Shown here: piece after piece, positions 1-46,874 of the stretch | How the letters are laid out: every line of letters starts with the position of its first letter | How positions within the stretch are numbered: the first letter of the stretch is position 1 | From: a phage | Strand: one strand, 5' to 3' | DNA length: 46,874 nt | Sequence record: PZ445467.1 | Notes under the pieces: model-generated | What the model was told of the DNA's origin: nothing | Seen by the model: only the letters and a program-made list of their open reading frames with translations | Databases searched by the model: none | Position numbers and translations under genes: made by a program

Positions 1-1425
1 ATGGCTCGTAAACGACTCTCCGCGCTGGCAATCGAAAAACTTGAACAGGTAGTTGGCAACTCAACTGCAAAGCCTGAATCAGCAGTTTTTGGGCTTGTAG
101 ATAAGTTACTTCAGGATGGTTCTCCCAGTGTCGTAAAGCGACTTAAGATGACAGCCACTGGGGTATCTGAAACTGATGAAGAGCCAACAATATTAATTCC
201 TGAGCGGATGGAGCTTATCCTTTACCCACGGCGCTTTAAGGTGTTTTATGGTGGTAGGGGCAGTTCCAAGAGCCGAACGTGTATATCCTACCTTATCGAA
301 AAGGCAAGGTTCCGCAACAGTCGCGTTGGTTGTTTTCGTGAGATACAGAACTCAATCAAAGAATCAAGCTATGCAGAGCTGGTCGATGAGATAAACAGGA
401 AGGGGCACGCTCAGGAATATCGTTGCGTTGATGGTGAGATAACGCACCACTCAACGAGATCAAAGTTTGTTTTCCGTGGACTGTGGCGAAATATAACCGC
501 CATCAAGGGTATGGCTGGTCTGACTGATGTATTCTGCGAAGAGTCTGAAAACATCAGTCAGGTGTCATGGGATACGCTGATTCCAACAGTTCGCGCCGCT
601 GGCTCTGAAATTATTATTGTTTTTAACCCAAATAAAGAGACAGACCCGACGTGGACTAACTTTGTTGAGCCTTACATCGACAAGATGGTTGATGGCATAT
701 ATCAGGATGATGACATAGTTGTTGTTAATGTTAACTACGTCCACAACCCGTGGTTCACGGAAGAACTTAAACAGCATATGAACCAGATGAAGGCGGTGGA
801 TTATGACCGCTATCTGTGGGTGTATGAAGGATTATTCAACAAGCGGTCTGAGGAAGCTGTGCTTGGCGGGAAATGGCAAACGCTGGACTTCGAGCCATCT
901 CCCGAATGGGGAGGGCCATATTATGGCATTGACTTTGGTTTTTCTCAGGATGCAACCGCAGCAACAGAATCATATGTAGAAGATTTGGGAGATGGGCGCA
1001 GAAATCTATATATCTATCGTGACTTTGCAAAGGTTGGCCTTGAGATAACTGACACGCCAGAAGCGATGCGCTCAGCATTCCCAAATTCAGAGAAGTACAG
1101 GTGGTATGGGGATTGCGCAAGGCCTGAAACAATAAGCCATATACGACGATCTGGATTCGATATTCATCCGTGCGCAAAATGGCCGGGTAGCATTGAGGAC
1201 GGGATTACGTGGCTGCGTGGGTGTGACAGAATTTACGTACACTCAAGATGTAAGCACGTCATTGAAGAGATGACAATGTACAGCTACAAGGTGGATAAAT
1301 TAACAGGAAACATACTCCCTGACATAGTTGATAAGTACAATCACGCGATTGATAGCCTACGCTATGGCCTTGGTGACCACATCGTTCAGCGCGGTAGCGG
1401 AATGCTAATCCGGCGCAGGCGATAA
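1..1425 (+). CDS. terL: terminase large subunit (may be 5'-partial at window edge)
   Basis: 474-aa ORF; Walker A-like YGGRGSSKS near N-terminus; size typical of TerL. Confidence 0.8.
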   Translation: MARKRLSALAIEKLEQVVGNSTAKPESAVFGLVDKLLQDGSPSVVKRLKMTATGVSETDEEPTILIPERMELILYPRRFKVFYGGRGSSKSRTCISYLIEKARFRNSRVGCFREIQNSIKESSYAELVDEINRKGHAQEYRCVDGEITHHSTRSKFVFRGLWRNITAIKGMAGLTDVFCEESENISQVSWDTLIPTVRAAGSEIIIVFNPNKETDPTWTNFVEPYIDKMVDGIYQDDDIVVVNVNYVHNPWFTEELKQHMNQMKAVDYDRYLWVYEGLFNKRSEEAVLGGKWQTLDFEPSPEWGGPYYGIDFGFSQDATAATESYVEDLGDGRRNLYIYRDFAKVGLEITDTPEAMRSAFPNSEKYRWYGDCARPETISHIRRSGFDIHPCAKWPGSIEDGITWLRGCDRIYVHSRCKHVIEEMTMYSYKVDKLTGNILPDIVDKYNHAIDSLRYGLGDHIVQRGSGMLIRRRR

Positions 1426-1441
1426 ATCCGCATAACCACAC

Positions 1442-1481
1442 TTGACCAATCTACACCGAGCGCATAGTATAATCTACATCA
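1442..1481 (+). promoter_or_regulatory. sigma70-like promoter (TTGACC 1442-1447, TAGTAT 1465-1470) overlapped by two copies of the conserved ATCTAC motif
   Basis: -35/-10 hexamers with 17-bp spacer; motif copies at 1447-1457 and 1471-1481; 21 bp upstream of ATG 1502. Confidence 0.45.
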
Positions 1482-1501
1482 TGCTTACCGGAGATATTAC
1501 T

Positions 1502-1708
1502 ATGCGCAGCTATGCAGGATTCACACAGGAGGAAAAAGAGCAGGTTTATTCACTGGCGCGCGCTGGTGTGCCTGATGAGGTGATTTGCCGTCGGTATGAC
1601 ATCGACGAGGATTTTCTGCTGCGCGTTCTGGATGATGTCTTCGTTAACCTGCAAGAGAGGCGCGGGTACAAGGGTATCTGCTGCAAGAATGATTTTTTGA
1701 GAGGGTAA
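1502..1708 (+). CDS. hypothetical protein (68 aa)
   Basis: ATG with GGAGA 7 nt upstream; within track ORF 1442..1708. Confidence 0.5.
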   Translation: MRSYAGFTQEEKEQVYSLARAGVPDEVICRRYDIDEDFLLRVLDDVFVNLQERRGYKGICCKNDFLRG

Positions 1709-1709
1709 T

Positions 1710-2117
1710 GTGTTTAATAATAAATTAAAGAAAAGAATCCGTGACGCTGCGGATAAGAAATACACCAAAAAGATTGACATATCATTCATCGACGGTGCTG
1801 GATTGTACAATCACGCCTGCCACCTGAATGCAGTGAACCGTGCGCGGGATGGTAGCTCGTGCGCAGTGGTTGAGGTGGTTATAATTAATGATGATGGCGC
1901 AACAGCTCATTACATCAATATGCAGTCGGACGGTTCTTATGTTGATTACACGCTCGGCTGGCACTGGTCTGGCGCTGATTACCGATTTGTGCGATTTGTT
2001 CCGTTTACTGAATGGTCGGATATTACAGGCTCGTTAAGCAGACTGAAGGCCGGGCTGTGCAGGTCAGTGGCTAAATGGCAGAAGTTGTTGATGATAACTG
2101 ATGGTGAACTTTGCTGA
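1710..2117 (+). CDS. hypothetical protein (135 aa, GTG start)
   Basis: ORF abuts previous stop; no in-frame ATG near the start. Confidence 0.45.
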   Translation: MFNNKLKKRIRDAADKKYTKKIDISFIDGAGLYNHACHLNAVNRARDGSSCAVVEVVIINDDGATAHYINMQSDGSYVDYTLGWHWSGADYRFVRFVPFTEWSDITGSLSRLKAGLCRSVAKWQKLLMITDGELC

Positions 2118-2126
2118 GGTGATGTG

Positions 2127-2300
2127 ATGAAAATCGAAGGTGATTACGGGCAGTATATTATGATTGATAAGGATTTTGAATACGGAAGCGATCTACTAGT
2201 TGTCAGGCAGACAGGTGATGTAATAGTTGTTGCAATTGAGCAAGCAGAGCAACTAATCGAAGTCCTGCAACGCTGGGTTAATGGTGAGGAGATTGAGTGA
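2127..2300 (+). CDS. hypothetical protein (57 aa)
   Basis: ATG after GAGGTGA; stop overlaps next start; below ORF-track size cutoff. Confidence 0.4.
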   Translation: MKIEGDYGQYIMIDKDFEYGSDLLVVRQTGDVIVVAIEQAEQLIEVLQRWVNGEEIE

Positions 2301-2485
2301 TGAGCGTTTATTTTATTCATGCTGAAGTGCTTGGTGGTGGCGATATTGTTACCAAGGTTTGCGCGATAGCTACGACATCAAACGCCAATGAAGCGTTTGA
2401 TTGGTTTTTAGGTCAGGAATTGGTTGCAAAATACGAAATAAAAGGCTACGACGTCATCATTGATAAACTTGAAAAGGTGGAGTGA
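2300..2485 (+). CDS. hypothetical protein (61 aa)
   Basis: ATG 8 nt after GAGGAG; coupled to neighbours. Confidence 0.45.
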   Translation: MSVYFIHAEVLGGGDIVTKVCAIATTSNANEAFDWFLGQELVAKYEIKGYDVIIDKLEKVE

Positions 2486-2685
2486 TGGATAGAAAACATC
2501 TTCACGAAATGGCGGTCGAACTTAGAAAAAACTTTGAGAGCATCTGGTTTGATAGTCATGATAAATTCAATAAGCAGTATCAGGTTTACGCAAAATGCAG
2601 AGGGTTAGTGATTGGTGATAGAATGGAAAATGCCGTACTCCATCATAGCAACGCCACTATGCACAGGCGAGCATTCGACTACTGA
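2485..2685 (+). CDS. hypothetical protein (66 aa)
   Basis: ATG after AAGGTGGAG; ATGA-type overlap with previous stop. Confidence 0.45.
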   Translation: MDRKHLHEMAVELRKNFESIWFDSHDKFNKQYQVYAKCRGLVIGDRMENAVLHHSNATMHRRAFDY

Positions 2686-2697
2686 TACCATGCTATA

Positions 2698-2725
2698 ATC
2701 CCATCCAACGTGATGGGATTTTTTA
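2698..2725 (+). terminator. rho-independent terminator
   Basis: 8-bp perfect stem ATCCCATC/GATGGGAT, 6-nt loop, followed by TTTTTT. Confidence 0.6.
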
Positions 2726-2735
2726 TTGGTGACAT

Positions 2736-4148
2736 ATGTCAAAAATTGATGCATTAAACGCCTATATACGCGACCGCGTGGCGAACAATAACCGGGCGCT
2801 TCAGCAGCAGCGGCTTTGTGCTGGCGGGAAGAATCTGGACCAGAAACGTGAGTTCATGTGGAAGGAACTGGGCTACCCGCAGGAAATAACCGCCGAGATG
2901 TTCCGCTATGCATACGAGCGACATCCAGCCGCCGCCGCTGGCATTAACCGCATTATTAATAAATGCTGGCAGAAATATCCTGAAGTGGTCGAAGATGGCG
3001 AGGATGATAAGAACTCAACGCCGTGGGAGTTGTCCATCAACGATATGATGAAGCGTGCCTATCCGTTCATCAAAGAGGCCGACAAGCGCAACGCCATCAA
3101 CAGATACTCCGCTGTTATCCTGCAAATCCGCGATGGTCGCCAGTGGAGTGAGCCGGTAGACATCACCAAAACCCGCCGCATTAAAGATAAATCCATTGTT
3201 CGCTTTATCCCAGTATGGGAAGAGCAACTCCGCGTCAGCGCATGGAATAACGATGAAACAAGTGAAGACTACGGCATGCCTGAGATGTACGAATATCAGG
3301 AAAGCGCCGTAGAGGATTTCGATAGCGACGGCAAGCCTGAGCGTTCCGTGCAGATTCATCCTGATCGCATTATCATTCTGGCAGAGGGTAGCTTCGATGG
3401 CAGTATGTTCAGTGGCATCCCGATGCTACGTGCTGGCTACAACAGCCTTATCGACATGGCTAAGGTTTCCGGTAGTTCAGCAGAAGGCTTCCTGAAGAAT
3501 GCCAGCCGTCAACTGGCTGTTAACTACACGAAGGACAACGTAACGCCAGCAAGCCTTGCACAGTCAATGGGTGTATCTCAGGATGAGCTTATTGACATCA
3601 TGAATGACAATATCGAGATGCTGAATTCTGGCATTGACGCTGCACTATTTAGCATGGGCGCCGAGACTCAGGTGTTATCCGTAACGCCAGCTGACCCGAA
3701 ACCAACATGGGAAGTGGCTGCCAACCAGTTCGCTGCATCAATGGCGCTTCCGTTCACCGTCATTTTCGGGCAGCAAACCGGACGCCTTGCGAGTGATGAA
3801 GACAAGATGCAGGAGGCGATGACTGCCAAGCAGCGCCGAGAAACATGGGTGGATTATGTTATCTCAATGTTCGTTGAGCGCATGATTCAGTTCGGCATCG
3901 TCGATAAAGCACCGGAAAATGGCTACAAGGTTAAGTGGGACGACCTGCTTGCTCCATCAGAGCTGGATAAGGCGGAGTTGCTGTCTAAGCTCGCCACTGC
4001 GAACAAGTCGTTCTTTGATGCTGGTCAATCTGCGTTGCTTACCGTCGATGAGGCTCGCGGCATGGTTGGTATGGAGCCGATTGAACTTGATGAAAGTTAT
4101 CGCGAAGACACGCCACCGGAAGATGAAAATGAAGATACTCCGGTTTAA
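2736..4148 (+). CDS. portal protein
   Basis: 470-aa ORF in the canonical position downstream of terL; size typical of portal proteins. Confidence 0.7.
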
Positions 4149-5082
4149 CGCAAGACTTCCGCAGCCGCGCATATCGCAGAGCCTGACCGACCCGTTAGGC
4201 GCTGCAACCCGCATGTCGAAGATGGACAAGGTGATAACGCGCAAATATAAGCAACTCAGGACTCGTGCGCTTGAGTTGTTTCGCACCATTCCGCATAGTC
4301 AGACTAACGCAGAATCAAGCGGTCTGTATTTCTATGATTTCAGTAGTGCGCGCGCCGCTACTTTCATGGATGAGTTGCAGGCGCTGATTGACGAGATTCT
4401 GCTGGAAGGTGACGACTTCAGTCACGGCAGGATGTGGGCCAATGTGTTCATCGGTGATGCGTATCAGGCAGGAACGCAGAAGGCCAACTCTGAACTATCA
4501 AGCCTGTCTCCGGTTTATGCCGAGCAAAGGCCTATTGCCGCGATACTCTACAGTGAGCCATATCTGAATCGGCTGCGGCTTGCGTATACAGCTGGTTACT
4601 CGGACTGGCGAGGATTGAGTGATTACTCACGCCAACAACTGGCATCCGTCATTATGGAAGGCATTGCCCGTGGTGCCAATCCTCGAGATGTTGAGGCTGA
4701 TATTGTTAAGCGTGTTGACGTGTCACATAGTTACGCGAAGCAGATAGCGCAGACTGAAATCACCGGAACGCTGCGGCAGGCTAACAGGAGAGAAGTCATT
4801 GAGGCTCGCGAGGAATTAGGTATTGAAACGGTGATGCTGTGGCAATCGGCATTATTGCCTGGTCGAACGAGATTTACTCACGCGGCACGGCACGGGCGGT
4901 TTTACGCGCCAGAGGAGATTGACACGTTCTATAGCGAGAATGGCAATAGATATAATTGCCACTGTGCACAAGTACCAACATTGATAATGGATGGCAAGCC
5001 AGTCATTCTTGAGTCGTCGCAGGAAAGGCTTGATAAGCAGCGTGAAGCGTGGCAATCAGCCAATAAAAAGCCCTCTAAGTGA
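4129..5082 (+). CDS. head morphogenesis protein (Mu F / SPP1 gp7-like)
   Basis: ORF overlapping portal 3' end; ATG 4129 has GGAAG 6 nt upstream (alternative ATG 4123 or 4213); position and size fit MuF-like minor head protein. Confidence 0.6.
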
Positions 5083-5098
5083 GGGCTTGGTTTTATCT
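5069..5098 (+). terminator. rho-independent terminator
   Basis: stem AGCCCTC/GAGGGCT overlapping the stop codon, followed by TGGTTTTAT. Confidence 0.55.
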
Positions 5099-5104
5099 TA
5101 TCAG

Positions 5105-5182
5105 CATACACAGAACGAATATTATTATCGCATACACAGAACGAATATTATTATCGCATACACAGAACGAATATTATTATCG
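5105..5182. repeat. three perfect tandem copies of a 26-bp unit CATACACAGAACGAATATTATTATCG
   Basis: read directly: units at 5105-5130, 5131-5156, 5157-5182; intergenic between convergent genes. Confidence 0.9.
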
Positions 5183-5217
5183 CATAGCACAATATCTCTA
5201 CGACGCTGAATATTGTT

Positions 5218-5826
5218 TTAATCATCAAGTTTCACGCCGGGAATTTTGCCTGCTGCGATGGCTTCATAAATTAGCTTAGCCTCATCCTCGCGCTTGTAAT
5301 CTTGCGCTACCATTTCTAATACCGCGCAGATAGATTCAAGTACAGCCTCATGCTTCCTTTCTGCTTCTGTGCGAAATGGGATGAAAACATCCTTATTGGA
5401 TGGGGTTATTGCGTAGTAAATCTCACCAGATGGTCTGATAACTATTTTTTCGCCATCAAGACCAATAACCTTGACTTTTCCCCATGACGTTCCGTTGCTG
5501 ATATACTCACATTCACACCCAACTGGCGGCAGTCCTTCTCCGTTCCATGCTGAATTTTTCGATGCTGCGAGTGCTGCTTTGTATTGCCAATAGGTTACTA
5601 TCGACTCCTTATGGTCGGAAGATAATTGCGTAGCCCATTCTTCTCCATACCAGAAATGCACAAGGCTATTTCCTGTGTGATGTTTCCATGAGAACCCATC
5701 ATAGTGTGGGTCATTTGTGTCCCATGCGCACAGCGAACCGTCATTATCTTGAGTAATTGACAGCGCGTTTTGAGGCCACCAACCACGCTTAGGCAATTCT
5801 TGAACTAACAGGTCGATAAGTTTCAT
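5218..5826 (-). CDS. hypothetical protein (202 aa)
   Basis: ATG preceded by GGAGAA; last gene of a four-gene leftward block. Confidence 0.55.
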   Translation of the reverse strand: MKLIDLLVQELPKRGWWPQNALSITQDNDGSLCAWDTNDPHYDGFSWKHHTGNSLVHFWYGEEWATQLSSDHKESIVTYWQYKAALAASKNSAWNGEGLPPVGCECEYISNGTSWGKVKVIGLDGEKIVIRPSGEIYYAITPSNKDVFIPFRTEAERKHEAVLESICAVLEMVAQDYKREDEAKLIYEAIAAGKIPGVKLDD

Positions 5827-5838
5827 TTTTGTTCTCCG

Positions 5839-6054
5839 TTAATAATTTGGCTTTACGTCTTTCATTGTTAGTGGCTTCCATCCACTTGCGATTGCAATAT
5901 CAATACAATCCTCAAGCGTTTCAGCTTTTATTGGCTCACCAACTTCACTATCATCAAATTTTCTCTGTATTTGATAGCCATCTACGACATAAAGAATCTC
6001 TACAGAACCATGTAGTGTGTGCATCGACTCAAGCCATTGCAGGTGGTAGCTCAT
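5839..6054 (-). CDS. hypothetical protein (71 aa)
   Basis: ATG start; ATGA overlap with upstream gene stop. Confidence 0.45.
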   Translation of the reverse strand: MSYHLQWLESMHTLHGSVEILYVVDGYQIQRKFDDSEVGEPIKAETLEDCIDIAIASGWKPLTMKDVKPNY

Positions 6055-6320
6055 TTTGTTCCCCCTAATGCCTTATTAACCGCAGCACGCGCATTATCTA
6101 GAGCGCGGCGCTTACTTGATGTTGTCCAGACTTTGCCGGAGTGGTCGTCGTAGATTTCCAGTAGTTGCTGGAGTGCTGATAGCATGGCCTTGTTATTATC
6201 GTGGCAATACCCAACAGAAAAGCCATGCCATAATTCATCCTTTTCTCTATCGGTCATGTCGCCAAACCCAACCGAATCAAACCATTCAATAAATAATTGG
6301 TACACTTCGCGTTGCGTCAT
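6051..6320 (-). CDS. hypothetical protein (89 aa)
   Basis: ATG at 6320 preceded by GAGG; track ORF extends to a GTG at 6332. Confidence 0.5.
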   Translation of the reverse strand: MTQREVYQLFIEWFDSVGFGDMTDREKDELWHGFSVGYCHDNNKAMLSALQQLLEIYDDHSGKVWTTSSKRRALDNARAAVNKALGGTK

Positions 6321-6328
6321 TATCAACC

Positions 6329-6490
6329 TCACTTAATATATTCAATAATCTCAACTTCACGCATCTGCACCAGACTAAATGGCGCAACCACTTTGCCGCA
6401 TGGGCGGATTTTGATTTGCTCAAGGCCGAACATTCCGCAGCGTCCGTTTTCTTTGAATTTGACCATTACCATAATTTCTTCCTCACTCAT
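6329..6490 (-). CDS. hypothetical small protein (53 aa)
   Basis: ORF MSEEEIMVMVKFKENGRCGMF...; no clear SD; below ORF-track cutoff. Confidence 0.3.
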   Translation of the reverse strand: MSEEEIMVMVKFKENGRCGMFGLEQIKIRPCGKVVAPFSLVQMREVEIIEYIK

Positions 6491-6577
6491 CGTTTGATGT
6501 AGATACTATGCACCACCACTCAATCTACGTCAATAGCCATTGTGATAGAATTAATCATTATTTGAACAGGAGGCAGA
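6491..6577. promoter_or_regulatory. divergent promoter region with two copies of the ATCTAC motif
   Basis: motif at 6521-6533 (+) and inverted copy at 6496-6506; TGTGATAGAAT -10-like at 6541-6551; AGGAGG SD before ATG 6578. Confidence 0.5.
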
Positions 6578-6856
6578 ATGAAACTATCGCAACGCGGCAT
6601 GGAGGTGTTTGGAATTACCGATGCCGTAGATATATCGCCTTACATCACCACTGAGACAACACAGAATCAGTTTGATGCGCTGACAAGCCTTGCCACCGAC
6701 ATCGGCATTGACTCGTTCCGCAAATCAACGCTTCTGAAGAAACACAATCTCCGCTGCTTCTCATGTGTCGTCGCGCATTTCATCGTGTGGGGTGAGAAGA
6801 CTGGCGACAAAGCAAAATGCAAGGCTGAAAAAGAGGTTTACTGGTATGGCTATTAG
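6578..6856 (+). pseudogene. 5'-truncated GH24 (T4/P22 gp19-type) lysozyme remnant, 92 aa
   Basis: QNQFDALTSL...IGIDSFRKSTLLKKHNL resembles the C-terminal half of P22-type lysozymes; N-terminal catalytic region absent; intact SD and ATG. Confidence 0.45.
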
Positions 6857-7310
6857 CAAAAACATGAAGGCGTTTCTGGATATGCTGGCGTACAGCGAGG
6901 GCACTGATAACGGGCGGCAGAAAACCAATAATCATGGTTATGATGTGATTGTTGGCGGCTCACTGTTTACCGACTATTCCGATCACCCGCGCAAGCTGAT
7001 TAGCCTGCCTAAGCTGGGCATCAAATCCACTGCCGCCGGGCGCTATCAGGTGCTGGCTAAATTTTATGATGCGTACAAAAAGCAACTGCGCCTGCCTGAC
7101 TTCTCCCCCGCGTCACAGGACGCTATCGCAATGCAACTAATCCGTGAATGCAAAGCCACCGCCGATATTGAGACTGGTCGCATTGCTGATGCTATCCATA
7201 AATGCCGCTCCCGCTGGGCTTCATTACCGGGCGCTGGCTATGGTCAGCATGAGCAGAAGCTGGATAAGTTGATTCAGGTATACAAAGAGGCTGGCGGAGC
7301 TGTGGCATGA
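6846..7310 (+). CDS. endolysin, lambda R-type lytic transglycosylase
   Basis: 154 aa; FLDMLAYSEGTDNGRQKT.NHGYDVIVGG.LFTDYSDHPR and WASLPGAGYGQ closely match lambda R; GAGG SD. Confidence 0.9.
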   Translation: MAISKNMKAFLDMLAYSEGTDNGRQKTNNHGYDVIVGGSLFTDYSDHPRKLISLPKLGIKSTAAGRYQVLAKFYDAYKKQLRLPDFSPASQDAIAMQLIRECKATADIETGRIADAIHKCRSRWASLPGAGYGQHEQKLDKLIQVYKEAGGAVA

Positions 7311-7546
7311 AAAAGCTAAGCAACTGGCTGCTCGGCGCGTGGATTTCATTCTGCTCACTATTGCAGCTATGGCCTGATGCAATGATGCACGTGTGGGTAA
7401 TGATGCCGGACGACCTGAAAGCGGCGCTACCGCCAATCGTGGTCAAAGGTGTAAGCTACTCCATCATGCTGGTTGGTATTCTCGGAAAAATGCACGGCAT
7501 GAGGAAGGAGAACCGGAGGCTGCGCAATGATGTCAATTCTCGCTAA
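7307..7546 (+). CDS. small membrane protein with two hydrophobic segments and basic C-terminus (holin/antiholin candidate)
   Basis: ATGA overlap with endolysin stop, GGAG SD; sits between endolysin and spanins. Confidence 0.4.
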   Translation: MKKLSNWLLGAWISFCSLLQLWPDAMMHVWVMMPDDLKAALPPIVVKGVSYSIMLVGILGKMHGMRKENRRLRNDVNSR

Positions 7547-8018
7547 ATACTGGCGACCACTGGCAATTATTATAATTGTTGTCTCTGGCGCGTTGTGGGC
7601 GCGTAGCGAAATCATCAGCTACGGCGACCAACGATACGCAGAAGGCAAATCCCAAGCAATCGCCGAACAGAAGGCCGCAGACGAACAAGAGGAGCAACGA
7701 CGCAATGCAGAACTGCAAAAGATTCAGGCTGACGCACAGCAAAGGATTGACGCTGCGCGCAATGATGCTGTCAATGCTGCTGCTAAGTCTGGCAGGTTGC
7801 AGCAACAGCTCGCAAATATCCGCAAGCAGCTCGTCGGATATTCCACCGCTGAGTCCATTGGCAATCCAGCCGCAGAAACCGGAGTTTTGCTTGGAGACGT
7901 GCTCGGCAAATCTGTCGAAAGAAATCGACAACTGGCAGATTATGCTGACAGGGCAAGAGAGGCAGGATTAGCGTGTGAGGCGCAGTATAATTCGCTGCGT
8001 AATAAAAAAGCCCCGTGA
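7527..8018 (+). CDS. Rz: i-spanin (Rz-like)
   Basis: N-terminal TM segment then Ala/Gln-rich coiled-coil region; GGAGG SD; follows endolysin. Confidence 0.65.
   Translation: MMSILAKYWRPLAIIIIVVSGALWARSEIISYGDQRYAEGKSQAIAEQKAADEQEEQRRNAELQKIQADAQQRIDAARNDAVNAAAKSGRLQQQLANIRKQLVGYSTAESIGNPAAETGVLLGDVLGKSVERNRQLADYADRAREAGLACEAQYNSLRNKKAP
7762..7971 (+). CDS. Rz1: o-spanin (Rz1-like lipoprotein) embedded in +1 frame of Rz
   Basis: MMLSMLLLSLAGC lipobox signal, Pro/Ser-rich 69 aa, wholly inside Rz. Confidence 0.55.
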   Translation: MMLSMLLLSLAGCSNSSQISASSSSDIPPLSPLAIQPQKPEFCLETCSANLSKEIDNWQIMLTGQERQD

Positions 8019-8036
8019 TGGGGCTTGTGTTTAATT
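8003..8036. terminator. bidirectional rho-independent terminator
   Basis: stem AAGCCCC/GGGGCTT flanked by A-run and T-rich tract between convergent genes. Confidence 0.6.
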
Positions 8037-8157
8037 GGTTTGTTAAGATTCTTCCCGCTGCTTCCACATCTGTTTCAGCTGGAAATAAGCATACGCTTCA
8101 TCACCATCTTTCGCATTGCGCTCCATTTGCTCACACCATGCCGATGGTTTTGGCGGC

Positions 8158-8463
8158 TCACTCTGCTGGCAATGTTGTTGGCTCATTAACAGATTCCTCA
8201 ACCGCAGATTCAACGATGCGCACCAGTGAGCACTCAAGATTCGGTGCATTGTAATTACCAGCCAGAAACAGAACACTGCCGGTGCTGATTAATACCTGCT
8301 TTGCGTTCGCCTGTGACAGATTCTGCACGATGAATTGCGCTGTTTCCGTGCCGATTTTTAGCACTGCGCTGCCGTCGCTGTTCAGTGATACCAGTTGTGC
8401 TGAAGTGTCGGTAATATTGGTGTAGCTCGCGTTTCGTTGCGCGATTGTTATGTCTGTGAACAT
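8158..8463 (-). CDS. hypothetical protein (101 aa)
   Basis: ATG preceded by AAGAGG. Confidence 0.5.
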   Translation of the reverse strand: MFTDITIAQRNASYTNITDTSAQLVSLNSDGSAVLKIGTETAQFIVQNLSQANAKQVLISTGSVLFLAGNYNAPNLECSLVRIVESAVEESVNEPTTLPAE

Positions 8464-8464
8464 A

Positions 8465-8686
8465 TTAGCCTCTTACGTTTAATTTGATTTTTCCATCCAC
8501 GTCGCGTGATGCACACTCAACAGTGATTGTTAACTTGGTGATCTCTTCGACGTCTGCATCAAGAATCAAGCGGACGCAACCACCAACTATTCTACCATCC
8601 TGATCAACAACGCGAATTTTATCATCGACTCTTTCAACGTGGAGCCAAACCTTTTCTTCATCACAGCCATTATTGAGAATTGACAT
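8465..8686 (-). CDS. hypothetical protein (73 aa)
   Basis: ATG with TAATG overlap to upstream stop. Confidence 0.45.
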   Translation of the reverse strand: MSILNNGCDEEKVWLHVERVDDKIRVVDQDGRIVGGCVRLILDADVEEITKLTITVECASRDVDGKIKLNVRG

Positions 8687-9117
8687 TATTTAATCTCCAG
8701 TTCTTTTGCGCGAATTGCGCTGTCAATGATGTCTTGCAAATCCTGTTCGCGCGATTTATGTCCGCGCTCGCCAGCCTGTAATGCCTTCTTGATTAAGTGC
8801 TGCAATGCAGGGTTGGTGACATTCCACGCCATGAGCACATCGTATACGTCAACAAATATACCCGGCTTAATCTCGTGCAGGTATTTGTTATCAGCCTCAG
8901 GAGCGCCAATGCAATCATTGAGGTCTTGTTCGTCGGTAATTGGCTCGCGGTATGCAATAACAACATCCCCGCGACCCTCAATCACTTCAATGCGATCAGC
9001 ATAATATTTGCTTAGATAGAAAATCTCACCAGTCCTTTCTGACTTAACTACAAGATAAGCCGCGTTATGGCCAGCAAAATCATCCTCATAACCTTTCAGA
9101 TATTTCCATTTTTTCAT
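8686..9117 (-). CDS. conserved phage protein of unknown function (143 aa)
   Basis: ORF coupled to neighbours; C-terminal AxQHxIKK...RGxK-like signature, family not verified. Confidence 0.5.
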   Translation of the reverse strand: MKKWKYLKGYEDDFAGHNAAYLVVKSERTGEIFYLSKYYADRIEVIEGRGDVVIAYREPITDEQDLNDCIGAPEADNKYLHEIKPGIFVDVYDVLMAWNVTNPALQHLIKKALQAGERGHKSREQDLQDIIDSAIRAKELEIK

Positions 9118-9308
9118 TTCATCGTCACCCGATTATTTTCATCAACATTAAAATTATCACGAATCAAATCGTACATCTCATCCTTCGGCATATCAGCCAG
9201 CGCCACATAGCAACGGGCAAAGTAGCGAACATCACGGAGTGTCAGCGGCTGCCGCTTCTCCACAATGCTGGTGATAATGTCCATCGGCTCGCGTCGTGGT
9301 CTTGGCAT
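9114..9308 (-). CDS. hypothetical protein (64 aa), first gene of leftward block
   Basis: ATG preceded by AGGAG. Confidence 0.5.
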   Translation of the reverse strand: MPRPRREPMDIITSIVEKRQPLTLRDVRYFARCYVALADMPKDEMYDLIRDNFNVDENNRVTMK

Positions 9309-9412
9309 ATTTACTACTCCTTTTTCGAAATTTATTATTGACGAATCTACGTCACTTAGTCAATACTGTTGGTGTAGAATGATTCTACCACAACGAAAGA
9401 GGTGATGTGGAA
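9309..9412. promoter_or_regulatory. divergent promoter region with ATCTAC motif copies and a 15-bp palindrome
   Basis: TTGACG 9338-9343; motif 9343-9355; palindrome GTAGAATGATTCTAC 9374-9388. Confidence 0.5.
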
Positions 9413-9610
9413 ATGCGATACAAAGAAATAGCAGCGAGCTATCAGAAGGAAGTTCGCGAGGTTATGGAAATCCTTAACGTTCGAGAGGATACCATTAAGT
9501 ATGTGGAAACTGCCATGTGTTCACTTGCTCTTGAAGCGGAGGTTGCAGGTCGTGAAAAGGCTGACGAACTTATATCTGCGTTGGTTTATAGTTCAACCAG
9601 TAACGGTTGA
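9413..9610 (+). CDS. hypothetical protein (65 aa)
   Basis: ATG 8 nt after AGAGGTGA. Confidence 0.5.
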   Translation: MRYKEIAASYQKEVREVMEILNVREDTIKYVETAMCSLALEAEVAGREKADELISALVYSSTSNG

Positions 9611-9670
9611 ATATGAAGGTTATCTGTGCGTTGAGCACGTTGTTATCAAGTTCTACGGGAGAAGTTATAA

Positions 9671-9865
9671 ATGGCGCATGACGAACTGTACGAAGAATCG
9701 TTAATCCAGCGACTGAATGAAGTTGAGCGCACACGCGAATGGCTGGAGTGCGAATTGCGAGAGGTGCGCAATCGACTGCAACGCAAACGCAGTCAACAGA
9801 AAGATGTTATCGACTGGTCTGGCAATGCACCTAAATTTAACAACATTGGAGAATGGTTGAAATGA
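9671..9865 (+). CDS. hypothetical protein (64 aa)
   Basis: ATG with GGGAGAAG upstream. Confidence 0.45.
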   Translation: MAHDELYEESLIQRLNEVERTREWLECELREVRNRLQRKRSQQKDVIDWSGNAPKFNNIGEWLK

Positions 9866-10083
9866 GAAAGTTCAGTACGTTAGTTGATTTAATTTTTGCT
9901 GACATAAGTGAGGATAACGCCAGAAGCGAGAAGTCAAAAAATCAGCGTCAGGATATTACGTTTCGCACACTGCTTAAGCAATCAATGCGCAATAAGAAGG
10001 AGTGGAGATACAGGCGCGACAGAGTTCTGATAAGACTGTGCAAATTGAATATGAATAAGATACTTAAGGATATGACCAAATGA
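9862..10083 (+). CDS. hypothetical protein (73 aa)
   Basis: ATG 9862 after GGAGAA, ATGA overlap with previous stop; track ORF starts at 9853. Confidence 0.45.
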   Translation: MRKFSTLVDLIFADISEDNARSEKSKNQRQDITFRTLLKQSMRNKKEWRYRRDRVLIRLCKLNMNKILKDMTK

Positions 10084-10328
10084 CAGCACCACATATGCCA
10101 ATGATGAATGATAGCGGGTTGCTGTGCTGCCCATTCTGTGGCGGGAATGAAGTTTACTTGAATATTGATTTAGTGCTTGTATCTGTCGAATGCGGAGATT
10201 GCTGTGCAAGTTCAGGTGAATGGGGTTCACCGGAAACCGCTGTCAGGCACTGGAACACCCGCAACGGACACCTATACACCGCAGACGACTTCAATCAGGC
10301 AGCAGAGGAGCGTGATTATGGACTATAA
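10080..10328 (+). CDS. Lar-family restriction alleviation protein-like Zn-ribbon protein
   Basis: 82 aa with CPFCGG...ECGDCC zinc-ribbon pattern and HWNTR segment typical of Lar-like proteins. Confidence 0.5.
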   Translation: MTAPHMPMMNDSGLLCCPFCGGNEVYLNIDLVLVSVECGDCCASSGEWGSPETAVRHWNTRNGHLYTADDFNQAAEERDYGL

Positions 10329-10806
10329 ATCACAAATCATGCGCGTGATTATGAATCACCCCGGTTCAACGCGCGCATATATTGAGAAGCATTGCGGAGG
10401 AAAGCATTCAAGCACCACAACGCATCGTTTGCATGAGATGCTTGCGCTTGGATTCATTCGCCGCGAGAAGTCCGTGATTCGCGGTGGGAAGTGGCAGTAT
10501 AAATATTTCATCTCTGATGATGCAGCTGGTATTGATGATGCTATTAAGTGCCATTTGCTTGATAACGCTGGCGCAGAGGTGAAAGAAATCAGCGTAGCCA
10601 CTGGCATTGATTACCGAATCGTGAAAAGCCGCATCCGCATTATGTTTCATAACGGTGATGTAACGCGAAGATATGACCACCACAAGAAGCTGTGGCGTTA
10701 TTCTTGGCATGAGAAGGAAGTTAACGTCAGCAACCTGTTTAATTCACTTCTTCGCAATGTAAGAGGTCGTCATGGGGAAAGCCAAACGCAAGAAGCAAGA
10801 GTATGA
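10318..10806 (+). CDS. putative DNA-binding protein with two winged-helix-like repeats (162 aa)
   Basis: ATG 7 nt after GAGGAG; two related segments (IMRVIMNHPGSTRAYI / KCHLLDNAGAEVKEISVATGIDYRIV). Confidence 0.4.
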   Translation: MDYKSQIMRVIMNHPGSTRAYIEKHCGGKHSSTTTHRLHEMLALGFIRREKSVIRGGKWQYKYFISDDAAGIDDAIKCHLLDNAGAEVKEISVATGIDYRIVKSRIRIMFHNGDVTRRYDHHKKLWRYSWHEKEVNVSNLFNSLLRNVRGRHGESQTQEARV

Positions 10807-10948
10807 GCCATTACCGCCATGCGAAATGTCAGGAATGCCGCAGCAGGAGGATGTGATTCTCACCGAGGCTGAGTGGCGCAAGGTGGCAAGAGTGCAAATC
10901 ATGTTCCGCAAACTTGCTGAGGACGTACTAAATGAGATGGGCTATTAA
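10772..10948 (+). CDS. hypothetical small protein (58 aa), overlaps both neighbours
   Basis: ATG after AAGAGG; below ORF-track cutoff. Confidence 0.3.
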   Translation: MGKAKRKKQEYEPLPPCEMSGMPQQEDVILTEAEWRKVARVQIMFRKLAEDVLNEMGY

Positions 10949-11279
10949 GCATAAATCTGGCAGAACTCTGTTTATTACATCGGATGAGTTTATTGCCAAT
11001 AACCGTAGAAAGATGGGCTGGATAGTGGAGGAAGTGAAGATGACGAGTAGAGAGCAGTTTGAGGAGTGGGCCAAGGAGAACGGAATGAGTCTTGTTTATG
11101 GTGACTGTGATTATGTGTATTCGCCAACCGTATGGGCGTGGAAAGCATGGCGAGCATCGCGCTCAGCAATTGAGATTGAATTGCCAGCGGTAGAGATTGG
11201 TTATGAAATGATGGAATACTACGAGCCTCAACAGGTTATTGAGGCAATCAAACAAGCAGGCTTAAAGGTGAAAAAATGA
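10932..11279 (+). CDS. hypothetical protein (115 aa; alternative start ATG 11040 after GAGGAAG)
   Basis: track ORF; GAGGAC upstream of 10932. Confidence 0.45.
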   Translation: MRWAIKHKSGRTLFITSDEFIANNRRKMGWIVEEVKMTSREQFEEWAKENGMSLVYGDCDYVYSPTVWAWKAWRASRSAIEIELPAVEIGYEMMEYYEPQQVIEAIKQAGLKVKK

Positions 11280-11602
11280 TTATCCCATTAAACGACATTA
11301 TGAAAGCAGACATCATTCAGCTTGAAGATTATGACATGCAACTGGCGTTTGAAATAGAAACTGTTGAGCGTCAACTGCAATATGCTGATAAGAAGAATGA
11401 TCGCATCTGGCATGAGAAAGCGCTTAAAGCACGGGACCACATGAAGCGCACGCGCGCACTTATTAAAACTCGTCTGGATAAGCTGTATTTTGGCGAGGAA
11501 AGATATTTGCATGGCGCAATTCTTGCGCAAATCCGTAAGGAAATGCCAATTGGCAAGTTTATGTCATACGTTCACCGCGCAAAGCAGGAGGCCGGGTTAT
11601 GA
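11276..11602 (+). CDS. hypothetical protein (108 aa)
   Basis: ATG after AAGGTGA; ATGA overlap. Confidence 0.5.
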   Translation: MIIPLNDIMKADIIQLEDYDMQLAFEIETVERQLQYADKKNDRIWHEKALKARDHMKRTRALIKTRLDKLYFGEERYLHGAILAQIRKEMPIGKFMSYVHRAKQEAGL

Positions 11603-11787
11603 GCGAACCAAAATTTCCAGAGCTGCCTGTTGAGGTTCAGGTTGCATTGATCAATGCGGCAAGTGCAATGGCGACAAAGAAGATTGAGGCAATAGGCAGT
11701 GATTACAACAGGAGCATAGACTGGTTTCAGAGGGAGTATCAAAAAATCTGCGACGCACTCTACAAAGAAAACAGGGGTAGATCATGA
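11599..11787 (+). CDS. hypothetical protein (62 aa)
   Basis: ATG start, coupled to neighbours. Confidence 0.45.
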   Translation: MSEPKFPELPVEVQVALINAASAMATKKIEAIGSDYNRSIDWFQREYQKICDALYKENRGRS

Positions 11788-11930
11788 TTCCATTACTGTG
11801 GATATTATCAGCATACGCATTCGCAAGGGTATTTGAGGCTGACACTCTGTACCAGATGATTTGCTATGGCGCTCTGTTCTGCCTATCTGGTGCTGCACTT
11901 GCATTTATGGATGATGTGATTTCAGACTAA
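11784..11930 (+). CDS. small hydrophobic membrane peptide (48 aa)
   Basis: ATGA overlap with previous stop; MIPLLWILSAYAFARVF...GALFCLSGAALAF hydrophobic segments. Confidence 0.4.
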   Translation: MIPLLWILSAYAFARVFEADTLYQMICYGALFCLSGAALAFMDDVISD

Positions 11931-11950
11931 CTCCGTATATCTTTTGTTCA

Positions 11951-11989
11951 TCATGGGCTGCTATCATTTAATCAGGAGGTAGCCCATGA
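11951..11989 (+). promoter_or_regulatory. 9-bp perfect stem-loop enclosing the SD and pairing with the start codon of the downstream peptide ORF
   Basis: TCATGGGCT (11951-11959) pairs with AGCCCATGA (11981-11989); loop carries AGGAGG. Confidence 0.5.
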
Positions 11990-12108
11990 ATATAATCCCT
12001 ATCACTTACTTTCTCACGCTGTACGCACTCACCAATTCGCCATTGTTTGCACTGGCTACCGCCTCATGGTGCTACATCTCCCTGTGTTATAATTCGACCA
12101 CAAACTAA
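11986..12108 (+). CDS. small hydrophobic peptide (40 aa)
   Basis: ATG 6 nt after AGGAGG; MNIIPITYFLTLYALTNSPLFALATASWCYISLCYNSTTN. Confidence 0.4.
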   Translation: MNIIPITYFLTLYALTNSPLFALATASWCYISLCYNSTTN

Positions 12109-12124
12109 CCGTGGAGAGTTAACC

Positions 12125-14004
<1,880 letters not shown>

Positions 14005-14006
14005 TA

Positions 14007-15077
14007 ATGGAAAAGATTATTTTTACCAAAGACCTGGTAGCCAACTCCGCAGTGGTGGCTGACCAGTGGAAACATCTGACCATCGACCGCAAGGTGTTCT
14101 GCAATGCAGAAGCTGAACTGGCGAAAACATACGGTGTTAACGCCACCGCACTGGTAACGAAAGATTACTGGCGCGACGTGGATAACGTCACCACCCGCGT
14201 TTTCCGCAACGAAGCTGGTCAGGACATGATGGCTGACCTGATGGGCATCGCGGCAAACATCAACATCGGAAAGACTGTGGCAATCAGCCGCATTGCTTCC
14301 GATGCTGGCAAGGTAGTCCGCACTCTGTCTGGTCAGGAGCCGGAAGATTTGGATAAAACTCGCTACGATTACACTGGCGATGTGATCCCAATCTTCAAAA
14401 CTGGCTACAGCCGAGAATGGCGCGAGCTGCTGGGTATGCAGTCTGAAGGCTTCGACCCACTGCTGGACGATCAGGCCAACGTCACCTTTAACCTGCGTTC
14501 CGACATGGCGCAGTATCTGCTGACCGGCGACCAGACTCTGAACGTGAACGGCGTTTACACTGGCTATGGTATCACCAACCACCCGAACACTGTTCAGGTT
14601 AACCTGAATGCTTCCGGCGGCCTTAATATCGACCTGCAAACTGCAACGCCAGACGAAATCGTGACCTTCTTCAATCAGGATTTCCAGGCTATTCTGGATG
14701 CGCAGAACGTATTTGAGCAGGTGACTCTGTGGGTTTCTCCGGCAGTGCGTCGTAGCTTCATGCGTCCGTATTCTGATGCGGCAGGCTTCAAAGGCGGCAC
14801 TGTTGAGCAGTACATCACGCAGTTTGGCAATGGTCGCATCGGTAAGATTGGCACCAACTTCCTGCTGACTGGTAACCATTTCGTTGGCTACGTTCGCAAC
14901 GACATGTACATCCGTCCGCGTGTTGCTCAGCCAGTTTCCACCTACGCGGCAGCTCGTGCCAACCCGCACGATAACTTTAACTTCCTCGTGTGGTCTGCTT
15001 TTGGTTTGCAGATTCGCAAGGACGCCACTGGCAAGTCCAGAGTGTTCAACGGCTACGGTACGCAAACTCCGGTGTAA
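14007..15077 (+). CDS. major capsid protein
   Basis: 356 aa; GGAG SD; position after scaffold/decoration genes; terminator follows. Confidence 0.7.
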   Translation: MEKIIFTKDLVANSAVVADQWKHLTIDRKVFCNAEAELAKTYGVNATALVTKDYWRDVDNVTTRVFRNEAGQDMMADLMGIAANINIGKTVAISRIASDAGKVVRTLSGQEPEDLDKTRYDYTGDVIPIFKTGYSREWRELLGMQSEGFDPLLDDQANVTFNLRSDMAQYLLTGDQTLNVNGVYTGYGITNHPNTVQVNLNASGGLNIDLQTATPDEIVTFFNQDFQAILDAQNVFEQVTLWVSPAVRRSFMRPYSDAAGFKGGTVEQYITQFGNGRIGKIGTNFLLTGNHFVGYVRNDMYIRPRVAQPVSTYAAARANPHDNFNFLVWSAFGLQIRKDATGKSRVFNGYGTQTPV

Positions 15078-15080
15078 TAA

Positions 15081-15104
15081 AAAAAGGGGCGAAAGCCCCT
15101 TTAT
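15081..15104 (+). terminator. rho-independent terminator after capsid gene
   Basis: stem AGGGGC/GCCCCT with GAAA loop, then TTAT. Confidence 0.55.
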
Positions 15105-15120
15105 GAATTTGAGGTGAATA

Positions 15121-15318
15121 ATGGCTAAATACGAAGTGATCGCTCGCGGAATCTTTGTTAAAGAGAAGGGCAAGATTCGTGAATTGCAGCTTGGCGAGGT
15201 GATTACCGAGCCAGACGAGCATCTGCTACCAAAACTGCGCGTTATGCCAGAACTGGAAAAGACTTTCGAAGTCGCAACCCCGCAACAAAAGACGACAAAG
15301 AAAAAGAAAGCAGAGTAA
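15121..15318 (+). CDS. hypothetical protein (65 aa)
   Basis: ATG after GAGGTGA; Lys-rich C-terminus. Confidence 0.5.
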   Translation: MAKYEVIARGIFVKEKGKIRELQLGEVITEPDEHLLPKLRVMPELEKTFEVATPQQKTTKKKKAE

Positions 15319-15320
15319 AC

Positions 15321-15348
15321 AAAACCCGCATCATGCGGGTTTTTTATT
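15321..15348. terminator. bidirectional rho-independent terminator
   Basis: stem ACCCGCA/TGCGGGT flanked by A-run upstream and TTTTTATT downstream, between convergent genes. Confidence 0.65.
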
Positions 15349-15349
15349 G

Positions 15350-15886
15350 CTACAGACGCATCGGCATAACAACAATCTTAGCAGTCTCGCCAGATGGCGC
15401 ATTAAGACAGCAAACTGCGGCATTTGTGTTTCCATTAAGTTCAAATTTGATACAACTGAATTTAGGATTAAACAGCTTCGCCACTTTCTCAACGTCAACC
15501 AGATATCCAGCATTGAAGCCAATTTCCTCTGCTGGCAAGGTCTGCTTCGGAATGACGCGATCAATATCAGGGAATCGCCCGTCAATCTCTTCACAGATAC
15601 CAGCACCAACCATAACGCCAGCTTCATCATGATACGTTGCAATTTTCGACTTTGTATCAATGATGGCGTAGTCATAGCGTTTTGTTGGTGACTTGCCAAT
15701 CTTGATAATCACATTTTCTGTAAGATTATTATCATGGTTTCCACCAATAAATGCGCGATGACCGTCAGTTGATGCAATACGACCATCAGGCATAAAGCAA
15801 ATGCCATTCAGGTAATATCGCACATCGTTGCGCGCCTGAAATATTAATGCTGATTCAAGTAATAGTTTGCCGATTTTTAGTTTCAT
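15350..15886 (-). CDS. truncated DNA polymerase III beta sliding clamp (DnaN) homolog, 178 aa
   Basis: blocks DVRYYLNG, TDGHR, DGRFPD..RV.PK, EIGFN..Y..DV and C-terminal VVMPMRL match E. coli DnaN domain II and the end of domain III; domain I absent. Confidence 0.7.
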   Translation of the reverse strand: MKLKIGKLLLESALIFQARNDVRYYLNGICFMPDGRIASTDGHRAFIGGNHDNNLTENVIIKIGKSPTKRYDYAIIDTKSKIATYHDEAGVMVGAGICEEIDGRFPDIDRVIPKQTLPAEEIGFNAGYLVDVEKVAKLFNPKFSCIKFELNGNTNAAVCCLNAPSGETAKIVVMPMRL

Positions 15887-16059
15887 CACTTCACCTTAAT
15901 CATATGCTGTTTTGCAACCTTCAGGCACTCCTCAAAAATGCCACCCTTCTTTGCGCTCTGATTGCGCTTGTAATACTGAACTGCCGCATCAATTGCCATC
16001 TGGTCGATTTCAGGCAGTTTGGTACGTAGTTGTTTTTCAATGAATTGTTCTGGTGTCAT
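15886..16059 (-). CDS. hypothetical protein (57 aa)
   Basis: ATG with TAATG overlap to MTase stop; stop overlaps DnaN-like start. Confidence 0.4.
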   Translation of the reverse strand: MTPEQFIEKQLRTKLPEIDQMAIDAAVQYYKRNQSAKKGGIFEECLKVAKQHMIKVK

Positions 16060-16856
16060 TAAACGGACCTCATGAATGCTTTAATGAATTCTGCTGCGAC
16101 TTGTGGAACTATGGCATTGCCATAACCGCGCAATCGTCCCACTCTTGCGGATACCCCATGAGTTGCCTCGCAAAATCCGCCTGGTATGACTCTAGTTTCC
16201 TTATCTGCTCCATGGTTGGGTTTCCATGAATCCCATAAACATGAAGCCACATCTGGCGATAAAGAGTATCGTTCCTGAATTTTCCGTCCTTTCTGTAAAA
16301 TGTCTTGCTGAGATCCCCGTAATCCTTCCATCCTCGCGCCGTTGGTGTCGCCCATCCTCGCGCCAAAGATGATTCTTTTCCTTTCCTGTGGAGAGCCGAC
16401 GCTGCAAGCTGGCAATACTGACGCCCCGCAGGCGTAGCCTTTGTCTTCCAGGTTAAGGAATACAAAATCGAGCCAGTGCTTCCCAATTGCTGCTGCAACC
16501 TGCTCTCCAAACAGCAATTCAGGCTTGCACTCTCTGATGAGCCTGAGAAATGCTGGGGCAAGGTGTCGATCGTCGTCAAATCCGAGAGACTTACCGGCAA
16601 CGCTAAACGGCTGGCAAGGTGGTGATCCTGTCCAGAGTCGAGTGCTTTCTGGTATTCCTGCCAGCTGGAGTGCAAGGGGCCACCCTCCGATTCCGGCAAA
16701 GAAGTGACACTGTGTAAATCCTTCCAGGTCTGAAGGGGTGACTTCGGTGATTGATCGTTCATCGACATATCCGTAAGGAATTAGTTTATTGTTAATTAAT
16801 TCACGCAGCCATGCCGCTGCGCCCTTGTCCCACTCATTGTAATAGTGGACCATCAT
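16059..16856 (-). CDS. DNA (cytosine-5)-methyltransferase, orphan; TRD/motif IX appear to lie in the +1 frame
   Basis: frame A has FAGIGG (I), PPCQPFSVAG (IV), GEQV (VI), QERKR (VIII), GNAIVPQVAAEF (X); overlapping ORF 16109..16768 carries IRKL...ARQLMGYP (motif IX-like). Confidence 0.7.
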   Translation of the reverse strand: MMVHYYNEWDKGAAAWLRELINNKLIPYGYVDERSITEVTPSDLEGFTQCHFFAGIGGWPLALQLAGIPESTRLWTGSPPCQPFSVAGKSLGFDDDRHLAPAFLRLIRECKPELLFGEQVAAAIGKHWLDFVFLNLEDKGYACGASVLPACSVGSPQERKRIIFGARMGDTNGARMEGLRGSQQDILQKGRKIQERYSLSPDVASCLWDSWKPNHGADKETRVIPGGFCEATHGVSARVGRLRGYGNAIVPQVAAEFIKAFMRSV

Positions 16857-17665
16857 CACATCTTCTCCAGAATTGCCATCACCTCGTGAATATCAGCAAC
16901 AGGAATCTGGATAAACTCCTCATTCTCTGCCACTACATGACCAGCAGGAAGAATAACGTGGTCAGCTGGCTTCAGTAACTCAATCAGTCGGTCTACTGGC
17001 TTAATCTTTTTCGACTTAAGCACCTTCGCCGTTACCTTATCCTTGCCTTGCGCCTTCGCTTCTTCGACTGCCTCGTCGATAACTTTAACCGCATCATCGC
17101 CATGTTCGCGAGTTACTGCTACGGCATTTGCATAGCTGATTTGCCCTGCACTGATTCGCGCTTTTACTTCGGCTGGCACATCACCCAGTGACAGGTGCAT
17201 CTGCACGTCAGAAACTGAGCGCCCTACCTTCTTGGCGATTTCCTCGTTGGTCCAGCCAAAACCCTTCAGTCGCGTGTAAGCCTTTGCGCGTTCAAACGGG
17301 TCAAGCTGCTTACCCTGACTGGACGACACCATGAAGGCGATTTTATCTGCTTCGCCTCCTGTGAAATCCTTGCACTCAATACGAACAATTGGTGCGCCAC
17401 GCTCAATGGCACGCAACGCTCCGAGATAGCGATGCTGACCATCAAGAATGCGGATTCCCTTCTCGTCTGGAATAACTGTTAATGCTGGCAATGGCTGACC
17501 TGACTCCCAGCACTGCGCGAAATACTCCACATGCTGCTCATCTGCTTCGCGGATGTTGTATCCTGGTTCCAGATAGATTTGCTCAACTGGCACGAGATAT
17601 GTCTTGTTTACCGCGATTCCGTTGCGCGTTTCTTTGTCTGAATAGATTTTGCTTAGTGTTTTCAT
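16856..17665 (-). CDS. ParB-like nuclease/partition-domain protein (269 aa)
   Basis: ILDGQHRYLGA ParB-box-like segment followed by a likely HTH region; GAGGAG SD; stop overlaps MTase start. Confidence 0.55.
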   Translation of the reverse strand: MKTLSKIYSDKETRNGIAVNKTYLVPVEQIYLEPGYNIREADEQHVEYFAQCWESGQPLPALTVIPDEKGIRILDGQHRYLGALRAIERGAPIVRIECKDFTGGEADKIAFMVSSSQGKQLDPFERAKAYTRLKGFGWTNEEIAKKVGRSVSDVQMHLSLGDVPAEVKARISAGQISYANAVAVTREHGDDAVKVIDEAVEEAKAQGKDKVTAKVLKSKKIKPVDRLIELLKPADHVILPAGHVVAENEEFIQIPVADIHEVMAILEKM

Positions 17666-17668
17666 TGT

Positions 17669-18292
17669 TTACTCCTCATCACCGGAATTAGCAATATCGT
17701 AAAACTGACCGTATGTTATCTGCTTAAAGTTATCAGGTATCGTTACCTGTCCATGACCTTCACCTTTTGTATTTGGCACGGCAAAAATCAGGCAATCATC
17801 CTTTTGCGGGTGTTTGCCGCCATGAGTAGACAGCATTGCAAAACCAAATCCGCGACCAGATTGCTCTCCGATTCCGGTGCGTGCGATGCCATAATGATTA
17901 ACAATATAGTCTTTCCATTCTGGCAATAACTTTAATTTCTCGTTTGCCTCGCGCATCACCGCGTCCAGATTTTTGTTGTATTCCCGCCCGTCTTTTGTGT
18001 TTCCTTTTCCGCGAGCCACGATTACACGCTGACCATCCAAGAACTCTTCGCGCTTTATTGTCACAGGGCACGGAAATTCAAACTGCTTACTCCACACAAA
18101 GCTCTCAAGTAAGCCACCACCGACTGCTCCCCAGCTACGTGTCGTGGTGAAAGCGATAGCGCCAACCTTTTTCATGGCGTCGCCAAGAACTTCATTGCGG
18201 CGCTTTTGGATGTCATCATATGCGTCAATAACTTTCTTAACATCAGCACCTTCAACCATGTAATAATCATAATGTTTTGCATTGCTGCTCAT
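17669..18292 (-). CDS. hypothetical protein (207 aa), first gene of leftward operon
   Basis: ATG 18292 is 8 nt after GAGGTGA; track ORF extends to 18310. Confidence 0.5.
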   Translation of the reverse strand: MSSNAKHYDYYMVEGADVKKVIDAYDDIQKRRNEVLGDAMKKVGAIAFTTTRSWGAVGGGLLESFVWSKQFEFPCPVTIKREEFLDGQRVIVARGKGNTKDGREYNKNLDAVMREANEKLKLLPEWKDYIVNHYGIARTGIGEQSGRGFGFAMLSTHGGKHPQKDDCLIFAVPNTKGEGHGQVTIPDNFKQITYGQFYDIANSGDEE

Positions 18293-18310
18293 CTTCATCA
18301 CCTCTAGCAT

Positions 18311-18409
18311 TTATTGTTGTTTCTACGTCACTAACTATAAACGCCACATCAATCTACGTCAACAGGAATATGCTAAAATCATGCTAATCAAAAAACAGGA
18401 GATTTGAGC
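18311..18409. promoter_or_regulatory. divergent promoter region with two ATCTAC motif copies
   Basis: motifs at 18319-18331 and 18350-18363; TGCTAAAAT extended -10 at 18371-18379; AGGAG SD before ATG 18410. Confidence 0.5.
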
Positions 18410-18529
18410 ATGGGTTCAACAAACGGTCCTTCTCGTTCGCGCGCTACTGGAAATACCAAAACTGGCGGAAAAACTGGCGCAGTTAAGCCAAACGGTTCCA
18501 CCCGTTCACCATCGCGCGGGAAGAAATAA
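18410..18529 (+). CDS. small basic Ser/Thr/Gly-rich protein (39 aa)
   Basis: ATG 9 nt after AGGAG; TAATG coupling to next gene. Confidence 0.4.
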   Translation: MGSTNGPSRSRATGNTKTGGKTGAVKPNGSTRSPSRGKK

Positions 18530-18969
18530 TGTTCGGCGCAGACATTGCCATCATGATCATGTATGTGCTGGGTTTTGCCTGCACGGGCATGGTTGCGTTT
18601 CTGGTGTTCATTCCGGCAATGGCGATGTCTGTGTATCTTGGATGGGTGCTTGCTGATTCATTTCCCGCCGAATATCTGTATTACCTTGCGCAGTCTATGG
18701 TCTGGCTATTCCCGGCTATTGCACTGCGCAAAAGTACAAAAATGGCGCTCTGCGTGCTGACGATGAGCCTTTACGAATGGCTGGTAGCGATAGAGTCATT
18801 CGTATGGGAATTTATCACGCCTGTAGAAACGCCGCTTCATGCGCAGTACGCATTTATTATTATCGGCATCCATCTGTTCATCCTTTCCATCACTTTTAAA
18901 TGGGGCGGCGAAATTGGACATTATTCTTGGCGTGGTCGCCATTGTTTTTTCGCTGATTCAAGTCTATAA
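18529..18969 (+). CDS. multi-pass membrane protein (146 aa)
   Basis: about four hydrophobic segments; translationally coupled to the upstream small ORF. Confidence 0.5.
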   Translation: MFGADIAIMIMYVLGFACTGMVAFLVFIPAMAMSVYLGWVLADSFPAEYLYYLAQSMVWLFPAIALRKSTKMALCVLTMSLYEWLVAIESFVWEFITPVETPLHAQYAFIIIGIHLFILSITFKWGGEIGHYSWRGRHCFFADSSL

Positions 18970-19001
18970 GTGCTGGAAACATATCATCAGCGAGACACGC
19001 A

Positions 19002-19286
19002 ATGAACGAAACACTAAGGCAGGCAGCAGAGCAAGTTATAAGCGGGACGACAGGACAGGTGATTGACAAGGCTGGATATGCCTCCATTGGTACTGGTATT
19101 GGACTGAAAGTTGCAGAGCAAACGCCTGTCACGCAGTCTTATTTTGAGGCTATGATTCCACACAGTCTGACGGAGTGGGCGGCAGTAGCGTCAATCCTTG
19201 GCGCTCTGTCTCTGGTAATAAAGAACCTGTTTGAAATGTGGTGGAAAGTCCGGGAGTCAAAGAGAAATGACAGCACCAACACCTGA
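19002..19286 (+). CDS. holin-like protein (T7 gp17.5-like architecture)
   Basis: 94 aa; IGTGIG segment, one TM segment (WAAVASILGALSLVIKNLF), basic C-terminus KVRESKRND. Confidence 0.35.
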   Translation: MNETLRQAAEQVISGTTGQVIDKAGYASIGTGIGLKVAEQTPVTQSYFEAMIPHSLTEWAAVASILGALSLVIKNLFEMWWKVRESKRNDSTNT

Positions 19287-19659
19287 AGAACTGGTCAGCC
19301 AAATGGCGAATCGCGGAATGACCATCACCACAACAGATGCGTCTGGCATTCTGTGTCTTGTGGCGTCAATCAGTGAATGCCTTGAGCTGAACTACCCCAA
19401 TGATGAATGCCGGCAAAATGCGATCATGCTGTGGGCTTCCATCCTGATTAGCGCAAATACCGCAGGGCGCTACGTCACCAGTCAGAGCGCACCATCTGGC
19501 GCATCGCAATCATTCGCTTATGGCAGCAAGCCGTGGGTGGCGCTGTACAATCAGATGAAGCTACTGGATACGGCAGGATGCACTGGCGATTTGGTGGAAG
19601 ACCCTGACGGAAGCGGTAAGCCGTGGTTTGCGGTTGTGCGTGGGAGTAAGTGTAAATGA
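19267..19659 (+). CDS. head-tail connector/adaptor protein (putative)
   Basis: ATG 19267 after GGGAG; first of four coupled genes preceding the major tail gene. Confidence 0.4.
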   Translation: MTAPTPEELVSQMANRGMTITTTDASGILCLVASISECLELNYPNDECRQNAIMLWASILISANTAGRYVTSQSAPSGASQSFAYGSKPWVALYNQMKLLDTAGCTGDLVEDPDGSGKPWFAVVRGSKCK

Positions 19660-19997
19660 CTTCACTGGCTAACTGGAGCTACACGCAACCATGCACCATC
19701 TGGCACAAAAGCGGCACTGACAAGTACGGAAAGCCGACTTTTGATGCACCAGTAAGCATCATGTGCGATTATGGCTTTAACGATGATGTATCGACCGATG
19801 CGAAAGGCAATGAGATTGTGCAGAAGAATACCTTCTGGACAGAATACACTGGCGCTAAGGTTGGTGATTACATCATGACTGGCACAGTGACAGAAGCTGA
19901 CCCGCTGGCGGCTGGCGCAAACCAGATTCTGAATGTGATTAATTATGGCAACACGTTCAATCGTGCTGAGCCGCCTGACTTTGCACTGGTGACATAA
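19656..19997 (+). CDS. head closure / head-tail joining protein (putative)
   Basis: ATGA coupling; position in connector cluster. Confidence 0.4.
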   Translation: MTSLANWSYTQPCTIWHKSGTDKYGKPTFDAPVSIMCDYGFNDDVSTDAKGNEIVQKNTFWTEYTGAKVGDYIMTGTVTEADPLAAGANQILNVINYGNTFNRAEPPDFALVT

Positions 19998-20461
19998 TGC
20001 CAGCGAAATTAAGAGGCATTCAGGAGGCAATTCGCAAAACTGAGCAGATAGCTGGCACTATCACGGCAGAAAAAGCGGTGAGAGCAATCAAAAGTGCCAA
20101 CTATATTATTCGCACAGAAGCGGCAACAATAACGCCAATTGATACATCAAACCTTATCAATAGCCAATATGATACGGTGGAAGTGTCAGGGACGAGGATA
20201 ACAGGAAAAATAGGATATTCTGCTGATTATGCTCTATATGTTCACCGCGCACCGGGGACACTAAAAGGAAAGCCACGCGCTCATTTTGGCAAGACCAATA
20301 ACCTTTCAGATTTTGGCCCGAAACAGGTTAAGGAATTTGGTGGCGGCTCGCTGACAGGTAACTACTGGGACCCAAATGCCGAGCCACAATTCCTGACCAA
20401 GGCGGCGCAGCGCACAAAAGACCTGGTTGATAGTGTGATTAAGAAGGAGATGAAACTGTGA
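19997..20461 (+). CDS. tail-component protein (HK97 gp10-like, putative)
   Basis: TAATG coupling; position. Confidence 0.4.
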   Translation: MPAKLRGIQEAIRKTEQIAGTITAEKAVRAIKSANYIIRTEAATITPIDTSNLINSQYDTVEVSGTRITGKIGYSADYALYVHRAPGTLKGKPRAHFGKTNNLSDFGPKQVKEFGGGSLTGNYWDPNAEPQFLTKAAQRTKDLVDSVIKKEMKL

Positions 20462-20832
20462 ACATGCTTGAGCTGGTTGATGCATATCTTCAGGATGCAG
20501 GATTGTATGATGGCTGGACTTCGCAGTTGCAGTTCTGGAACGACACCGGAGATGGCAACGAGCAATTTATTGTTCTGCAATCCAATGGTGGCACGCAGGT
20601 GATGGACGGCCTCGGCGGTGACTTCTATTTCTCGCTGTACGTTGTTGGGAAACAAGGCCAGTACAATGTTGCTGATGTCGACGCTAAAGCCAATGAGATT
20701 ATCGAATACATCAAGACACATCCGATTGATTCATGCGTGAACTACATCCAGTTGCAGGCTCCTCTCGGACGACCAATGTTGACGGAGGAGAAGCGCCCTG
20801 TGCATGAGTTGCTTTTGCGGGTTGTGAAATAA
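20458..20832 (+). CDS. tail terminator / completion protein (putative)
   Basis: GTG start 8 nt after AGGAG; last gene before the major tail region. Confidence 0.4.
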   Translation: MNMLELVDAYLQDAGLYDGWTSQLQFWNDTGDGNEQFIVLQSNGGTQVMDGLGGDFYFSLYVVGKQGQYNVADVDAKANEIIEYIKTHPIDSCVNYIQLQAPLGRPMLTEEKRPVHELLLRVVK

Positions 20833-21497
20833 ATAAAGCCGCACGAAGCGGCCTTATTGCTGGTTTAAGCATTGCCAGCATGCTTTCTTAATATCCAGCC
20901 CCGTAACCCATACATACCCCTACATATGATTGCGATAATGCTGGATATTAAGTGTTGTGGTGGCCGGTGCTGATATCCGGCATAAGGCGCTTATTCGGCG
21001 GCGTCGAGCTTGCTTATTCGCTTGAGCCATCCTCGTGAGTCAGCCACGTCCCACTGCGCATCAGCCTGCGCATTCACCACAACGGAAATAGCACTGGATA
21101 ACCAAGCGCGCAGACTCTTCACGATTATCTGCTCAATGCTCTTACCTGTTGTGTGCCACGTTTCGTGTGGCTTACGGCAACGACATTACCGGGTTATTCG
21201 CTGCACCCTTGAGGGATTTACTAAGGCGACATGCCCGTTGTTACCCACGAATGAGAGTACTGTCTTCGAGCAGACTTTGCCGCGCAAGAACGACGATCAA
21301 TCACAATACCCTCATTTGTGGGTGCCCATTATTAATCACAGCGGGCCACTGCGCCGAATTTGCTTACAAGGAATCGGAAGACCTTGCTGACTTACAGGCT
21401 ATTACGCCGCCATCAGAACAACATCATCGTTTGCATTTATCTTTGTGGTCAGTTTCTAAAAAGTCCGCAAAGTCGCTTACGAAAACCATCTGAAATA
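20833..21497. other. ORF-poor, inverted-repeat-rich region
   Basis: no convincing CDS; 13-bp inverted repeat CTTAATATCCAGC (20887-20899) / GCTGGATATTAAG (20940-20952); hairpins at 20867-20885 and 20963-20981. Confidence 0.5.
20838..20860 (+). terminator. weak rho-independent terminator
   Basis: stem GCCGC/GCGGC with 5-nt loop then CTTATTGCTGGTTT. Confidence 0.3.
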
Positions 21498-21542
21498 CAA
21501 TCTACACCACAAAATAATCACTGTCAACACCTGTGATATAAT
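21498..21542 (+). promoter_or_regulatory. promoter of major tail gene with ATCTAC motif
   Basis: motif 21498-21510; extended -10 TGaTATAAT at 21534-21542; GGAGA SD before ATG 21579. Confidence 0.5.
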
Positions 21543-21578
21543 CACCACGTTAGCAGCTAACACAATTCGGAGATCGAA

Positions 21579-22295
21579 ATGGCTATTTGTGCAAATGATA
21601 AAGGCGTTCTGGTCGGTCGCATGACCAGACTGTTCCTTGCTGAAGGGTGCGGAGACGCAGTTCCGGAGGCGGGAGACTGGAAGTATTTAGGCTCAACCAC
21701 CAGTAAGGGTGTTGACTACTCGCCGCAGACTACCACGTCGGAGGCAGATACCACTGGCGGTTTTGTTTCCACTCTCGTTACCAGCTCTGATATGACCATC
21801 AGCGCAGAGGTGGAAATCCGCAAGAATGACCCGAGCGATGAGTTTGGCTTCCATCGTCTGGTTGAGATTTACGCCACCGAACTGAAAGCTCGTCGCCAGC
21901 CTTCCTTGTGGGTGCGTCAGGTGACTGGTGCGACTATCGTTACGGCGTATTGCAACATCACCAGCATCAGCTACGAAGGTGGTACGAACGATATCGTTAC
22001 TGGCAGCCTTGAGTTCAAGGTTTACGATTCTGATAGCGTTACCGTCGAAAGCCTTGAGCCTCTGGCATTCACTACAGACCTGCCATCAACTGGCACGGCT
22101 GGCAACCCGTTAACTGTTGCTGTTGAAGGTGGTGTCGCTCCTTACACTTATGTATGGCGCAAAGATGGCGTGGTTGTCGGCAGCGAATCAGGCGCGTCTC
22201 TGGCAAGCCCTACCGCTGGCGTGTATACCGTCACGGTGACTGATTCGTCTACTGACCCTGAAATTATTATCAGCACGGCTTGCACTGTGTCCTGA
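21579..22295 (+). CDS. major tail protein with C-terminal Ig-like domain
   Basis: 238 aa; Thr/Val/Gly-rich C-terminal ~80 aa typical of Ig-like decoration; position before chaperone and tape measure. Confidence 0.6.
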   Translation: MAICANDKGVLVGRMTRLFLAEGCGDAVPEAGDWKYLGSTTSKGVDYSPQTTTSEADTTGGFVSTLVTSSDMTISAEVEIRKNDPSDEFGFHRLVEIYATELKARRQPSLWVRQVTGATIVTAYCNITSISYEGGTNDIVTGSLEFKVYDSDSVTVESLEPLAFTTDLPSTGTAGNPLTVAVEGGVAPYTYVWRKDGVVVGSESGASLASPTAGVYTVTVTDSSTDPEIIISTACTVS

Positions 22296-22302
22296 TAAAT
22301 AA

Positions 22303-22330
22303 AAAAGCCCCGGAAGGGGCTTGTTTTATT
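22303..22330. terminator. bidirectional rho-independent terminator
   Basis: stem AAGCCCC/GGGGCTT with GGAA loop, flanked by A-run and TTGTTTTATT. Confidence 0.65.
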
Positions 22331-22592
22331 CTTGCGGTGGCTCTGGTAGTGGCATCCAGTGGGTGGCATCACTAATCCAGCCATATTCATTAGTTTGAGG
22401 GTGATTACCGCGCCCATCTCCGTATTTAAAACTCTCCATAAAGCCATAATGTTTATCACCATTAATGTTCACAAAACCGTAATAAGCAGGAATAACGCCG
22501 ATCTCACACGTAACCAGTAAGGGAAAACTAGTTCTCCAGTTTAGCTCGCCAATTACAGGCATCCTCTCACTGCACTTAATCCACTGGATCAT
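22326..22592 (-). CDS. DUF551-like protein (88 aa)
   Basis: C-terminal WISDATHWMPLPEPP resembles the DUF551 phage domain signature. Confidence 0.45.
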   Translation of the reverse strand: MIQWIKCSERMPVIGELNWRTSFPLLVTCEIGVIPAYYGFVNINGDKHYGFMESFKYGDGRGNHPQTNEYGWISDATHWMPLPEPPQE

Positions 22593-22732
22593 ATCACCTT
22601 ATCCTCATCAAAAATCACACCAATCACACGAAGCAAGTCTTTCGCCATGCGTTCAGCTTCTTCATAGTCGTAACCCGCATCGACATACAAATCGGTGTAG
22701 AAAATCAGGTCGGATTTTGTTTGTTCGTTCAT
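22589..22732 (-). CDS. hypothetical small acidic protein (47 aa)
   Basis: ATGA overlaps on both sides; below ORF-track cutoff. Confidence 0.35.
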   Translation of the reverse strand: MNEQTKSDLIFYTDLYVDAGYDYEEAERMAKDLLRVIGVIFDEDKVI

Positions 22733-22923
22733 TTTTTATCGTCGCTCTTAACTAATGCCCAAACAAGCGCGGCGACCCAGCCAATAAAACTCCATCCAAC
22801 GAGAATATTCAGTACGCAGATTGCAGTCGTGTTTACGTGCTTGCGTTGCAGAGCCACAAAAGATGGCAGGAGGTACGCAAATATCACCAACCCAACAAAA
22901 AACAACAAAATAACGACGTCCAT
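22729..22923 (-). CDS. superinfection immunity-type small membrane protein
   Basis: 64 aa; RKHVNTTAICVLNILVGWSFIGWVAALVWAL matches the LLGW..IGW..AL.WA signature; GAGG SD. Confidence 0.55.
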   Translation of the reverse strand: MDVVILLFFVGLVIFAYLLPSFVALQRKHVNTTAICVLNILVGWSFIGWVAALVWALVKSDDKK

Positions 22924-22955
22924 AGCTAACCTCAACTGTTAATAACTTGTTTATA

Positions 22956-23249
22956 TTACATGCCATTCTTTTCACACAAAGCAACAGCCACATCACGCAA
23001 TTGCTCTTTAGTCATATCCTTGCGTGCATAAACCATTTCTACGATAGCAAGGCCGATTATTTCTGCTGATTCGTTGTTTTTTGCAGAACCTTTTACCACC
23101 ACTTCCGCAAGATTCTTGCTGATACCGTTATCGCGAACATCAGCAGTGTTCATGGCGATTTCTCCAATGTTTTTGCACATATCGGAAGTCGCACTGGCGG
23201 CAAAAGAAGAAGCCAATAGTACAGATGCAATCAACATTTTAATTTTCAT
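22956..23249 (-). CDS. small secreted protein with signal peptide (97 aa)
   Basis: MKIKMLIASVLLASSFAASA then AxA-type cleavage site; GAGGTGAG SD. Confidence 0.5.
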   Translation of the reverse strand: MKIKMLIASVLLASSFAASATSDMCKNIGEIAMNTADVRDNGISKNLAEVVVKGSAKNNESAEIIGLAIVEMVYARKDMTKEQLRDVAVALCEKNGM

Positions 23250-23287
23250 AACTCACCTCATTTATTCATCACTCGTTTCGATGACTT

Positions 23288-23337
23288 GAATCTACATCAC
23301 CACCTCGCAGGTGTCAACACCACTGAGATGATATAAT
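23288..23337 (+). promoter_or_regulatory. promoter of tail chaperone/tape measure operon with ATCTAC motif
   Basis: motif 23288-23301; GTCAACACC element; extended -10 TGaTATAAT 23329-23337. Confidence 0.5.
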
Positions 23338-23366
23338 CAACATCAGTCAAATTCAGGATGCAAAAC

Positions 23367-24074
23367 ATGAGCAATCGCACGCCACTAACAGAAATCGGGG
23401 AGATGCGCATCTCTCTTTCTGACAGGAGTTTTTTCTTTAAGCCATCATTCCGCGCAATGAATGAAATTGGCACACCAAAAGAAATCGTCGAGGTGTACGC
23501 TAAGCTCAATGGCATTGATTATGTTGCGCCATTGCAGCACGTCGAGTACCTGCCATTTGGCGCGCAGATGCAGGTTATGAAGACCATCAGCAAGCCTGTT
23601 TATGGTCGCCATGTGCTGAGTGCGGCCTATATCGTAATGCAGTCATGCTGTGAAGATGATGTTTCTGTGCTGATTGGTGGATGGAAGCCAACTCCGCGCG
23701 GCGTGCGATATGTGCCGGGCATCATGCCTGTGAGCGACATTATTATTATTGCGCGCAACCTGATGCAGCACGGCGTCATTGGCAAATCACCACTCAAAGT
23801 GCCTGAACGCCTGGAAGAGCAGGGCAAGAAAACCACAAACGAGTTTCATGCGTCTCAATACATCATCTCAGCACGCACGCATTTCGACATGACGCGCGAT
23901 GAGGCTGAAAACCTGTCTATGACAGAGTTTCAAATGATGATTAAGAATAAATATCCAGAGCCGAAAGGGTTAACGAAAGAAGAGCGCGCGGCAGAGTACG
24001 ATCAGGCCAAAGCAGACCGTGAGCGCATGAAGGCACTGGCTGAACGCAAAGCGAAAAAAGCGAGGAATACATAA
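23367..24074 (+). CDS. putative tail assembly chaperone (235 aa)
   Basis: position immediately upstream of tape measure; charged Lys/Arg/Glu-rich C-terminus; no frameshift site identified. Confidence 0.35.
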   Translation: MSNRTPLTEIGEMRISLSDRSFFFKPSFRAMNEIGTPKEIVEVYAKLNGIDYVAPLQHVEYLPFGAQMQVMKTISKPVYGRHVLSAAYIVMQSCCEDDVSVLIGGWKPTPRGVRYVPGIMPVSDIIIIARNLMQHGVIGKSPLKVPERLEEQGKKTTNEFHASQYIISARTHFDMTRDEAENLSMTEFQMMIKNKYPEPKGLTKEERAAEYDQAKADRERMKALAERKAKKARNT

Positions 24075-27015
24075 TGGCTGAAGAAGTCGGCGGAATTGTC
24101 TATGAAGTCGGGATGGATGTATCCGGACTTAAAGCTGGCACAAGTTCAGCGGAATCAGAATTATCAAAATTTGACTCCGCTGTAAGTGGCTCCACGAAGA
24201 ATTTAAATAAACTTGATGGTCAGGCTGACTCAACTGGCAAGGCATTCTCCTCCCTTGTCTCCGTGGTTAAAAGCATTGATGCAACACTCAGCAAGATGGC
24301 AGCTTCCAGTGATGGTGCAGCAAGCGCTGTCAAGTCAACATCGCAATCTGCTGAGTCAGCGAATCAGGTTATCGATGCATTAAATCAGCAACTTGCCATG
24401 ATGCAGCAGCAACAGCAACAAGCCGCTGTATCAACAGGAAGGCTGGAAACCTCAATTAATGCCGTTACGACTGCTATTCGTGAGCTTGGAACATCAACTG
24501 GCGGCGCTGGCGCAAGCATATCTGGCACAGAAAGATTAATTGAAAGCCTCGGCAATCAGGTTGCCATTCTTGAAGAGCAAATGGAAAACGGCGCGAGAAG
24601 TGCGGCAATTCTTGCGGCGCAACTCAGAGCTGGAGATGGCGCAACTGACGCGCAAAAGGCCAAGATTGCTGAGCTGACTGGTCGCCTGTACGACATGAAG
24701 AATGGCACAGAGTCGGCTGGCAAATCCACAAACGGATTCAGGAACGCGCTACAACAGGGCGGTTATCAGGTTCAGGACTTTATTGTTCAGGTTCAGAGTG
24801 GGCAGTCTGCTCTTGTTGCATTCAGTCAGCAGGGTTCGCAACTTGCATCTGTATTCAGTCCGGTGGCTGGCGCAGTGTTAACGATAGCGACAGTTATCGC
24901 CGGCTCACTGATGGCCTCACTTAGTAACGGCAAGAATGCCATTAATGCCATGAAGGATGCCATATCTGCAATGGATCAGGTCATCAGTGTTTCCAGTAAC
25001 GGCGTGGCAGCATACTCAGATAAGTTTGCAGCACTGGCAAAAGCCAACACAACAGTTGCGACACTGATGCGCCAGCAAGCGCAACTTGAACTTTCAGCGG
25101 CTCTCTCTAAGGTATCGAAAGAAGTATCAAAAGCATCAGGTGAGTTCGTCACCTTTGGTGACAGACTTTTCGCATCTTTTGCTGGTGCAAACGTCAGCGT
25201 TAAATCATTCAACGATTACCTCTCAATGCTGAATATCACTACCAATGATTTCAGCGAGGCAATGAAGCAGGCTGCATCTGCCGGACTTGCCGGGCAATCC
25301 ACGATGAATAATATGATTGCCACCGTTGGCGCTCTGGCAAGTCGATTTGATTTGACCGACCAGCAAGCATTTGAATTTGCTAAACAACTCTCTGAAATCG
25401 CCAAAAACCCGAGCAATGAAAAACTTAATGCTTTAATTGTTACTCTGCAAAAGGTAGGTGAAGGACAGTCATCTGGCGCACAAAAGGCACGAGAATATGC
25501 TGCTCGTTTGCTGGAAATTGCCACCACAACAACTGACGCAACAATGCGCCTGAAAGCTCTTAAGGAGATGACTGACTCCTTAACGTCAAGTCAGGACAAG
25601 GCATTGCAAACTGCTCGTCAGACACTGTTTATTGAGAAGCAAACTGGCGATGAAAAACTAAAAGCTCAGGCATGGCGTGATGCGGAGGCTCAGGGATTAA
25701 AGCAGAATACCGCTGCGTTTCGTGAATATTACAATGTCAGACTTGAGACGTACCGTCAGCAGGAAAAAAACGCTCAGGCAGCAAAAGATGAACGTAATGC
25801 AAACAACCAGCTAAAAACTGAATTAAAGCAACAGGAAACAATCCAGCAGAAATTAAATAAACTGCGGCAGGAAGCTCTACTTGCTGGTCAGGCAGAATCC
25901 ACAAAAGAACTATCCCGCGAGCAAGCCATTCTCAACGCGCAGCAATCGCTTGGCAAAGCTGCCACTCAGGAGCAAATAAAACTGGCTGGTGAGTACGCTG
26001 CGAAGATTTGGGACCAGAAGAATGCACTGAAGGAACAGGCGGAAGCGGAGAAAGAAAAGCAGCGGGTAGAAAAATCATATCAGGGATTACGTGCCATTGC
26101 GTCACCAACGACTGGCATTGACAGCGAATACCAGCAACGCATGGCTGACCTTGATGCTTATGCTGCTGCGTACCCACAGAAAATTACAGAGATTGAACAG
26201 ACTCGCGCGTCCATTGAAGCACAATACCGCCAGCAGAGAATGGATGCTATGTGGGCTGAATGGCAGCAACAAAGCCTCGGAGCGCAACTGTTTGGCACCG
26301 CGCTGGATTCTGCAATGAGCACGGCATCAAACAGCATCACCGGATTGCTGACAGGTACAATGAGCGTTCAGGATGCCATGCGCAGTCTCGGCTCTACAGT
26401 GCTTAACTCGCTGGTAAATAGCTTCGTCGAGATGGGCGTGCAGTGGGTAAAATCTGCCGTTATGGGACAGACTGCACAGGTTACGGCTACGGCAACCACA
26501 ACGGCTGCGCAAACGGCAGGACTGGCAACTACAACAGCAGCATCCACTGCGGCGGCAGCCACCACCACGGCAGCGTGGACTCCGGCAGCAATCGTCGCAT
26601 CAATCGGTTCATTCGGCGGCGCTGCTGCAATTGGGGTAGGCGCTGTTCTTGGGGCGCTGGCGATGGGTATCGCTGGCAAGCGAAAAAATGGTGGTCCTGT
26701 TAGCGCCGGAAGTATGTACGAAGTGGGCGAAAATGGCTTACCTGAGATATTCCAGGCATCCAACGGTCGCCAGTACATGATTCCCGGAAATGACGGTTCA
26801 GTTATCAGCAACAAAGACCTGACAGGCGGCAGCGGTGGCGTCGTGGTTTATAATAGCATCATCAATAACAGCTCAGCGCAGGTTAGCAGCAGCGCCAGAG
26901 ATAATGGTGATGGCAGCGTAACAGTTGAGACGATTGTGAGTGATATTGAGAACAACGGCGCGATAGGGCAGGCTATTTCAAGAAATTACTCAACAAACCG
27001 GAGAGCAACAGAATA

Positions 27016-27016
<1 letters not shown>
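24074..27016 (+). CDS. tail tape measure protein
   Basis: 980 aa, Ala/Gln-rich helical protein with Ala/Thr low-complexity tract and hydrophobic segment near C-terminus. Confidence 0.85.
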
Positions 27017-31738
<4,722 letters not shown>

Positions 31739-31777
31739 TACAATATACATCAAATTCACAAAGGAGCATTTATTATA

Positions 31778-33685
31778 ATGACTACCACACCAACTAATAA
31801 ACCAATTCCGTCTGAAGACCCGCGCGACCTGAAATTTAATGCCGGGAAAATCGACGAGGTGGTAACATCTAACGCGCATTACTACACCGACCGCTTCGGA
31901 GTTCGCCGGTTTACTATCGCCGGTTTCCAATATACAGCAGAAGAAGCTATCCGTAATTATGGCTATATCACGATGGACAGTTTTGAGGATGGGGCGACAC
32001 TGACGTTGCCTAATCAGGTTCTGCGCTATGAGGCTACTGGCGAATATTACCGCTGGGACGGTGAATTTCCTAAAACTGTTTCTGCCGGCTCAACACCTGA
32101 AGCATCTGGTGGTGTTGGTATTGGTGCATGGGTTAGTGTTGGTGATGCTTCATTGCGCAGTGATTTGGCCCTAAGCACTGGCGCAGGGTTAGTTGGGACA
32201 ACATCCGGCAGGACCGTACAGGCAGAGTTTGACCATTTCAAAATAGGGTATATGACACCCGATGATTTCGGCGCGGTAGGTGATGGTGCCACCGACGACA
32301 CCACGCCTTTGCAACAGGCTATTGACTATTGTTCAAGCAACGGTATCGCGTTAAGAATCCCCGCAAAATCTTATGTTTGGAATGGCGGTATTATAACTTC
32401 ACCCATAACAATAATCGGTGACAGACGTCCAGATTACAATTTTAGCTCCAATTCTATGTCTAACGGGTCTGTCATAATTGGCAATTTAAGATTTTCCGCA
32501 AGCCAGGTGATTATTAAGTCACTTGGTGTGCGTAGGCCTACAGGCTCCCCCGGAGATTGTCTGGTGTTATCGACCGATAACTATGCTGGTGGGTCTTGTA
32601 TTGTTCAAGATGTAGTTGCCGCGGGCCTTTCCGGTTCGGACACGTACCACAGCGTTCTTGTTGAAGGCTACGATTCCGCGCATGTATCTCAAATAACTGG
32701 CGGTTATAATCTTTTTGGCCTCGCGATTAAGTCAAGAAACGTTGTTGCCAGAGGCGTAATAACCGTAAGCTGTGATACTGGCGTTATCATTAAATCTGAT
32801 AGTGAGTTCAGCACGGCAAAAAATGTGGTGCTGGACGGGCACATTAATGTCGGTAATGGTGTTTCTAGTCAAGGTGTTTGGATTTACAGCACAACCGCAC
32901 AACTTGAGCGTATTACCTGCGCAAACTTACAAAGCATCGATTCCGCTATACATATGCGGATTAAGTCCGAAAACGTAGCTAATGACGTGCAAATTGTTGG
33001 GGCAAATTATTCAGGATCTACTTATGCGGATGTGCTCGTCGAAGGCACTTCGGCTGGCACGTTGAACAATGTTAGTTTAGATAGTATAACCGCAGTAAAT
33101 AGCCAGAAATTTATGGCTGCAGGTTTCTGTGAACAACTGATGGTAACAGGATTCTATGGGTCCCTGAAACCCGGCGCTCCCGCCGATACTGCGTTTGAGG
33201 TTAGCGCCGCCGTAGGGCTTTTTAGCGGGTCAAATATCCAACTAGTCCGTCAATACAGCAGTGACCTAATGACAATGAATCTCGGTAACAGTTATCTTAA
33301 TAATAGATTATCATCTGTTAAGGCGAAAGTAATAGGAAACGGCAAACCTAGGCCTGGGTATAAAGAACAGAATCTTAGCGGCGCTGCGGCTACAATGATT
33401 GTTGGCGACAGTTTGGGGCCCTCTGGGGTTGTGTCTGTCACCGCGATATCCTCCGGCAGTTCATTCAGCAGTATTGCTATTAATGACGACTATGGTCAGC
33501 CGGTTAAGCCAGGTTTTCTTCTAATAATCCGAAACGCATCCGCTATCTCGTTCGTTATGAACCATAATCCAGGGTCTGGTGGAATCGCAAATAACGGGGC
33601 GGTTGGTAAGACCATTGCGGACGGAGACACTATAATGTACGTTTTTGACGGGACGAATTGGCGTCAAACTCCATCTATAGCTTAA
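31778..33685 (+). CDS. tailspike with pectate-lyase-fold (beta-helix) depolymerase domain
   Basis: 635 aa; DFGAVGDGATDDTTPLQQAIDYCSSNGIALRIPAKSY is the classic pectate-lyase-3 N-terminal signature; conserved N-terminal anchor region. Confidence 0.75.
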   Translation: MTTTPTNKPIPSEDPRDLKFNAGKIDEVVTSNAHYYTDRFGVRRFTIAGFQYTAEEAIRNYGYITMDSFEDGATLTLPNQVLRYEATGEYYRWDGEFPKTVSAGSTPEASGGVGIGAWVSVGDASLRSDLALSTGAGLVGTTSGRTVQAEFDHFKIGYMTPDDFGAVGDGATDDTTPLQQAIDYCSSNGIALRIPAKSYVWNGGIITSPITIIGDRRPDYNFSSNSMSNGSVIIGNLRFSASQVIIKSLGVRRPTGSPGDCLVLSTDNYAGGSCIVQDVVAAGLSGSDTYHSVLVEGYDSAHVSQITGGYNLFGLAIKSRNVVARGVITVSCDTGVIIKSDSEFSTAKNVVLDGHINVGNGVSSQGVWIYSTTAQLERITCANLQSIDSAIHMRIKSENVANDVQIVGANYSGSTYADVLVEGTSAGTLNNVSLDSITAVNSQKFMAAGFCEQLMVTGFYGSLKPGAPADTAFEVSAAVGLFSGSNIQLVRQYSSDLMTMNLGNSYLNNRLSSVKAKVIGNGKPRPGYKEQNLSGAAATMIVGDSLGPSGVVSVTAISSGSSFSSIAINDDYGQPVKPGFLLIIRNASAISFVMNHNPGSGGIANNGAVGKTIADGDTIMYVFDGTNWRQTPSIA

Positions 33686-33687
33686 AA

Positions 33688-33717
33688 CTAAGGCCCCGAA
33701 AGGGGCCTTTTATCTTT
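33688..33717. terminator. bidirectional rho-independent terminator
   Basis: stem AAGGCCCC/GGGGCCTT with GAAA loop, T-rich tail; between convergent tailspike and ssb. Confidence 0.7.
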
Positions 33718-33726
33718 GGTCACCAT

Positions 33727-34212
33727 TTAGAAGGGTATTGAATCATCGAAGTCTATCGGATGCTCATTGCCTCCTTGTATGCTTTGTTGTTTTTGCTGTT
33801 GTTGTTGCTGTTGCGATTGTTGGCCTGATTGCTGTCGTGGTTGCTGCTGACTGGAATCATCACGTTTACCACCAAGCATCTGCATAACGCCGCCCACCTG
33901 TGGAATAACAATCTCAGTGGTGTATCGGTCTACGCCATTGCTGTCAGTCCACTTACGAGTGCGTAGCTGACCTTCGATATAAACCTGCGATCCTTTGCGA
34001 AGGTATTCTCCTGCAACTTCTGCAAGTTTCCCGAAGATGACAACGCGATGCCATTCAGTTTGCTCTTTCTTTTCTCCTGTTTGCTTGTCCTTCCACTGTT
34101 CAGATGTTGCAACAGAAAGATTGGCAATTGCAGAGCCTGATGCTGAATATTTAACTTCAGGGTCGTTGCCGAGAGTGCCGACAATAATTACTTTATTTAC
34201 GCCGCGTGCCAT
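33727..34212 (-). CDS. ssb: single-stranded DNA-binding protein
   Basis: 161 aa; OB-fold-like N-terminus, Gln/Gly-rich linker, C-terminal DFDDSIPF acidic tail. Confidence 0.9.
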
Positions 34213-34215
34213 TTA

Positions 34216-35253
34216 TTAAAATCCTTCAATTGGAGTTGGTTTGTGTTCTGTTTTTTCTTCCTGCGGTTCTGGCTGCTGTGGTTGCGGTTTAGCCAGTTTT
34301 GCAGGATTGAAATTATCCTGCGGAGTTATTACCACAGGAGATAATTGCTCATCATTGATAAAAGACTCAATGCGATCATATTCAGCGGCAGAAGCAGCCA
34401 GAGAAGGCCAGATTGCGCGAATTTTATCTTTCAGGTTATCAGGTATTGATTTTGCTTCTTCCTTCAGGCCTTCCATGCCTTTTGCTGCAGAAAGCTGAAG
34501 TCTTGAGCGCCATGACTCAAACTCTTCGTCAACTTTAACGCCAGAGTCAACCCATTTGATGAGTCCGCGACCATGCGCCTCTCCAATATATCCATGGCGA
34601 ACACTTTCACGACCAGACTCAAAGAATATTGGGCGTAGTTCTTCTGGTAATTTTGTGAACTCCTGAATTTTTCCTCCATCGTGCATCATCATGCTCACGG
34701 TCATCTCGAACATGAAATCTTTCTCGCACACTGGTTGCAACCCAAGTGATACAGGTTCCTTCGGGTTTGCGAAATCAGTTTTCTGACGTGCGCGAAGGCA
34801 GACAATGATATGCATATTGCTTTGTAGCATGGCATTCATGAACTTCTTGTGTTCAGCTTTGGCGCGCTTCCAGTCAGCCATCTTTTTACCGTTAAGCAGC
34901 GGCTTTTCAGCAATCTCCGTGCAACTGCCTTCACCTTCCCATTCATGCGAACCTGAATCAATAACAAGAACCTTAACGCCGGCAGCCTGAAACTCTTCAA
35001 TGGCCTGACGGTAACGGGCCGGGCTGAATGGAGCATACATATCAGCGTGCAGGAATTTGCCATCAAGGATGTTTGAGTACAGGCGACCGCGACCGTTTTC
35101 AGTATCAAGGAATCCGATTTCTTCTGGTGAATCAACCATCCCGCGAGCCAGCTTAAGTGCGCTATATGTTTTGCCGCTACCTGACTGGCCTGAAATGCCG
35201 ATGACCACGCGAGAACCTGAACGCTCTGCTGGTTTAATATTGAGAATACCCAT
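34216..35253 (-). CDS. RecA-like/AAA ATPase (Sak4-like recombination protein, putative)
   Basis: Walker A GISGQSGSGKTY; ATG 35253 is 8 nt after GAGG; track ORF extends to 35271. Confidence 0.5.
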   Translation of the reverse strand: MGILNIKPAERSGSRVVIGISGQSGSGKTYSALKLARGMVDSPEEIGFLDTENGRGRLYSNILDGKFLHADMYAPFSPARYRQAIEEFQAAGVKVLVIDSGSHEWEGEGSCTEIAEKPLLNGKKMADWKRAKAEHKKFMNAMLQSNMHIIVCLRARQKTDFANPKEPVSLGLQPVCEKDFMFEMTVSMMMHDGGKIQEFTKLPEELRPIFFESGRESVRHGYIGEAHGRGLIKWVDSGVKVDEEFESWRSRLQLSAAKGMEGLKEEAKSIPDNLKDKIRAIWPSLAASAAEYDRIESFINDEQLSPVVITPQDNFNPAKLAKPQPQQPEPQEEKTEHKPTPIEGF

Positions 35254-35263
35254 TTGCATTACC

Positions 35264-35452
35264 TCACTCAAATTCTACAAAATCACCACCAACCATTTCG
35301 ACGATAATGAATCCAGATTCATCATCATATGTTGCCTGCCATATAGCTCCAGTTTCGTCGCTTATTTTAAAGGTACCACCAAAAAAGTCAGCGCTATACC
35401 ACTCATCTTCTTTAAATCTTTTGCTTGTTGAGCTTGCACAAAATAATTTCAT
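35264..35452 (-). CDS. hypothetical protein (62 aa)
   Basis: ATG 35452 preceded by GTGAGGTG. Confidence 0.4.
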   Translation of the reverse strand: MKLFCASSTSKRFKEDEWYSADFFGGTFKISDETGAIWQATYDDESGFIIVEMVGGDFVEFE

Positions 35453-35469
35453 TTGCATCACCTCACTAA

Positions 35470-36408
35470 TTATAAATTAAACTGTTTTTTGAACCATTCA
35501 GGCGTTTCCATTTCTATGACAGGATTACCCATTGAATAACCGGGCCACGAATTGGCTTTTTTGCACGCCTTGTAAATTTCCATAGCGCCATGCAACTGAA
35601 TTCGACCGATGCGTAATTGCTCTTCAGTCAAGCGAATTAACGCAGGAATAAATGGTGCTTTCTTTTCCTGAACGAGAAGATTAACAGAGCGTGGCGCATG
35701 ACCATATGCCGCAACAAACATGTCGTGCTGCATCGCCATTTTCATAAAGTACCCAAGTCTCGCAGCATGACGGAAAAACTCTTCTGGCTTGGCGCTCACC
35801 GCTGTTTTGTAGTCGATGATGTCGCCACCTTTGGTAAGGCAGTCAAAGCGAACTTTTGCCTTCTCTCCGTTAAGTTCACCTAGAATTGACACTTCAGCAT
35901 AAGCACCAGCGAGAAGACTGCTGTAATAGCTGTTTGCGTGGATTACAGCACGCATTTGCTGAATAGCGTCATAATCACCACCTTCCAGCATTTGCTTTCC
36001 TACAGCAGCTTTTTCAGCCTCTTCACGGATGACATCGTAAATTTTCACTGGCTCGCCAGTCGCCTGGATGATTTTGATCACCTCAGCTTTCGACTTTCCT
36101 GAAAGTCCTTTGATGCCTCGTTCTTTTGCCCATGAGTTCATATCACTTACAGTAACAAGCAGGTCATCACCAAAATCTTCTTTGGTTGGCATTCGTGCAT
36201 ATTCAGCATCAAAACGCTCTGGTTCAAGCAACGCAGTATGGCTACCTGTACCGAATATAAGAGCTTTTGATTGCTCATCCTCTTCGTCTTTGTATCGCCA
36301 TGCTGCTGGGCATCTGTCAAGTATATTCCATAATCCAGAGCCATTAATATGCTCTGTGTCTGCGTGGTAATCTTCATTACTGAGTTCATTATTGAAATAG
36401 ACTTTCAT
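35470..36408 (-). CDS. PD-(D/E)xK family nuclease (DUF3799/Cas4-like, putative exonuclease)
   Basis: GTGSHTALLEP and DIIDYKT segments consistent with PD-(D/E)xK nucleases; GGAGAG SD. Confidence 0.5.
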   Translation of the reverse strand: MKVYFNNELSNEDYHADTEHINGSGLWNILDRCPAAWRYKDEEDEQSKALIFGTGSHTALLEPERFDAEYARMPTKEDFGDDLLVTVSDMNSWAKERGIKGLSGKSKAEVIKIIQATGEPVKIYDVIREEAEKAAVGKQMLEGGDYDAIQQMRAVIHANSYYSSLLAGAYAEVSILGELNGEKAKVRFDCLTKGGDIIDYKTAVSAKPEEFFRHAARLGYFMKMAMQHDMFVAAYGHAPRSVNLLVQEKKAPFIPALIRLTEEQLRIGRIQLHGAMEIYKACKKANSWPGYSMGNPVIEMETPEWFKKQFNL

Positions 36409-36410
36409 CA

Positions 36411-37037
36411 TCACTCTCCGTGGTTACAGAATTCTTTATGCATCTTTTCTCTAAACTTCATGACAGCAACTCTTGCTTTATCAATATCATGAAATAATCC
36501 AATGTGGTATTTAATACCATTAACCGTACATCTGGCATGCCATTTTTTGCATTGTTTGTTCCAGTAAACACCTTTCACTCCAGATGTATTATTTTTTTGC
36601 TTTTTACGATTAAACTGATTCTGTTCATTGCTTGCTATTCTTAAGTTATCAATCCTGTTGTCATCTCTAATGCCATTAATGTGATCAATATTATCTTCTT
36701 GCCAATAACCATAACAAATCAACCACGCGAGTATGTGAGCATAATACCTATTATTATTTATGCTTATTTCTATGTAACCGTTATCTTTTTTGCAGCCCGC
36801 CAAATCTCCATTGTTTACGCAACCAACAGTCTTGTTCCATGCAAACAAACCAGTTACCAGATTGTAAGTTAAGTTATCTAAAACAACATTACGAGGTATT
36901 CTTTTTCTTCCACCTATGGTGTTTGACCCTGCATTTCCCTGAGCAAAATCTTGCTTTTGCAGTTCCGATAAACTCATTTCCGCAAACCTCGCACTTCTTA
37001 ACGGTGATAGCCATTTCTTAACCTCTATTGTAATCAT
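36411..37037 (-). CDS. HNH homing endonuclease with C-terminal AP2 DNA-binding domain
   Basis: HNH_3 pattern YYAHILAWL...DHINGIRDDNRIDNLR; AP2-like GVKGVYWNKQCKKWHARCTVNGIKYHIGLF. Confidence 0.8.
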   Translation of the reverse strand: MITIEVKKWLSPLRSARFAEMSLSELQKQDFAQGNAGSNTIGGRKRIPRNVVLDNLTYNLVTGLFAWNKTVGCVNNGDLAGCKKDNGYIEISINNNRYYAHILAWLICYGYWQEDNIDHINGIRDDNRIDNLRIASNEQNQFNRKKQKNNTSGVKGVYWNKQCKKWHARCTVNGIKYHIGLFHDIDKARVAVMKFREKMHKEFCNHGE

Positions 37038-37082
37038 TTACCGTTACATTGCAAGTAACTTTTATTTGTTACTAACAATACA

Positions 37083-37430
37083 TCAATCTACATCATTCAG
37101 CAAGCCAAAATAGAAAAGTGTGGCTCTTTTTAGTTCATCAAGACCGTAAGCAATGGCGGCATAATGACCAAGTCTGCACATCTCAGTTAACACAGCCGAT
37201 TGCTCCTTGCTCACTCTGCTTTTGCTTTTATCGCGGCGCTTTGACTCAATCATCCCGCAACTGTGATTCGCACCCGGCGTCATTATCACGTTGTCGCCTA
37301 TTCCAGGCTTAACCCCCATCTTCTGGCGCTTCAGTACGAACTGGACGCGGCTGGATGTTCCTGTTTCATTCGGGACGTGAAACCATAGCACATCAGGGAA
37401 ACAGTGTTGCATCCATGTTCCATAACCCAT
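37083..37430 (-). CDS. VRR-NUC domain nuclease
   Basis: HVPNE...GVKPGIGDNVIM...ESKRRD pattern; ATG 37430 after GAGGAG (track ORF has TTG at 37523). Confidence 0.5.
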   Translation of the reverse strand: MGYGTWMQHCFPDVLWFHVPNETGTSSRVQFVLKRQKMGVKPGIGDNVIMTPGANHSCGMIESKRRDKSKSRVSKEQSAVLTEMCRLGHYAAIAYGLDELKRATLFYFGLLNDVD

Positions 37431-37494
37431 CTGGTCAGTCTCCTCTTTTGGGCATTCGCCGCGATAACCGCTATCAAATACCCATATACCGCTA

Positions 37495-39432
37495 TCAAGC
37501 TGCTTCACTTTGTTCTCCTGCAAAATCTTTTCTATGGATTATGTCGCGACCTTTATCATTAATGCGATGAGTGATGCGTTTTGGCGCTTTAATCAATCCA
37601 GCATACATCATGAACTGCTTAGCATTCTGGCATTTCAGGATTTTCCCCGCCATTGACTTATCATCAAGGTGAGGAAAAATAGCCTTTGCCTTGAACATGT
37701 TTTTCATGTGAGTCGCACCGCCATATGGGTAGAAAACTTCGTTAGCCCAGCCTTCTTTGCCATCACAACGATTAATCCAGTAGCGATACAAAATACCTTC
37801 TCCATCCTTTGTTAGCTGGACTTTGAAATCAATAACATCAGCCCACTCATTATCGGTATACGCACGCTCATTCAGTGCCGCATTCGGGTCGCGCAACACG
37901 TGATCGCAATGCCGGCAATAGCGCGCCGTTGGGTCGTTTTTAGTGCCGCATCCATCATCAAAAATCCGTATTCCGTGCTTATCAAAACCGCAACGAATAT
38001 AACTGAAAAACTCCTCGCAGCGACCATCTGGCGACAATGCATCTTTGCCAATGCATCGACGCGCATATGGGCTGTTCATTGTTCCACATGTATGACACGG
38101 AACTTGTTCGCCACTGCGTTTTGAACGTTGCGCTTCAGCTTCTTCCAGAATTGGGTCTTCATATAGCTGACCAAGCTCAAACATCGTGCCTGAGAAATCA
38201 AGAACCAGATGGTTTTCTTTATGATACCCGGCGTCAATTTGGTCTTTCTTCAGCAGTCGCATTCCGCGACCAAGCAACTGAACAAGAAGGGTGAGCGACA
38301 TTATTTTTCGCAATATAACGCTTGTATCCCATAGCGGGATGTTTACGCCGGTCGTCAAGCAACCAATTTGGAAAACATATTTAATCTTGCCAGTGTATGC
38401 ATCCTTTAATGCCTTGCGTCTGGCTTTCTGTCCCATATCTTCGGTGACGATCGCATAACTTCCTTCAGGTAGGTATTTTGCCGCCTCCTGACAGTGCTTC
38501 TTGCCAGCGCATGTAATCAATACGCCGTTTCTGTTTTTTGTCAGCTCCATAACCTTGAGCATGATTTTCTGCGTGAGTGTTCCTTGCTCAAGGATTTCTT
38601 TCTGCATCTGCTTGAGTTGCTCGGTGGTAAATTCCTGAACTCCATCACTTCCTGACGCCTCAAATGCTGACAGGTCGTAATGCAGATCATCAATATCATG
38701 AAGACCAAAAATTGTAGGGACAAGAAAGCCATTATCAACAAGGTATTTGGTATCAATATTTATTATTTCATGCTTCCAGTAAGAACCCTTAATTGACTCA
38801 GTTCCACGAAATGGGCTGCCAGTGTAGCCAATAACAATGACATCGTGTCCGTATTTAGCTTTGCACCTACGGTTAAATTCGGTCATTATTACGCCGTACT
38901 GTGTGTCTGAATCTTCTCCAACAATATCCTCCCAGTTCACTTGATGGCACTCATCAACCAAAATATATCGTGGGCAAAAGTCTGAAAGTGCACACTTTGA
39001 GATAACATTGCCTGATTCATCCTTTATGTCGAAAAGTGAGTTTTTTATTGTTCTCTCCGTCCCAGCAATAAGCGGGTATGCCGTTGACTTTCTGCCAAGA
39101 GACGCGCTGAAAAGTGAGTTTTTAACACTCAGATTCCATAGCTCTTCCGCATCCTGCTCAATAATTTCCCCCTGTCTGGCAATAACAAGGCCTTCCCACC
39201 CCATATCCTGAAAGCGTCGCGCAATCATGGCAATCATAATGGTCTTTCCAGCACCTACAGATGCCGTCACAAAACTTGGCTTAGGGTCTTTGCCAAACTT
39301 GCGGATAACTTCAGCCGTCTTTTCATAAACCAGCCACTGATATGGTCGCGGCTCAATCTCACCCGTATGAACAACTGACCGCAATTTGTCTATATCCAAT
39401 TCAGCAATCATTGCGTCTATTTTATGCGTCAT
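37495..39432 (-). CDS. DExH-box superfamily II helicase (645 aa)
   Basis: Walker A ASVGAGKT; DECH box (VDECHQV); Cys-rich C-terminal region. Confidence 0.7.
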   Translation of the reverse strand: MTHKIDAMIAELDIDKLRSVVHTGEIEPRPYQWLVYEKTAEVIRKFGKDPKPSFVTASVGAGKTIMIAMIARRFQDMGWEGLVIARQGEIIEQDAEELWNLSVKNSLFSASLGRKSTAYPLIAGTERTIKNSLFDIKDESGNVISKCALSDFCPRYILVDECHQVNWEDIVGEDSDTQYGVIMTEFNRRCKAKYGHDVIVIGYTGSPFRGTESIKGSYWKHEIINIDTKYLVDNGFLVPTIFGLHDIDDLHYDLSAFEASGSDGVQEFTTEQLKQMQKEILEQGTLTQKIMLKVMELTKNRNGVLITCAGKKHCQEAAKYLPEGSYAIVTEDMGQKARRKALKDAYTGKIKYVFQIGCLTTGVNIPLWDTSVILRKIMSLTLLVQLLGRGMRLLKKDQIDAGYHKENHLVLDFSGTMFELGQLYEDPILEEAEAQRSKRSGEQVPCHTCGTMNSPYARRCIGKDALSPDGRCEEFFSYIRCGFDKHGIRIFDDGCGTKNDPTARYCRHCDHVLRDPNAALNERAYTDNEWADVIDFKVQLTKDGEGILYRYWINRCDGKEGWANEVFYPYGGATHMKNMFKAKAIFPHLDDKSMAGKILKCQNAKQFMMYAGLIKAPKRITHRINDKGRDIIHRKDFAGEQSEAA

Positions 39433-39507
39433 AGCTACTAACCTTTGTTGATGTTTCTACGTCAGTTAGCTTATACTCAATCTACACCAACAATCAAGGG
39501 TCAATTT
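39433..39507. promoter_or_regulatory. divergent promoter region (helicase leftward, primase rightward) with two ATCTAC motif copies
   Basis: TTGATG 39448-39453, TATACT 39472-39477; motifs 39453-39465 and 39478-39491. Confidence 0.5.
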
Positions 39508-40461
39508 ATGAGATATGACTGGAAGGAAATCGAGCCAAAAATGATCGGCAACTGGCAGGCTGCCATCATGTCTATCGTCAATGTGGATAGCAGAGTTTTC
39601 AATGGCAAGCACCAGCCATGCCCTCATTGCATGGGGGTTGACCGGTTCCGTTGGGATAATCACTTCGAAACAAAAGGCGATGGCGGCGCAATCTGCAATC
39701 AGTGCGGTTCCGGCAGCGGCATGAATTGGCTGATGAAACTCTCCGGAATGAGCTTTCCTGAAGCACTGGAGGCGCTTGGTGGATTCCTGAACATGCACCC
39801 GCGTGAAAAGCTGGAGGCAATCAGGAAAGAGCTACCGAAGATAAATCACAGCGATGACTTCATCACCGAGCAGGAAGTCGCAGCAATCATGGCTAAAACG
39901 ACTCGTGTCGCGATGAATGAGTGGACTTTGATAAATGGTATTGGTTGCGACGTTAACGTCACCAGAGGCAAATCTGGAGAACTTATTGCGGTTGAGATGA
40001 TGCGAGCTGACACAATGAAACTGTGCAACGTGGCATTCATTGGCATGGATGGTGATTCAATCAGAACGTTTTTCCGCGCAGGATACAACAAGGACTCAGC
40101 CATCAACGGCAAACTCACGCGCGGCGCGATAAGCCCAATCGGAGAAGACAACGGGAAGTTCATTTACCTGGTATCTGATTATGCCGATGCGTGGAAGTGC
40201 CATTACTTCACTGGCGCGCATGTCTGGTGCTGCTGGTCGCCGGAAAACATGTGGGAAGTAATGCGCTCTGTTAGCGATGAAACGAAGGCGAGGTTGCGCT
40301 GCATAGTTAATTATAAATTCGACGAACTGTGTGCAGCAGAAAACGCAGGGATTCCGGTGATGCTTCCTGATGATGCCGACACTATCAGGATGGCAAAGAG
40401 AATCAGGAGAAAGATTTATGACGCTGGCGAGTTGATAGAGAAAATGTCAGTTAGAAGATAA
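39508..40461 (+). CDS. putative DNA primase / Zn-ribbon replication protein (317 aa)
   Basis: CPHCMG...CNQCG zinc-binding pattern near N-terminus; AAGGG SD; divergent from helicase. Confidence 0.45.
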   Translation: MRYDWKEIEPKMIGNWQAAIMSIVNVDSRVFNGKHQPCPHCMGVDRFRWDNHFETKGDGGAICNQCGSGSGMNWLMKLSGMSFPEALEALGGFLNMHPREKLEAIRKELPKINHSDDFITEQEVAAIMAKTTRVAMNEWTLINGIGCDVNVTRGKSGELIAVEMMRADTMKLCNVAFIGMDGDSIRTFFRAGYNKDSAINGKLTRGAISPIGEDNGKFIYLVSDYADAWKCHYFTGAHVWCCWSPENMWEVMRSVSDETKARLRCIVNYKFDELCAAENAGIPVMLPDDADTIRMAKRIRRKIYDAGELIEKMSVRR

Positions 40462-40490
40462 AAGAAACCCTCCGACTGGAGGGTTTTTGT
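40462..40490. terminator. bidirectional rho-independent terminator
   Basis: 9-bp stem AAACCCTCC/GGAGGGTTT with GACT loop, followed by TTTTT. Confidence 0.7.
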
Positions 40491-40795
40491 TATGCTTTGA
40501 TGTTAACTTTTATTGCGAACACTTCCACCGGGTCAGGACCGAAATGTGGGTGGGTGATGGTCTTAACCGTCCATCCATCGTATGGGATATCAATACGCCT
40601 GGATTTATCGTCCTTCTTTGGATATCCTTTTGTGATAATTAACCTTTCGTACTTCCTTCCAATCTGTCCGCTATCTTTAAAGTTAATAAGGCGCTTCTTC
40701 CAGTAGTCATTAAAAAGGCGATACTCTTCCGTTTTATCTCCGCGAATCATGGCATCGAAGTATTCACCTTTGACGGCAAGTTGCAGGTTAGCCAT
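40490..40795 (-). CDS. ASCH/PUA-like domain protein (putative)
   Basis: 101 aa from ATG 40795; GEYFDAMIRGDKTEEYR resembles ASCH N-terminal motif. Confidence 0.4.
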   Translation of the reverse strand: MANLQLAVKGEYFDAMIRGDKTEEYRLFNDYWKKRLINFKDSGQIGRKYERLIITKGYPKKDDKSRRIDIPYDGWTVKTITHPHFGPDPVEVFAIKVNIKA

Positions 40796-41051
40796 TATTT
40801 CCCTCCAGAATCCAAACTGAATTACCAATACGACTGTTATTTAAATCCTTTGACACGCGGCCATCCTTACAAAGAGAAATCAGAACCTTCCGTAACTTCG
40901 CTGCTGTCCATTCATCATCAGGAAATTCATTCACCATTGATAGACGCAAACTCCACGTAGCCACTGAGAACTTACGAAAAATTCCAAGTTTCTCCTCCTC
41001 AATGGATTTTCTCTTTCTCATCACATATAAAACCTTATCCTTCACATCCAT
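40788..41051 (-). CDS. hypothetical protein (87 aa)
   Basis: ATG with AAGGAA/GAGGG upstream. Confidence 0.45.
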   Translation of the reverse strand: MDVKDKVLYVMRKRKSIEEEKLGIFRKFSVATWSLRLSMVNEFPDDEWTAAKLRKVLISLCKDGRVSKDLNNSRIGNSVWILEGNNG

Positions 41052-41061
41052 TTCCTTACCC

Positions 41062-41253
41062 TCACTTAATCATCATCTTTGAAATATCAACGTGACCAAC
41101 ACAAAATCTGTGCCAGTAATCATCAAGCATGTGGTAATTAGAGCGAATCCATACTTTGTTAATCCGGCTCCAGAAAAACCACGTCGAATAACCATGCGGC
41201 CTGAAATGCCATAAACCTTCTGAGCGACAAATTTCGCCTGATATTGTTCTCAT
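41062..41253 (-). CDS. hypothetical protein (63 aa)
   Basis: ATGA overlap with upstream gene stop. Confidence 0.4.
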   Translation of the reverse strand: MRTISGEICRSEGLWHFRPHGYSTWFFWSRINKVWIRSNYHMLDDYWHRFCVGHVDISKMMIK

Positions 41254-42806
41254 TTCAACCTCGGATTTATGTGAACAGTATTCCCGATAAATACGCAGTA
41301 ACCATCCTCTTCAAGTGATGGCAATACACTTGACCTGAGTCGGTCATAAATTTTAGGTATCCCTTTGAATGGTCGTACGTTTTTAAGTGAATCATAAAGC
41401 CACTTCACCGTTACGTTTGTTTTTCCTTTCTGAGCGGCAGAGCGTAGCTTTTCGGCAACAACATCAAATTCAGAACGCTCACCAGCATATCCATTTGATT
41501 CCACGGCGTCGGTGAATGTTTTTGTTAGTGCGTCATAAACACTGATGGCGCGACTAATTTCATTTTCACCGATAATCTTTGATTGCTTTCCTCCATCACA
41601 CCAGTTTTCAGCAGCGTGAAATATTGCTGCCAGACGTATTATTTGCTTATCAGCTTTACCCATCGCGCCACGAAGAAGGACGTGATCCCACTTACCGCCG
41701 GGAAGGAAGTTTTTCTCCCACTGATTTCGTAACAGGCCAATCATTCTTGCTGAGTCATTGTGAAGCGTCAGTTTTGTTTTTTCTGCTGACACAACATTAT
41801 GTATAAATCTTGCATATTCCGACCTCAAGCTATCTGGCATTGGCTTGCTTACAGGGCAATCATTAACCATGTCCCAGTGTTCGCGATAGCCAAGCATTGA
41901 TTGCTCTCGCAACATCAGGAAACGTTCAGAAAGACCGTTCCCCCTGTCGCCAGCGGCAAGAATGGCATCAATACTTTCATCCTGCGCAATCACACTTATG
42001 TTTCCAAGCACGTAACCAGATGAAACGCCACGACCAACACGAGCAGAACCAATGAATCCGCCATCCCAGCCCTTCAGGATGACTTCGGCGTTTGCCTTTC
42101 CACCTTCTTTTCCGTAAGAGAGGCCAAGACATGTGTTAAGGACGCTTGCCTCGTCACTTATCAGATTAAAAAAACCACCTTCATGAATGGCCTGATGCTG
42201 GACAGCCTCCGGAGTTGCGTCCGTCAGTGGATATGTGATCGTATAAAGCTCCTCCAGCTTCTCCTTTTCGCGAGCAATATCATCGCCGATTAGTGCCTTT
42301 GCATTCTGATTACTGGCCTCTTTGTATGCCTTCATCAACTCTTCAATGCGAAGATTTATTTTTATGATCTGCTTTTCCATCTTTTTGGAAAGGTTGTCAT
42401 ATTCAATCTTCACCGGATTCATGTGCATTGAGTTGATGGCAGTTTTCCCTGCTGATGGAGGCTGAGAAGTAACCACGTAAAGAGAAACTGGAAGCTCTGA
42501 ATGGTAATACTCAACGCTAAAGTTTCTCGTCATTGCGCTGGCAACGCACCCAAGTAAATGCATGAACGATGTATTTATTGGGAACTGAACAGCACGAGCT
42601 GCAGCGATTGCATAACGAGACAGCAAATCTGTTCTGTGCTCACTGGTCAGTTCTGTTTCTGAGTACGTTACATCACGCTCCTTACCTTCCTTGATATCCA
42701 GCCACATATTTGAGCTTGGTGTCATGCCATGATGGAAGGCGACGCGAGCAGGAGATACTTTCAATTCCCTTGCTTCGTTGAAGATATCTTGAGCTGTGAT
42801 CATCAT
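41250..42806 (-). CDS. replication-associated protein (518 aa; possible P-loop NTPase)
   Basis: large ORF heading the leftward replication module next to the origin-like region; SAGKT P-loop-like segment. Confidence 0.45.
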   Translation of the reverse strand: MMITAQDIFNEARELKVSPARVAFHHGMTPSSNMWLDIKEGKERDVTYSETELTSEHRTDLLSRYAIAAARAVQFPINTSFMHLLGCVASAMTRNFSVEYYHSELPVSLYVVTSQPPSAGKTAINSMHMNPVKIEYDNLSKKMEKQIIKINLRIEELMKAYKEASNQNAKALIGDDIAREKEKLEELYTITYPLTDATPEAVQHQAIHEGGFFNLISDEASVLNTCLGLSYGKEGGKANAEVILKGWDGGFIGSARVGRGVSSGYVLGNISVIAQDESIDAILAAGDRGNGLSERFLMLREQSMLGYREHWDMVNDCPVSKPMPDSLRSEYARFIHNVVSAEKTKLTLHNDSARMIGLLRNQWEKNFLPGGKWDHVLLRGAMGKADKQIIRLAAIFHAAENWCDGGKQSKIIGENEISRAISVYDALTKTFTDAVESNGYAGERSEFDVVAEKLRSAAQKGKTNVTVKWLYDSLKNVRPFKGIPKIYDRLRSSVLPSLEEDGYCVFIGNTVHINPRLK

Positions 42807-43042
42807 GAAATCCTTTTTACGTAAACCATATCTTTGTCAGGGTATCCAACCTTTGTTGAGAATTTCATGCCTTCATTCCTGCGCATGAAATAGTTTAATG
42901 CGTTCCTCAGGCTTGCAATACCTCCAAACCTCTTCGAGTCAATCATCACAGTCTCCCCTACTGAAACCGCCGACAACCCAGAAAGAGCTGCATTCTTTTT
43001 GCCATACTTATCAAGTTTCACAAAATCCTCCAACAGCAACAA
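42803..43042 (-). CDS. hypothetical protein (79 aa, TTG start)
   Basis: track ORF; no ATG near start and no SD; stop overlaps downstream start. Confidence 0.3.
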   Translation of the reverse strand: MLLLEDFVKLDKYGKKNAALSGLSAVSVGETVMIDSKRFGGIASLRNALNYFMRRNEGMKFSTKVGYPDKDMVYVKRIS

Positions 43043-43486
43043 ATTATGATTGAATCATATCATAAGTATTGAATCATGCAACATCAAATACGACTCACGT
43101 GGGTAACGTGGGGCAGCCGTGGGGAACATCACCTTCCCCACGAACTTTTACTCTAAGTATATGTAATATAATATAATTATTATTATTTGGGTTAATGGGT
43201 AATATTATTATTCATATTATAGATAGTAATTAACATAATATTAACAAATGGATTATTTGAATATATTTATAAGGGGATGGGTATGAAATCTGCCCCTTTT
43301 TACCCACGAAAAATAAAAACATTCAAATCAATAATTTACGATGAAAAACGTGGGGCAACCAACCTTCCCCACGACCTGCCCCACGAGCAAAAATTTACCC
43401 CACGGGCACGTTTTTAACGCATCCCTGTTGACGTAGAATCATCGTTGATGTAGATTGAACTCATCGAAACAAACGAGGGTGAAGAG
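43043..43486. promoter_or_regulatory. origin-like region: two clusters of CGTGGGG/CCCCACG heptamers flanking a ~155-bp AT-rich tract, plus divergent promoters
   Basis: heptamer copies between 43098-43142 and 43301-43407; AT-rich 43145-43300; TTGACG 43428-43433 and TAGATT 43451-43456; inverted motif copies 43429-43439, 43446-43457. Confidence 0.5.
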
Positions 43487-43672
43487 ATGAACAAAGAAAG
43501 CACGTACAGCATCGACCAGATGAAGTTGTTCAGCGATATATGCATGGCATTGTCACAACAGGTTCCAAGTCTACCTGCTGATATGCGCTCAAATGCCATC
43601 ATTGATGCGGCAAACATGATTTGTGAGGCATATGCTATGACTGAAGATGAATATAAGGCATCGAAGAAATGA
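43487..43672 (+). CDS. hypothetical protein (61 aa)
   Basis: ATG after GAGGGTGA. Confidence 0.5.
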   Translation: MNKESTYSIDQMKLFSDICMALSQQVPSLPADMRSNAIIDAANMICEAYAMTEDEYKASKK

Positions 43673-43764
43673 CAGGCGCATCATTCGAGCTTATCTCCAG
43701 TCTGGTTATCGTGGCATTCATCATTATCGCAGTGGCGGTTTCTAAATCAGGGTATAAGGAGTAA
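43669..43764 (+). CDS. small membrane peptide (31 aa)
   Basis: ATGA overlap; MTGASFELISSLVIVAFIIIAVAVSKSGYKE. Confidence 0.3.
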   Translation: MTGASFELISSLVIVAFIIIAVAVSKSGYKE

Positions 43765-43767
43765 CAA

Positions 43768-43950
43768 ATGGCAAAGACTATCTATCGTCGCGAGAAACTG
43801 GAGCCTGAACTCGGTCACGTTGGCGCGCAAAACTTTATGAGCAAGCAGGCACGCAATGCAATGGAATCTATACGCGTGAATCGCGTTGTGCGCGTGTTTA
43901 ATGGTGAAGGTAAGCGAAGAGTAATGGATGAACTGATTATCGTATTTTGA
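43768..43950 (+). CDS. hypothetical protein (60 aa)
   Basis: ATG 6 nt after AAGGAG. Confidence 0.5.
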   Translation: MAKTIYRREKLEPELGHVGAQNFMSKQARNAMESIRVNRVVRVFNGEGKRRVMDELIIVF

Positions 43951-43986
43951 CATCGATTCAGCAGGCTTATTTCTAATGGTGATGAT

Positions 43987-44220
43987 ATGGAAAAAGTAAA
44001 AACATACGAGTTCTGGTTTGTGCAGAACAAAATGTATGCAAGCAGGACAATCAAGAGAGTCAGCTGGTGGAATAAGTGGTTAATCCTCTCCGGCTGCATC
44101 GTGCTGGCAAAGTGCAAATTCAAAGCGATTGACATCACCGGTGAAGATGCACTCACAATCGCAAAGATTGAGTTTGAAGAAGATGGCTATTACGAAGAAA
44201 TTATGGGGGTTAGGGTATGA
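43987..44220 (+). CDS. hypothetical protein (77 aa)
   Basis: ATG start; one hydrophobic segment. Confidence 0.45.
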   Translation: MEKVKTYEFWFVQNKMYASRTIKRVSWWNKWLILSGCIVLAKCKFKAIDITGEDALTIAKIEFEEDGYYEEIMGVRV

Positions 44221-44495
44221 GTGAAGAATCACGCGGAACAGTAAAAGCAAAAACATACTCAGTACCGAGAAGCGCAATTCCGCATCCTCCTGATGGTGAT
44301 GGATATTACGTGACTGTTGTTGAGATTGCTGACTACATGGCCTGCCTCAACAGAATCACAGAAATGAGCGTCGAAAACTATCACATGAAGAATCGCATTG
44401 CAGAGCTTGAGTCTGCATTAAATCGCCATTATGAGTTACCTGACGTTTATGATATGGCAGTAAAGCAATTCGAAAGCCTGGCTAAAAGTGAATAG
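44217..44495 (+). CDS. hypothetical protein (92 aa)
   Basis: ATGA overlap with previous gene. Confidence 0.45.
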   Translation: MSEESRGTVKAKTYSVPRSAIPHPPDGDGYYVTVVEIADYMACLNRITEMSVENYHMKNRIAELESALNRHYELPDVYDMAVKQFESLAKSE

Positions 44496-44558
44496 CTACC
44501 CGTTCATATTAATTATCAGTGCGCTCTATGTGGCGCACGCTTTAGTGGAGATGTATGG

Positions 44559-44945
44559 ATGAGCAATAGATATATTTATCACTACAACGCAATATCTGTG
44601 GGCGGCGCGTCATCAGTGGCTGGCATCGCTCAGTTGACATTCAGAATTAAATCGCAAGAAGATGTCGAGATGCTGAAGAGTTTGATTGGCCGTGACGGTT
44701 TCACAGCAGTAGCAATCGCATCTCTTTCATATCTCTGGCGAGAGAATGATGACGAAGGGTATGACGCAACAAAATTCGACCAGGCGTTTTTGATTAACAA
44801 ATTCTACGAGCGTTATCCGCTTCCTGAATTTAAGAGTGATTCAGAGCGAGCAGAGGCACTTGGTTACTTCATGACTGGTGCAGAATTACAGCGACTTGGA
44901 AAGTTTATCGAATACAACGATGAGGATGATAGTGATGATTACTAA
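44559..44945 (+). CDS. hypothetical protein (128 aa) with acidic C-terminus
   Basis: ATG after GGAG. Confidence 0.5.
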   Translation: MSNRYIYHYNAISVGGASSVAGIAQLTFRIKSQEDVEMLKSLIGRDGFTAVAIASLSYLWRENDDEGYDATKFDQAFLINKFYERYPLPEFKSDSERAEALGYFMTGAELQRLGKFIEYNDEDDSDDY

Positions 44946-45045
44946 ACAACAACGACGCCGCTACACCACTGGCGCTAAAATCTTCCTTACTGTTTATGTG
45001 CTGGCACTGGTGGCGGCTATTGCAGGAGTTGTGCATTATGTTTAA
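44935..45045 (+). CDS. small membrane peptide (36 aa)
   Basis: MITKQQRRRYTTGAKIFLTVYVLALVAAIAGVVHYV; overlaps both neighbours; speculative. Confidence 0.25.
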   Translation: MITKQQRRRYTTGAKIFLTVYVLALVAAIAGVVHYV

Positions 45046-45343
45046 TCAATTATCTGATTTTTATAAAGCATATTCAGACTGGGTTGCCGCTGGCGCAACA
45101 GAAGGCAAACCATTTAGCCGTCACGTCGGGCTTTGTGGCTCTATTTTTCTTTACCTTTCTATGAAAGGATATCCAATAAAAGATAGAAAAATTACTCTTG
45201 AGATGATGCGAGCGCAGTTTGTTAAGGCTGGTCTTGACCGTGAGTACCCGTTTAATAACCAAAAGAACCCATACCGTATGGAAAGCATTAATGGGCTGAT
45301 TCACACCAACAAGAATCGCATCCAGTGGGTTAAAAAGGAGTAG
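45038..45343 (+). CDS. hypothetical protein (101 aa), flanked by 19-bp direct repeats
   Basis: ATG 45038 after AGGAG; track ORF starts at 44996. Confidence 0.45.
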   Translation: MFNQLSDFYKAYSDWVAAGATEGKPFSRHVGLCGSIFLYLSMKGYPIKDRKITLEMMRAQFVKAGLDREYPFNNQKNPYRMESINGLIHTNKNRIQWVKKE

Positions 45344-45585
45344 TGCATTATGTTTAACGATATCAGTGACGCAATGCAAAACATGTGGGAATGATACTGG
45401 AACAGCATGAAGACGTGTCACTACATGATGGTACAGATAGGTAATTACATTGAGGTTGTGCCTGATACTGGTGTTCACAACATTAAGTGCATGTGTTCTA
45501 CGAGGGCTTTTGCGAATGCAAACAACTAAGCAGAAAGTCTGGCAACTCGCCAAACAACACGAATTAGACGATTTCATCGCGAAGG

Positions 45586-46110
45586 TTGCAAAGACATTCC
45601 CTGACGCGCTTGAAGTCGTTCATGTGCAGACGCGAAATGAAAATGCATGGTGCTACACAAAAAATCATACAAATGGTAGATGAAATGAAGCTAACAAAAA
45701 AACAACGCGAAGAGCTACGCATGAAGTTCGGTGGTCGCTGTGCTTATTGTGGGTGTGAGCTACCCGAGAAAGGTTGGCATGCAGACCATGTTGAACCAGT
45801 GCTACGTAAATCTGAGCAGTGCATGAAGGCAGCGGCGAAAGGGATTTTCAAGCTGAAGGCAACCGGTGAGCTATATCGACCAGAAGCCGAGCGACTGGAA
45901 AACCTTTACCCTGCGTGCGCCCCCTGCAATCTGATGAAAACTTCCTATTCCCTGGAAATGTTCAGGAAGCAGGTATCTCTTCAGGTTGCTCGTGGGCGCA
46001 AAAGCAGCATGAATTTCCGCACTGCAGAGCGTTTCGGTCTTATCGCCGTGGTGGAGAAACCAGTTGTTTTCTGGTTTGAGAAATACCAGGAAGAGAACGA
46101 AAAAAAATAA
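45586..46110 (+). CDS. HNH endonuclease (terminase-associated type); start uncertain (45622 or 45685 likely)
   Basis: CAYCG...HADHV...CAPCN HNH zinc-finger pattern; lies just upstream of the putative terS. Confidence 0.65.
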   Translation: MQRHSLTRLKSFMCRREMKMHGATQKIIQMVDEMKLTKKQREELRMKFGGRCAYCGCELPEKGWHADHVEPVLRKSEQCMKAAAKGIFKLKATGELYRPEAERLENLYPACAPCNLMKTSYSLEMFRKQVSLQVARGRKSSMNFRTAERFGLIAVVEKPVVFWFEKYQEENEKK

Positions 46111-46206
46111 ATGTGTTTATGATGCTCTGTTGGCAAGCGCGATAATGATGGTGTACAATAAACGCATAACCACCATTGCTTTCACTCATATCATCACCCA
46201 ACCTTT

Positions 46207-46233
46207 AACCCGCCTTGTGCGGGTTCTTTTTTA
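46207..46233 (+). terminator. rho-independent terminator
   Basis: stem AACCCGC/GCGGGTT with 5-nt loop then CTTTTTT. Confidence 0.6.
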
Positions 46234-46254
46234 TCTACGTCTATGTGTTAAAAT
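46232..46254 (+). promoter_or_regulatory. promoter-like element with ATCTACGTC motif upstream of putative terS
   Basis: motif 46232-46241; TGtgTTAAAAT extended -10-like 46245-46254. Confidence 0.35.
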
Positions 46255-46290
46255 TAGCGTATGTGAGTTACTCAAAGAACACAAAAAGAC

Positions 46291-46734
46291 ATGGCGAATC
46301 CAAATCCAAAACACAAGTTTTCCTCTACAAATCAACCGCCTCCGCGCGGTAAGAGTTATCGCACAGTGCTGCTTGAGGCGCTTCGTGCTGCAAATACACC
46401 GATGAATGAGATTGAATTCGTCACGTATTACATCAATAGGGCCATGACATGCGAAGACGCTCAGGCAACTGGTATGCTTCGAGAGATATTCCTGCGGCTC
46501 AACCCAATTCCTAAGCCTGTAGCTCCTCCTGTGGAGTTTGACTTCCCTGCTGACGGAACTCCGGTTCAGAAAATGGATGCAATCATCAAGGGTGTATCCA
46601 CTGGCGTTGTGCCTGCTGACATAGGCAAGATGATGGCTGACATTATCAAGTCTGGCCTTGATATTCAGGAAATCACCGAACTCGCCGCGCGACTTGAGCG
46701 ACTGGAGAAATTACTGGAGCAGCAGAATGCGTGA
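46291..46734 (+). CDS. putative terminase small subunit (147 aa)
   Basis: position between HNH and terL if the genome is circularly joined; N-terminal NPNPKHKFS...PRGKS basic segment. Confidence 0.4.
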   Translation: MANPNPKHKFSSTNQPPPRGKSYRTVLLEALRAANTPMNEIEFVTYYINRAMTCEDAQATGMLREIFLRLNPIPKPVAPPVEFDFPADGTPVQKMDAIIKGVSTGVVPADIGKMMADIIKSGLDIQEITELAARLERLEKLLEQQNA

Positions 46735-46874
46735 TGTTGTTACGTGGTGCTTTGTGGCATCTATCGCTATGAGCATGATCAGCGTCATTACGCCATCGGG
46801 AGATTTTGCTGTAAGCATATTCGGTTTTATGTTCTGGATATCAGGATGGGTTATCGCTTGGGGGCGGATTCGAT
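46727..46874 (+). CDS. small membrane protein, 3'-partial at window end
   Basis: ATG overlapping terS stop, GGAG SD; hydrophobic; if circular the ORF would end at window position 11. Confidence 0.35.
   Translation, partial: MRDVVTWCFVASIAMSMISVITPSGDFAVSIFGFMFWISGWVIAWGRIR

What the first reader, a model, noticed from the sequence alone, without database searches (positions are those of the whole stretch)
15350..18292. Translationally coupled leftward operon: unknown 207-aa protein, ParB-like protein, orphan C5-MTase, 57-aa ORF, mini-DnaN
Five genes are chained by overlapping stop/start codons (TGATG, TAATG) and bounded by a divergent promoter (18311-18409) and a bidirectional terminator (15321-15348). 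No cognate restriction endonuclease is apparent, so the methyltransferase looks like an orphan protective enzyme. Pairing of a ParB-like nuclease-domain protein and a C5-MTase with a clamp fragment is not an arrangement I recognise as a described system. It may be an anti-restriction / host-takeover module.
Basis: partly seen in the sequence, partly recalled or inferred. Interest (0 to 1): 0.7.

Follow-up and report, generated by a model that had tools for sequence, protein, structure and literature searches.

The report
Phage early operon with two-in-one methylase
This is a conserved early operon of a Skatevirus-like coliphage, not a new defence system, but its cytosine methylase gene hides a second conserved gene in another reading frame, and its last gene is a cut-down copy of the host DNA clamp that keeps the partner-binding pocket.

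Summary
The five leftward genes, their promoter and their terminator are real and are conserved in Skatevirus-like phages such as Bas77, ZCEC08 and ST1UNAM. They do not form one obligate system. The conserved scaffold is the promoter and leader, a ParB/KorB-like DNA-binding protein, a 57-aa protein and a truncated beta clamp. The first-gene slot and the methylase slot are swapped or empty in close relatives. The same methylase cassette (97.8% nt identity) also sits in Kagunavirus Bas71 without ParB or clamp.

A 219-aa ORF (16768-16109) lies in the +1 frame inside the methylase gene. This frame stays open in all 75 diverse relatives examined. It shows its own codon-level purifying selection and usually has an internal ATG with a Shine-Dalgarno sequence. 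It ends in a motif-IX-like LMGxPxEW. This matches the known alpha/nested-beta C5-methyltransferase M.EcoHK31I, so the enzyme is probably a two-subunit orphan methylase.

The "mini-DnaN" corresponds to beta-clamp domain II plus half of domain III. It lacks domain I but keeps every partner-binding-pocket residue I checked. It probably binds clamp-binding motifs instead of encircling DNA. All functions are inferred.

The parts
18334..18362 (-). Sigma-70-type promoter of the operon: -35 TTGACG (18362-18357), 17-nt spacer, -10 TATAGT (18339-18334)
   Evidence: 10 of 12 matches; promoter and leader are conserved in L001-L005, L092 and L093, whichever first gene follows.
18322..18361 (-). Two direct copies of TGACGTAGA (18353-18361 overlapping the -35; 18322-18330 just after the -10). 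Candidate operator.
   Evidence: 21 matches with at most 1 mismatch in the window against 7.1 expected; copies occur in pairs at several divergent promoters. Function untested.
17669..18292 (-). Gene 1: 207-aa protein of unknown function, in variable slot 1
   Evidence: phrog_2260, unknown function. No Pfam, NCBIfam, PADLOC or PDB hit. Replaced by other genes in Bas77, Seszw_1 and ZX4.
16856..17665 (-). ParB/KorB-like DNA-binding protein, 269 aa. It has an N-terminal ParB fold in which the GERR box reads DGQHRY, followed by a ParB-type HTH.
   Evidence: HTH_ParB 2.5e-11 and KorB 4.5e-6. phrog_1033. Spo0J 1vz0 residues 42-199, E 6e-13. Conserved in all relatives, with or without the MTase.
16059..16856 (-). 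C5-cytosine methyltransferase alpha chain (frame A), 265 aa. Motifs: I FFAGIGGW, IV PPCQPFS, VI FGEQV, VIII PQERKR, X GNAIVPQVA.
   Evidence: PF00145 9.9e-22 over aa 70-172 only. M.HhaI alignment. phrog_363. 97.8% nt identical to the Bas71 MTase.
16109..16768 (-). Nested beta-like ORF (frame B, +1 relative to alpha), 219 aa, with ATGs at 16768 and 16762. The N-terminal ~77 aa are unconstrained. The conserved core comprises a helix, the LTWKxKATPAGR hairpin, GWATPTARGWKD, and LMGYPQEWDDC.
   Evidence: Precedent M.EcoHK31I.
15886..16059 (-). 57-aa protein of unknown function, conserved with the scaffold
   Evidence: phrog_4439, 4e-23. Present in all 8 related loci. No other hit.
15350..15886 (-). 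Truncated beta-clamp homologue, 178 aa. It covers domain II plus the C-terminal half of domain III and has no domain I. It retains RYYLNG, TDGHR, DGRFPDxxRVxPK, IGFNxxY and the C-terminal VVMPMRL.
   Evidence: Profile against PDB: E. coli beta residues 136-294 (E 1.6e-14) and 314-366. TIGR00663 3.3e-9. These residues are invariant in 29 homologues.
15321..15343 (.). Bidirectional intrinsic-terminator hairpin between convergent genes
   Evidence: 10-bp stem, 3-nt loop, with an A run and a T run flanking it.

Best explanation
The region is a promoter-to-terminator early operon of a virulent Skatevirus-like siphophage. It is a conserved scaffold carrying exchangeable cargo.

Scaffold: the sigma-70 promoter and leader, a ParB/KorB-like DNA-binding protein, a 57-aa protein, a truncated beta clamp, and the terminator.

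Cargo: slot 1 holds the 207-aa unknown protein here. Slot 2 holds a horizontally mobile orphan C5-cytosine methyltransferase cassette.

That cassette encodes two proteins from one stretch of DNA. Frame A gives an alpha chain with catalytic motifs I, IV, VI, VIII and X. The +1 frame gives a nested beta-like chain, started internally, whose conserved core ends in a motif-IX-like LMGxPxEW. Both frames are shown to be under selection.

By analogy with M.EcoHK31I, I infer that alpha and beta assemble into the active enzyme. That enzyme would methylate phage DNA and blunt host restriction.

The truncated clamp lacks domain I, which on my recollection carries one half of the ring-closing interface. 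It keeps the hydrophobic partner-binding cleft, including the C-terminal MPMRL. I infer that it binds clamp-binding motifs of host or phage replication and repair proteins, either recruiting or sequestering them, and does not act as a processivity ring.

The ParB/KorB-like protein is most simply a DNA-binding regulator or organiser. It may act on the TGACGTAGA repeats in its own promoter and in other early promoters; this is speculative.
For: Anatomy and conservation of the operon.

Modularity: only 8 of 91 MTase loci carry the neighbouring genes. The cassette is 97.8% identical in Kagunavirus Bas71, in a different neighbourhood.

Dual coding:
- The +1 frame is open over a median 0.86 of the gene in 78 family members, against 0.24 in 295 control ORFs. 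The +2 frame is open over 0.21.
- After synonymous recoding, 297 frame-B stops are expected and 14 are observed. 63 of 70 genes have none.
- The B core is open in 75 of 75 genes.
- Synonymous sites of frame A are frozen exactly where they set frame-B residues: F117 TTT 62/62, V121 GTT 74/75, L137 xTG 60/62, G145 GGG 60/61.
- The wobble position switches to the frame-B third position over LNPxxSRWLMGxPxEW, then returns to frame A.
- In the window's own subtype, substitutions fall 18/14/36 and 24/20/41 at B positions 1/2/3. B identity is 57-67% against 35-44% for A over the same bases.
- 64 of 75 genes have an ATG in frame B at one of two fixed sites, and 39 of these have a Shine-Dalgarno sequence of at least 4 nt. 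ATG-34 co-occurs with Arg-Ser encoded as AGG AGY or CGG AGY, which creates (A)GGAG 8 nt upstream.
- A profile of B finds 24,151 cluster representatives.
- AF2 gives disorder for B 1-77 and pLDDT 62-85 for 78-219, which matches where the constraint begins.
- The same nesting occurs in Bacillus and Paenibacillus phage MTases; Lily gp63 is annotated 'g62 internal gene'.

Precedent: M.EcoHK31I has its beta chain encoded entirely in another frame of the alpha gene. Alpha carries I-VIII and X, beta carries IX, and both are required.

Clamp. [quoted passage not shown] Bas77 has an annotated primase, SSB and exonuclease but no annotated DNA polymerase.

ParB. ParB-fold partners of phage DNA-modifying enzymes are described.
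Against: - No expression, methylation or binding data exist for any of these genes.
- I could not obtain the M.EcoHK31I sequence, so homology to it is untested.
- In the window itself the internal start has only a weak GGA 7 nt upstream.
- The AF2 model of alpha failed (pLDDT 39.6). Whether alpha has its own target-recognition domain is unknown.
- Frame B is naturally fused to endonuclease VII, HNH, PD-(D/E)XK and Dam domains. This could mean it does something other than complete the methylase.
- The clamp-pocket residue list comes from my memory of the beta-clamp literature. No structure of the 178-aa protein was predicted.
Confidence: 0.6

Rival explanations
1. One reading: ParB-like protein, methylase and clamp fragment act together as one dedicated anti-restriction or host-takeover system. 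For example, ParB loads on phage DNA and recruits or activates the methylase, with the clamp fragment as a cofactor.
For: The genes are co-transcribed and translationally coupled. ParB-fold proteins are proven activators of a phage DNA-modifying enzyme and are often fused to methyltransferases in phages. ParB-like and MTase genes are adjacent in Escherichia, Salmonella and Klebsiella relatives.
Against: ParB-like, 57-aa and mini-DnaN genes persist in relatives that lack the MTase. The MTase family occurs in 83 other loci without them. A near-identical cassette sits in Kagunavirus next to a helicase.
Confidence: 0.12
2. Frame B is not a separate protein. Ribosomes shift +1 after motif VIII and -1 before motif X, producing a single canonical chain: I-VIII, target-recognition region, IX, X.
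For: The codon-position signal switches from frame A to frame B and back. Read in that order, the motifs give the canonical C5-MTase layout.
Against: Frame B is open from about codon 30, far upstream of any useful shift site. It has conserved internal ATG and Shine-Dalgarno sites. Frame-B residues are selected where they overlap alpha motifs VI-VIII. Frame A keeps a conserved FWxDADWxxCRDGKxRP segment with frame-A wobble that overlaps B. Frame A stays open across a 190-codon insert that codes in frame B. M.EcoHK31I works as two chains.
Confidence: 0.08
3. Frame B is a real protein but is not a methylase subunit. It is an overprinted DNA-targeting, regulatory or nuclease-partner protein that merely shares the DNA with the methylase.
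For: B is found in-frame with endonuclease VII (ZX4 group), with an inserted HNH-like domain (L095), with PD-(D/E)XK/DUF2800, and with Dam. It has no profile or fold similarity to known MTase small domains.
Against: B has only been found inside this MTase family: 226 phage records, all within C5-MTase genes. It ends in a motif-IX-like element exactly where alpha lacks one. The EcoHK31I precedent applies.
Confidence: 0.18
4. The long +1 ORF is a by-product of codon composition or of annotation noise and has no function.
For: Long alternative-frame ORFs occur in GC-rich genes. 20 of 295 control ORFs are at least 55% open in the +1 frame.
Against: The ORF is present at 46-52% GC. 297 stops are expected after recoding and 14 are observed. 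There are residue-specific synonymous constraints and a frame-B wobble pattern.
Confidence: 0.02

Closest known systems
M.EcoHK31I, a heterodimeric C5-cytosine methyltransferase (alpha plus nested beta)
   Same: The beta ORF lies entirely inside the alpha gene in another reading frame. Alpha carries motifs I-VIII and X. Beta carries (here, resembles) motif IX. Internal Met starts are used, and the N-terminal part of beta is less critical.
   Different: M.EcoHK31I belongs to a restriction-modification pair, whereas this one is an orphan in a lytic phage. Here beta also carries (W/L)PTPxAxD-type modules that vary in number. Which chain holds the target-recognition domain is unknown.
M.AquI, a two-polypeptide C5-MTase (from my own knowledge)
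   Same: It is a natural split of a C5-MTase into two chains that must associate.
   Different: As I recall, the M.AquI genes overlap only at their ends and split the enzyme linearly. Here one gene is wholly nested in the other, and the split is by domain (I-VIII plus X against IX).
Orphan phage C5-methyltransferases of the N15 gp58 / BcepC6B g33 / K1G ORF31 type (phrog_363)
   Same: Same protein family. No cognate endonuclease. The presumed role is protection from host restriction.
   Different: Most records annotate a single gene. K1G lists the inner ORF as 'Mte8-like' and Paenibacillus phage Lily as 'internal gene'. I found no paper in the library searched that treats the nesting as a family-wide trait.
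Orphan ParB/KorB-fold proteins of mobile elements, including ParB activators of phage thymine dioxygenases
   Same: ParB N-terminal fold plus ParB-type HTH. No ParA is annotated in the close relative Bas77. The gene lies next to a DNA-modifying enzyme in a phage.
   Different: The 5mYOX-associated ParBs lack a DNA-binding domain, while this protein has one. Its presence does not depend on the methylase. The GERR box reads GQHR.
E. coli beta sliding clamp (DnaN) and its UV-induced short form beta* (the latter from my own knowledge)
   Same: It aligns to beta residues 136-366 and conserves the cleft residues and the C-terminal MPMRL. Like beta*, it starts near residue 135 and lacks domain I.
   Different: It is only 178 aa. 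About half of domain III is also missing, so it has 1.5 domains and not 2 or 3. It is phage-encoded, and its oligomeric state is unknown.
Lambda Rz/Rz1, a gene embedded in another frame of a phage gene
   Same: A same-strand gene lies wholly nested in a different frame of a phage gene, and the two products act together (mentioned in PMC9409062).
   Different: Different proteins and function. Here the overlap spans about 220 codons with both frames constrained.

Membership tests
C5-cytosine DNA methyltransferase (PF00145) | Motif I (FxGxG AdoMet loop) and motif IV (PCQ catalytic Cys) | tested here: met
   FFAGIGGW and SPPCQPFS are present. PF00145 E 9.9e-22. Alignment to M.HhaI residues 2-33 and 74-171.
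C5-cytosine DNA methyltransferase (PF00145) | Motifs VI (ENV), VIII (QxRxR) and X (GN..VP) | tested here: met
   FGEQV, PQERKR and GYGNAIVPQVA are all in frame A.
C5-cytosine DNA methyltransferase (PF00145) | Motifs II-III lie between I and IV, and a target-recognition domain plus motif IX lies between VIII and X, all in one chain | tested here: not met
   Only about 20 aa separate motifs I and IV. The Pfam match stops at aa 172. The VIII-X interval in frame A is poorly conserved (35-44% identity). The motif-IX-like string is in frame B.
M.EcoHK31I-type alpha/beta methyltransferase | Beta is encoded entirely within the alpha gene in a different reading frame | tested here: met
   16768-16109 lies inside 16856-16059, in the +1 frame. 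The arrangement is conserved in 75 of 75 relatives.
M.EcoHK31I-type alpha/beta methyltransferase | Beta supplies motif IX | tested here: inconclusive
M.EcoHK31I-type alpha/beta methyltransferase | Both chains are required for activity | not testable with these tools
   This needs co-expression and methylation assays.
M.EcoHK31I-type alpha/beta methyltransferase | Sequence homology to M.EcoHK31I alpha and beta | not tested
   The sequence is not in any collection available here. The original paper is not held.
Type II restriction-modification system | A cognate restriction endonuclease lies next to the methylase | tested here: not met
   No nuclease family hit in the block. Some relatives place EndoVII or HNH downstream in frame B.
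ParB/KorB family | ParB-type HTH DNA-binding domain | tested here: met
   PF17762 2.5e-11 and KorB PF08535 4.5e-6.
ParB/KorB family | N-terminal CTPase fold with the GERRxRA arginine patch | tested here: inconclusive
   It aligns to Spo0J residues 42-199, but the box reads LDGQHRYLGA. PF02195 is not detected.
ParABS partition system | A partner ParA ATPase and a parS site | tested here: not met
   No ParA is annotated in the 99.3%-identical (over this region) phage Bas77. No palindromic parS was found. The TGACGTAGA repeats are not palindromic.
Beta sliding clamp (DnaN) | Three similar domains forming a head-to-tail dimeric ring | tested here: not met
   178 aa, aligning only to beta residues 136-294 and 314-366. 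Domain I is absent. TIGR00663 scores 36 bits against a cut-off of 137.65.
Beta sliding clamp (DnaN) | Hydrophobic partner-binding cleft, including the C-terminal residues | tested here: met
   RYYLNG, TDGHR, P/R/V of DGRFPDxxRV, N/Y of IGFNxxY and VVMPMRL are aligned and invariant. Assignment of these residues to the cleft is from my own knowledge.

The most novel reading that the evidence does not exclude
The nested frame-B protein is a portable DNA-recognition subunit used by a very large clade of short phage and prophage C5-methyltransferases (more than 20,000 sequence clusters, from Proteobacteria to Firmicutes). Because the same protein is naturally fused to EndoVII, HNH, PD-(D/E)XK and Dam domains, alpha/beta pairs may be the core of compact 'methylate self, cut or mark other' modules. 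Separately, the 1.5-domain clamp fragment may be a decoy or adaptor that captures host proteins carrying clamp-binding motifs during takeover.
Probability: 0.2. Interest if true: 0.8.

Novelty: new member of a known kind. Interest (0 to 1): 0.55.

Why it matters
Three consequences follow.

1. Annotation. Most phage and prophage records, and PGAP in the E. coli genomes, list this methylase as one gene. If the enzyme needs the nested chain, then cloning, knocking out or "silently" recoding the annotated gene will give misleading results. Phage-engineering and methylome studies should treat it as two genes.

2. Evolution. About 220 codons are read in two frames, and each frame is constrained in different segments. 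With tens of thousands of natural variants, this is an unusually rich case for studying how overlapping genes share sequence space.

3. Host takeover. A phage protein that keeps the beta-clamp cleft but cannot form the normal ring is a testable route to hijacking or blocking host replication and repair factors. The phage has no annotated polymerase of its own.

Tried and rejected
- Frameshifted pseudogene or sequencing error. This was my first reading of the two frames. I rejected it because both frames are open and constrained in 75 independent, diverse genes.
- Double programmed frameshift giving one canonical chain. I consider it unlikely, for the reasons given under the rivals.
- Single-chain relatives with the B-like region in frame. 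tblastn of B-type proteins found only alternative-frame matches inside MTase genes.
- AF2 model of alpha. It was unusable (pLDDT 39.6), so there was no fold search and no test of the possible motif permutation.
- Retrieving M.EcoHK31I. There are no supplements and the original paper is not held. The plasmid and E. coli genome searches did not reveal an obvious EcoHK31I-like R-M locus.
- Function of gene 1 and the 57-aa protein. No hit in Pfam, NCBIfam or PADLOC for either, and none in the PDB sequence search for gene 1.
- Literature searches for nested or overprinted phage methylase genes and for truncated phage clamps. Nothing specific was found.


Full report
**What is there**

The window is a roughly 47-kb siphophage genome. 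Region 15300-18450 is 99.3% identical to Escherichia phage ClaudiaMuster_Bas77 over 80% of its length. It is 91-94% identical over 99% of its length to ZCEC08, HC6 and Salmonella phage ST1UNAM. In total 227 phage records match. The BASEL paper places Bas77-81 in a Skatevirus-like cluster of small O-antigen-dependent siphoviruses.

- 18292-17669, 207 aa
- 17665-16856, 269 aa
- 16856-16059, 265 aa
- 16059-15886, 57 aa
- 15886-15350, 178 aa

Three junctions share one base (TGATG, TAATG, TGATG). The first junction has a 3-nt gap.

A TTGACG-17-TATAGT promoter (18362-18334) and a perfect 10-bp hairpin (15321-15343) bound the block. The promoter and its leader are conserved almost base for base in Escherichia, Salmonella and Klebsiella relatives, whichever first gene follows.

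**Domain content**

- Gene 1 and the 57-aa protein belong only to PHROGs of unknown function. They have no Pfam, NCBIfam or PADLOC match, and gene 1 has no PDB match.
- The 269-aa protein has ParB-type HTH and KorB domains. It aligns to Thermus Spo0J residues 42-199 (E 6e-13), with the GERR box reading DGQHRY.
- The 265-aa protein is a C5-methyltransferase, but Pfam covers only residues 70-172.
- The 178-aa protein is a DnaN relative (TIGR00663 3.3e-9; phrog_947 1.4e-10). Its best PHROG carries the label "RusA-like Holliday junction resolvase", which looks like an annotation error.

**The block is a scaffold with exchangeable slots, not one system**

- In Akira the methylase is replaced by an 83-aa ORF.
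- In Seszw_1 nothing is annotated in that slot.
- In Klebsiella phage ZX4 the slot holds a longer methylase plus endonuclease VII.
- In Bas77 gene 1 is replaced by two small genes, one annotated as anti-restriction.

Among 91 loci that encode this methylase family, only 8 also encode the ParB-like, 57-aa or DnaN-like proteins, and all 8 are from this phage group. The window's methylase gene is 97.8% identical in nucleotides to that of Kagunavirus Bas71. There it lies between a small ORF and a helicase. The methylase is therefore a mobile cassette.

ParB-fold proteins next to, or fused with, phage DNA-modifying enzymes are already described. Here, however, the ParB-like gene does not depend on the methylase being present.

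**A sixth gene inside the methylase gene**

A 219-aa ORF (16768-16109, "frame B") lies in the +1 frame of the methylase gene ("frame A").

Its last 85 residues find methylase genes of distant phages by tblastn: Klebsiella SBP 63%, SAP012 56%, K1G 38%, Rhodobacter 33-37%, Vibrio 32%. In those genes too, the match is out of frame with the annotated methylase. K1G annotates both ORFs.

Evidence that frame B is a real, selected coding frame:
- In 78 family members from viral contigs, the +1 frame is open over a median 0.86 of the gene (minimum 0.55). The figure is 0.24 for 295 other long ORFs of the same loci. The +2 frame is ordinary (0.21 against 0.19).
- Synonymous recoding of each gene with its own codon usage predicts 297 frame-B stops in 70 genes. 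14 are observed, and 63 genes have none.
- The conserved core of B is uninterrupted in 75 of 75 genes.

**Both frames are under selection, in different segments**

Codon-position entropy follows frame A through codons 1-108. It shows reduced frame-A wobble over codons 109-144. It switches to frame-B wobble over the segment encoding LNPxxSRWLMGxPxEW, then returns to frame A for GYGNAIVPQVAAEF.

Synonymous codons of conserved frame-A residues are frozen exactly where they fix frame-B residues:

| Frame-A residue | Codon used | Gene-wide use of that codon |
|---|---|---|
| F117 | TTT 62/62 | 40% |
| V121 | GTT 74/75 | 31% |
| L137 | xTG 60/62 | 37% |
| A143 | GCC 57/62 | 32% |
| G145 | GGG 60/61 | 19% |

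In the window's own subtype, substitutions between the window, L017 and SAP012 fall 18/14/36 and 24/20/41 at B codon positions 1/2/3. B identity is 57-67%, against 35-44% for frame A over the same bases.

Frame A nevertheless keeps conserved segments of its own that overlap B, and it stays open. In contig L095 a 190-codon insert encodes an HNH-like domain in frame B, and frame A still remains stop-free through it.

**How B is probably made**

64 of 75 genes have an ATG in frame B at one of two fixed places. These ATGs are created by Asp-Glu (GAT GAx) or Asp-Val (GAT GTx) in frame A. 39 of them have a Shine-Dalgarno sequence of at least 4 nt, 5-10 nt upstream. The second site goes with Arg-Ser encoded as AGG AGY or CGG AGY, which creates (A)GGAG at 8 nt. 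AGG is used at that Arg in 23% of genes, against 10% elsewhere.

The window uses the first site (ATGs at 16768 and 16762), with only GGA 7 nt upstream of the second ATG.

AF2 predicts B residues 1-77 as disordered and 78-219 at pLDDT 62-85. The predicted elements are a helix, an LTWKxKATPAGR hairpin and several helices. This is the same boundary at which frame-B constraint begins.

**How widespread, and what is known**

- A profile of B finds 24,151 cluster representatives (7,627 at E ≤ 1e-30) among 1.84 billion.
- In the phage collection, B-type sequences occur only inside proteobacterial phage C5-methylase genes, including N15 gp58 and BcepC6B g33.
- The same nesting exists in Firmicute elements. 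A Bacillus plasmid dcm has it. Paenibacillus phage Lily gp62/gp63 also has it, and gp63 is annotated "g62 internal gene".
- Source names for B are sparse: "hypothetical", "Mte8-like", "restriction enzyme".

The arrangement has a published precedent. [quoted passage not shown] Both are needed for activity, and internal Met codons can start beta (citing Lee et al. 1995).

B is also found fused in frame to endonuclease VII (ZX4 group), Dam, and PD-(D/E)XK/DUF2800. This keeps open a role beyond completing the methylase.

**The clamp fragment**

A profile of 29 homologues aligns to E. coli beta residues 136-294 (E 1.6e-14). Its C-terminal 60 residues align to beta 314-366. The protein therefore corresponds to domain II plus the C-terminal half of domain III, with no domain I.

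The conserved strings are RYYLNG, TDGHR, DGRFPDxxRVxPK, IGFNxxY and the C-terminal VVMPMRL; within them the key positions (R, Y, Y, L, N, G; T, D, G, H, R; P, D, R, I/V, P; I, F, N, Y; V, M, P, R) are invariant in all 29 homologues, and the strings themselves are present in the window protein. From my own knowledge, these residues line the clamp's partner-binding cleft. The abstract of PMC2685083 (listed) states that deleting the last five residues disrupts both clefts.

On my recollection, domain I carries one half of the dimer interface, so without it the normal ring cannot form. I therefore infer a cleft-bearing adaptor or decoy for proteins carrying clamp-binding motifs. Bas77 has an annotated primase, SSB and exonuclease but no annotated polymerase, which is consistent with dependence on host Pol III.

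**Verdict**

- The "single novel system" interpretation is only partly supported.
- The most informative result is the nested second gene of the methylase. It is a new, very widespread member of the M.EcoHK31I kind and is largely unannotated in phage genomes.
- The truncated clamp and the ParB/KorB-like protein with promoter-associated TGACGTAGA repeats are leads. Their functions have not been established.

Noticed in passing
window 18322-18330, 18353-18361; also 6495-6532, 9346-9354, 39456-39464, 43429-43454: The 9-mer TGACGTAGA (at most 1 mismatch) occurs 21 times against 7.1 expected. Exact copies sit in pairs at several early promoters, including over the -35 and just after the -10 of this operon's promoter. 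They may be operators for a phage regulator, and the KorB/ParB-like protein is one candidate.
   Followed up: partly
window 16856-16600 (MTase alpha residues 1-86): Motif I (FFAGIGGW) lies only about 20 residues before motif IV (PPCQPFS), so motifs II-III are missing from their usual place. A conserved 45-aa N-terminal extension (YYNEWD..AAWLRELI..G.VDERSITEV) might be a permuted II-III. Firmicute relatives have the canonical order. This is untested because the AF2 model of alpha failed.
   Followed up: partly
L004 (Klebsiella phage ZX4), minus strand of 3250-4675; L095 3001-4644: In ZX4, frame B runs without a stop into the endonuclease VII gene, giving one ORF of about 470 aa. In metagenomic contig L095, a 190-codon insert encodes an HNH-like domain in frame B while frame A stays open through it. 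Other B proteins are fused to Dam or to a PD-(D/E)XK/DUF2800 domain.
   Followed up: partly
window 15350-15886; Bas77_0042; phrog_3007: The DnaN-like 178-aa protein is labelled 'RusA-like Holliday junction resolvase' in PHROGs, RefSeq and Bas77. Profile searches show only beta-clamp similarity, so the label looks like a propagated misannotation.
   Followed up: yes
window 16059-16859 compared with L008 (Bas71) 2021-2799: The methylase cassette is 97.8% identical in nucleotides to that of a Kagunavirus phage from the same collection, although the flanking genes are unrelated. This indicates recent exchange between phage genera.
   Followed up: yes
L097 (Mycobacterium phage Llama) 782-1541: Llama gp74 and gp75, both annotated as methyltransferases, are the N- and C-terminal parts of one alpha chain split by a frameshift. 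The beta-like match lies in yet another frame inside gp75. I could not tell whether this is a pseudogene or a further variant of split coding.
   Followed up: no
L004, L012-L014: ParB-like gene of the Klebsiella relatives: The +1 frame of the ParB-like gene is open for 150 of 271 codons in these relatives, more than most control ORFs. I did not examine it further, and it may be chance.
   Followed up: no
window 17669-18310: Gene 1 can be read as 213 aa from the ATG at 18310 or as 207 aa from 18292. The Shine-Dalgarno-like AGAGGTGA favours 18292, and relatives annotate 207 aa.
   Followed up: yes

Follow-up and report, generated by a model that had tools for sequence, protein, structure and literature searches.

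The p39-p146-p94 locus

Three co-oriented genes, p39, p146 and p94, lie at positions 18410-19286 of the window, by which we mean the whole stretch of 46,874 nucleotides that was analysed (PZ445467.1). The source is a virulent siphophage of the Akiravirus/Skatevirus type (Salmonella/E. coli), and the window shares 99% identity with Escherichia phage Bas77 of the BASEL collection. The ORFs listed in the initial annotation (a 39-aa basic protein, a multi-transmembrane (TM) protein, p94 and a two-TM candidate near the endolysin) are all present, and the features are collected in Table 1. Each gene of the locus is annotated in relatives and belongs to a PHROG. Relative to phages Akira and seszw, synonymous and non-synonymous differences number 10-12 and 0-1 in p39 and 19-24 and 1-2 in p94, while the pN/pS of p146 is 0.18-0.29. 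Because non-synonymous change is low relative to synonymous change, and because of their annotation in relatives and their PHROG membership, the three are genuine genes rather than chance ORFs. The substitution pattern also points to purifying selection on all three, strong for p39 and p94.

Table 1. Features of the p39-p146-p94 locus and of the canonical lysis region in the window.
Feature	Position	Strand	Description
92-aa ORF	6578..6856	+	C-terminal part only of a GH24 (T4/P22-type) lysozyme; PF00959 positions 55-114 of 125, E 4.5e-10; phrog_10457
Endolysin	6846..7310	+	Lambda-R-type; phrog_90 at 2.2e-57
79-aa class II holin (predicted)	7307..7546	+	Two TM, basic tail; phrog_13249 'holin' at 3.3e-52; PF25612 DUF7940, 39.2 bits (cut-off 27)
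i-Spanin, Rz-type	7527..8018	+	phrog_312 at 5.4e-50; PF10721 at 1.7e-30; N-terminal TM
o-Spanin, Rz1-type	7765..7971	+	Embedded in Rz, +1 frame; lipobox LSLAGC; Pro-rich
Sigma-70-like promoter	18334..18362	-	TTGACG-17-TATAGT; predicted, for divergent leftward accessory genes; conserved among relatives
Candidate extended -10 element	18371..18379	+	TGcTAAAAT; read from sequence; would serve a rightward p39-p146-p94-head/tail unit
p39	18410..18529	+	39-aa micro-protein, Gly/Ser/Thr/Lys/Arg-rich; module gene 1; phrog_34767 at 1.1e-25
p146	18529..18969	+	146 aa; predicted inner-membrane protein, 4-5 TM, basic C-tail; phrog_14688 at 1.2e-94
p94	19002..19286	+	94 aa, class-II-holin-like; phrog_13738 at 1.4e-60
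DUF7370 protein gene	19267..19659	+	phrog_786; downstream neighbour; 'head to tail adaptor' in two relatives' records

The p39 protein contains nine Lys and Arg residues, neither Asp nor Glu, and no TM segment by hydropathy. An AGGAG at 18397-18401 precedes the gene, whose TAA stop and the p146 ATG overlap (TAATG). The four-TM label first given to p146 held in that this is predicted to be a membrane protein, and hydropathy (hydrophobic spans at residues 1-42, 52-66, 72-99 and 103-125) gives four to five TM segments. No match to p146 was found in Pfam, NCBIfam or PADLOC. The name 'lipoprotein' is doubtful for this protein and is probably an annotation artefact: its VLGFAC does not sit in a canonical lipobox context, and the first seven residues include neither Lys nor Arg. 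In the genome-reduction study of seszw (PMC9825161), p146 was shown to be dispensable in the laboratory, being cleanly deleted in the viable mutants 290L, 60L and 70L.

In p94, the motif IGTGIG (residues 29-34), the single strong TM segment (approximately residues 57-77) and the basic tail EMWWKVRESKRNDSTNT, with basic residues K82, R84, K87 and R88, are all seen in the sequence and hydropathy profile, as first noted. The amphipathic N-terminal part is followed by a segment rich in Gly, Ala, Ser and Thr (residues 24-38, IDKAGYASIGTGIG), which lies under KD 1.5 and hence below TM hydropathy; the same segment reaches 1.52-1.63 in the homologues of three other phage contexts (L015, L022 and L026). 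The AF2 model of p94, made with a 39-sequence alignment, had a mean pLDDT of 59.5 and only helix 56-91 was confident; confidence was low for residues 1-55, including the helix predicted at 24-38. An N-terminal motif, IDKxGYxSIGxGxG / HxISDxGNVIASK, is conserved in the p94 family. In size, TM domain (TMD) content and charge, p94 is as expected of a holin: small, with at least one TMD and a highly charged basic C-terminus.

Altered p94 alleles are found in seszw mutants that form plaques, and these carry a frameshift at codon 16 or 36, or an N-terminal fusion. The frameshift in 60L makes a TGA that overlaps the ATG of Met52, and in 70L and 180S the C-terminal two thirds of p94 are in frame with a start. 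As the TM-and-tail part is still translatable in all three altered alleles examined, a claim that p94 is dispensable was withdrawn. Salmonella record counts are equal for p94 and the 79-aa holin; total loss of p94 in any mutant is therefore not suggested, and it appears that no Salmonella record or mutant lacks the gene entirely.

The candidate extended -10 element upstream of p39 is conserved in Akira, seszw and Bas77 and, since it has no -35, was not called by a simple sigma-70 scan; promoter-like counts around the locus showed no excess over shuffles. A terminator-like hairpin within p146 (18928-18941) was set aside, because the counts of such hairpins were no higher than in shuffles. Downstream, the start of the DUF7370 gene overlaps the 3' end of p94 by 20 nt, and the same order, p94-like gene then DUF7370, is found in contexts L012 and L013. 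Searches of Rfam, NCBIfam and defence/exclusion libraries with the module gave no matches, and PADLOC gave none at E<=0.1 for p39, p146, p94 and six homologues or partners.

A lysis cassette at 6846-8018

The endolysin lies 11.7 kb from p94, close to the 12 kb of the initial annotation. It has no N-terminal TM or SAR segment by hydropathy, and it is named endolysin in Bas77 and transglycosylase in Skate. The two-TM candidate noted between endolysin and Rz is an ORF of 79 aa whose profile match, two TMDs with a basic tail and position in the cassette place it in a class II holin family. Relatives from phrog_13249/DUF7940 adjoin endolysins in phages of Pseudomonas, Burkholderia and Xanthomonas, hosts that are absent from the organism groups named for p94 matches (three small groups are unnamed). 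In the Skate genome announcement, phage-lysis annotators name the counterpart of this protein a class II holin. With the embedded Rz/Rz1 pair, the cassette is, by its sequence, complete. Just upstream, the 92-aa ORF appears to be a remnant or orphan lysozyme domain, and it is partly deleted in the viable mutant seszw_290L. Which protein triggers lysis had at first been left unclear; this is now narrowed, in that the 79-aa protein is likelier than p94 to be the primary holin, because it belongs to a holin-annotated family, is endolysin-adjacent elsewhere and completes the standard cassette.

Conservation of the three genes in unrelated phages

The grouping of the 39-aa and multi-TM genes with p94, as originally proposed, is strongly supported, because the three genes recur across unrelated phages. 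A micro-ORF, a multi-TM gene of about 145 aa and a p94-like gene occur together in 10 of the 13 unrelated phage contexts, which include siphophages, P22-like podophages, a myophage and a lambdoid phage. In 10/13 the multi-TM gene (140-162 aa) directly precedes the p94 homologue, and basic micro-ORFs abut it and overlap its start in Paraglaciecola virus JLT2, L011, L013-L016, L022, L024 and L027. Sequence comparison thus strongly supports p39-p146-p94 as a conserved three-gene module, and this is a new result. Locus searches with three remote members (viral contigs) and with P0219 (genome contigs) found nothing.

The multi-TM partners of L013, L014 and L015 are mutually homologous by BLASTP. 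Homology of p146 to the remote multi-TM partners could not be demonstrated (no match with phmmer; 1.4% in hhalign), which leaves a positional and architectural analogy. By eye, the partners in L016, L024 and L027 resemble one another.

In 10 of the 13 contexts the p94-like gene is not beside the endolysin, and its usual place is between the capsid and head-completion genes, an interval where accessory genes are commonly found. In the other three, a peptidoglycan hydrolase gene is no more than about 1.2 kb away. p94 lacks endolysin adjacency in the window, whereas its homologues in JLT2 and L024 overlap the hydrolase gene translationally and that in L011 is within 1.2 kb. In JLT2 the module directly precedes DUF5675, the only annotated peptidoglycan-acting candidate, and DUF5675 is C82-peptidase-like (2026 preprint). 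In L024 the module follows the tail fibres and directly precedes a Peptidase_M15_4-like protein (E 7e-5), and no further TM protein was called downstream, where the contig runs on for roughly 1.7 kb. The L011 module comes after a GH24 lysozyme, and another holin candidate there adjoins the endolysin.

Similarity of p94 to holins

In the initial annotation p94 was a T7 gp17.5-like holin candidate. Its holin-like nature found weak support, though not specifically towards T7. BLASTP of p94 against T7 gp17.5 gave a non-significant E of 0.67, and p94 had no match at E<=1 to PF10746 (gathering score 25.4 bits), a profile that T7 gp17.5 itself matches at 7.5e-38. The strict label was dropped on these grounds. 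The best PF10746 scorer in the p94 family other than T7, P0081, reached 11.5 bits (E 0.24), which is below threshold. With hhalign, the p94 and T7 families gave 37.7% (E 3.4e-4) in alignment A4, collapsing to 0.9% in the larger A7.

The match to phage 21 S (P21 S), by comparison, gave 27.1% in A4 and 68.5% (E 4.6e-5) in A7, and the larger alignment had a score of 30.7; this match is confined to TMD2 and the tail (34-38 columns), with WWKVRESKR aligned to YFKIREDRR. When a 30-sequence alignment was used, the real scores for T7 and P21 S (24.1 and 22.8, in that order) were higher than any of 100 shuffles that preserved blocks (mean 10-11, sd 2, max 17). Control membrane proteins gave <=1%. Against PF04971, the P21 S family, p94 scored 15.3 bits (E 0.021; residues 55-90 only) and the best family member, P0075, 19.5 bits (E 9.8e-4; residues 29-90, profile 7-61), both below the cut-off of 26 bits. 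The sub-threshold matches of the p94 family are to holin families only: PF04971 in 5 of 22 members (best 9.8e-4), one of the five spanning both TM regions, PF10746 in two besides T7, and PF16080 (HP1) in three. One member, P0076, matches phrog_20 'holin' at 1.4e-6 and phrog_4237 at 2.4e-4. The Pfam name of the T7 family is 'holin superfamily II', to which we take P21 S to belong as well. These comparisons weakly support p94 as a holin-like protein that is not specific to T7, with phage 21 pinholin S as its best match.

Residue by residue, p94 and phage 21 S21 68/71 (PF04971) are both small and have a Gly/Ala/Ser/Thr-rich first segment after 'DK', a second TM that starts (E/Q)WAA(V/I) and contains LG(A/S)L, and a basic tail (W/Y)(W/F)K(V/I)RE(S/D)(K/R)R. 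However, p94 is extended at its N-terminus by about 20 residues, the loop between its helices is longer, a dual-start motif is missing, and the first segment falls short of TM hydropathy; the charged N-terminal extension counts against release of that segment from the membrane. Nor is a SAR endolysin adjacent, the endolysin of this phage being soluble and distant, and the upstream multi-TM gene and micro-ORF that accompany the p94 family are absent from phage 21. Likenesses to T7 gp17.5 are a place among late structural genes, distant from the endolysin, a GTG(I/V) motif, SL(T/N)EW before the TM and a W-K-basic tail, but p94 is 27 residues longer and T7 is without the partner genes.

Discussion

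We think it about an even chance that the locus is an accessory holin/antiholin-like module for lysis timing, and not the main trigger of lysis. The presence of a complete cassette elsewhere favours an accessory role, as do the viable seszw mutants in which p146 is deleted and p94 altered. For the p39-p146-p94 locus we infer the topology, the depolarising activity, the p146-p94 interaction, the coupling of p39 and the effect on lysis timing. The locus would form one functional unit, a conserved and horizontally mobile three-gene membrane module. Within it, p39 would be made from its strong Shine-Dalgarno site and, because its stop codon and the p146 start overlap, probably determines how strongly p146 is translated. 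In turn, p146 would be an inner-membrane protein of four to five helices that serves as the membrane partner of p94 or as its antiholin, by analogy with P2 LysA. p94 may belong, as a divergent member, to the class II holin superfamily, which includes phage 21 pinholin S and T7 gp17.5. Its first segment, rich in Gly, Ala, Ser and Thr, is TM-hydrophobic in several homologues; the second TM would present a small-residue face, and the basic tail would be cytoplasmic. The primary holin releasing the endolysin would be the 79-aa protein of the cassette rather than the module. As p94 accumulates in the inner membrane, it would either cause a pinholin-like collapse of the proton-motive force or restrain triggering, and it could by this action set off or tune the canonical holin and so adjust the moment of lysis. 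Against a lysis role, the similarity reaches no family threshold and covers TMD2 and the tail only (34-40 columns). Moreover, a second holin candidate adjoins the endolysin both in the window and in L011, so that a lysis role for the module is not needed to explain lysis. Pinholins normally act with SAR endolysins, and the endolysin here is soluble.

Dispersed or paired holin systems are known in other phages. T7 itself is a precedent for a holin encoded far from its endolysin. In P1, several holin-like proteins, including a pinholin, are encoded apart and cooperate, with contributions that depend on host and conditions (PMC9025707); LydA/LydB/LydC/LydD, from unlinked operons, resemble the present case as a dispersed multi-holin set and differ from it in that the P1 endolysin is of the SAR type. 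In P2, LysA is a separate four-TM antiholin (PMC3091744), and lysA is annotated as non-essential and affects lysis timing. In the P2 Y/LysA, phiO1205 and Burkholderia P2-like pairs, the late operon between head and tail genes encodes a small holin and, next to it, a distinct protein with 3-4 TM and about 113-141 aa. The parallel extends to the dispensable p146 beside p94 and to the order multi-TM gene, small holin-like gene, endolysin in L024 and JLT2. p146 has the architecture of a LysA-type antiholin, with about 140 aa, four to five spans (LysA has four), a holin-like neighbour and a non-essential gene. In sequence, p146 is not similar to LysA (no BLASTP match; 0.1% in hhalign), and the systems differ further in that P2 Y is a three-TM class I holin and P2 has no basic micro-ORF.

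A different function for the same genes would be a non-lytic accessory one of the 'moron' type, such as superinfection exclusion, anti-defence or host-membrane takeover, in which case the likeness to holins would reflect a shared membrane-helix scaffold. The PHROG category of p94, 'moron, auxiliary metabolic gene and host takeover', agrees with this, as do the position at the edge of a variable accessory island between capsid and head-completion genes (in the window, L013, L014 and L016), the module's own candidate host-type extended -10 promoter and the laboratory dispensability of p146. Holin sequences are usually very diverse, and the N-terminal motif of p94 is more strongly conserved than would be expected of one. 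We nevertheless consider a non-lytic function unlikely: PADLOC matched the module to no defence family, the sole database similarities are to holin families, and three independent contexts place a p94-like gene at most about 1.2 kb from a hydrolase gene, two of them with translational overlap. Exclusion genes are usually variable and lineage-specific, unlike this module, which spans very different phages.

It is also conceivable, if quite improbable in our view, that p94 is the principal holin, unlinked as T7 gp17.5 is, and that the 79-aa protein is an antiholin or second holin. The holin-superfamily-like features of p94 and the T7 precedent for an unlinked late-gene holin fit this arrangement, and in L024 and JLT2 a homologue fills the holin slot directly upstream of a putative endolysin. 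Retention of a translatable TM-and-tail part in the three altered seszw alleles, and Salmonella counts that suggest no complete loss, fit it too. However, the 79-aa protein is the one with a holin-annotated, endolysin-adjacent family and the one that the Skate annotators call a class II holin, and full-length p94 is broken in plaque-forming mutants. A soluble endolysin of the lambda-R type requires large holes, whereas the nearest relatives of p94 are pinholins.

A membrane-anchored morphogenesis factor for head completion or head-tail joining, consisting of p94 with or without p146, seems to us highly improbable. In its favour, DUF7370 directly follows the p94-type gene in the window, L012 and L013, as does a gene of the Phage_stabilise (P22 gp10-like) kind in L015, which in L014 lies about 2 kb downstream; the p94-like gene of L016 precedes a 149-aa gene (PF20557 DnaT_2 match) that opens a late row, with a weak tail-terminator match at the end. 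Against it, the gene is placed elsewhere in JLT2, L010, L011, L022, L024 and L027, we know of no precedent for an inner-membrane need in the head-tail joining of such siphophages, and homologues are absent from the 18 proteins found by mass spectrometry in STGO-35-1 virions (PMC8954984).

A bolder reading, which we offer tentatively and hold to be possible rather than probable, is that the module is an undescribed and widely mobile second-holin system, self-contained and made up of a membrane-depolarising timer, its own inhibitor and a translationally coupled Lys-rich micro-protein. Such a system would be adopted by phages of several morphotypes, as the only holin in L024 and JLT2 and as an auxiliary trigger upstream of the canonical holin here, and its conserved micro-protein would represent a novel type of lysis regulator.

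Lysis timing fixes burst size and fitness, and so the question bears on therapeutic siphophages of Salmonella, E. coli and Klebsiella. Lysis control genes are reportedly often dispersed and redundant in mycobacteriophage D29 and in P1, and the module would add to that evidence. As a module apparently related to class II holins, it is a cheap experimental target in a tractable phage, the 99% identical Bas77. Present annotations of these genes read 'lipoprotein', 'membrane protein' or 'hypothetical', and the micro-ORF is overlooked in metagenomic contigs; it represents a conserved class of micro-ORF, predicted to be translated, that gene callers miss. In our automated scan for a micro-ORF overlapping the start of the multi-TM gene, six were called, against three such cases among the other approximately 300 ORFs.

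A conserved three-gene module

The initial annotation listed a basic 39-aa protein (p39), a multi-transmembrane (multi-TM) protein (p146), a protein with IGTGIG, a TM segment and a basic tail (p94), and a two-TM candidate of 79 aa between endolysin and Rz, and all of these were found where it had placed them (Table). The endolysin lies 11.7 kb upstream of p94, as against the 12 kb or so first estimated, and hydropathy analysis predicts four to five TM helices in p146, one strong TM helix in p94 and none in p39. The p39 TAA overlaps the p146 ATG. Compared with Salmonella phage Akira and with seszw, the counts of synonymous and non-synonymous differences are 10-12 and 0-1 for p39, and 19-24 and 1-2 for p94. 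The module genes are under purifying selection and are real genes rather than chance ORFs. In the same comparison, p146 DNA is 97% identical and the flanking p39, p94 and DUF7370 genes 89-93% (synonymous divergence 0.06-0.08 for p146 and about 0.3 for its neighbours), which suggests either recent recombinational exchange of p146 or constraint at the nucleotide level.

Most importantly, p39, p146 and p94 constitute one conserved three-gene module. Comparison of contigs encoding remote p94 homologues, together with the window group, gave 13 distinct contexts, and in 10 of these (the window group, Paraglaciecola virus JLT2, L011, L013, L014, L015, L016, L022/L023, L024 and L027) a gene for a 140-162-aa protein with 3-5 TM helices lies directly upstream of the p94-like gene. 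The original grouping of the 39-aa and four-TM genes with p94 is thereby borne out well beyond the window. Directly upstream of the multi-TM gene is a Lys/Arg-rich ORF of 16-32 codons, mostly uncalled, with a stop codon that adjoins the beginning of the multi-TM gene or overlaps it (products include MSGTGGAGGTRPPKKKRKTSKPKK, MAGTSQKPREKKPTGTGKKTKK, MASPRQKPRQKTDTDKPKKK, MAVSQQPERPEKPPVTQNTKKPKK and MTGTSQKPREKKPANTQKKPAKK). When every six-frame ORF of at least 80 aa in the examined loci was scanned, such an abutting basic micro-ORF was found at 9 of 310, and six of these nine were exactly the multi-TM partner genes. The micro-ORFs, uncalled in the metagenomic contigs, are a class of micro-protein overlooked by gene callers; their products often begin M(A/S)(G/S)(T/S)xQKP, and in L022 the caller merged the region into a spurious 177-aa gene. 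The module, and the micro-ORF especially, appears to be undescribed in the annotations examined and in a limited literature search.

The phages carrying the module are unrelated by morphotype, and include siphophages (DUF6260 capsids, DUF7370), P22-like podophages, a Mu-baseplate myophage and a lambdoid phage. Among the multi-TM partners, BLASTP shows mutual homology for L013, L014 and L015, and those of L016, L024 and L027 are similar by eye. None of these was detectably homologous to p146 or to its counterparts in JLT2 and L011, and for the multi-TM gene we claim only conserved architecture and position. Three p94 homologues (in L010, L012 and L026) have neither multi-TM partner nor micro-ORF, that of L010 being a lone rightward gene within a leftward early-gene block; evidently, the p94-like protein can exist alone.

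Coordinates of the features discussed, by locus
Locus	Feature	Coordinates	Strand	Remarks
Window	Lysozyme-fragment ORF, 92 aa	6578-6856	+	Pfam positions 55-114 of 125; phrog_10457 'endolysin'
Window	Endolysin, lambda-R-type	6846-7310	+	phrog_90, 2.2e-57; no N-terminal hydrophobic segment
Window	79-aa two-TM protein	7307-7546	+	phrog_13249 'holin', 3.3e-52; Pfam DUF7940, 39.2 bits, over cut-off
Window	Rz-type i-spanin	7527-8018	+	Lysis cassette
Window	Rz1	7765-7971	+	Lipobox LSLAGC; embedded in Rz
Window	Second leftward accessory block	15350-18310	-	RusA-like resolvase, DNA methyltransferase, ParB-like, EaC-like; between major capsid and head-tail genes
Window	EaC-like gene, 213 aa	17669-18310	-	phrog_2260/22326; also in Akira
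Window	TGcTAAAAT	18371-18379		Conserved; faces rightward
Window	AGGAG	18397-18401		Precedes p39
Window	p39	18410-18529	+	9 K+R, no acidic residue, no TM
Window	p146	18529-18969	+	Hydrophobic spans 1-42, 52-66, 72-99, 103-125; basic C-tail
Window	p94	19002-19286	+	IGTGIG residues 29-34; one strong TM ~57-77; tail EMWWKVRESKRNDSTNT
L005 (JLT2)	Lys-rich micro-ORF	4388-4531		Called as 47-codon gp27
L005 (JLT2)	Membrane protein gp31	5614-5994
L010	p94 homologue	5001-5315
L011	Membrane protein	3818-4309
L011	Lys-rich micro-ORF	4481-4555
L012	p94 homologue	5001-5288
L014	Lys-rich micro-ORF	4457-4525
L015	Lys-rich micro-ORF	4502-4564
L022	Lys-rich micro-ORF	5500-5550
L024	Lys-rich micro-ORF	5433-5507
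L026	p94 homologue	5001-5339
L027	Lys-rich micro-ORF	about 5412-5483

Relationship of p94 to known holins

The description of p94 as T7 gp17.5-like holds only loosely. BLASTP against T7 gp17.5 gave E 0.67 with only SL(T/N)EW..AA aligned, p94 had no Pfam match to the T7 holin family (PF10746), and its sole, weak Pfam match was to phage 21 holin S (PF04971; 15.3 bits against a cut-off of 26). As no cut-off was reached, membership of p94 in PF10746 or PF04971 is not demonstrable. The close family is narrow (68 clusters, identity at least 61%), and remote members were found by profile search over 1.84 billion representatives (identity 21-43%). These conserve an N-terminal motif, IDKxGYxSIGxGxG or HxISDxGNVIASKxxTWFGVASIxTG, followed by a variable loop, a TM segment starting (L/I)x(E/D)(W/Y)AA with G(A/G) and IKN, and a basic tail.

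Scanned individually, family members matched holin families only, all below threshold: phage 21 S for five (best 9.8e-4, covering both hydrophobic regions), the T7 holin family for two besides T7, and the HP1 holin family for three. Furthermore, the remote member P0076 matches phrog_20 'holin' at 1.4e-6. In profile-profile comparison the family scored 27% against phage 21 S with a 30-sequence alignment and 68.5% (E 4.6e-5) with a 39-sequence alignment, WWKVRESKR pairing with YFKIREDRR; the corresponding values for T7 were 37.7% and 0.9%. With the 30-sequence alignment, the real scores of 24.1 and 22.8 exceeded all of 100 shuffles in which the N-terminal part, the TM and the tail were kept as separate blocks (mean 10-11, sd 2, maximum 17). 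Control profiles (the 79-aa holin, Rz, P2 Y and two further neighbouring TM proteins) gave no more than 1% against the family. An AF2 model of p94 is confident for the TM helix only. These similarities probably reflect distant kinship of p94 with the class II holin superfamily, closer to the phage 21 pinholin than to T7; p94 is better described as a phage-21-S/T7-superfamily-like protein within a conserved three-gene module.

Genomic contexts of the module

The 4-kb stretch around the module is 99.4% identical to Escherichia phage ClaudiaMuster_Bas77 over the 84% of the query aligned, and about 90% identical to the Salmonella phages Akira, KFS-SE2 and STGO-35-1, and also to the Skatevirus group, to which seszw belongs; these relatives are virulent siphophages of about 46 kb. 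From the Bas77 annotation, the window runs from terminase and portal through a leftward accessory block, the lysis cassette and further small genes to scaffold, decoration and major capsid genes, a second leftward accessory block, and a rightward unit in which the module precedes the head-tail and tail genes. In L013, L014 and L016, too, a comparable leftward island stands at the junction of the major capsid and head-tail genes. At the site of the EaC-like gene, Bas77, otherwise 99% identical, carries an 'anti-restriction protein' and a small hypothetical gene, a mosaic swap adjoining the putative promoter region of the module.

Endolysin association was found in three of the 13 contexts and is real but partial. 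In L024 the module follows tail-fibre genes, and its p94 homologue overlaps the start of a gene for a Peptidase_M15_4-like protein (E 7e-5, just under cut-off). This protein contains H-x-x-x-x-x-x-D and D-x-P-H-F-E stretches that match the metal-binding motifs known from endolysins of that class. No further TM protein was called in the approximately 1.7 kb of contig downstream, and the module may be the only holin system in such phages. In JLT2 the module (gp27-gp29) ends the row of tail genes, with gp29 running into the beginning of gp30. The gp30 product is a DUF5675 protein, and no other peptidoglycan-acting candidate is annotated in JLT2; according to a 2026 preprint, DUF5675 groups by structure with C82 peptidases, which makes it a candidate lysin. 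In L011 the genes ahead of the module encode a GH24 lysozyme and a single-TM protein of 163 aa. Beside each of the putative endolysins that neighbour the module in JLT2 and L011 lies another membrane protein (JLT2 gp31 and L011 3818-4309), soluble and Gly-rich at its N-terminus, with one or more C-terminal TMs; neither matched a holin family, and both are candidates for additional holin or spanin-like parts. In L022/L023, with the nin/Dam region on one side and the small terminase subunit gene on the other, the module occupies the lysis-gene slot of lambdoid phages, with no adjoining hydrolase.

The interval between the capsid genes and those for head completion holds the module or p94 homologue in the window, L012-L016 and L026, often where a leftward accessory island ends. 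Such positions, and the unusually conserved N-terminal motif of p94, would suit an accessory membrane role outside lysis, exclusion for example; the module has no PADLOC match, and we regard this explanation as rather unlikely, though worth weighing. We place the module with holin/antiholin systems, a role proposed from sequence and context.

The lysis cassette

The window lysis cassette is already complete, and the Skate genome announcement, by a group specialised in phage lysis, described the same set of class II holin, transglycosylase endolysin and embedded spanin pair (PMC6606912). Relatives of the 79-aa protein adjoin endolysins in Pseudomonas, Burkholderia and Xanthomonas phages, groups absent among the organisms named for p94 matches at E<=10 (three small groups were unnamed). 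Thus, the 79-aa family appears to act as a holin independently of p94. Which candidate triggers lysis had been left unclear; cassette context and the phrog_13249 family now make the 79-aa gene the likelier trigger in the window phage. That p94, with its holin likeness, should be the primary holin beside this cassette seems to us improbable.

The 92-aa ORF that overlaps the endolysin start corresponds only to the C-terminal part of a GH24 T4/P22-type lysozyme. It is kept as an ORF across the phage group, is partly deleted in the viable mutant seszw_290L, and has the look of a leftover from an endolysin that has been replaced. Supposing that this former enzyme was a SAR lysozyme, one might speculate that pinholin-like p94 could be its former partner.

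Evidence from mutants and virions

A CRISPR genome-reduction study of seszw deposited dozens of viable mutants (PMC9825161). Gene 20 of seszw corresponds to p146 and gene 21 to p94; the lysozyme fragment, lysin, 79-aa holin and Rz are its genes 75-78. Alignment of three mutants (seszw_290L, 60L and 70L) to wild type showed that p146 is exactly deleted in each (wild-type 8759-9191), and p146 is therefore dispensable for plaque formation. At 36.5 kb, seszw_290L has the second-smallest genome seen; there is also one mutant of 35,993 bp. It retains an intact p94 with M79V. In 60L, p94 is frameshifted at codon 36 by a 1-nt deletion (MZ375305.1, locus 2014-2400; wild-type position 9337), in 70L it is frameshifted at codon 16, and in 180S it is fused in frame as p39(1-25)-p94(30-94). 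In all three altered alleles the TM and tail remain translatable: the shifted frame of 60L stops at a TGA overlapping the Met52 ATG (ATGA), an ideal re-initiation site that could yield a 43-aa TM-and-tail fragment, and in 70L the GTG at Val20 starts an annotated 75-aa ORF. What these mutants show to be dispensable is the N-terminus of p94, as distinct from its TM and tail. p94 and the 79-aa holin each match 128 Salmonella records, which suggests that no mutant is altogether without p94. The 79-aa holin is intact in all listed seszw mutants, whether or not it was targeted in the screen.

A morphogenetic role for the module, to which only its frequent adjacency to head-completion genes points, is most improbable; homologues of p39, p146 and p94 were not detected by mass spectrometry of STGO-35-1 virions (PMC8954984), which argues weakly against a structural role.

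Proposed mechanism

Two steps can be read in the sequence itself. The TGcTAAAAT element, facing out of the divergent intergenic region, could drive host-polymerase transcription of the rightward unit, and p39 has a strong SD site for its translation, its stop at TAATG serving to couple p146 translation. The later steps are inferred: p146 and p94 would enter the inner membrane with the basic tail of p94 in the cytoplasm. By analogy with the phage 21 pinholin, the Gly/Ala/Ser/Thr-rich first segment of p94, in association with the membrane or with p146, would keep p94 inactive. Once released, p94 would oligomerise via the small residues along one face of its second TM (A60, S64, G67, A68) and form small holes that run down the proton-motive force. 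Canonical holins trigger upon depolarisation, so the moment at which the 79-aa holin fires would be set or made sharper in this way. Soluble endolysin would then escape and the spanins complete lysis. For p146, the parallel would be with antiholins encoded as multi-TM proteins in their own right, such as P2 LysA; LysA is non-essential and influences lysis timing, but shows no sequence similarity to p146. Dispersed, partly redundant holin sets are documented in P1, and T7 keeps its holin apart from the lysin.

What the first reader, a model, noticed from the sequence alone, without database searches (positions are those of the whole stretch)
22326..23249. Leftward superinfection-exclusion-like block beside the major tail gene
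Four coupled genes read against the tail operon: a signal-peptide periplasmic protein (22956-23249), a small membrane protein with the superinfection-immunity signature LNILVGW..IGW..AL.WAL (22729-22923), a 47-aa acidic protein and a DUF551-like protein. A membrane immunity protein plus a secreted partner suggests a two-component block to DNA injection or receptor access.
Basis: partly seen in the sequence, partly recalled or inferred. Interest (0 to 1): 0.5.

Follow-up and report, generated by a model that had tools for sequence, protein, structure and literature searches.

The report
Leftward accessory operon with T4-Imm homologue
A small backward-reading four-gene operon wedged into the tail genes of a virulent Skatevirus-type phage carries a genuine relative of phage T4's Imm protein, which blocks DNA entry by later-arriving phages, but the secreted protein next to it is an independent, swappable gene rather than Imm's partner.

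Summary
Four minus-strand genes lie at the stated coordinates, between the major tail gene and the tail chaperone/tape-measure genes. They have their own conserved sigma-70 promoter and share a bidirectional terminator with the tail gene.

- **Imm:** the 64-aa membrane protein is a true T4 Imm/PF14373 homologue (63.8 bits; 36% identity to T4 Imm). It keeps the two residues whose mutation weakens T4 Imm. Close relatives already carry this annotation in GenBank.
- **Two-component idea:** not supported. In 39 distinct related cassettes, Imm and the secreted protein assort independently: both 15, Imm only 14, secreted only 8, neither 2. Klebsiella phages carry the secreted homologue at another locus.
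- **The other genes:** the 47-aa acidic protein is the invariant core of the slot. The DUF551 gene is a swappable end module.

Verdict: an ordinary modular accessory operon with one member of a known exclusion family. Interpretation partly supported, interest low.

A tmRNA-like RNA about 800 nt upstream, noticed in passing, looks more unusual.

The parts
23289..23317 (-). Sigma-70-type promoter of the leftward operon (TTGACA, 17 nt, TAGATT), in the 108-nt divergent region before the chaperone gene
   Evidence: The consensus scan gives 10 of 12 matches. The same extended motif occurs at 21499-21527 (-) and 43428-43456 (+), three sites against 0.35 expected. Both hexamers are invariant in Skatevirus-like and Roufvirus-like loci whose flanks have diverged.
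22956..23249 (-). SP97: secreted 97-aa protein (mature form about 77 aa, pI 5.0) of an orphan family
   Evidence: It has a signal peptide with an A-x-A site. The AlphaFold model is a four-helix bundle (pLDDT 80.5 overall, about 90 in the mature part). C25, C92 and R39 are invariant, and D40 and G42 nearly so (at least 90%), across distant homologues. It matches phrog_2315 only. Only 22 cluster representatives are found among 1.84 billion proteins. dN/dS is 0.11.
22729..22923 (-). Imm: 64-aa inner-membrane protein, a homologue of T4 Imm
   Evidence: PF14373 scores 63.8 bits and phrog_1039 gives E = 4e-23. It is 36% identical to T4 Imm, pairwise E = 9e-12. It has two hydrophobic segments. R27 and W44 align with T4 R33 and W50, whose mutation lowers exclusion.
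22589..22732 (-). p47: 47-aa acidic cytoplasmic protein, the invariant core gene of this slot
   Evidence: It is present in all 39 distinct cassettes. It also occurs in Roufvirus-like phages, where the Imm stop/p47 start overlap is kept. Twenty of 47 residues are invariant across the genera compared. The model is a helical hairpin with pLDDT 91.8. dN/dS is 0.05.
22326..22592 (-). DUF551 protein (88 aa), the terminator-proximal swappable module
   Evidence: PF04448 gives E = 5e-11. Only 3 related loci (4 cassettes counting the window itself) carry this allele; other loci carry different small genes here. The DNA is 84-86% identical to lambdoid phages HK140, HF4s and N7. The gene at this position was deleted in some viable genome-reduced seszw mutants.
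22305..22322 (.). Bidirectional intrinsic terminator shared with the convergent major tail gene
   Evidence: A 7-bp stem with 5 G-C pairs is followed by T-runs on both strands. It is annotated as two terminators in phage Skate.
21579..22295 (+). Major tail protein gene (left flank)
   Evidence: phrog_853 gives E = 1e-87.
23358..27016 (+). DUF6246 gene (by position the likely tail assembly chaperone, 23358-24074) and tape measure gene (24074-27016). The tape measure is the inferred target class of Imm.
   Evidence: PF19759 gives E = 2e-73. The 980-aa tape measure has hydrophobic segments at residues 256-286 and 837-869. T4 Imm binds the T4 tape measure protein.

Best explanation
The block is a modular accessory operon read leftward from a host-type sigma-70 promoter. 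It was inserted between the major tail gene and the tail chaperone gene of a virulent O-antigen-dependent siphovirus (Skatevirus cluster; closest relative Escherichia phage Bas77).

Its genes are independent modules, not one machine:
1. Imm is a small two-helix inner-membrane protein homologous to T4 Imm. By homology it is made after infection, sits in the inner membrane, binds the tape measure protein of a later-arriving phage, and stops that protein from opening the channel through which DNA crosses the membrane. The superinfecting genome is then stranded in the periplasm.
2. SP97 is exported by Sec into the periplasm as a disulfide-stabilised four-helix protein. It acts on its own target, which is unknown.
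3. p47 is a cytoplasmic helical hairpin and the ancestral, always-present gene of the slot.
4. The DUF551 protein is an exchangeable cytoplasmic domain shared with temperate lambdoid phages.

Shown here: gene structure, family membership, conserved promoter, independent assortment and purifying selection. Inferred: early expression, tape-measure binding and an exclusion phenotype.
For: Imm family membership:
- The HMM score is above the gathering cut-off and higher than that of T4 Imm itself (63.8 against 58.2 bits).
- Both proteins fall in the same PHROG.
- Pairwise identity to T4 Imm is 36%.
- R27 and W44 correspond to T4 R33 and W50.
- T4 Imm co-purifies with its tape measure protein, and the R33A and W50A mutants lose activity (preprint 10.64898/2026.03.06.709160).
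- This phage's tape measure protein has two membrane-type hydrophobic segments.

Modularity:
- 39 distinct cassettes split into both genes 15, Imm only 14, SP97 only 6, a divergent SP only 2, and p47 only 2.
- Twelve more distant relatives have no cassette; their tail and chaperone genes are 47-111 nt apart.
- When SP97 is absent, Imm sits behind the identical promoter and leader.

Other support:
- The promoter hexamers are invariant across genera.
- dN/dS is 0.05-0.11.
- No integrase was seen among the 10 large non-structural ORFs scanned, and the group is described as lytic.
- These phages use O-antigen as their only receptor, for which receptor masking is argued to be futile (PMC11990801). 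By inference, an injection block suits them.
Against: - No experiment exists for any siphoviral Imm homologue.
- Imm is nearly identical (core residues 31-57 almost invariant) in phages whose tape measure proteins belong to four types of different length, under 30% identical over the N-terminal roughly 800 residues. If it binds the tape measure, it must recognise only the shared C-terminal part, or it has a different target.
- Early timing is inferred from promoter type alone.
- SP97 and p47 were retained in all roughly 69 sequenced CRISPR genome-reduced seszw mutants, down to 36.0 kb. That is unexpected for purely dispensable accessory genes, although the list of removable genes could not be read.
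Confidence: 0.6

Rival explanations
1. One reading: Imm and the secreted SP97 form an obligate two-component block, with a periplasmic partner and a membrane partner acting together on DNA injection or receptor access.
For: The two genes are adjacent in one operon in the window and in 15 of 39 distinct related cassettes. Their compartments, periplasm and inner membrane, are compatible. T4 also uses one membrane protein (Imm) and one periplasmic protein (Sp) for exclusion.
Against: Imm occurs without SP97 in 14 cassettes, and SP97 or its divergent allele occurs without Imm in 8. In Klebsiella phages the SP homologue lies beside the lysis genes while Imm-p47 sits in the tail slot about 15 kb away. 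T4 Imm excludes when expressed alone from a plasmid. T4 imm and sp are separate genes with separate targets.
Confidence: 0.08
2. SP97 is an independent second layer of exclusion that works like T4 Spackle. It would be a small acidic periplasmic helical protein that inhibits a cell-wall hydrolase of incoming virions (for example the NlpC/P60 tail-tip protein) or modulates lysis.
For: SP97 and Spackle have the same overall design. Both are 97-aa precursors with a cleaved signal peptide, a mature form of about 75-77 aa, an acidic helical bundle, and one Cys near each end of the mature chain. The tail module encodes an NlpC/P60 protein at 28825-29340. Klebsiella-phage homologues lie directly beside, and divergent from, a GH24 lysozyme-type endolysin.
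Confidence: 0.15
3. The functional pair is Imm plus p47. The two are translationally coupled, with p47 acting as a cytoplasmic partner or regulator of Imm.
For: The Imm stop and p47 start overlap (ATGA) in the window. The 4-nt junction is conserved in Roufvirus-like phages whose Imm is only about 45% identical. Imm never occurs in this slot without p47 (29 of 29 cassettes).
Against: p47 occurs without Imm in 10 of 39 cassettes and is the constant gene of the slot, so the co-occurrence is trivially expected. T4 Imm needs no such partner. No p47 homologue is annotated beside T4 imm.
Confidence: 0.1
4. The operon's main role is not exclusion. p47, and possibly SP97, would be needed for efficient phage growth, for example in host takeover, envelope remodelling or regulation of tail-gene expression. 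Imm would then be a passenger.
For: p47 is universal in the slot and under strong purifying selection (dN/dS 0.05). SP97 and p47 persist in every sequenced genome-reduced seszw mutant, whereas the study reports 65% of that phage's genes as removable.
Against: Twelve more distant relatives with the same tail module lack the whole cassette. SP97 is naturally absent from 16 of 39 cassettes. Retention in the mutants may only reflect the design or efficiency of the CRISPR library, and the supplementary gene lists were not available.
Confidence: 0.12

Closest known systems
Phage T4 Imm (immunity to superinfection; Pfam PF14373, phrog_1039)
   Same: It belongs to the same Pfam and PHROG families and is 36% identical over the conserved core. 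It shares the size class, the two hydrophobic helices and the conserved Arg and Trp that matter for T4 Imm activity. Like T4, the phage is virulent.
   Different: It is shorter (64 aa against 83 aa) and lacks T4's C-terminal tail. It is encoded by a siphovirus with a non-contractile tail and an unrelated tape measure protein. It lies one gene away from the tape measure gene inside the tail cluster rather than in an early replication-gene region. Its function is untested.
Phage T4 Spackle (Sp, gp61.3; PF25676), a periplasmic inhibitor of the gp5 tail lysozyme
   Same: SP97 is likewise a 97-aa precursor with a Sec signal peptide, and matures into a small acidic helical bundle with a Cys pair.
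   Different: No sequence or fold similarity was detectable. The phage has no gp5-type lysozyme among the tail proteins scanned.
HK97 gp15, an inner-membrane superinfection-exclusion protein proposed to act through the tape measure protein
   Same: It is a small phage-encoded inner-membrane protein of a siphovirus, with the same proposed logic of blocking genome translocation by way of the tape measure protein (citing earlier work).
   Different: HK97 is temperate and gp15 is expressed from the prophage. No sequence relationship was tested or seen here.
Morons and accessory cassettes of tailed phages (an autonomous promoter-gene-terminator unit inserted between conserved genes)
   Same: The block has its own promoter and terminator. 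It is inserted between two genes that are adjacent in more distant relatives, and its gene content varies.
   Different: Classical morons are expressed from prophages. This phage group is virulent, so the cassette is more likely an early lytic transcription unit.
T5 Llp and T1 Cor (receptor-masking exclusion lipoproteins of virulent siphoviruses)
   Same: They are envelope-targeted exclusion factors of virulent siphoviruses.
   Different: SP97 has no lipobox, since cleavage at ASA|TS leaves no Cys at position +1. These phages use O-antigen rather than a porin as receptor.

Membership tests
T4 Imm / PF14373 Imm_superinfect | Match to the family HMM above the curated gathering score | tested here: met
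   63.8 bits against a cut-off of 27.9, covering profile positions 2-42 of 42. T4 Imm itself scores 58.2 bits.
T4 Imm / PF14373 Imm_superinfect | Direct sequence similarity to the founding member, T4 Imm | tested here: met
   BLASTP gives 36% identity over 53 residues, E = 9e-12. tblastn also recovers T4 imm.
T4 Imm / PF14373 Imm_superinfect | Small integral membrane protein with hydrophobic helices flanking a conserved basic loop | tested here: met
   Kyte-Doolittle segments fall at residues 1-26 and 32-60, with the loop QRKHVN between them.
T4 Imm / PF14373 Imm_superinfect | Conservation of the residues shown to matter for exclusion (T4 R33 and W50) | tested here: met
   R27 and W44 are invariant in the alignment of the window protein, T4 Imm and three Roufvirus-type Imm proteins.
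T4 Imm / PF14373 Imm_superinfect | Excludes superinfecting phage at the DNA-entry step and binds the tape measure protein | not testable with these tools
   This needs expression, plating-efficiency and pull-down experiments.
T4 Spackle / PF25676 (considered for SP97) | Match to the family HMM or to T4 Sp | tested here: not met
   SP97 has no Pfam hit at E <= 1. BLASTP against T4 Sp gives E = 1.1. Sp belongs to phrog_1586 and SP97 to phrog_2315, and they touch only through their signal peptides.
T4 Spackle / PF25676 (considered for SP97) | Shared three-dimensional fold with the solved Spackle structure | tested here: not met
T4 Spackle / PF25676 (considered for SP97) | Secreted small helical protein with a disulfide | tested here: inconclusive
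   The signal peptide, four helices and invariant C25/C92 are present. The disulfide and its geometry could not be checked because no model coordinates were available.
Cor / Llp-type exclusion lipoproteins (considered for SP97) | Lipobox with a Cys at +1 of the signal-peptidase II site | tested here: not met
   The signal peptide ends AASA|TSDMC. The first Cys is 5 residues into the mature chain, and there is no L-x-x-C motif.
DUF551 / PF04448 | Match to the family HMM above the gathering score | tested here: met
   43.6 bits against a cut-off of 22, covering the full profile 1-68.
Moron-type autonomous cassette | Own promoter and terminator, inserted between genes that are adjacent in relatives | tested here: met
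   The promoter and terminator were found and the promoter is conserved. Twelve relatives have the tail and chaperone genes only 47-111 nt apart. Expression itself was not tested.
Two-gene (obligate) exclusion system Imm+SP97 | Consistent co-occurrence of the two genes across relatives | tested here: not met
   Both genes occur in 15 cassettes, Imm only in 14, SP only in 8 and neither in 2. In Klebsiella phages the two lie at separate loci.

The most novel reading that the evidence does not exclude
SP97 founds an uncharacterised family of secreted, disulfide-bonded four-helix phage proteins with an invariant RDxG loop. This family would be a periplasmic exclusion or cell-wall-hydrolase-inhibitor factor, functionally analogous to but unrelated to T4 Spackle. 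Together with Imm, this siphovirus would then have assembled both layers of T4-style superinfection exclusion, periplasmic and inner-membrane, into a single promoter-driven cassette beside the gene for the protein Imm targets.
Probability: 0.12. Interest if true: 0.55.

Novelty: new member of a known kind. Interest (0 to 1): 0.25.

Why it matters
Imm-type proteins are the least understood of the classical exclusion factors. A 2026 preprint first tied T4 Imm to the tape measure protein. A siphoviral Imm sitting one gene from a highly mosaic tape measure gene, in BASEL-collection phages that can be cultured, offers a simple way to test whether the Imm-tape measure mechanism extends beyond contractile-tailed phages, and which part of the tape measure is recognised.

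In practice, such genes matter for phage cocktails, because a Skatevirus carrying Imm may exclude its cocktail partners. Beyond that, the block is an ordinary accessory cassette that is already annotated by homology.

Tried and rejected
- **SP97 in a known family: none found.** Pfam, NCBIfam and PADLOC gave nothing for SP97 or for 23 distant relatives. Context for the distant relatives could not be fetched, because the alignment was too divergent for a locus scan and cluster names were uninformative.
- **Imm and the tape measure inherited as a matched pair, like a colicin and its immunity gene: rejected.** Imm alleles do not track the four tape-measure types, and no tape-measure column discriminates Imm-positive from Imm-negative phages. 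The 780-800-aa type is always Imm-positive (17 of 17), but linkage alone explains this.
- **An SP97 paralogue beside this phage's own lysis genes, as in Klebsiella phages: none present**.
- **Fold of p47:** it is a plain helical hairpin. A fold search was judged uninformative and was not run.
- **Removability of these genes in the seszw genome-reduction study:** the supplementary tables are not held. Only the deposited mutant genomes could be used.

Full report
**What the window is.** The region is 98.5% identical to Escherichia phage ClaudiaMuster_Bas77, and about 92% identical to roughly 150 Salmonella, Escherichia and Shigella siphoviruses of the Skatevirus/Macdonaldcampvirus cluster. These are small virulent siphoviruses whose only receptor is O-antigen, recognised by a tailspike (PMC11990801). 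A scan of ten large non-structural ORFs found SSB, helicases, an exonuclease, a Sak4-like protein and a ParB-like protein, but no integrase.

**The observation.**
- SP97 is at 22956-23249.
- Imm is at 22729-22923.
- p47 is at 22589-22732.
- A DUF551 protein is at 22326-22592.

The block is convergent with the major tail gene (21579-22295; phrog_853, E = 1e-87). It is divergent from a DUF6246 gene (23358-24074) that directly precedes the 980-aa tape measure gene.

A TTGACA-17-TAGATT promoter sits at 23317..23289, and a bidirectional hairpin terminator at 22305-22322. SP97, Imm and the DUF551 gene have Shine-Dalgarno sequences. p47 has none, but its ATG overlaps the Imm stop (ATGA), and the DUF551 start overlaps the p47 stop in the same way.

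GenBank records of close relatives already annotate these genes as 'superinfection immunity protein', 'DUF551 domain-containing protein' and hypothetical proteins.

All four are real genes. Pairwise dN/dS over 20-34 distinct alleles is 0.11 for SP97, 0.06 for Imm and 0.05 for p47, against 0.05 and 0.03 for the flanking structural genes.

**Imm.**
- The 64-aa protein scores 63.8 bits on PF14373 (cut-off 27.9). T4 Imm itself scores 58.2 bits.
- Both proteins fall in phrog_1039.
- The pairwise alignment gives 36% identity, E = 9e-12.
- The protein has two hydrophobic segments.
- A 2026 preprint shows that T4 Imm co-purifies with a fragment of the T4 tape measure protein, and that the R33A and W50A mutants weaken exclusion. 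The equivalent residues, R27 and W44, are invariant in the window protein, T4 Imm and three Roufvirus-type Imm proteins.
- This phage's tape measure protein has two membrane-type hydrophobic segments.

Membership in the Imm family is therefore solid. The mechanism, blocking tape-measure-mediated DNA translocation at the inner membrane, is an inference from homology.

**SP97.**
- The signal peptide is MKIKMLIASVLLASSFAASA|TS. The -1 Ala is invariant and the -3 position is always Ala or Val. There is no lipobox.
- AlphaFold2 with 28 homologues gives four helices, with pLDDT about 90 in the mature part.
- An exhaustive profile search of 1.84 billion representatives found only 22 clusters, nearly all proteins of about 100 aa. 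Across these, C25, C92 and R39 are invariant and D40 and G42 nearly so, and two members carry the domain twice.
- No Pfam, NCBIfam, PADLOC or PDB sequence match exists.

I tested the attractive idea that SP97 is a Spackle analogue, since both are 97-aa precursors of secreted, acidic helical proteins with a Cys pair. It failed every test:
- BLASTP gives E = 1.1.
- There is no PF25676 hit, and the two belong to different PHROGs.
- Viral structure models return only other uncharacterised phage proteins of about 100 aa.

**Are Imm and SP97 partners?** I fetched 51 related loci through the conserved chaperone gene and scored each gene by tblastn. Counting these, the GenBank loci fetched earlier and the window itself, distinct cassettes split as follows:

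| Content | Cassettes |
|---|---|
| SP97 + Imm + p47 | 15 |
| Imm + p47 | 14 |
| SP97 + p47 | 6 |
| Divergent SP allele + p47 | 2 |
| p47 only | 2 |

- Twelve more distant relatives have no cassette at all. Their tail and chaperone genes are 47-111 nt apart.
- When SP97 is missing, Imm sits behind the same promoter and the same AATGAGGTGAGTTATG leader.
- In Klebsiella siphoviruses the SP homologue (27-35% identical) lies divergently beside the endolysin-holin-spanin genes. In KP591P1 an Imm-p47 pair occupies the tail slot about 15 kb away.

The two genes therefore assort independently, and the two-component reading is not supported.

**p47 and the DUF551 gene.**
- p47 is the only gene present in every cassette.
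- It is also found in Roufvirus-like phages, immediately after a 99-aa Imm homologue and with the same 4-nt overlap.
- Twenty of its 47 residues are invariant across these groups, and it models as a confident helical hairpin.
- Because p47 occurs without Imm in 10 cassettes, the Imm-p47 junction is better explained by Imm having been inserted upstream of a resident gene than by a functional pair.
- The DUF551 gene is the variable end of the operon. This allele is 84-86% identical in DNA to lambdoid phages, and other loci carry DUF2591/NinX-like, DUF7740 or other small genes there.
- DUF551 is described as a portable domain found in Stx-phage Ea22 variants and in YfdS (PMC10834534).

**Promoter.** The hexamers TTGACA and TAGATT are invariant from Skatevirus-like to Roufvirus-like phages, while the sequence around them has diverged. 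The same extended motif occurs at two other places in the window. This supports a working host-type promoter, and by inference early expression.

**Points that do not fit neatly.**
- Imm is almost identical in phages whose tape measure proteins fall into four unrelated length classes (780-800, 816-827, 969-980 and 1096-1107 aa). No tape-measure column separates Imm-positive from Imm-negative phages. If the target is the tape measure, only its shared C-terminal part can be recognised.
- All roughly 69 deposited CRISPR genome-reduced mutants of phage seszw, down to 36.0 kb, keep SP97 and p47, while a few lose the DUF551-like gene. This hints that SP97 and p47 are less dispensable than an exclusion gene should be. 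The paper's lists of removable genes were not available.

**Verdict.** The block is a modular accessory operon. Its one interpretable gene is a new, siphoviral member of the known T4 Imm family, already annotated by homology. The secreted protein belongs to a rare orphan family of unknown function and is not Imm's obligate partner. Interest is low to moderate.

**Side observation.** About 800 nt to the left, a second copy of the same promoter drives a conserved tmRNA-like RNA that looks considerably more unusual. It is described under the things noticed in passing.

Noticed in passing
window 21136-21495 (-), promoter at 21527..21499 (-): A second copy of the cassette-type promoter drives an unannotated structured RNA that resembles the tag-coding half of tmRNA.

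- **Tag frame:** a 10-codon frame preceded by AUAAAU reads ANDDVVLMAA, then a stop. Homologues read ANDDLMLMAA, ANDSEVLMAA, ANDSEMRVAA, ANDNVFLAVA and ANEEMYLAVA (compare the E. coli SsrA tag, recalled from memory as ANDENYALAA).
- **Structure:** two pseudoknots follow, supported by compensatory changes. The covariation score is 0.298 against 0.146 +/- 0.018 in shuffles (0 of 500 reach it).
- **tRNA-like domain:** ARAGORN finds no tmRNA or tRNA, and no acceptor stem or T-arm was seen. Rfam gives only sub-threshold tmRNA hits (28.5 bits against 47).
- **Distribution:** the element occurs in about 700 phage records of unrelated families (Ackermannviridae, Schitoviridae, Ounavirinae, Chaseviridae, Roufvirus), often beside tRNA genes. 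It is also found in 1205 of 5426 complete E. coli genomes; in the two loci examined it lies in a lambdoid prophage between the Q antiterminator and the holin gene. It was unannotated in almost every hit listed.
- **Known cases:** a 2014 survey (PMC4131195) lists phage tmRNAs only for mycobacteriophages and Bacillus phage G.

   Followed up: partly
window 24074-27016 (+) and loci L005-L040: The tape measure gene is extremely mosaic among phages whose adjacent chaperone gene is mostly 97-99% identical. Four length classes exist (780-800, 816-827, 969-980 and 1096-1107 aa), with under 30% identity over the N-terminal roughly 800 residues. The major tail protein stays 90-99% identical. This implies either different tail lengths or wholesale replacement of the tape measure.
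   Followed up: partly
window 6578-6856 (+): A 92-aa ORF matches only the C-terminal half (residues 69-143, 45% identity) of the GH24 T4-type lysozyme endolysin of related Klebsiella phages. It lies just upstream of, and overlaps, a different ORF (6765-7310) that sits where an endolysin would be expected, directly before the holin gene. It appears to be a relic of an endolysin replacement.
   Followed up: no
L057 3441-3731, L058 3441-3731 (Klebsiella phages VLCpiS13c, BUCT541): The only more distant SP97 homologues found in GenBank phages lie divergently next to the endolysin-holin-spanin genes, followed by a 43-aa and a roughly 290-aa gene. The 290-aa gene has a homologue in the window at 5218-5826 (-), but no SP97 paralogue lies beside it.
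   Followed up: partly
GenBank MZ375295-MZ375355 and OL9647xx (genome-reduced seszw mutants), cassette region equivalent to window 22326-23340: All roughly 69 CRISPR genome-reduced mutants of Skatevirus seszw keep the SP97 and p47 genes at 100% identity, even at 36.0 kb. At least three (MZ375338, MZ375351 and MZ375352) have lost the terminator-proximal DUF551-like gene.
   Followed up: partly
window 43428-43456 (+): This is a third site with the same promoter motif (TTGACG, 17 nt, TAGATT, preceded by GATG). It lies upstream of a run of small plus-strand ORFs at 44.2-46.7 kb and is probably another transcription start of the same class.
   Followed up: no
window 21059-21150 (-) and L066 2424-2491, 2838-2916: A long imperfect hairpin, CACAACAGGTAAGAGCATT...TGCTCTTATCGTTGTGG, recurs as a punctuation element. 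It separates modules of the non-coding region that holds the tmRNA-like RNA, both in the window and in E. coli prophages. It may be an RNA-processing site.
   Followed up: no

Follow-up and report, generated by a model that had tools for sequence, protein, structure and literature searches.

The tailspike encoded in the phage DNA analysed here (46,874 bp, referred to as the window; GC about 0.467) is very probably the only receptor-binding protein of its phage, a modular molecule that anchors on the distal tail protein and both recognises and cuts the O16 O-antigen. As a host-range protein it is genuine, but of an ordinary kind that is already in the literature: genome context, O16 dependence, a predicted trimer and horizontal exchange of receptor-binding domains have been reported by Humolli et al. 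2025 (PMC11990801), and the docking mode has been described in the cryo-EM study of phage Sf11 (PMC12724387). A preliminary description of this DNA, which presented the protein as a host-range determinant that is not mechanistically novel, was right on both counts. Added here are the precise boundaries of the tailspike modules, an argument from substrate chemistry for a hydrolase, a shortlist of candidate catalytic residues (D260, D288, E296 and D341), and a likeness between the unexplained appendage of the distal tail protein and a GTA head spike fibre/carbohydrate-binding module. Because tailspikes determine which hosts a phage can infect and the O-antigen native to E. coli K-12 is O16, the protein offers a convenient model of O-antigen-dependent infection in a laboratory strain.

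The tailspike gene and its phage

The tailspike gene (31778..33685, plus strand) is an ATG-started open reading frame with exact ends that encodes 635 amino acids plus the stop codon. A ribosome-binding site, AAAGGAG, can be read from the sequence 11 nt 5' of the ATG (31760..31766, plus strand). Directly upstream lies the gene for the tail hub protein (29249..31738, plus strand; 829 aa), a J/TipJ-like protein that is matched by 9occ_E at 1774 bits, by phrog_469 and by the TipJ-related NCBIfam model NF040662, and whose Sf11 counterpart is gp14, 'baseplate hub 2'. On the other side, a G+C-rich hairpin (AAGGCCCCGAAAGGGGCCTT) with T-runs (33690..33709, no strand assigned) is a likely terminator by consensus match only, such sites being no more numerous in the window than in shuffled controls; it likely closes the rightward tail operon, facing the leftward SSB gene (33727..34212). 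Among the large open reading frames of the window, no second gene for a tail fibre or tailspike was found. Judging from Pfam, PHROG (38 tail families matched) and the match of the anchor to Sf11, the assignment as a tailspike is well beyond chance; NCBIfam contains no model that matches it.

The phage is a small, virulent E. coli siphophage of the Skatevirus cluster and almost certainly Escherichia phage SusanneMuster, Bas79 (PQ850629). Within the first 24 kb, 95% of the DNA aligns with Bas77 at 98% identity, that is the same Skatevirus-cluster genome. The siblings ClaudiaMuster Bas77, SandraMuster Bas78 and ChristineMuster Bas80 carry the same tailspike locus 3' of the J-like gene (PMC11990801), and over all 635 residues the tailspike is 98.6% identical to those of Bas77 and Bas78 and 98.1% identical to that of Bas80. 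The nine differences from the Bas77 protein (T2A, A103S, T289K, N430Y, A477T, M500I, S559A, D615G and T626A) all spare the invariant acidic residues considered below.

Domain architecture and predicted structure

The protein starts with a helical anchor (aa 1-60; 31778..31957, plus strand), delimited by alignment with Sf11 gp13, in which R16 and K19 are present. It is followed by a Tail_spike_N domain of the TSP1/gp66 type (aa 63-123; 31964..32146, plus strand), which Pfam PF18668 recognises with E = 9.4e-21 and 74.1 bits, as compared to a cut-off of 25. PDB matches of this region include CBA120 TSP1, TSP3 and TSP4, and a profile search matches it to the head-binding domain of the P22 tailspike (1lkt, E = 3.9e-6), which indicates that the two domains are related. 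The boundary of recombination with Kagunavirus tailspikes falls in a conserved linker or neck (GAWVSVGDASLRSDLALSTGAGLVG...; aa ~117-160; 32126..32257, plus strand), which is also the probable hinge of the molecule; the hinge of the Sf11 tailspike lies near residue 162 (PMC12724387).

The body of the protein (aa ~161-545; 32258..33412, plus strand) is a right-handed parallel beta-helix according to Pfam, AF2 and Foldseek. Pfam Pect-lyase_RHGA_epim (PF12708) matches aa 162-350 with 30.1 bits, above the gathering cut-off of 27. At the start of the body, family alignment and profile search delimit an N-terminal cap motif of the form DFGAxGDGxTDDT, the very signature quoted in the preliminary description, DFGAVGDGATDDTTPLQQAID, which occupies residues 163-183 (32264..32326, plus strand) and in which F164, G165, A166, G168, D169, G170, D173, D174 and T175 are invariant in the family alignment. 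The same description had termed the body Gly/Asn/Val-rich, and this is roughly correct: in aa 157-635, Gly accounts for 11.5%, Val for 9.0% and Asn for 6.9%, next to Ala (8.4%), Ile (8.1%) and Ser, which is highest at 12.5%. A C-terminal beta-sandwich (aa 551-629; 33428..33664, plus strand) is recognised by Phage_depo_C (PF25692; E = 6.5e-7, 30.2 bits versus a cut-off of 25).

Structure prediction, which had been proposed as a check of the fold, agrees with this picture. The AF2 model is all-beta over the beta-helix, and its pLDDT values are above 90 for aa ~160-630, mostly so in the beta-helix body; they are about 80-90 in the C-terminal domain, 74-86 in the Tail_spike_N domain and below 50 over the helical anchor (aa 1-60), where the monomer model is poor. 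All best Foldseek matches are beta-helix tailspikes or glycosidases (E values from 2.7e-12 to 1e-4) and include CBA120 TSP1/3/4, phi29 gp12, Sf6, HK620, phi92 gp150 and the K2-2 tailspike; further matches are viral tailspikes and depolymerases, among them Klebsiella capsule depolymerases. Compared globally with solved tailspikes, the model has low TM-scores (0.2-0.33), partly because the AF2 monomer misplaces the N-terminal domains, and the body is 11-16% identical to the matched solved tailspikes. At the sequence level, PDB profile matches end at the cap motif, and no solved relative of the beta-helix body was detected. Pfam domains, AF2 model and Foldseek matches thus concur in a tailspike with a conserved anchor and a beta-helix body, as had been described. 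The homotrimeric state is presumed by analogy with Sf11 gp13 and the AlphaFold-Multimer models of Humolli et al. (PMC11990801).

Predicted docking on the distal tail protein

The tailspike's docking partner would be the distal tail protein (27016..28389, plus strand; 457 aa), which matches Sf11 gp17 (9occ_C) with E = 3.6e-201. The Shigella siphophage Sf11 has the same hub proteins and gene order as the window. In its cryo-EM structure (9occ), residues 4-59 of the tailspike gp13 form a helical bundle with gp17 that involves salt bridges via R16 and K19 (PMC12724387). Both sides of this interface recur here: aa 1-154 of the tailspike align with gp13 (9occ_G) with E = 4e-73, R16 and K19 being conserved, while aa 1-225 of the distal tail protein are nearly identical to gp17 and the four interface glutamates E129, E136, E147 and E152 are kept in its adaptor helix (aa ~126-165; 27391..27510, plus strand). 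By homology to Sf11, the tailspike anchor is predicted to dock on this adaptor helix. The N-terminal helices (aa ~4-59) would pack against one adaptor helix per distal-tail-protein subunit, from which we infer an arrangement of six trimers around the tail tip; the Tail_spike_N domain and the linker or hinge (aa 63-160) would come next, and the C-terminal beta-sandwich would close the molecule. The similarity between the two spikes does not extend to the bodies, as the Sf11 tailspike has 585 aa, is Sf6-like and is specific for the Shigella flexneri O-antigen.

Exchange of the specificity module

The N-terminal anchor had been called conserved, and indeed aa 1 to ~140-200 are 68-88% identical across many Skatevirus-cluster phages, whose bodies differ. 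The reverse relationship is found in Kagunavirus. In Bas70-73 and vB_Ec_DUEC01, the tailspike gene shares 96-97% DNA identity with that of the window over gene nt 349-1908, whereas the N-terminal anchor (MSSGCGDVLSLADLQ...) is unrelated and matched to the Kagunavirus tail. Compared with its Bas70 counterpart, the gene becomes similar from nt ~349 and is about 97% identical from nt ~470 onwards; at the protein level, the tailspike shares 88-89% identity with those of Bas70-73 over the aligned region, aa 51-635. These phages show the same O16 dependence as the window's siblings (PMC11990801). The sequence comparison indicates that a specificity module, aa ~117-635, was swapped with Kagunavirus by recombination at the conserved linker; the anchor would meanwhile have kept its fit to the distal tail protein of its own phage. 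For conserved motifs of 44 nt and 95 nt at the end of anchor domains, a role as hotspots of recombination has been proposed (PMC10408124).

The target is the O16 O-antigen

The receptor of Bas79 is listed as O16 (Table S1, PMC11990801). Phages Bas70-82 are strictly dependent on the O16 O-antigen, and each has just one enzymatic tailspike gene, located 3' of the J-like gene (PMC11990801), the label 'enzymatic' being fold-based in this literature. In experiments testing both hosts, Bas79 yielded 1.4-3e8 pfu/spot on K-12 with restored O16 and none on the wbbL(-) strain (PMC11990801). One of nine other strains was lysed, a natural O16 isolate (PMC11990801), and neither of the K1/K2 encapsulated strains UTI89 and CFT073. 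Since plating of Bas79 on K-12 requires O16, its target is the O16 O-antigen and not a capsule. Of the two substrates offered in the preliminary description, capsule or O-antigen, only the latter is therefore compatible with the published data on Bas79 and its siblings. At 98.1-98.6% amino-acid identity to the siblings of the O16-dependent clade, the tailspike falls within the clade by the latter's close-homology test (Fig 11A, PMC11990801).

Of three natural O16 isolates, however, Bas79 lysed ST8281 alone, so that a factor other than the bare O16 backbone matters as well. O16 is subject to side-chain glucosylation, and Stevenson is said to have reported in 1994 that it is O-acetylated on rhamnose.

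Enzyme chemistry and candidate catalytic residues

The preliminary description had spoken of a pectate-lyase fold. Pectate lyases of families PL1 and PL3 gave the fold its name and share the parallel beta-helix fold class with the tailspike; the latter matches the rhamnogalacturonase/epimerase cap family PF12708, not a PL family, and a Pfam search of the protein returned no PL-family match. Polysaccharide lyases need a uronic-acid substrate for beta-elimination. The O16 repeat, Galf-Glc-Rha-GlcNAc, is devoid of uronic acid (PMC12773781), so that, from substrate chemistry, the tailspike is expected to be a glycoside hydrolase rather than a lyase. Moreover, the motif is common to GH28, GH55 and GH82 hydrolases and C5-epimerases. 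Hence, the name is apt for the fold but not for the enzyme.

The cap motif is a signature of the beta-helix fold and not the active site; in profile searches it was the only part of the body to match solved GH28, GH55 and GH82 enzymes and epimerases. Likewise, an attempt to place the catalytic residues by homology, with single-sequence as well as profile searches of PDB sequences, reached no further than the anchor domains and the cap motif. Given this result and fold matches at 11-16% identity, the catalytic assignment is a shortlist based on conservation. The tailspike is 32-39% identical to those of the O16-dependent phages Bas82, Bas105, Bas106, Huey, Dewey and Louie, and D260, D288, E296 and D341 are invariant among O16-phage tailspikes down to 32% identity, which makes them candidate catalytic residues. 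H291 was dropped as a candidate, being Asn in the close relative P0003.

The tailspikes of P22, Sf6 and HK620 and CBA120 TSP1-4 share the beta-helix architecture and a Tail_spike_N/head-binding-type N-domain with the window's tailspike, for which their receptor-destroying role towards O-antigen is presumed; their bodies differ, with only 11-16% identity and another sugar specificity, and their catalytic residues are not transferable. The groove is located inside a subunit in P22 and HK620 and between subunits in Sf6. The beta-helix would bind O16 and most probably cleave it hydrolytically, which would allow the virion to work through the lipopolysaccharide and reach the outer membrane.

Alternative activities of the tailspike

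It is unlikely that the beta-helix merely serves as a rigid O16 adhesin that binds without cleavage. Such a role would fit the fold-based origin of the activity label in the clade, the lack of a match between its candidate catalytic residues and those of solved enzymes, and the absence of an NCBIfam model. Yet, in five phage genera, four acidic residues of the body show no variation even where identity falls to 32%, as would be expected of an active site, and a phage whose sole receptor-binding protein holds a long O-chain must still reach the membrane. In addition, the structurally matching tailspikes of P22, Sf6, HK620 and CBA120 are enzymes, and to our knowledge this applies to all well-studied O-antigen tailspikes of this fold. 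An enzyme of another kind, an esterase that removes O-acetyl groups from O16, is a very unlikely reading. Its model would be gp63.1 of phage G7C, which deacetylates the O-antigen of its host and also contains a Tail_spike_N domain (4qnl), and O16 reportedly offers a substrate in its O-acetylated rhamnose. The match to 4qnl is nevertheless limited to the N-terminal domain (aa 57-132), the Pfam search of the tailspike revealed neither an SGNH nor any other esterase domain, and the body is a beta-helix that resembles glycosidase tailspikes.

There is hardly any chance that the tailspike depolymerises a capsule or colanic acid, although several annotations and fold matches point this way: aa 259-545 match phrog_8280 (E = 4e-16), a family labelled 'tail spike protein with colanic acid degradation activity', the Huey homologue is annotated likewise, and Foldseek matches include the phi92 colanidase and Klebsiella capsule depolymerases. 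These fold matches are at just 11-16% identity, the encapsulated strains UTI89 and CFT073 are not lysed by Bas79, and Bas79 and all other phages with this body fail to plate on the isogenic wbbL(-) K-12 strain, which differs only in this gene of O16 synthesis and keeps the colanic-acid genes. In view of the published wbbL dependence, the reading taken from the phrog_8280 annotation was rejected, and hydrolytic cleavage of O16 is the activity we favour.

An appendage of the distal tail protein

At its C-terminus, the distal tail protein has an appendage that is optional (aa 160-457; 27493..28386, plus strand; core aa ~217-403) and resembles the GTA head spike fibre and carbohydrate-binding modules. 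The core is recognised by NCBIfam NF048003 of the GTA head spike fibre family (E = 8.6e-25) and matches Rcc01080 in PDB 6tb9 (E = 3.5e-7); its AF2 model has pLDDT values of 80-95, and Foldseek matches it to CBM4, 6, 16, 22 and 61. In RcGTA, the head-spike-fibre family binds capsule polysaccharide. It is conceivable, albeit doubtful, that the appendage acts as a second, non-enzymatic adhesin for glycan recognition and pre-adsorption, present in six copies beside the six tailspike trimers. If so, the published picture of O16 phages with a single receptor-binding protein would have to be revised, and a role could be assigned to the 'unknown' appendage of the Sf11 cryo-EM map.

The appendage is about 90% identical to that of Kagunavirus Bas70-74, has diverged in the core from Sf11 gp17 (aa ~226-400) and is absent from ST1UNAM and from Bas81, where the distal tail protein has a natural length of 157 aa. 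As both appendage and tailspike body are Kagunavirus-like, while the docking interface is Skatevirus/Sf11-like, the two outward modules look as if exchanged independently of the interface. In the phage database, all carriers of the ~90% identical appendage variant possess O16 tailspikes that belong to either type A or type B. A strict coupling of appendage and tailspike specificity was nonetheless rejected, given that the O16-dependent phage Bas81 lacks the appendage and that metagenomic contigs combine this variant (84-86%) with two additional tailspike bodies that are unrelated, types C and D. For the type C body (701 aa), the phage collection contains no relative; the type D body (606 aa) shares 33-35% identity with the spikes of phages whose hosts are O8 and O157.

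The tailspike has a predicted beta-helix body

The tailspike is encoded by an ORF of 635 aa with an ATG start on the plus strand (31778..33685), exactly the position assigned in the preliminary description. The ATG is preceded at a distance of 11 nt by an AAAGGAG ribosome-binding site, and a G+C-rich hairpin at 33690-33709 stands between the gene and the convergent SSB gene. A Pfam search revealed three domains above the curated thresholds, namely Tail_spike_N (residues 63-123; 74 bits vs a cut-off of 25), Pect-lyase_RHGA_epim (residues 162-350; 30.1 vs 27) and Phage_depo_C (residues 551-629; 30.2 vs 25). In addition, 38 PHROGs families match the protein, the majority being tail fibre or tailspike families. 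The body, that is the part beyond the N-terminal anchor, has a high content of Ser, Gly, Val, Ala, Ile and Asn.

We built an 18-sequence homologue alignment and modelled the protein with AlphaFold2. Residues ~160 to ~630 are nearly all beta-strand, with pLDDT mostly >90. Model quality is poor in the first 60 residues and in the neck (123-156), in keeping with segments whose helical bundles form only in the trimer. Searching the PDB with the model by Foldseek returned beta-helix tailspikes and glycosidases, namely TSP3, TSP1 and TSP4 of CBA120 (E down to 2.7e-12), phi29 gp12, Sf6, HK620, the phi92 colanidase and the Klebsiella K2-2 tailspike; across these matches, identity is only 11-16% and the global TM-score only 0.2-0.33. 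A viral library gave the same picture. The preliminary description had named a missing beta-helix as grounds for abandoning its reading; since AlphaFold2 and Foldseek both predict this fold, these grounds do not apply. The tailspike finding is thus real, and its interpretation is correct according to Pfam domains, PHROGs matches and predicted fold. Protein, receptor, fold class, modular exchange and attachment mode have all been described for this very phage group in publications of 2025. The feature is therefore already known, in line with its earlier rating as not mechanistically novel.

The O16 O-antigen as receptor

Escherichia phage ClaudiaMuster (Bas77) and the window are 98.3% identical across 95% of the window's first 24 kb. 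DNA identity of the tailspike gene is 99.1%, 99.1% and 98.9% to its counterparts in Bas77, Bas78 and Bas80, respectively, all O16-dependent siphophages from the Skatevirus cluster in the second BASEL collection (PMC11990801). Bas79 alone of the Bas77-81 group is missing among the database matches. The window has a GC content of 0.4667, and Table S1 lists Bas79 (SusanneMuster, PQ850629) with 0.467 and the host receptor 'O16-type O-antigen' (PMC11990801). On length, GC content and near-identical siblings, the window is presumed to be the complete Bas79 genome.

Phages Bas70-82 are reported to depend fully on restored O16 O-antigen and to have one receptor-binding protein each, described as an enzymatic tailspike; it contains a pectin-lyase-like domain, and its gene directly follows the J-like gene. 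The tailspikes are further described as homologues that horizontal exchange has spread across siphovirus and podovirus genera (PMC11990801). A scan of the larger ORFs of the window revealed no second fibre or spike gene. On O16-restored K-12, Bas79 yielded 1.4-3 x 10^8 pfu per spot in experiments that also tested the isogenic wbbL(-) strain, which lacks O16; the latter gave zero plaques in four experiments (PMC11990801), when the entry 1e-06 in the raw data sheet is read as a placeholder for zero. Deletion of nfrA left plating unaffected, and UTI89, CFT073, 55989, S. Typhimurium, E. coli B and O16-negative K-12 were not lysed (PMC11990801). These plating data resolve the earlier alternative 'capsule or O-antigen' in favour of the O16 O-antigen, while the capsule part falls away. 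Among natural E. coli O16 isolates, one of three was lysed by Bas79 (ST8281, but not ST131 and ST144; PMC11990801, supplementary file 8), which, given the strict need for O16 on K-12, suggests a tailspike sensitive to strain-specific O-unit modifications.

Chemistry and candidate active site

The O16 repeat is Galf(beta1,6)Glc(alpha1,3)L-Rha(alpha1,3)GlcNAc (PMC12773781). As it contains no uronic acid, beta-elimination is chemically impossible, and the tailspike, if it cleaves its receptor, must be a hydrolase. Hence, the original label 'pectate-lyase' is apt for the fold but not for the chemistry. Searches of PDB sequences, both single-sequence and profile-based, matched the body only in the cap motif (residues ~160-215), which comprises the quoted motif DFGAVGDGATDDTTPLQQAID (residues 163-183). 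Matching proteins are GH28 polygalacturonases, GH55 glucanases, GH82 iota-carrageenase and mannuronan C5-epimerases. The motif is a signature of the fold, located where the N-terminus caps the helix, and not a catalytic motif. In an alignment with the tailspikes of the O16-dependent phages Bas82 (Nonanavirus), Bas105 (Kayfunavirus) and Huey (Lederbergvirus), which are 32-38% identical, D260, D288, E296 and D341 are the sole invariant acidic residues in the helix body; K318 and K339 are likewise invariant. The four acidic residues are the obvious candidates for the active site and targets for mutagenesis. H291 was discarded, being Asn in one close relative.

Anchor and docking at the tail tip

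Tailspike residues 1-154 match the tailspike gp13 of the Shigella siphophage Sf11 (PDB 9occ chain G, E = 4e-73), and a profile of the family also reaches the head-binding domain of the P22 tailspike (1lkt, E = 3.9e-6). The proposed conserved N-terminal anchor was borne out, as many Skatevirus-cluster phages carry it, at 68-88% identity, on spikes with other bodies; spikes sharing only the anchor include ones annotated as endosialidases. In the Sf11 cryo-EM structure, residues 4-59 of three gp13 chains bundle with a single adaptor helix from gp17, the distal tail protein; in this helical bundle, gp13 K19 makes salt bridges to gp17 E136, E147 and E152 and R16 a longer-range contact to E129. Six gp13 trimers ring the tail tip, and a hinge lies near residue 162 (PMC12724387). 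R16 and K19 are present in the window tailspike. The 457-aa distal tail protein of the window (27016..28389) matches gp17 with E = 3.6e-201, is nearly identical in residues 1-225 and keeps all four interface glutamates, and the 829-aa hub matches Sf11 gp14. From this conservation we infer with confidence that the Sf11 docking mechanism applies to the window tailspike.

An exchangeable appendage on the distal tail protein

The distal tail protein is a mosaic of phrog_384 (residues 1-156) and phrog_11600 (residues 133-457; unknown function), and a Pfam search of it gave no matches. Its C-terminal appendage (residues 160-457; window 27493-28386), 'of currently unknown function' according to the Sf11 authors (PMC12724387), is ~90% identical to the protein of Kagunavirus Bas70-74, XY2, 590B and NTEC3, and only 42-52% identical in other Kagunavirus phages. 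Sf11 has the flanks in common but a diverged core (aa ~226-400), and in Bas81 and ST1UNAM, with a distal tail protein of 157 aa, the appendage is wholly absent. Residues 217-403 score 88 bits against NCBIfam NF048003 'GTA_spike_fiber' (cut-off 36; E = 8.6e-25). They also match a PDB entry, Rcc01080, the head spike fibre of RcGTA; when fluorescently tagged, this protein binds Rhodobacter cells in a capsule-dependent manner (PMC10218006). The AlphaFold2 model of the core (pLDDT 80-95) resembles the beta-jelly-roll modules CBM4, 6, 16, 22 and 61 (TM-scores 0.55-0.67, normalised to the target). Together, these matches, the binding by Rcc01080 and the CBM-like model make a glycan-binding role plausible, and the appendage may represent a second, non-enzymatic glycan-binding module.

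That the appendage variant tracks the tailspike type was ruled out, since the same variant occurs with four bodies: the window-type body (contigs L011 and L012), the unrelated Bas74-type body (Bas74, XY2, NTEC3), a 701-aa spike (metagenomic contig L013, 12261-14366) and a 606-aa spike (metagenomic contig L014, 12308-14128). The appendage is thus not strictly coupled to tailspike type, but an optional accessory module exchanged independently. The 701-aa body has no relative among 50,697 phage records, and the 606-aa body shares no more than 33-35% identity with spikes from phages of O8 and O157 hosts; these two bodies sit on Skatevirus-like and Kagunavirus-like tails.

Mosaicism of the tail tip

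The first ~348 nt of the tailspike gene have no useful DNA similarity to Kagunavirus Bas70; similarity starts around aa ~117, in the conserved linker GAWVSVGDASLRSDL, and reaches ~97% from nt ~470 to the stop codon. In the tail-tip region, Skatevirus/Sf11-like patches (distal tail protein aa 1-160, genes 28407-31738, tailspike aa 1-116) alternate with Kagunavirus-like ones (distal tail protein aa 160-457, 90% at the aa level; tailspike aa 117-635, 97% at the nt level). The patchwork across 27016-33685 implies two separate recombination patches, in which outward-facing modules were replaced and the docking interface was preserved. The Bas81 tailspike (L010, 9342-11498) appears to combine a Skatevirus anchor with the type B body of Bas74 (L006, 10855-13035), as local matches have strings such as RTRIVGVYPETYFMAL and FDRVGWASRATYAIYSESLAGN in common; this would be a second body exchange between Skatevirus and Kagunavirus. 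Type B bodies lack a Pfam beta-helix match. Finally, a gene for an NlpC/P60-family minor tail protein of 171 aa (28825-29340; PF00877, E = 8.5e-9) shares its last 92 nt with the start of the J-like hub gene and occupies the position of a lambda K-like tail-tip assembly protein.

Follow-up and report, generated by a model that had tools for sequence, protein, structure and literature searches.

A putative homing-endonuclease cassette with a conserved, out-of-phase zinc-ribbon leader gene in the recombination module of a Skatevirus-like coliphage

In the stretch of phage DNA analysed here (46,874 nucleotides, sequence record PZ445467.1; hereafter the window), a gene for an HNH-type nuclease lies on the minus strand between the gene for exonuclease VIII and a gene of the phrog_824 family (Table 1). 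A first-pass annotation, made from the sequence alone, had placed it between PD-(D/E)xK nuclease and VRR-NUC genes. The former neighbour was correctly recognised, since exonuclease VIII matches DUF3799/PDDEXK, but the VRR-NUC label does not stand: the product of the upstream gene matches no Pfam family even at E ≤ 10, and its GD...ESK motif is at most compatible with a PD-(D/E)xK nuclease. At its 3' end the nuclease gene overlaps the start of its neighbour, with the C-terminal codons (GGAGAG) supplying the Shine-Dalgarno (SD) sequence of exonuclease VIII, and the C-terminus ...FCNHGE is kept in all variants found at this position (site 1).

Table 1. Features of the cassette, its neighbours and its landing sites in the window
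Feature	Coordinates	Strand	Details
Exonuclease VIII gene (downstream neighbour)	35470..36414		DUF3799/PDDEXK, 6e-25; phrog_412
3' junction	36406..36414	minus	Nuclease stop TGA (36413-36411) overlaps GTG/ATG/ATG of exonuclease VIII
Whole mobile cassette (putative)	36409..37078	minus	670 bp; in place of the 33-bp spacer GATTCATTTACGTGATGATGAGTGAGGTTAACA of empty alleles
Replacement patch versus Bas77	36411..37280	minus	Identity drop relative to a near-isogenic phage
Nuclease ORF as annotated in Bas77	36411..37037	minus	208 aa; ORF of the first-pass annotation
Likeliest nuclease frame (frame B)	36411..36977	minus	188 aa from the internal ATG
AP2-type DNA-binding domain (predicted)	36438..36584	minus	Sub-threshold Pfam match and structural matches 1gcc, 7et5
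HNH_3 His-Me finger 'HNN' core	36615..36746	minus	Pfam, 34-sequence alignment, Foldseek
41-aa zinc-ribbon ORF (frame A), unannotated	36889..37014	minus	MAITVKKCEVCGNEFIGTAKARFCSGKCRVKHHRWKKKNTS; SD AGAGG at 37026-37022
Junction tract	36901..36915	minus	AGG TGG AAG AAA AAG (R-W-K-K-K in frame A); candidate +1 shift site
Internal SD GAGG(T) inside the ribbon ORF	36987..36990	minus	8 nt before ATG 36977
Promoter-like site	37027..37054	minus	-35 TTGCAA (37054-37049), 16-nt spacer, -10 TACAAT (37032-37027)
Recipient-site motif	37079..37094	plus	AATCTACATC intact at 37085-37094; TACATC (37079-37084) is the remnant of a second copy
phrog_824 gene (upstream neighbour)	37083..37523		phrog_824, function unassigned; only match
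Empty second landing site, primase/helicase junction	39433..39444		Filled in about a quarter of related phages

The earlier description of the product as an HNH endonuclease with an AP2 domain is borne out, the HNH part by a profile match above the cut-off and the AP2 part by fold only. The 208-residue ORF matches HNH_3 (PF13392) over residues 98–141 with E = 1.3e-14 (53.9 bits against a cut-off of 24.8 bits; Pfam) and phrog_99, 'HNH endonuclease', at 4e-64. Its core comprises an HILAW box, D118-H119, N127, N131-L-R133, N140 and N143, and all of the residues that are invariant in 34 homologues (H101, D118, H119, N127, N131, L132, R133, N140 and N143) are present. The match to the AP2 profile (PF00847) over residues 152–200 falls below threshold (E = 0.0038, 17.9 against 33.3 bits; Pfam), and several close homologues carry a precomputed match to the same family. 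An AlphaFold model of the nuclease has pLDDT values above 90 over residues 46–208. With this model, Foldseek returned I-HmuI as the top PDB match (1u3e; probability 1.00 over 92 columns, with an E-value of only 9e-3), together with the plant AP2 domain of AtERF1 (1gcc; probability 1.00, TM 0.63, rmsd 1.3 Å over 47 residues) and TEM1 (7et5) as a second AP2 structural match; a phmmer search of the PDB with the nuclease sequence gave no match. The AP2 region is modelled as three strands (157–160, 165–172 and 175–182) followed by a helix (185–203), that is, a three-stranded sheet on one helix, and because the model matches plant AP2 domains the assignment is right by fold. The cassette nuclease combines an intact I-HmuI-like HNH ('HNN') core with an AP2 DNA-binding domain. 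Such a protein is routine in itself: phages commonly encode HNH-AP2 homing endonucleases, and in close relatives the present gene already carries an annotation.

The junctions of the window were aligned with those of empty alleles (ST46, Bas81 and L005), of alleles with a 58-aa ORF at the same spot (SeSz-2/L018) and of filled alleles (Bas77, L036 and L038). This comparison with insert-free relatives, which the first-pass annotation had proposed, fixed the boundaries of the cassette to within a few bases. The empty alleles have only the 33-bp spacer at this position, the 58-aa ORF constitutes a third allele, and the cassette is found at site 1 in about 8 of 179 related phage records (~4%). Since insert-free alleles exist, the gene is not a constant feature of all relatives, and it is a genuine, free-standing and sporadically distributed insertion, as the first-pass annotation had supposed. 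Identity to Bas77 is 73% over the nuclease body and 91% over the adjoining ~200–300 bp (the end of the upstream gene), against 97% for the leader at 36900–37050 and 99–100% for flanks elsewhere. To judge from these sequences, the nuclease body is swapped between otherwise near-identical phages; the replacement patch is compatible with homing and co-conversion of the flank, of which it is not proof. A second landing site, at the primase/helicase junction (site 2), carries a paralogous cassette, headed by this leader too, in about 45 of the 179 records. Bas78, L027 and L028 have cassettes at both sites, and Bas81 has a nuclease pseudogene with an in-frame stop. The site-1 cassette carries a copy of the helicase 5'-leader repeat and so probably descends from the site-2 cassette. 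The segment 36409–37078 is a free-standing, putatively homing endonuclease cassette in the phrog_824/exonuclease VIII spacer of a Skatevirus-like coliphage.

All empty alleles have two tandem copies of the recipient-site sequence AATCTACATC, the second of which is split by the cassette. Within the intact copy, the hexamer ATCTAC lies at 37086–37091 on the plus strand, antisense relative to the local genes, and shares bases with the final codons (D-V-D-stop) of the phrog_824 gene, much as the first-pass annotation had seen. As a 6-mer the motif is not enriched in the window (21 found against 15 expected, with 7 of 100 shuffles reaching 21); the 10-mer AATCTACRTC, with up to one mismatch, is enriched (17 against 4.7 expected, reached in none of 100 shuffles). 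The proposal that the insertion had acquired this motif as a local regulatory signal fails, because the motif is native to the empty site and codes for the C-terminus of the upstream protein, and the insertion truncates its second copy.

The first ~170 bp of the cassette form a leader that contains a promoter-like site, an unannotated zinc-ribbon ORF and an A-rich tract encoding R-x-K-K. The spacer of the promoter-like site includes an imperfect palindrome, TGTAAC-N8-ATTACA (37048–37029), which is a candidate operator. On its own, the 9/12 match obtained in a promoter scan is not above chance; the hexamers, and how far they lie from the ATG, are conserved in 11 leader lineages, in which the sequence of the spacer varies. 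The cassette is predicted to bring its own conserved sigma-70-like promoter, and if transcription starts ~7 nt past the -10 hexamer, the SD sequence of the ribbon ORF would be absent from that transcript. Public RNA-labelled runs (X5–X8) consisted solely of assembler contigs of a ~94% relative, at flat depth and with neither 5' ends nor indel variants, and so were uninformative about transcript starts or products. Hairpins in the region (AGTAAC...GTTACT and GTTAC...GTAAC) were considered as a terminator or attenuator and rejected, being weak and AT-rich, with no T-run and no conservation at site 2.

The 41-codon ribbon ORF has a strong SD and overlaps the 5' end of the nuclease gene in a different frame; we refer to the ribbon frame as frame A and to the nuclease frame, A+1, as frame B. 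The peptide has a weak match to the DUF2116 treble clef (0.0024), and PHROG matches place it inside the HNH families 1271 and 15471. Across 21 unique leaders, positions 1, 2 and 3 of frame-A codons have 5, 8 and 22 variable sites, and the ratio of synonymous to nonsynonymous changes is 24:18 in frame A against 3:38 in frame B. In frame A, 14 of the changes between the leader of Bas81 and that of the L005 type are synonymous and 3 nonsynonymous, despite the stop codon in the Bas81 nuclease. From these substitution patterns, the purifying selection evident at the 5' end is on the zinc-ribbon frame and not on the nuclease frame. The leader DNA is near-invariant across sites while the nuclease bodies are ~45–50% identical, and the same leader heads the HNH paralogues at the primase/helicase junction, an HNH+HNH fusion and an unrelated nuclease in Vibrio phage pYD38-B. 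A search with the ribbon peptide against 1.84 billion representatives returned 609 clusters, mostly long proteins with 2–13 tandem ribbon copies; the ribbon being a common phage module, this search does not separate the models considered below.

The weak SD attributed to the nuclease gene by the first-pass annotation belongs to the annotated ATG at 37037, a start that is probably unused. This ATG has no SD and is placed ahead of the -10 hexamer and partly within it. Both the strong-SD ribbon ORF and an internal SD with its ATG had been missed. The nuclease most likely starts at this internal ATG, at 36977. In the closest database homologues the protein is called from the same codon, at 188 aa. 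The SD and ATG are identical in pYD38-B, which shares the 17-nt string GAGGTTTGCGGAAATGA. In L057/L058 a GGAG–8 nt–ATG arrangement is found relocated in the +1 frame, L054 has GTG as its internal start, and in the distant group L062/L063/L067 the downstream +1 gene has its own SD and ATG inside the ribbon ORF. In Bas81 and L016 a stop codon closes frame B before the internal ATG is reached, and the residues encoded upstream of ~36905 are unconserved as protein and modelled as disordered. Under a synonymous-shuffle null, with an SD definition picked after seeing the data, the chance of such an SD plus start is 0.10 for leaders of the window type and 0.014 for the L058 type. Against the internal start, the ATG is replaced by ATA in L038, a metagenomic copy whose nuclease is otherwise intact. 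Two further observations would fit a ribbon-nuclease fusion equally well: leaderless homologues begin at the end of the A-tract, with Met exactly at window R44-I45, and in-frame zinc-ribbon-HNH proteins exist in other phages (PHROG 1271, 15471; L029). The R-x-K-K tract is conserved, and it is here that selection on frame A ends and the homologous frame-B nuclease body begins, in the +1 frame relative to the ribbon in all 26+ leaders examined. Re-initiation at the ribbon stop was rejected as a route to the nuclease, the ATG of TAATG being in the wrong frame and the TTG of Bas77 being TTA in the window and unconserved. As the annotated start is probably wrong, the protein sequence in GenBank relatives is probably off by 20 residues.

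The reading that we favour, to which we assign a probability of roughly 0.7, is of a homing cassette with a leader that specifies two proteins and controls its own expression. A zinc-ribbon micro-protein would be made from ATG 37014 and the nuclease from internal ATG 36977, with its GAGGT SD 8 nt upstream; because of this start, the first ~24 residues of the nuclease would be a tail that is not under selection. Ribosomes engaged on the ribbon frame would pass over the nuclease start and so keep nuclease synthesis low, and the ribbon protein probably autoregulates the cassette by binding to the palindrome between the promoter hexamers. During co-infection, the nuclease would cut cassette-free genomes near the site, and repair from the cassette-bearing genome would copy in the cassette together with adjacent flank.

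Ribbon and nuclease might instead be made as one protein by programmed recoding, through a low-efficiency +1 frameshift at 36915–36901 (tRNA-Lys slipping on AAA-A/G) or, with the same effect, through slippage of RNA polymerase that drops one A. On this view the ribbon by itself is what would be made by default, and the enzyme that is active and properly targeted would be the fusion. We consider this unlikely, although the +1 relation holds in every lineage, including the unrelated body of pYD38-B and the 63%-identical leaders L057/L058, and the frame is 'repaired' in no relative. The exact coincidence at R-x-K-K of the end of frame-A selection, the beginning of frame-B homology and the Met of leaderless homologues is also what recoding would produce. 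An SD-like AGGTGG (AGGAGG in Bas77) stands 3 nt ahead of the AAA codon, as in prfB, and the Arg of the tract is always AGR. In-frame zinc-ribbon-HNH proteins do occur elsewhere, and the L054 body opens with CxxC directly after KKK. Among 5.8 billion proteins, no in-frame zinc-ribbon plus HNH relative of this leader was found, and a literature search for recoding in homing endonuclease genes yielded nothing relevant. AAA-R is present at the shift site in all leaders, AGG(T/A)GG in some; L013/L022 have AGACAG and hence no SD-like stimulator, the A-runs are short (A5 in the window), and the A site holds no conserved hungry or stop codon. Against recoding stand a good independent frame-B SD and ATG that are conserved, and in L057/L058 relocated, beyond chance, with frame B open from the internal ATG in all copies and stops just upstream of it. 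The downstream gene of the distant L062 group clearly initiates by itself, and the ribbon is still under selection in Bas81, where the nuclease is broken.

That the gene does not home, or has stopped doing so, and is a domesticated accessory nuclease, used for example for degrading competitor or host DNA or as a recombination aid and patchy through ordinary modular recombination, seems to us quite improbable. The gene does lie among recombination genes, with its translation coupled to that of exonuclease VIII, and the non-nuclease 58-aa ORF in other phages marks its position as a general hotspot. Proteins with HNH_3 and AP2 domains are, however, a classical free-standing homing endonuclease gene (HEG) class in phages (PMC2248197), paralogues at two sites with decayed copies (Bas81) correspond to the HEG life cycle, the replacement patch in near-isogenic phages is centred on the gene, and only ~4% of relatives carry it. 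Highly improbable, in our judgement, is expression of the nuclease from the weak-SD ATG 37037 by way of a locally acquired ATCTAC motif, as the first-pass annotation would have it. The motif is enriched in the genome and has a copy ~50 bp upstream of the ORF, but that copy predates the insertion, which partly destroyed the pair, and is coding sequence of the upstream gene; the cassette, moreover, has its own conserved promoter-like site and two good SDs, and in some relatives frame B does not run uninterrupted up to ATG 36977. Scarcely any weight attaches to the idea of a dying gene, in which a 1-bp insertion struck an ancestral in-frame zinc-ribbon-HNH gene and the nuclease part is no longer made. 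The out-of-phase arrangement would be explained, HEGs commonly decay (PMC2248197), and the copies in Bas81 and some in IMG/VR are truncated; yet the split is common to all lineages, including the Vibrio phage, with no in-frame version, and most copies retain an open frame and all invariant residues in the nuclease body despite 50% divergence.

Beyond the favoured reading of a self-regulated homing cassette, a wider proposal is offered tentatively, with the odds against it: the zinc-ribbon leader may be a portable control module for selfish phage nucleases, composed of an operator-bearing promoter, an operator-binding ribbon of 41–50 aa and a buried out-of-phase nuclease start. Its product would depend on the transcript. 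Read-through operon transcripts would carry the ribbon SD and yield repressor, with frame-A ribosomes occluding the nuclease start, while the cassette's own transcript, with a near-leaderless ribbon AUG, would favour the nuclease. Recombination past the R-x-K-K tract could plug in unrelated bodies (HNH-AP2, HNH+HNH, T5orf172-like). The conserved, selected 41-codon zinc-ribbon gene has gone unannotated in dozens of phage genomes, and the same promoter, micro-ORF and out-of-phase junction head different nuclease families in different phages. This shared leader suggests a transferable, general phage means of restraining toxic selfish nucleases; we found no paper in the literature describing such leader-based control.

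Among characterised enzymes, I-HmuI, the HNH homing endonuclease of an intron in Bacillus phage SPO1 (1u3e), shares the His-Me finger with its D-H...N...N ('HNN') signature and likewise has an extended modular DNA-binding architecture. It differs in being intron-encoded and without an AP2 domain, and it is a nickase. Free-standing HNN/HNH-AP2 genes have been described in Xp10/OP1/Xop411, T5 (hegG/hegJ), T1 and RB49/RB43 (PMC2248197, PMC2993671). These share the HRLAW, DH, DNR, NLR and (E/Q)N boxes followed by AP2, and also the intergenic free-standing position, variable multiple sites, sporadic distribution and decayed copies. A 2004 study by Magnani et al. is cited in those papers for HNN/HNH-AP2 genes. 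The reports on genes of the Xp10/T5/T1/RB49 type describe no common 5' leader, whereas here every copy has the promoter-like site and an out-of-phase ribbon ORF.

The free-standing HEGs SegB, SegG and MobE of T4 are likewise intergenic and next to conserved replication and recombination genes (PMC2330249). They share the local replacement of flanks along with the gene, as in co-conversion, but belong to the GIY-YIG and mob HNH families, and their homing has been shown experimentally whereas here it is putative. I-TevI represses itself, and in mobE a hairpin sequesters the ribosome-binding site. Both are cases in which 5'-end elements let a phage HEG restrain its own expression, as is proposed for the present cassette; there, the nuclease itself represses or an RNA hairpin masks the ribosome-binding site, and here the candidates are a micro-ORF and an operator. 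In the insertion sequences IS1 (InsA/InsAB') and IS3 (OrfA/OrfAB), a -1 shift at A6C or A6G gives access to a catalytic frame that has no independent start. These elements resemble the cassette in that a selfish element has, at an A-rich tract, an overlap between a short DNA-binding ORF and the catalytic ORF that follows it out of phase, but differ from it in the offset, which here is +1, and in the SD and ATG that here are present internally.

At the spacer between the phrog_824 and exonuclease VIII genes (site 1), the nuclease gene is absent from phages ST46 and Bas81 and from the metagenomic phage L005. In the direction of transcription the empty site shows GATGTAGATTGATGTA, then GATTCATTTACGTGATGATGAGTGAGGTTAACA, then ATGAAAGTC, whereas in the window GATGTAGATTGATGTA is followed by TTGTTAGTAAC, the cassette and CACGGAGAGTGATG before ATGAAAGTC resumes; 670 bp (36409-37078) therefore stand in place of 33 bp. 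At the 3' junction the nuclease stop overlaps the start of exonuclease VIII, whose Shine-Dalgarno (SD) sequence is supplied by the final nuclease codons. A 58-aa ORF forms a third allele in SeSz-2 and L018, so that this hotspot exists in three states: empty, with a small ORF, or with the nuclease cassette. This ORF (L004, 1729-1905, in SeSz-2) has no Pfam match or assigned function and is unrelated to the cassette. Compared with ST46, the window has 99-100% identity in the exonuclease VIII gene but only ~89-91% in the phrog_824 and helicase genes (35450-36408 against 37079-38500), so a mosaic breakpoint coincides with the insertion site. Two other presence/absence differences were seen nearby. 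Between the AAA_24/Sak4-like gene and exonuclease VIII, the window and Bas77 have a 65-aa ORF (35264-35461 in the window, minus strand; DUF7244, E=3.7e-6) that ST46, Bas81 and SeSz-2 lack, and Klebsiella phage SCNJ1-C (L069, 1547-2071) has an additional 174-aa gene in the helicase/phrog_824 interval that the window lacks.

The 3.5 kb around the locus, where every gene is on the minus strand, matches 179 phage records. The top match is Escherichia phage ClaudiaMuster_Bas77 (95.7%), and others are Skatevirus/Macdonaldcampvirus-like siphoviruses infecting E. coli, Salmonella and Klebsiella; Bas77-81 are O16-dependent Skatevirus-like phages (BASEL paper, PMC11990801). The 208-aa product matches Pfam HNH_3 well over threshold, AP2 under threshold and phrog_99 'HNH endonuclease' at 4e-64, and the Bas77 annotation also names it an HNH endonuclease. 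Aligned with 33 homologues it has all invariant positions (H101, D118-H119, N127, N131-L-R133, N140 and N143). The AlphaFold model has pLDDT >90 from residue ~46 to the C-terminus and is poor at residues 1-45; in the PDB its catalytic half best matches I-HmuI (1u3e), and its C-terminal half plant AP2 domains (1gcc, 7et5). The first-pass annotation had proposed a mobile HNH-AP2 endonuclease between PD-(D/E)xK and VRR-NUC genes. The insert-free alleles, with their sharp boundaries, bear out the insertion, and the enzyme and its downstream neighbour (DUF3799/exonuclease VIII by Pfam and PHROG) stand; the VRR-NUC label is not confirmed, as a Pfam search of the upstream protein (146 aa, phrog_824) found no family.

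The site-1 cassette occurs in about 8 of the 179 records (Bas77, Bas78, HC6, 6947, HC8A, CHRF_10034, NX263 and SCNJ1-C). A sliding comparison of the window with Bas77 gave 99-100% identity on both sides but merely 73% in the nuclease body and 91% in the final 200-300 bp of the upstream gene, with a breakpoint ~190 bp inside it. Nearly isogenic phages thus hold different nuclease alleles with a short replaced flank, a pattern expected from repeated invasion with co-conversion but one that ordinary recombination could also produce. Among database proteins the nuclease comes in no fewer than four variants (89, 76, 71 and 71% identity), which have their N- and C-termini in common. Three proteins (P0005, P0006 and P0022) are merely ~50% identical to the window nuclease, yet nearly the same over their first ~35 residues, and are encoded between primase and helicase genes (site 2). 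DNA alignment shows that a ~170-bp 5' segment is nearly invariant across both sites while the nuclease bodies diverge. This leader is present in 53 phage records and many IMG/VR contigs. Bas78, L027 and L028 carry a cassette at each of the two sites; site 2 is empty in the window, as in ST46.

Features of the cassette in the window
Feature	Position	Strand	Details
HNH-AP2 nuclease ORF	36411..37037	minus	208 aa; Pfam HNH_3, phrog_99
Zinc-ribbon ORF (frame A)	36889-37014	minus	41 codons, MAITVKKCEVCGNEFIGTAKARFCSGKCRVKHHRWKKKNTS; SD AGAGG, 6 nt
Promoter-like site	37054-37027	minus	TTGCAA-16-TACAAT, 9/12

The leader contains a zinc-ribbon ORF in a second frame (frame A). Among 21 unique leaders the variable sites fall 5/8/22 at frame-A codon positions 1/2/3, and the synonymous to nonsynonymous ratio is 24:18 in frame A against 3:38 in the nuclease frame (frame B). 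Relative to the L005 type, the Bas81 leader has 14 synonymous and 3 nonsynonymous frame-A changes, despite an in-frame stop in its unannotated nuclease body. By these substitution patterns the zinc-ribbon frame is a real coding sequence under selection, whereas no selection at the protein level acts on the N-terminal ~45 residues of the annotated 208-aa product, in agreement with the low model confidence there. The decayed Bas81 cassette (L008, 1557-2163) lies in an unannotated primase/helicase spacer, its 45-aa zinc-ribbon ORF intact and its HNH-AP2 body broken by TAA. The peptide has a weak DUF2116 match, is found within PHROG HNH families 1271 and 15471, and has matches in 609 clusters, where it is often tandemly repeated; by these matches the zinc ribbon is a common phage module.

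Every copy examined has its nuclease body in frame A+1, an offset also found in leaders merely 63% identical (L057/L058) and in Vibrio phage pYD38-B. Frame-A conservation stops at a conserved R-x-K-K tract (AGG TGG AAG AAA AAG in the window), past which eight tail types are unrelated to each other, and leaderless homologues have Met exactly at the position of the window's frame-B R44-I45. No in-frame version of the window-type leader was found among 5.8 billion proteins; the frame split is therefore no sequencing error but a stable arrangement of long standing. In pYD38-B (L009, 2512-3391) the leader (49 aa, A6 tract, +1 offset) follows a primase-like gene and precedes a 285-aa protein unrelated to the window nuclease (phrog_20046, 4e-88), for which a Pfam search gave no match. 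Annotated only as hypothetical, this protein has homing-endonuclease-type repeats and a T5orf172-like C-terminus; from the repeat motifs alone we read it as a nuclease.

We favour, at about 55-60%, production of the nuclease from an internal start, with ATG 36977 as the candidate. GAGGT lies 8 nt before it, an SD equal in quality to the ribbon's own, and pYD38-B, though 72% identical overall, has exactly the same 17 nt, GAGGTTTGCGGAAATGA. In L057/L058 the ribbon sequence differs, yet GGAG-8 nt-ATG recurs in the +1 frame, displaced downstream by 6 nt; the internal start is GTG in L054 and, counting against this reading, ATA in one copy (L038). When codons were shuffled with the ribbon peptide fixed, 10% of window-type and 1.4% of L058-type trials produced such a site with an open frame. 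In Bas81 and L016 a stop closes frame B shortly before ATG 36977, so the annotated ATG 37037 is not the conserved start. A distant group (L062/63/67) has a downstream +1 gene that plainly begins at its own SD and ATG within the ribbon ORF. These IMG/VR contigs (L062, L063 and L067) carry ribbon-ORF relatives 6 nt after a near-consensus promoter, then varied non-nuclease genes in the +1 frame, for which the W-R-K-K codons GGAGAAAG serve as SD.

A second model also fits: +1 recoding at the Lys tract might yield the nuclease. The ribbon/nuclease junction falls just where the nuclease family naturally has its N-terminus, in-frame ribbon-HNH proteins are known from other phages, and the AGGTGG/AGGAGG-3 nt-AAA arrangement is reminiscent of prfB; but against it stand the presence of the internal start, the shortness of the A-runs, the lack of any stop or hungry codon and, in L013/L022, a missing SD-like element, so that we consider recoding rather unlikely. 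Both routes together, or neither, take up the rest.

The promoter-like site has a score that is not rare in the window. All enterobacterial leaders nevertheless preserve both hexamers, the interval between them and the 12 nt that separate them from the ribbon ATG. In the L062 group this last gap is 6 nt, which would make the transcript leaderless, and in pYD38-B it is 20 nt; the spacer sequence is variable in all of them. Within the spacer is an imperfect palindrome (TGTAAC-N8-ATTACA in the window, TGAAAC-N8-GTTACA elsewhere), with a related unit before the -35, and we infer a candidate operator that the ribbon protein may bind. In site-2 cassettes the unit forms a 20-bp direct repeat, and where the site is empty the helicase 5' leader aligns with the first of the two copies. 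Both units are present in the window's site-1 cassette, which suggests its origin from a site-2 cassette along with a piece of flank.

An ATCTAC copy had been noted at the end of the upstream gene, and lies at 37086-37091 (plus strand) within the last phrog_824 codons. The suggestion that the endonuclease gene had acquired it as a regulatory signal fails, since two tandem copies of the motif are already present at the empty site, and the cassette interrupts the second. The 6-mer showed no enrichment in the window, but AATCTACRTC (<=1 mismatch) is enriched, with 17 copies against 4.7 expected (e.g. 1471, 6522, 9344, 18351, 23289, 37085 and 43447), mostly in promoter regions. Reversed, it reads TTGAYGTAGATT, a -35 hexamer plus 6 nt, and at 18360 TTGACG-17-TATAGT then follows; other copies lie in forward sense after the -35 or after the -10. 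The motif's probable role is that of a phage-specific promoter or regulator element.

Beyond a known nuclease, the locus presents a defined 670-bp cassette with a putative promoter of its own, a hidden zinc-ribbon gene under selection and a probably mis-annotated nuclease start; a literature search found no paper describing the leader. Free-standing HNN/HNH-AP2 endonuclease genes in phages are well described as scattered, multi-copy and often decaying (PMC2248197; PMC2993671). The window nuclease is like these and, judged by its sequence, is a homing-type enzyme of that established class and a mobile endonuclease insertion.

Follow-up and report, generated by a model that had tools for sequence, protein, structure and literature searches.

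Where does DNA replication begin in a phage that carries its own replicative helicase of the DUF3987/MCM-like type? We know of no mapped origin in the Skatevirus/Macdonaldcampvirus/Roufvirus group, nor in any phage relying on such a helicase. The group includes Salmonella Typhi typing phages and Klebsiella therapy candidates. The question arises at an intergenic stretch that a first-pass annotation had described as origin-like, with clusters of a short repeat flanking an A+T-rich tract. The window analysed here, meaning the whole stretch of 46,874 bp, is a complete lytic siphophage genome of the Skatevirus/Macdonaldcampvirus-like type. A 4-kb query from it (41000-45000) is 99.5% identical to Escherichia phage SandraMuster_Bas78 over 83% of its length, and the same query is ~93% identical to the Salmonella Typhi typing phage Vi II-E1 (genus Macdonaldcampvirus). 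Bas78 itself was placed in the Skatevirus cluster, next to Roufvirus, in the BASEL paper (PMC11990801).

The genes on the two sides of the site run away from each other. To the left, between 33.7 and 43.0 kb, leftward genes form a replication module encoding an SSB, an AAA_24 ATPase, a PD-(D/E)XK exonuclease, an SF2 helicase of 645 aa that carries zinc ribbons (37495-39432), a primase with a zinc ribbon (39445-40461) and a 518-aa DUF3987 helicase. The last of these (41250..42806, minus strand), an MCM-like (SF6) replicative helicase with a C-terminal winged helix, is a candidate self-loading initiator, and is translationally coupled to a small ORF of 72-79 aa (42803..43042, minus strand) that occupies a variable slot. 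In relatives, the replication genes likewise comprise a primase and two helicases, with a DNA polymerase absent (PMC11769527). To the right, an operon starting at 43487 carries rightward small early genes, an HNH endonuclease and a putative small terminase, with the large terminase lying across the record junction. The location first given for the region, between leftward replication genes and a rightward operon, is therefore correct. The feature in between is confirmed, occurs at no other place in the genome, and has an architecture that is deeply conserved. Judged from its sequence, the segment 43098-43404 is probably, though by no means certainly, a replication origin of the viral self-loading-helicase design, which would double as the control region of two divergent early promoters.

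Repeat clusters and the A+T-rich core

The heptamer CGTGGGG/CCCCACG occurs exactly seven times on both strands of the 46,874 bp, and every copy lies inside 43107-43404, whereas shuffled sequences held 2.5 copies on average and reached seven in 0 of 100 shuffles. Two one-mismatch copies (CGTGGGT), at 43098-43104 on the plus strand and 43302-43308 on the minus strand, bring the total to nine, in keeping with the original count of at least nine copies, in both orientations and two clusters. The pentamer TGGGG/CCCCA is similarly concentrated, with seven copies per 320 bp at the module versus two or fewer in any other 320-bp stretch.

The left group (43098-43142) contains four copies, three forward and then one reverse. 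It opens with two direct repeats on the plus strand (43098..43113), CGTGGGT at 43098-43104 and CGTGGGG at 43107-43113, which lie 9 and 11 bp from their neighbours and whose G-rich cores are kept in 23 aligned relatives. These are followed by a 25-bp palindrome (43118..43142) of the form CGTGGGGAA-N7-TTCCCCACG, equivalent to TGGGG-N11-CCCCA, or CGTGGGG-N11-CCCCACG with its outer bases. The right group (43302-43404) contains five copies, one reverse and, further on, one forward and three reverse. Its first member is an inverted degenerate repeat, ACCCACG (43302..43308, minus strand), complementary to 43098-43106; a second 25-bp palindrome, again CGTGGGG-N11-CCCCACG, occupies 43349..43373, and two inverted CCCCACG repeats at 43379-43385 and 43398-43404 (43379..43404, minus strand), also kept in relatives, complete the group. 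The palindrome centres are 231 bp apart, and the module starts ~290 bp upstream of the helicase start codon.

Part of this pattern had been flagged before. The Vi II-E1 record (AM491472) annotates both 25-bp palindromes at homologous positions as 'repeat of sequence GTGGGGCAACCAACCTGCCCCACGA', with no function given. What is new here is the pentamer core, the strict spacing rules, the lineage-specific words, which occur in siphoviruses as well as myoviruses, the association with an MCM-like helicase, and the rejection of an ORF that overlaps the right cluster.

Between the clusters lies an A+T-rich core (43143..43300), which by composition and stability is a candidate DNA-unwinding element. 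Its A+T content reaches 80.7% over 150 bp, the maximum of the genome (runner-up 70.7%) and a close match to the roughly 80% first reported for this tract. The least stable 100-bp window of the genome is found inside it, with a nearest-neighbour dG of -97.8; the genome averages -138.5 (sd 7.1), and the next least stable window has -116.9. The coincidence at one place of seven exact repeats, extreme A+T content and the least stable tract counts in favour of an origin. A GC-skew plot, proposed earlier as a check, does show a minimum at 42-43 kb, but this minimum coincides with the switch in transcription direction and is thus uninformative for the origin. A host-factor scan of 43040-43480 returned one DnaA box with one mismatch and one IHF consensus match, the latter kept only in the E. 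coli/Salmonella subgroup; neither a DnaA-box cluster nor a GATC site was present in this interval, which counts against the origin reading.

Conservation among close and intermediate relatives

Through the helicase, 29 loci were fetched, and 23 distinct intergenic sequences were aligned, comprising phages of E. coli and Salmonella with helicases 99-100% identical to that of the window and Klebsiella, Aeromonas and Vibrio records of the Roufvirus type with helicases ~87% identical. Comparison across 24 relatives changes the unit of the repeat: the heptamer copies first described are real, but the conserved core is the pentamer TGGGG (TGGGG[C/A]A), around which the flanking bases vary (CGTGGGG, TTGGGG, CTGGGG), and to which the 25-bp palindromes and degenerate copies inside the A+T tract have to be added. 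The invariant islands of the alignment are the TGGGG/CCCCA cores, several blocks of the A+T core (one of them TATTATTATTCATATTATAG) and the rightward promoter.

The spacing is more constrained than the letters. The spacer of the left palindrome is exactly 11 bp in 23 of 23 sequences, while its sequence is free to vary, and that of the right palindrome is 10-11 bp. The innermost arm pair of the left palindrome covaries, being A.T in nine sequences and C.G in ten, and thus complementary in 19 of the 23. The distance between palindrome centres falls into two classes, 230.5-232 bp (17/24 sequences) and 222-222.5 bp (7/24), and these classes (231 and 222 bp, or ~22 and ~21 helical turns) differ by about one helical turn. 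In contig L041, in which the helicase is 62% identical, the repeat word is TGGGGT[A/G] and the intervening sequence is largely different, the distance is still 230.5 bp. Since the geometry is fixed while the sequence is free, a protein-DNA assembly is predicted. In sequence terms, the module is thus a conserved, geometry-constrained, putative protein-binding module with a persistent link to the replicative helicase gene.

The core is also conserved at the level of sequence, beyond its composition, in the 23-sequence alignment, which counts against the origin reading. Its conserved boxes are CTAAGTATATGTAATATAAT (43153-43172), GGGTTAATGGGTAAT (43189-43203), the invariant TATTATTATTCATATTATAG (43203-43222), GGGGATGGGTAT (43273-43284) and GCCCC (43292-43296), of which GGGTTAATGGGTAAT, GGGGATGGGTAT and GCCCC are more degenerate copies of the repeat. 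The TAAGT[A/G]TATG and GGGGAT boxes recur both in the family of the window and in the two modules of Vibrio phage K374, and TAAGT is also found in phage ZQ26; such recurrence in distant phages indicates that the core has polarity and sequence-specific content. In addition, a promoter scan detected a leftward promoter-like element, TTAATA-17-TATAAT (43216..43244, minus strand; 10/12 match), inside the core, at the same alignment position in 23 of 23 relatives. This element possibly gives rise to an origin-activating or primer transcript, or may have arisen by chance in A+T-rich DNA.

The same layout with other words in distant phages

In distant phages the layout is kept, with repeats direct on one side, inverted on the other side, and an A+T core between them. 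The synteny is shared as well: the intergenic module is bordered at one end by a small gene and the DUF3987 helicase and at the other by small genes that lead toward the small terminase; the arrangement in Pectobacterium phage Ymer differs. Helicases of the Vibrio phages are 23-26% identical to that of the window, and the repeat words are CGTGTCAT, GTGTAAT or TGCGAGTAA. In Vibrio myophage K374, whose helicase is 26% identical, three direct copies of CGTGTCAT and a partial inverted copy are followed by an A+T-rich tract and further copies. In K396, ATTACAC[A/G][G/C] occurs in ~10 copies, including the perfect palindrome ATTACACGCGTGTAAT, with inverted copies on the far side, and in ZQ26 the word TGCGAGTAA has an inverted copy past the A+T tract. 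Three different words among phages of a single host genus argue that the binder is encoded by the phage, and a host factor was rejected for this role. In Ymer (helicase 49% identical), TGGGG clusters flank an A+T tract once the ends of the record are joined.

In most genomes the module heads the helicase operon, and across three gene orders it stays beside the helicase gene or its operon. Six small genes separate the two in Ymer, and in metagenomic contig L042 (helicase 42% identical) a TGGGG/A+T module directly follows the helicase terminator, between co-directional, non-divergent genes. K374 holds a second module, a paralogue located at 7.9-8.3 kb between operons unrelated to replication and 65% identical over 160 bp of core; its presence counts against the origin reading. 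In the T1-like phages Tls, RAD2 and Rogue1, whose helicases are 35-39% identical and encoded inside a long co-directional operon, no module was found within 2.4-3 kb on either side of the helicase gene. Plasmids and complete E. coli genomes gave no match to the module.

Divergent promoters and possible transcriptional control

The module is flanked by two predicted promoters. A promoter scan placed the putative sigma-70 promoter P_L (TTGATG-17-TATGAT; 43059..43087, minus strand) ahead of the operon of the small ORF and the helicase, and inspection by eye indicates that it is kept in relatives having the same left-hand gene. The predicted early promoter P_R of the rightward operon (TTGACG-17-TAGATT; 43428..43456, plus strand) is present in 22 of 23 relatives as TTGACG-17-TAGATT/TATAGT and is the promoter among the invariant islands of the alignment. 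It is part of a 45-bp cassette common to more than 100 other Salmonella phages, with two further copies on the minus strand of the window (18362..18334 and 23317..23289). No TGGGG cluster accompanies either of these other copies, so the repeats are not a general feature of early promoters.

The serious rival to an origin, unlikely overall but well worth weighing, is that the region serves transcription control only: a phage regulator on the TGGGG sites would loop or wrap the 231-bp segment, activating, repressing or timing P_L, P_R and the promoter-like elements of the core, and the core would be promoter or UP-element DNA. Consistent with this, the right palindrome stands in strict helical register with P_R, its centre lying 66-67.5 bp from the -35 element, except in L041, where the distance is two turns longer (87.5 bp). 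Counted from the predicted -35, the centres of the sites are estimated to fall at about -62, -81 and -101 of P_R, an arrangement resembling that of transcription-factor sites, and, estimated from the predicted promoter, at about -49 to -87 of P_L. The integral number of turns between the palindromes resembles a repression loop, the leftward TTAATA-17-TATAAT element of the core is retained throughout the alignment, a divergent promoter hub hosts the module in most genomes, and the second module of K374 occupies another divergent junction, one without replication genes. However, no site overlaps the -35 or -10 element of P_L or P_R, the sites lying upstream of the -35, and the P_R-type promoters elsewhere in the genome manage without TGGGG sites. 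The module of L042 sits between co-directional genes, just past the helicase terminator. No HTH-type regulator was detected beside the module, where the flanking small genes are interchangeable, and a pure operator would leave unexplained why the least stable 100 bp of the genome falls exactly between the clusters.

The early description of the layout as typical of an origin therefore holds for the iteron and unwinding-element arrangement, for the conserved helicase link and for the match to a satellite-encoded origin described below, whereas the P_R register and the second K374 module, away from replication genes, leave room for a transcriptional role, alone or in addition. A dual role in replication and transcription, by analogy with other viral origins, is likely.

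Packaging

Another explanation is that the module is a pac site at which the small terminase binds both clusters and makes the first headful cut in the A+T core. It would then resemble P1 pac, in which the region of the cut lies between clusters of hexamers. This reading is suggested by the ends of at least six independent records (KpV2811, Akira, ZCKP8, ZC2, Ymer and one metagenomic contig), which fall within the A+T core, far more than a rough estimate of the number expected by chance; no published announcement for Akira was found in the literature search. The operon leading to terS and terL is downstream of the module in all genomes examined, with terS itself coming directly after the module in Ymer, and headful packaging is known in the group (PMC8954984).

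The record ends are, however, spread over ~100 bp. An 80% A+T tract may be under-covered by the Nextera library method, and the ends could thus be assembly breaks, one of them belonging to a Nextera/SPAdes contig. This contig, ZC2, is unedited (PMC10158348), and PhageTerm found no defined termini in a relative (PMC11769527). Furthermore, the Vi II-E1 and STGO-35-1 records begin near the putative terS and not at the module, K374 would need two pac sites, and in the window genome the putative terS (~46.3 kb) is 2.9 kb away from the module. A packaging function is accordingly quite improbable, and the module may instead explain assembly breaks at the A+T core in these genomes.

RNA structures and the short ORF

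A function at the RNA or coding level would make the palindromes intrinsic terminators, insulators or part of a small RNA, or would make the short ORF of 44/46 aa a real basic protein. Both palindromes do score as terminator-like hairpins followed by short T runs, RNAalifold recovers both hairpins, and ORFs are annotated here in Bas78. Yet about half of the relatives have no such T runs, either strand forms hairpins of equal quality, and the RNAalifold consensus recovers only the two palindromes. A function of this kind would also leave the extra, non-palindromic repeat copies unexplained. The palindrome of K396 is loopless and that of Ymer has a spacer of 18 bp, both of which count against this reading. 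An Rfam scan of 42700-43800 gave nothing relevant, and the intrinsic-terminator reading was rejected on the unconserved U run and the strand symmetry of the hairpins.

The coding alternative, raised when the repeats were first described, fares no better. An ORF of 46 aa (43277..43417, plus strand), or 44 aa when read from 43283, does exist and is annotated in Bas78, but comparison of relatives led us to judge that it is not a gene: its length ranges from 10 to 52 codons, with the start lost, the frame broken or translation stopped early. It is cut to 10-20 codons or lacks its start in close relatives, one of them a phage whose helicase is identical, and it has no PHROG match. An RNA or coding function is therefore highly improbable, and the module explains the spurious small ORFs annotated in many records.

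Candidate binding proteins

If the TGGGG sites are bound by a phage protein, the 518-aa DUF3987 helicase is the most economical candidate, acting through the winged helix of its C-terminal domain (about residues 440-518). Its AlphaFold2 model is confident (pLDDT 90.2, pTM 0.86) and consists of an AAA+ core, a short N-terminal two-helix unit and the C-terminal winged helix, and a sequence search against the PDB gave nothing useful. DUF3987 has been assigned to the SF6/MCM-like replicative helicases with a C-terminal winged helix (PMC4889955), and helicase activity has been demonstrated for a DUF3987 protein (PMC11724360). Several observations weigh on the other side. The sequence of the winged helix is well conserved also in the T1-like phages that lack a nearby module, and it is thus no obvious determinant of specificity. 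The N-terminal 55 residues are missing from the helicases of the Vibrio phages, which counts against the helicase as binder, and no covariation signal was found between the helicase sequence and the outer bases of the repeats (CG or other), which counts against the origin reading.

The 645-aa SF2 helicase with zinc ribbons is the second candidate. The small ORF upstream of the DUF3987 helicase was rejected as binder, since it occurs as three unrelated alleles beside the same TGGGG repeats; on visual inspection, one of these alleles looks similar to an AP2-type DNA-binding domain. Mosaicism among relatives extends to the first rightward gene. Pfam and PHROG scans gave no DNA-binding assignment for the small neighbouring proteins or for the termini of the helicase.

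Proposed mechanism and significance

Under the origin reading, a phage-encoded protein would bind the TGGGG repeats, which are oppositely oriented on the two sides of the A+T-rich core, and the palindromes, set integral helical turns apart (~22), would place two protein assemblies flanking it. The core, as the least stable duplex of the genome, would then melt, the helicase would be loaded, the phage primase would prime, and host DNA polymerase III would extend; these phages have no DNA polymerase of their own. Forks leaving the site would be co-directional with transcription on both sides. The same complex probably modulates early transcription as well, given that the right sites are in fixed register with P_R and the left sites lie just upstream of P_L.

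A wider proposal, which we put forward tentatively and regard as possible at best, is that phages with DUF3987 helicases share an ORC-independent origin of the MCM type. In such an origin, the winged helix of the helicase would read iterons ranging from pentamers to nonamers, and two rings ~22 turns apart would flank a sequence-conserved unwinding element while timing the divergent early promoters, with module and word co-evolving by lineage across siphoviruses and myoviruses of enterobacteria and vibrios. If true, bacterial viruses would have a counterpart of MCM double-hexamer loading.

The module makes three ideas testable, namely the loading of an MCM-type helicase without ORC or DnaA, the helicase as its own initiator, and the coupling of replication to early transcription. 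The candidate of 310 bp offers mutational targets in the TGGGG cores, the 11-bp spacer and the 231-bp phasing, and is in addition a candidate target for origin-based interference with these phages.

Comparison with known origins

Iterons of plasmids are tandem repeats of 17-22 bp that lie to one side of the unwinding element and come together with DnaA boxes, and the lambda ori lies inside gene O; in iteron systems, inverted repeats can autoregulate the rep promoter. The window has in common with these origins repeated initiator sites beside an A+T-rich unwinding element (review PMC4980987), but its repeats are 5-9 bp long and symmetric around the core, and it has no DnaA-box cluster. An origin of the iteron-plasmid or lambda type was rejected on the length of the repeats (5-9 bp), the single DnaA box with one mismatch and the lack of such an initiator domain in the neighbouring proteins, no Rep_3-type or O-type protein having been found among the proteins scanned.

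In archaeal oriC, a functional analogy, inverted G-containing boxes likewise flank an A+T-rich unwinding element beside a replication gene (cdc6/orc1), and the helicase is of the MCM type. There, ORB elements of 22-35 bp bind the initiator Orc1/Cdc6 beside the unwinding element, so the boxes are longer than those of the window, and no Orc or Cdc6 homologue was found among the window proteins scanned.

SV40 and the papillomaviruses have inverted pentanucleotide repeats and an A+T tract between divergent early and late promoters. Their helicases, large T antigen and E1, act as their own initiators and form a double hexamer, and the same sites autoregulate early transcription. The SV40 core origin spans ~64 bp, compared with ~310 bp for the window module, and T antigen and E1, which belong to the SF3 helicases, differ in their origin-binding domain; the two systems show no homology, and the likeness is one of analogy only.

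The nearest known design is the Rep/ori of the SaPIs. A SaPI ori adjoins rep and is built from six to twelve very short iterons (penta- or hexanucleotides), which a central A+T region divides into roughly equal halves; at least two iterons per side point in opposite directions. They are bound by the winged helix of a self-loading helicase, Rep, which is thought to load one hexamer per side (PMC9371898). The helicase lineage appears to differ between the two systems, and binding in the window is predicted only. The SaPI ori lies immediately downstream of rep, whereas the window module lies upstream of the helicase operon, with a small ORF between them and divergent promoters, and carries a 25-bp palindrome of fixed spacer on each side. 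In every sequence-level feature of the design, however, the window agrees with the SaPI ori: seven exact and two one-mismatch heptamers with a pentamer core correspond to the six to twelve short iterons, a central A+T-rich region separates iterons that run in opposite directions on its two sides, and the putative origin adjoins the gene, or operon, of a helicase that has a C-terminal winged helix and no known separate loader.

Core of the module and overlapping ORFs

Within the A+T-rich core of the candidate replication origin, window positions 43208-43216 read TTATTCATA, which matches the DnaA-box consensus TTATNCACA at all but one position and sits within a 20-bp block that is invariant in 23 of the 23 aligned relatives. 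The genome has 53 such single-mismatch boxes, a common occurrence, and the resemblance may therefore be due to chance. At least six independent genome records start or stop within the same core, at scattered positions (window equivalents ~43143-43243), including MT682064 (KpV2811), MK599416 (Akira), NC_071150 (ZCKP8), OP481875 (ZC2), OP748252 (Ymer), and the IMG/VR contig L025. It is possible that these are real physical ends, but more probably the assemblies broke here because DNA of 80% A+T was poorly covered.

The annotation of Bas78, a near-identical Escherichia phage, places two small plus-strand ORFs over the repeat clusters: Bas78_0083 (window 43069-43176) on the left cluster, and Bas78_0084 (window 43277-43417), which also overlaps a cluster. 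Bas78_0084 is not conserved in the relatives, and Bas78_0083 is probably spurious as well. The Vibrio phages K374 and K396 and the Pectobacterium phage Ymer likewise have very small annotated ORFs that overlie their modules.

Neighboring genes, promoters and repeats

A small gene (42803-43042, minus strand) is translationally coupled to the gene for the 518-aa MCM-like helicase, and across the window and the loci L003-L029 it occurs as three unrelated alleles, namely the window type of 79 aa, a 90-aa type (found, for example, in the relative Vi II-E1) that by eye resembles an AP2-type DNA-binding domain, and a type of 70-77 aa. The small proteins occupying the helicase-coupled slot in K374, K396, and L041 share a similar V-x-V-K-R motif at their end.

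A 45-bp cassette (43426-43470) containing P_R, the predicted rightward early promoter (43428-43456, plus strand), recurs with 86-100% identity in more than 100 otherwise unrelated phage records from Salmonella, Shigella, and E. coli. In addition, two P_R-type early promoter copies are present on the minus strand of the window, each at the head of another leftward gene block: 18334-18362 (TTGACG-17-TATAGT) and 23289-23317 (TTGACA-17-TAGATT, followed by the P_R-like leader tcatcgaaac).

The primase gene (39445-40461, plus strand) is the sole plus-strand gene within the leftward replication block. If its mechanically listed TTG start at 39445 is real, only 12 bp separate it from where the gene for the 645-aa SF2 helicase (37495-39432, minus strand) starts, in which case the promoters of the two genes would each fall within the other's coding sequence at the 39432-39445 junction. 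Elsewhere, the convergent intergenic region 3' of the head-morphogenesis gene holds a near-perfect tandem repeat (5098-5191; 3.5 copies of the 26-bp unit TTATCGCATACACAGAACGAATATTA), whereas Bas78 has only ~1.5 copies, indicating that copy number varies between near-identical phages.

Modules in other phages

K374 (OZ196353) carries a second, paralogous copy of the entire module at 7924-8260, located at another divergent junction upstream of an endolysin gene. This copy comprises CGTGTCAT/ATTACACGG-type repeats and an A+T core with TAAGT and GGGGAT boxes, and its site contains the most A+T-rich tract of the K374 genome. A TGGGG/A+T-rich module is also present at 4600-4935 of the phage contig k141_34288 (ENA), in which the gene order is primase-helicase, directly 3' of the terminator of a helicase (42% identical) and flanked by co-directional genes; it has the AGTAGTAGT motif in common with the core of the window's family.
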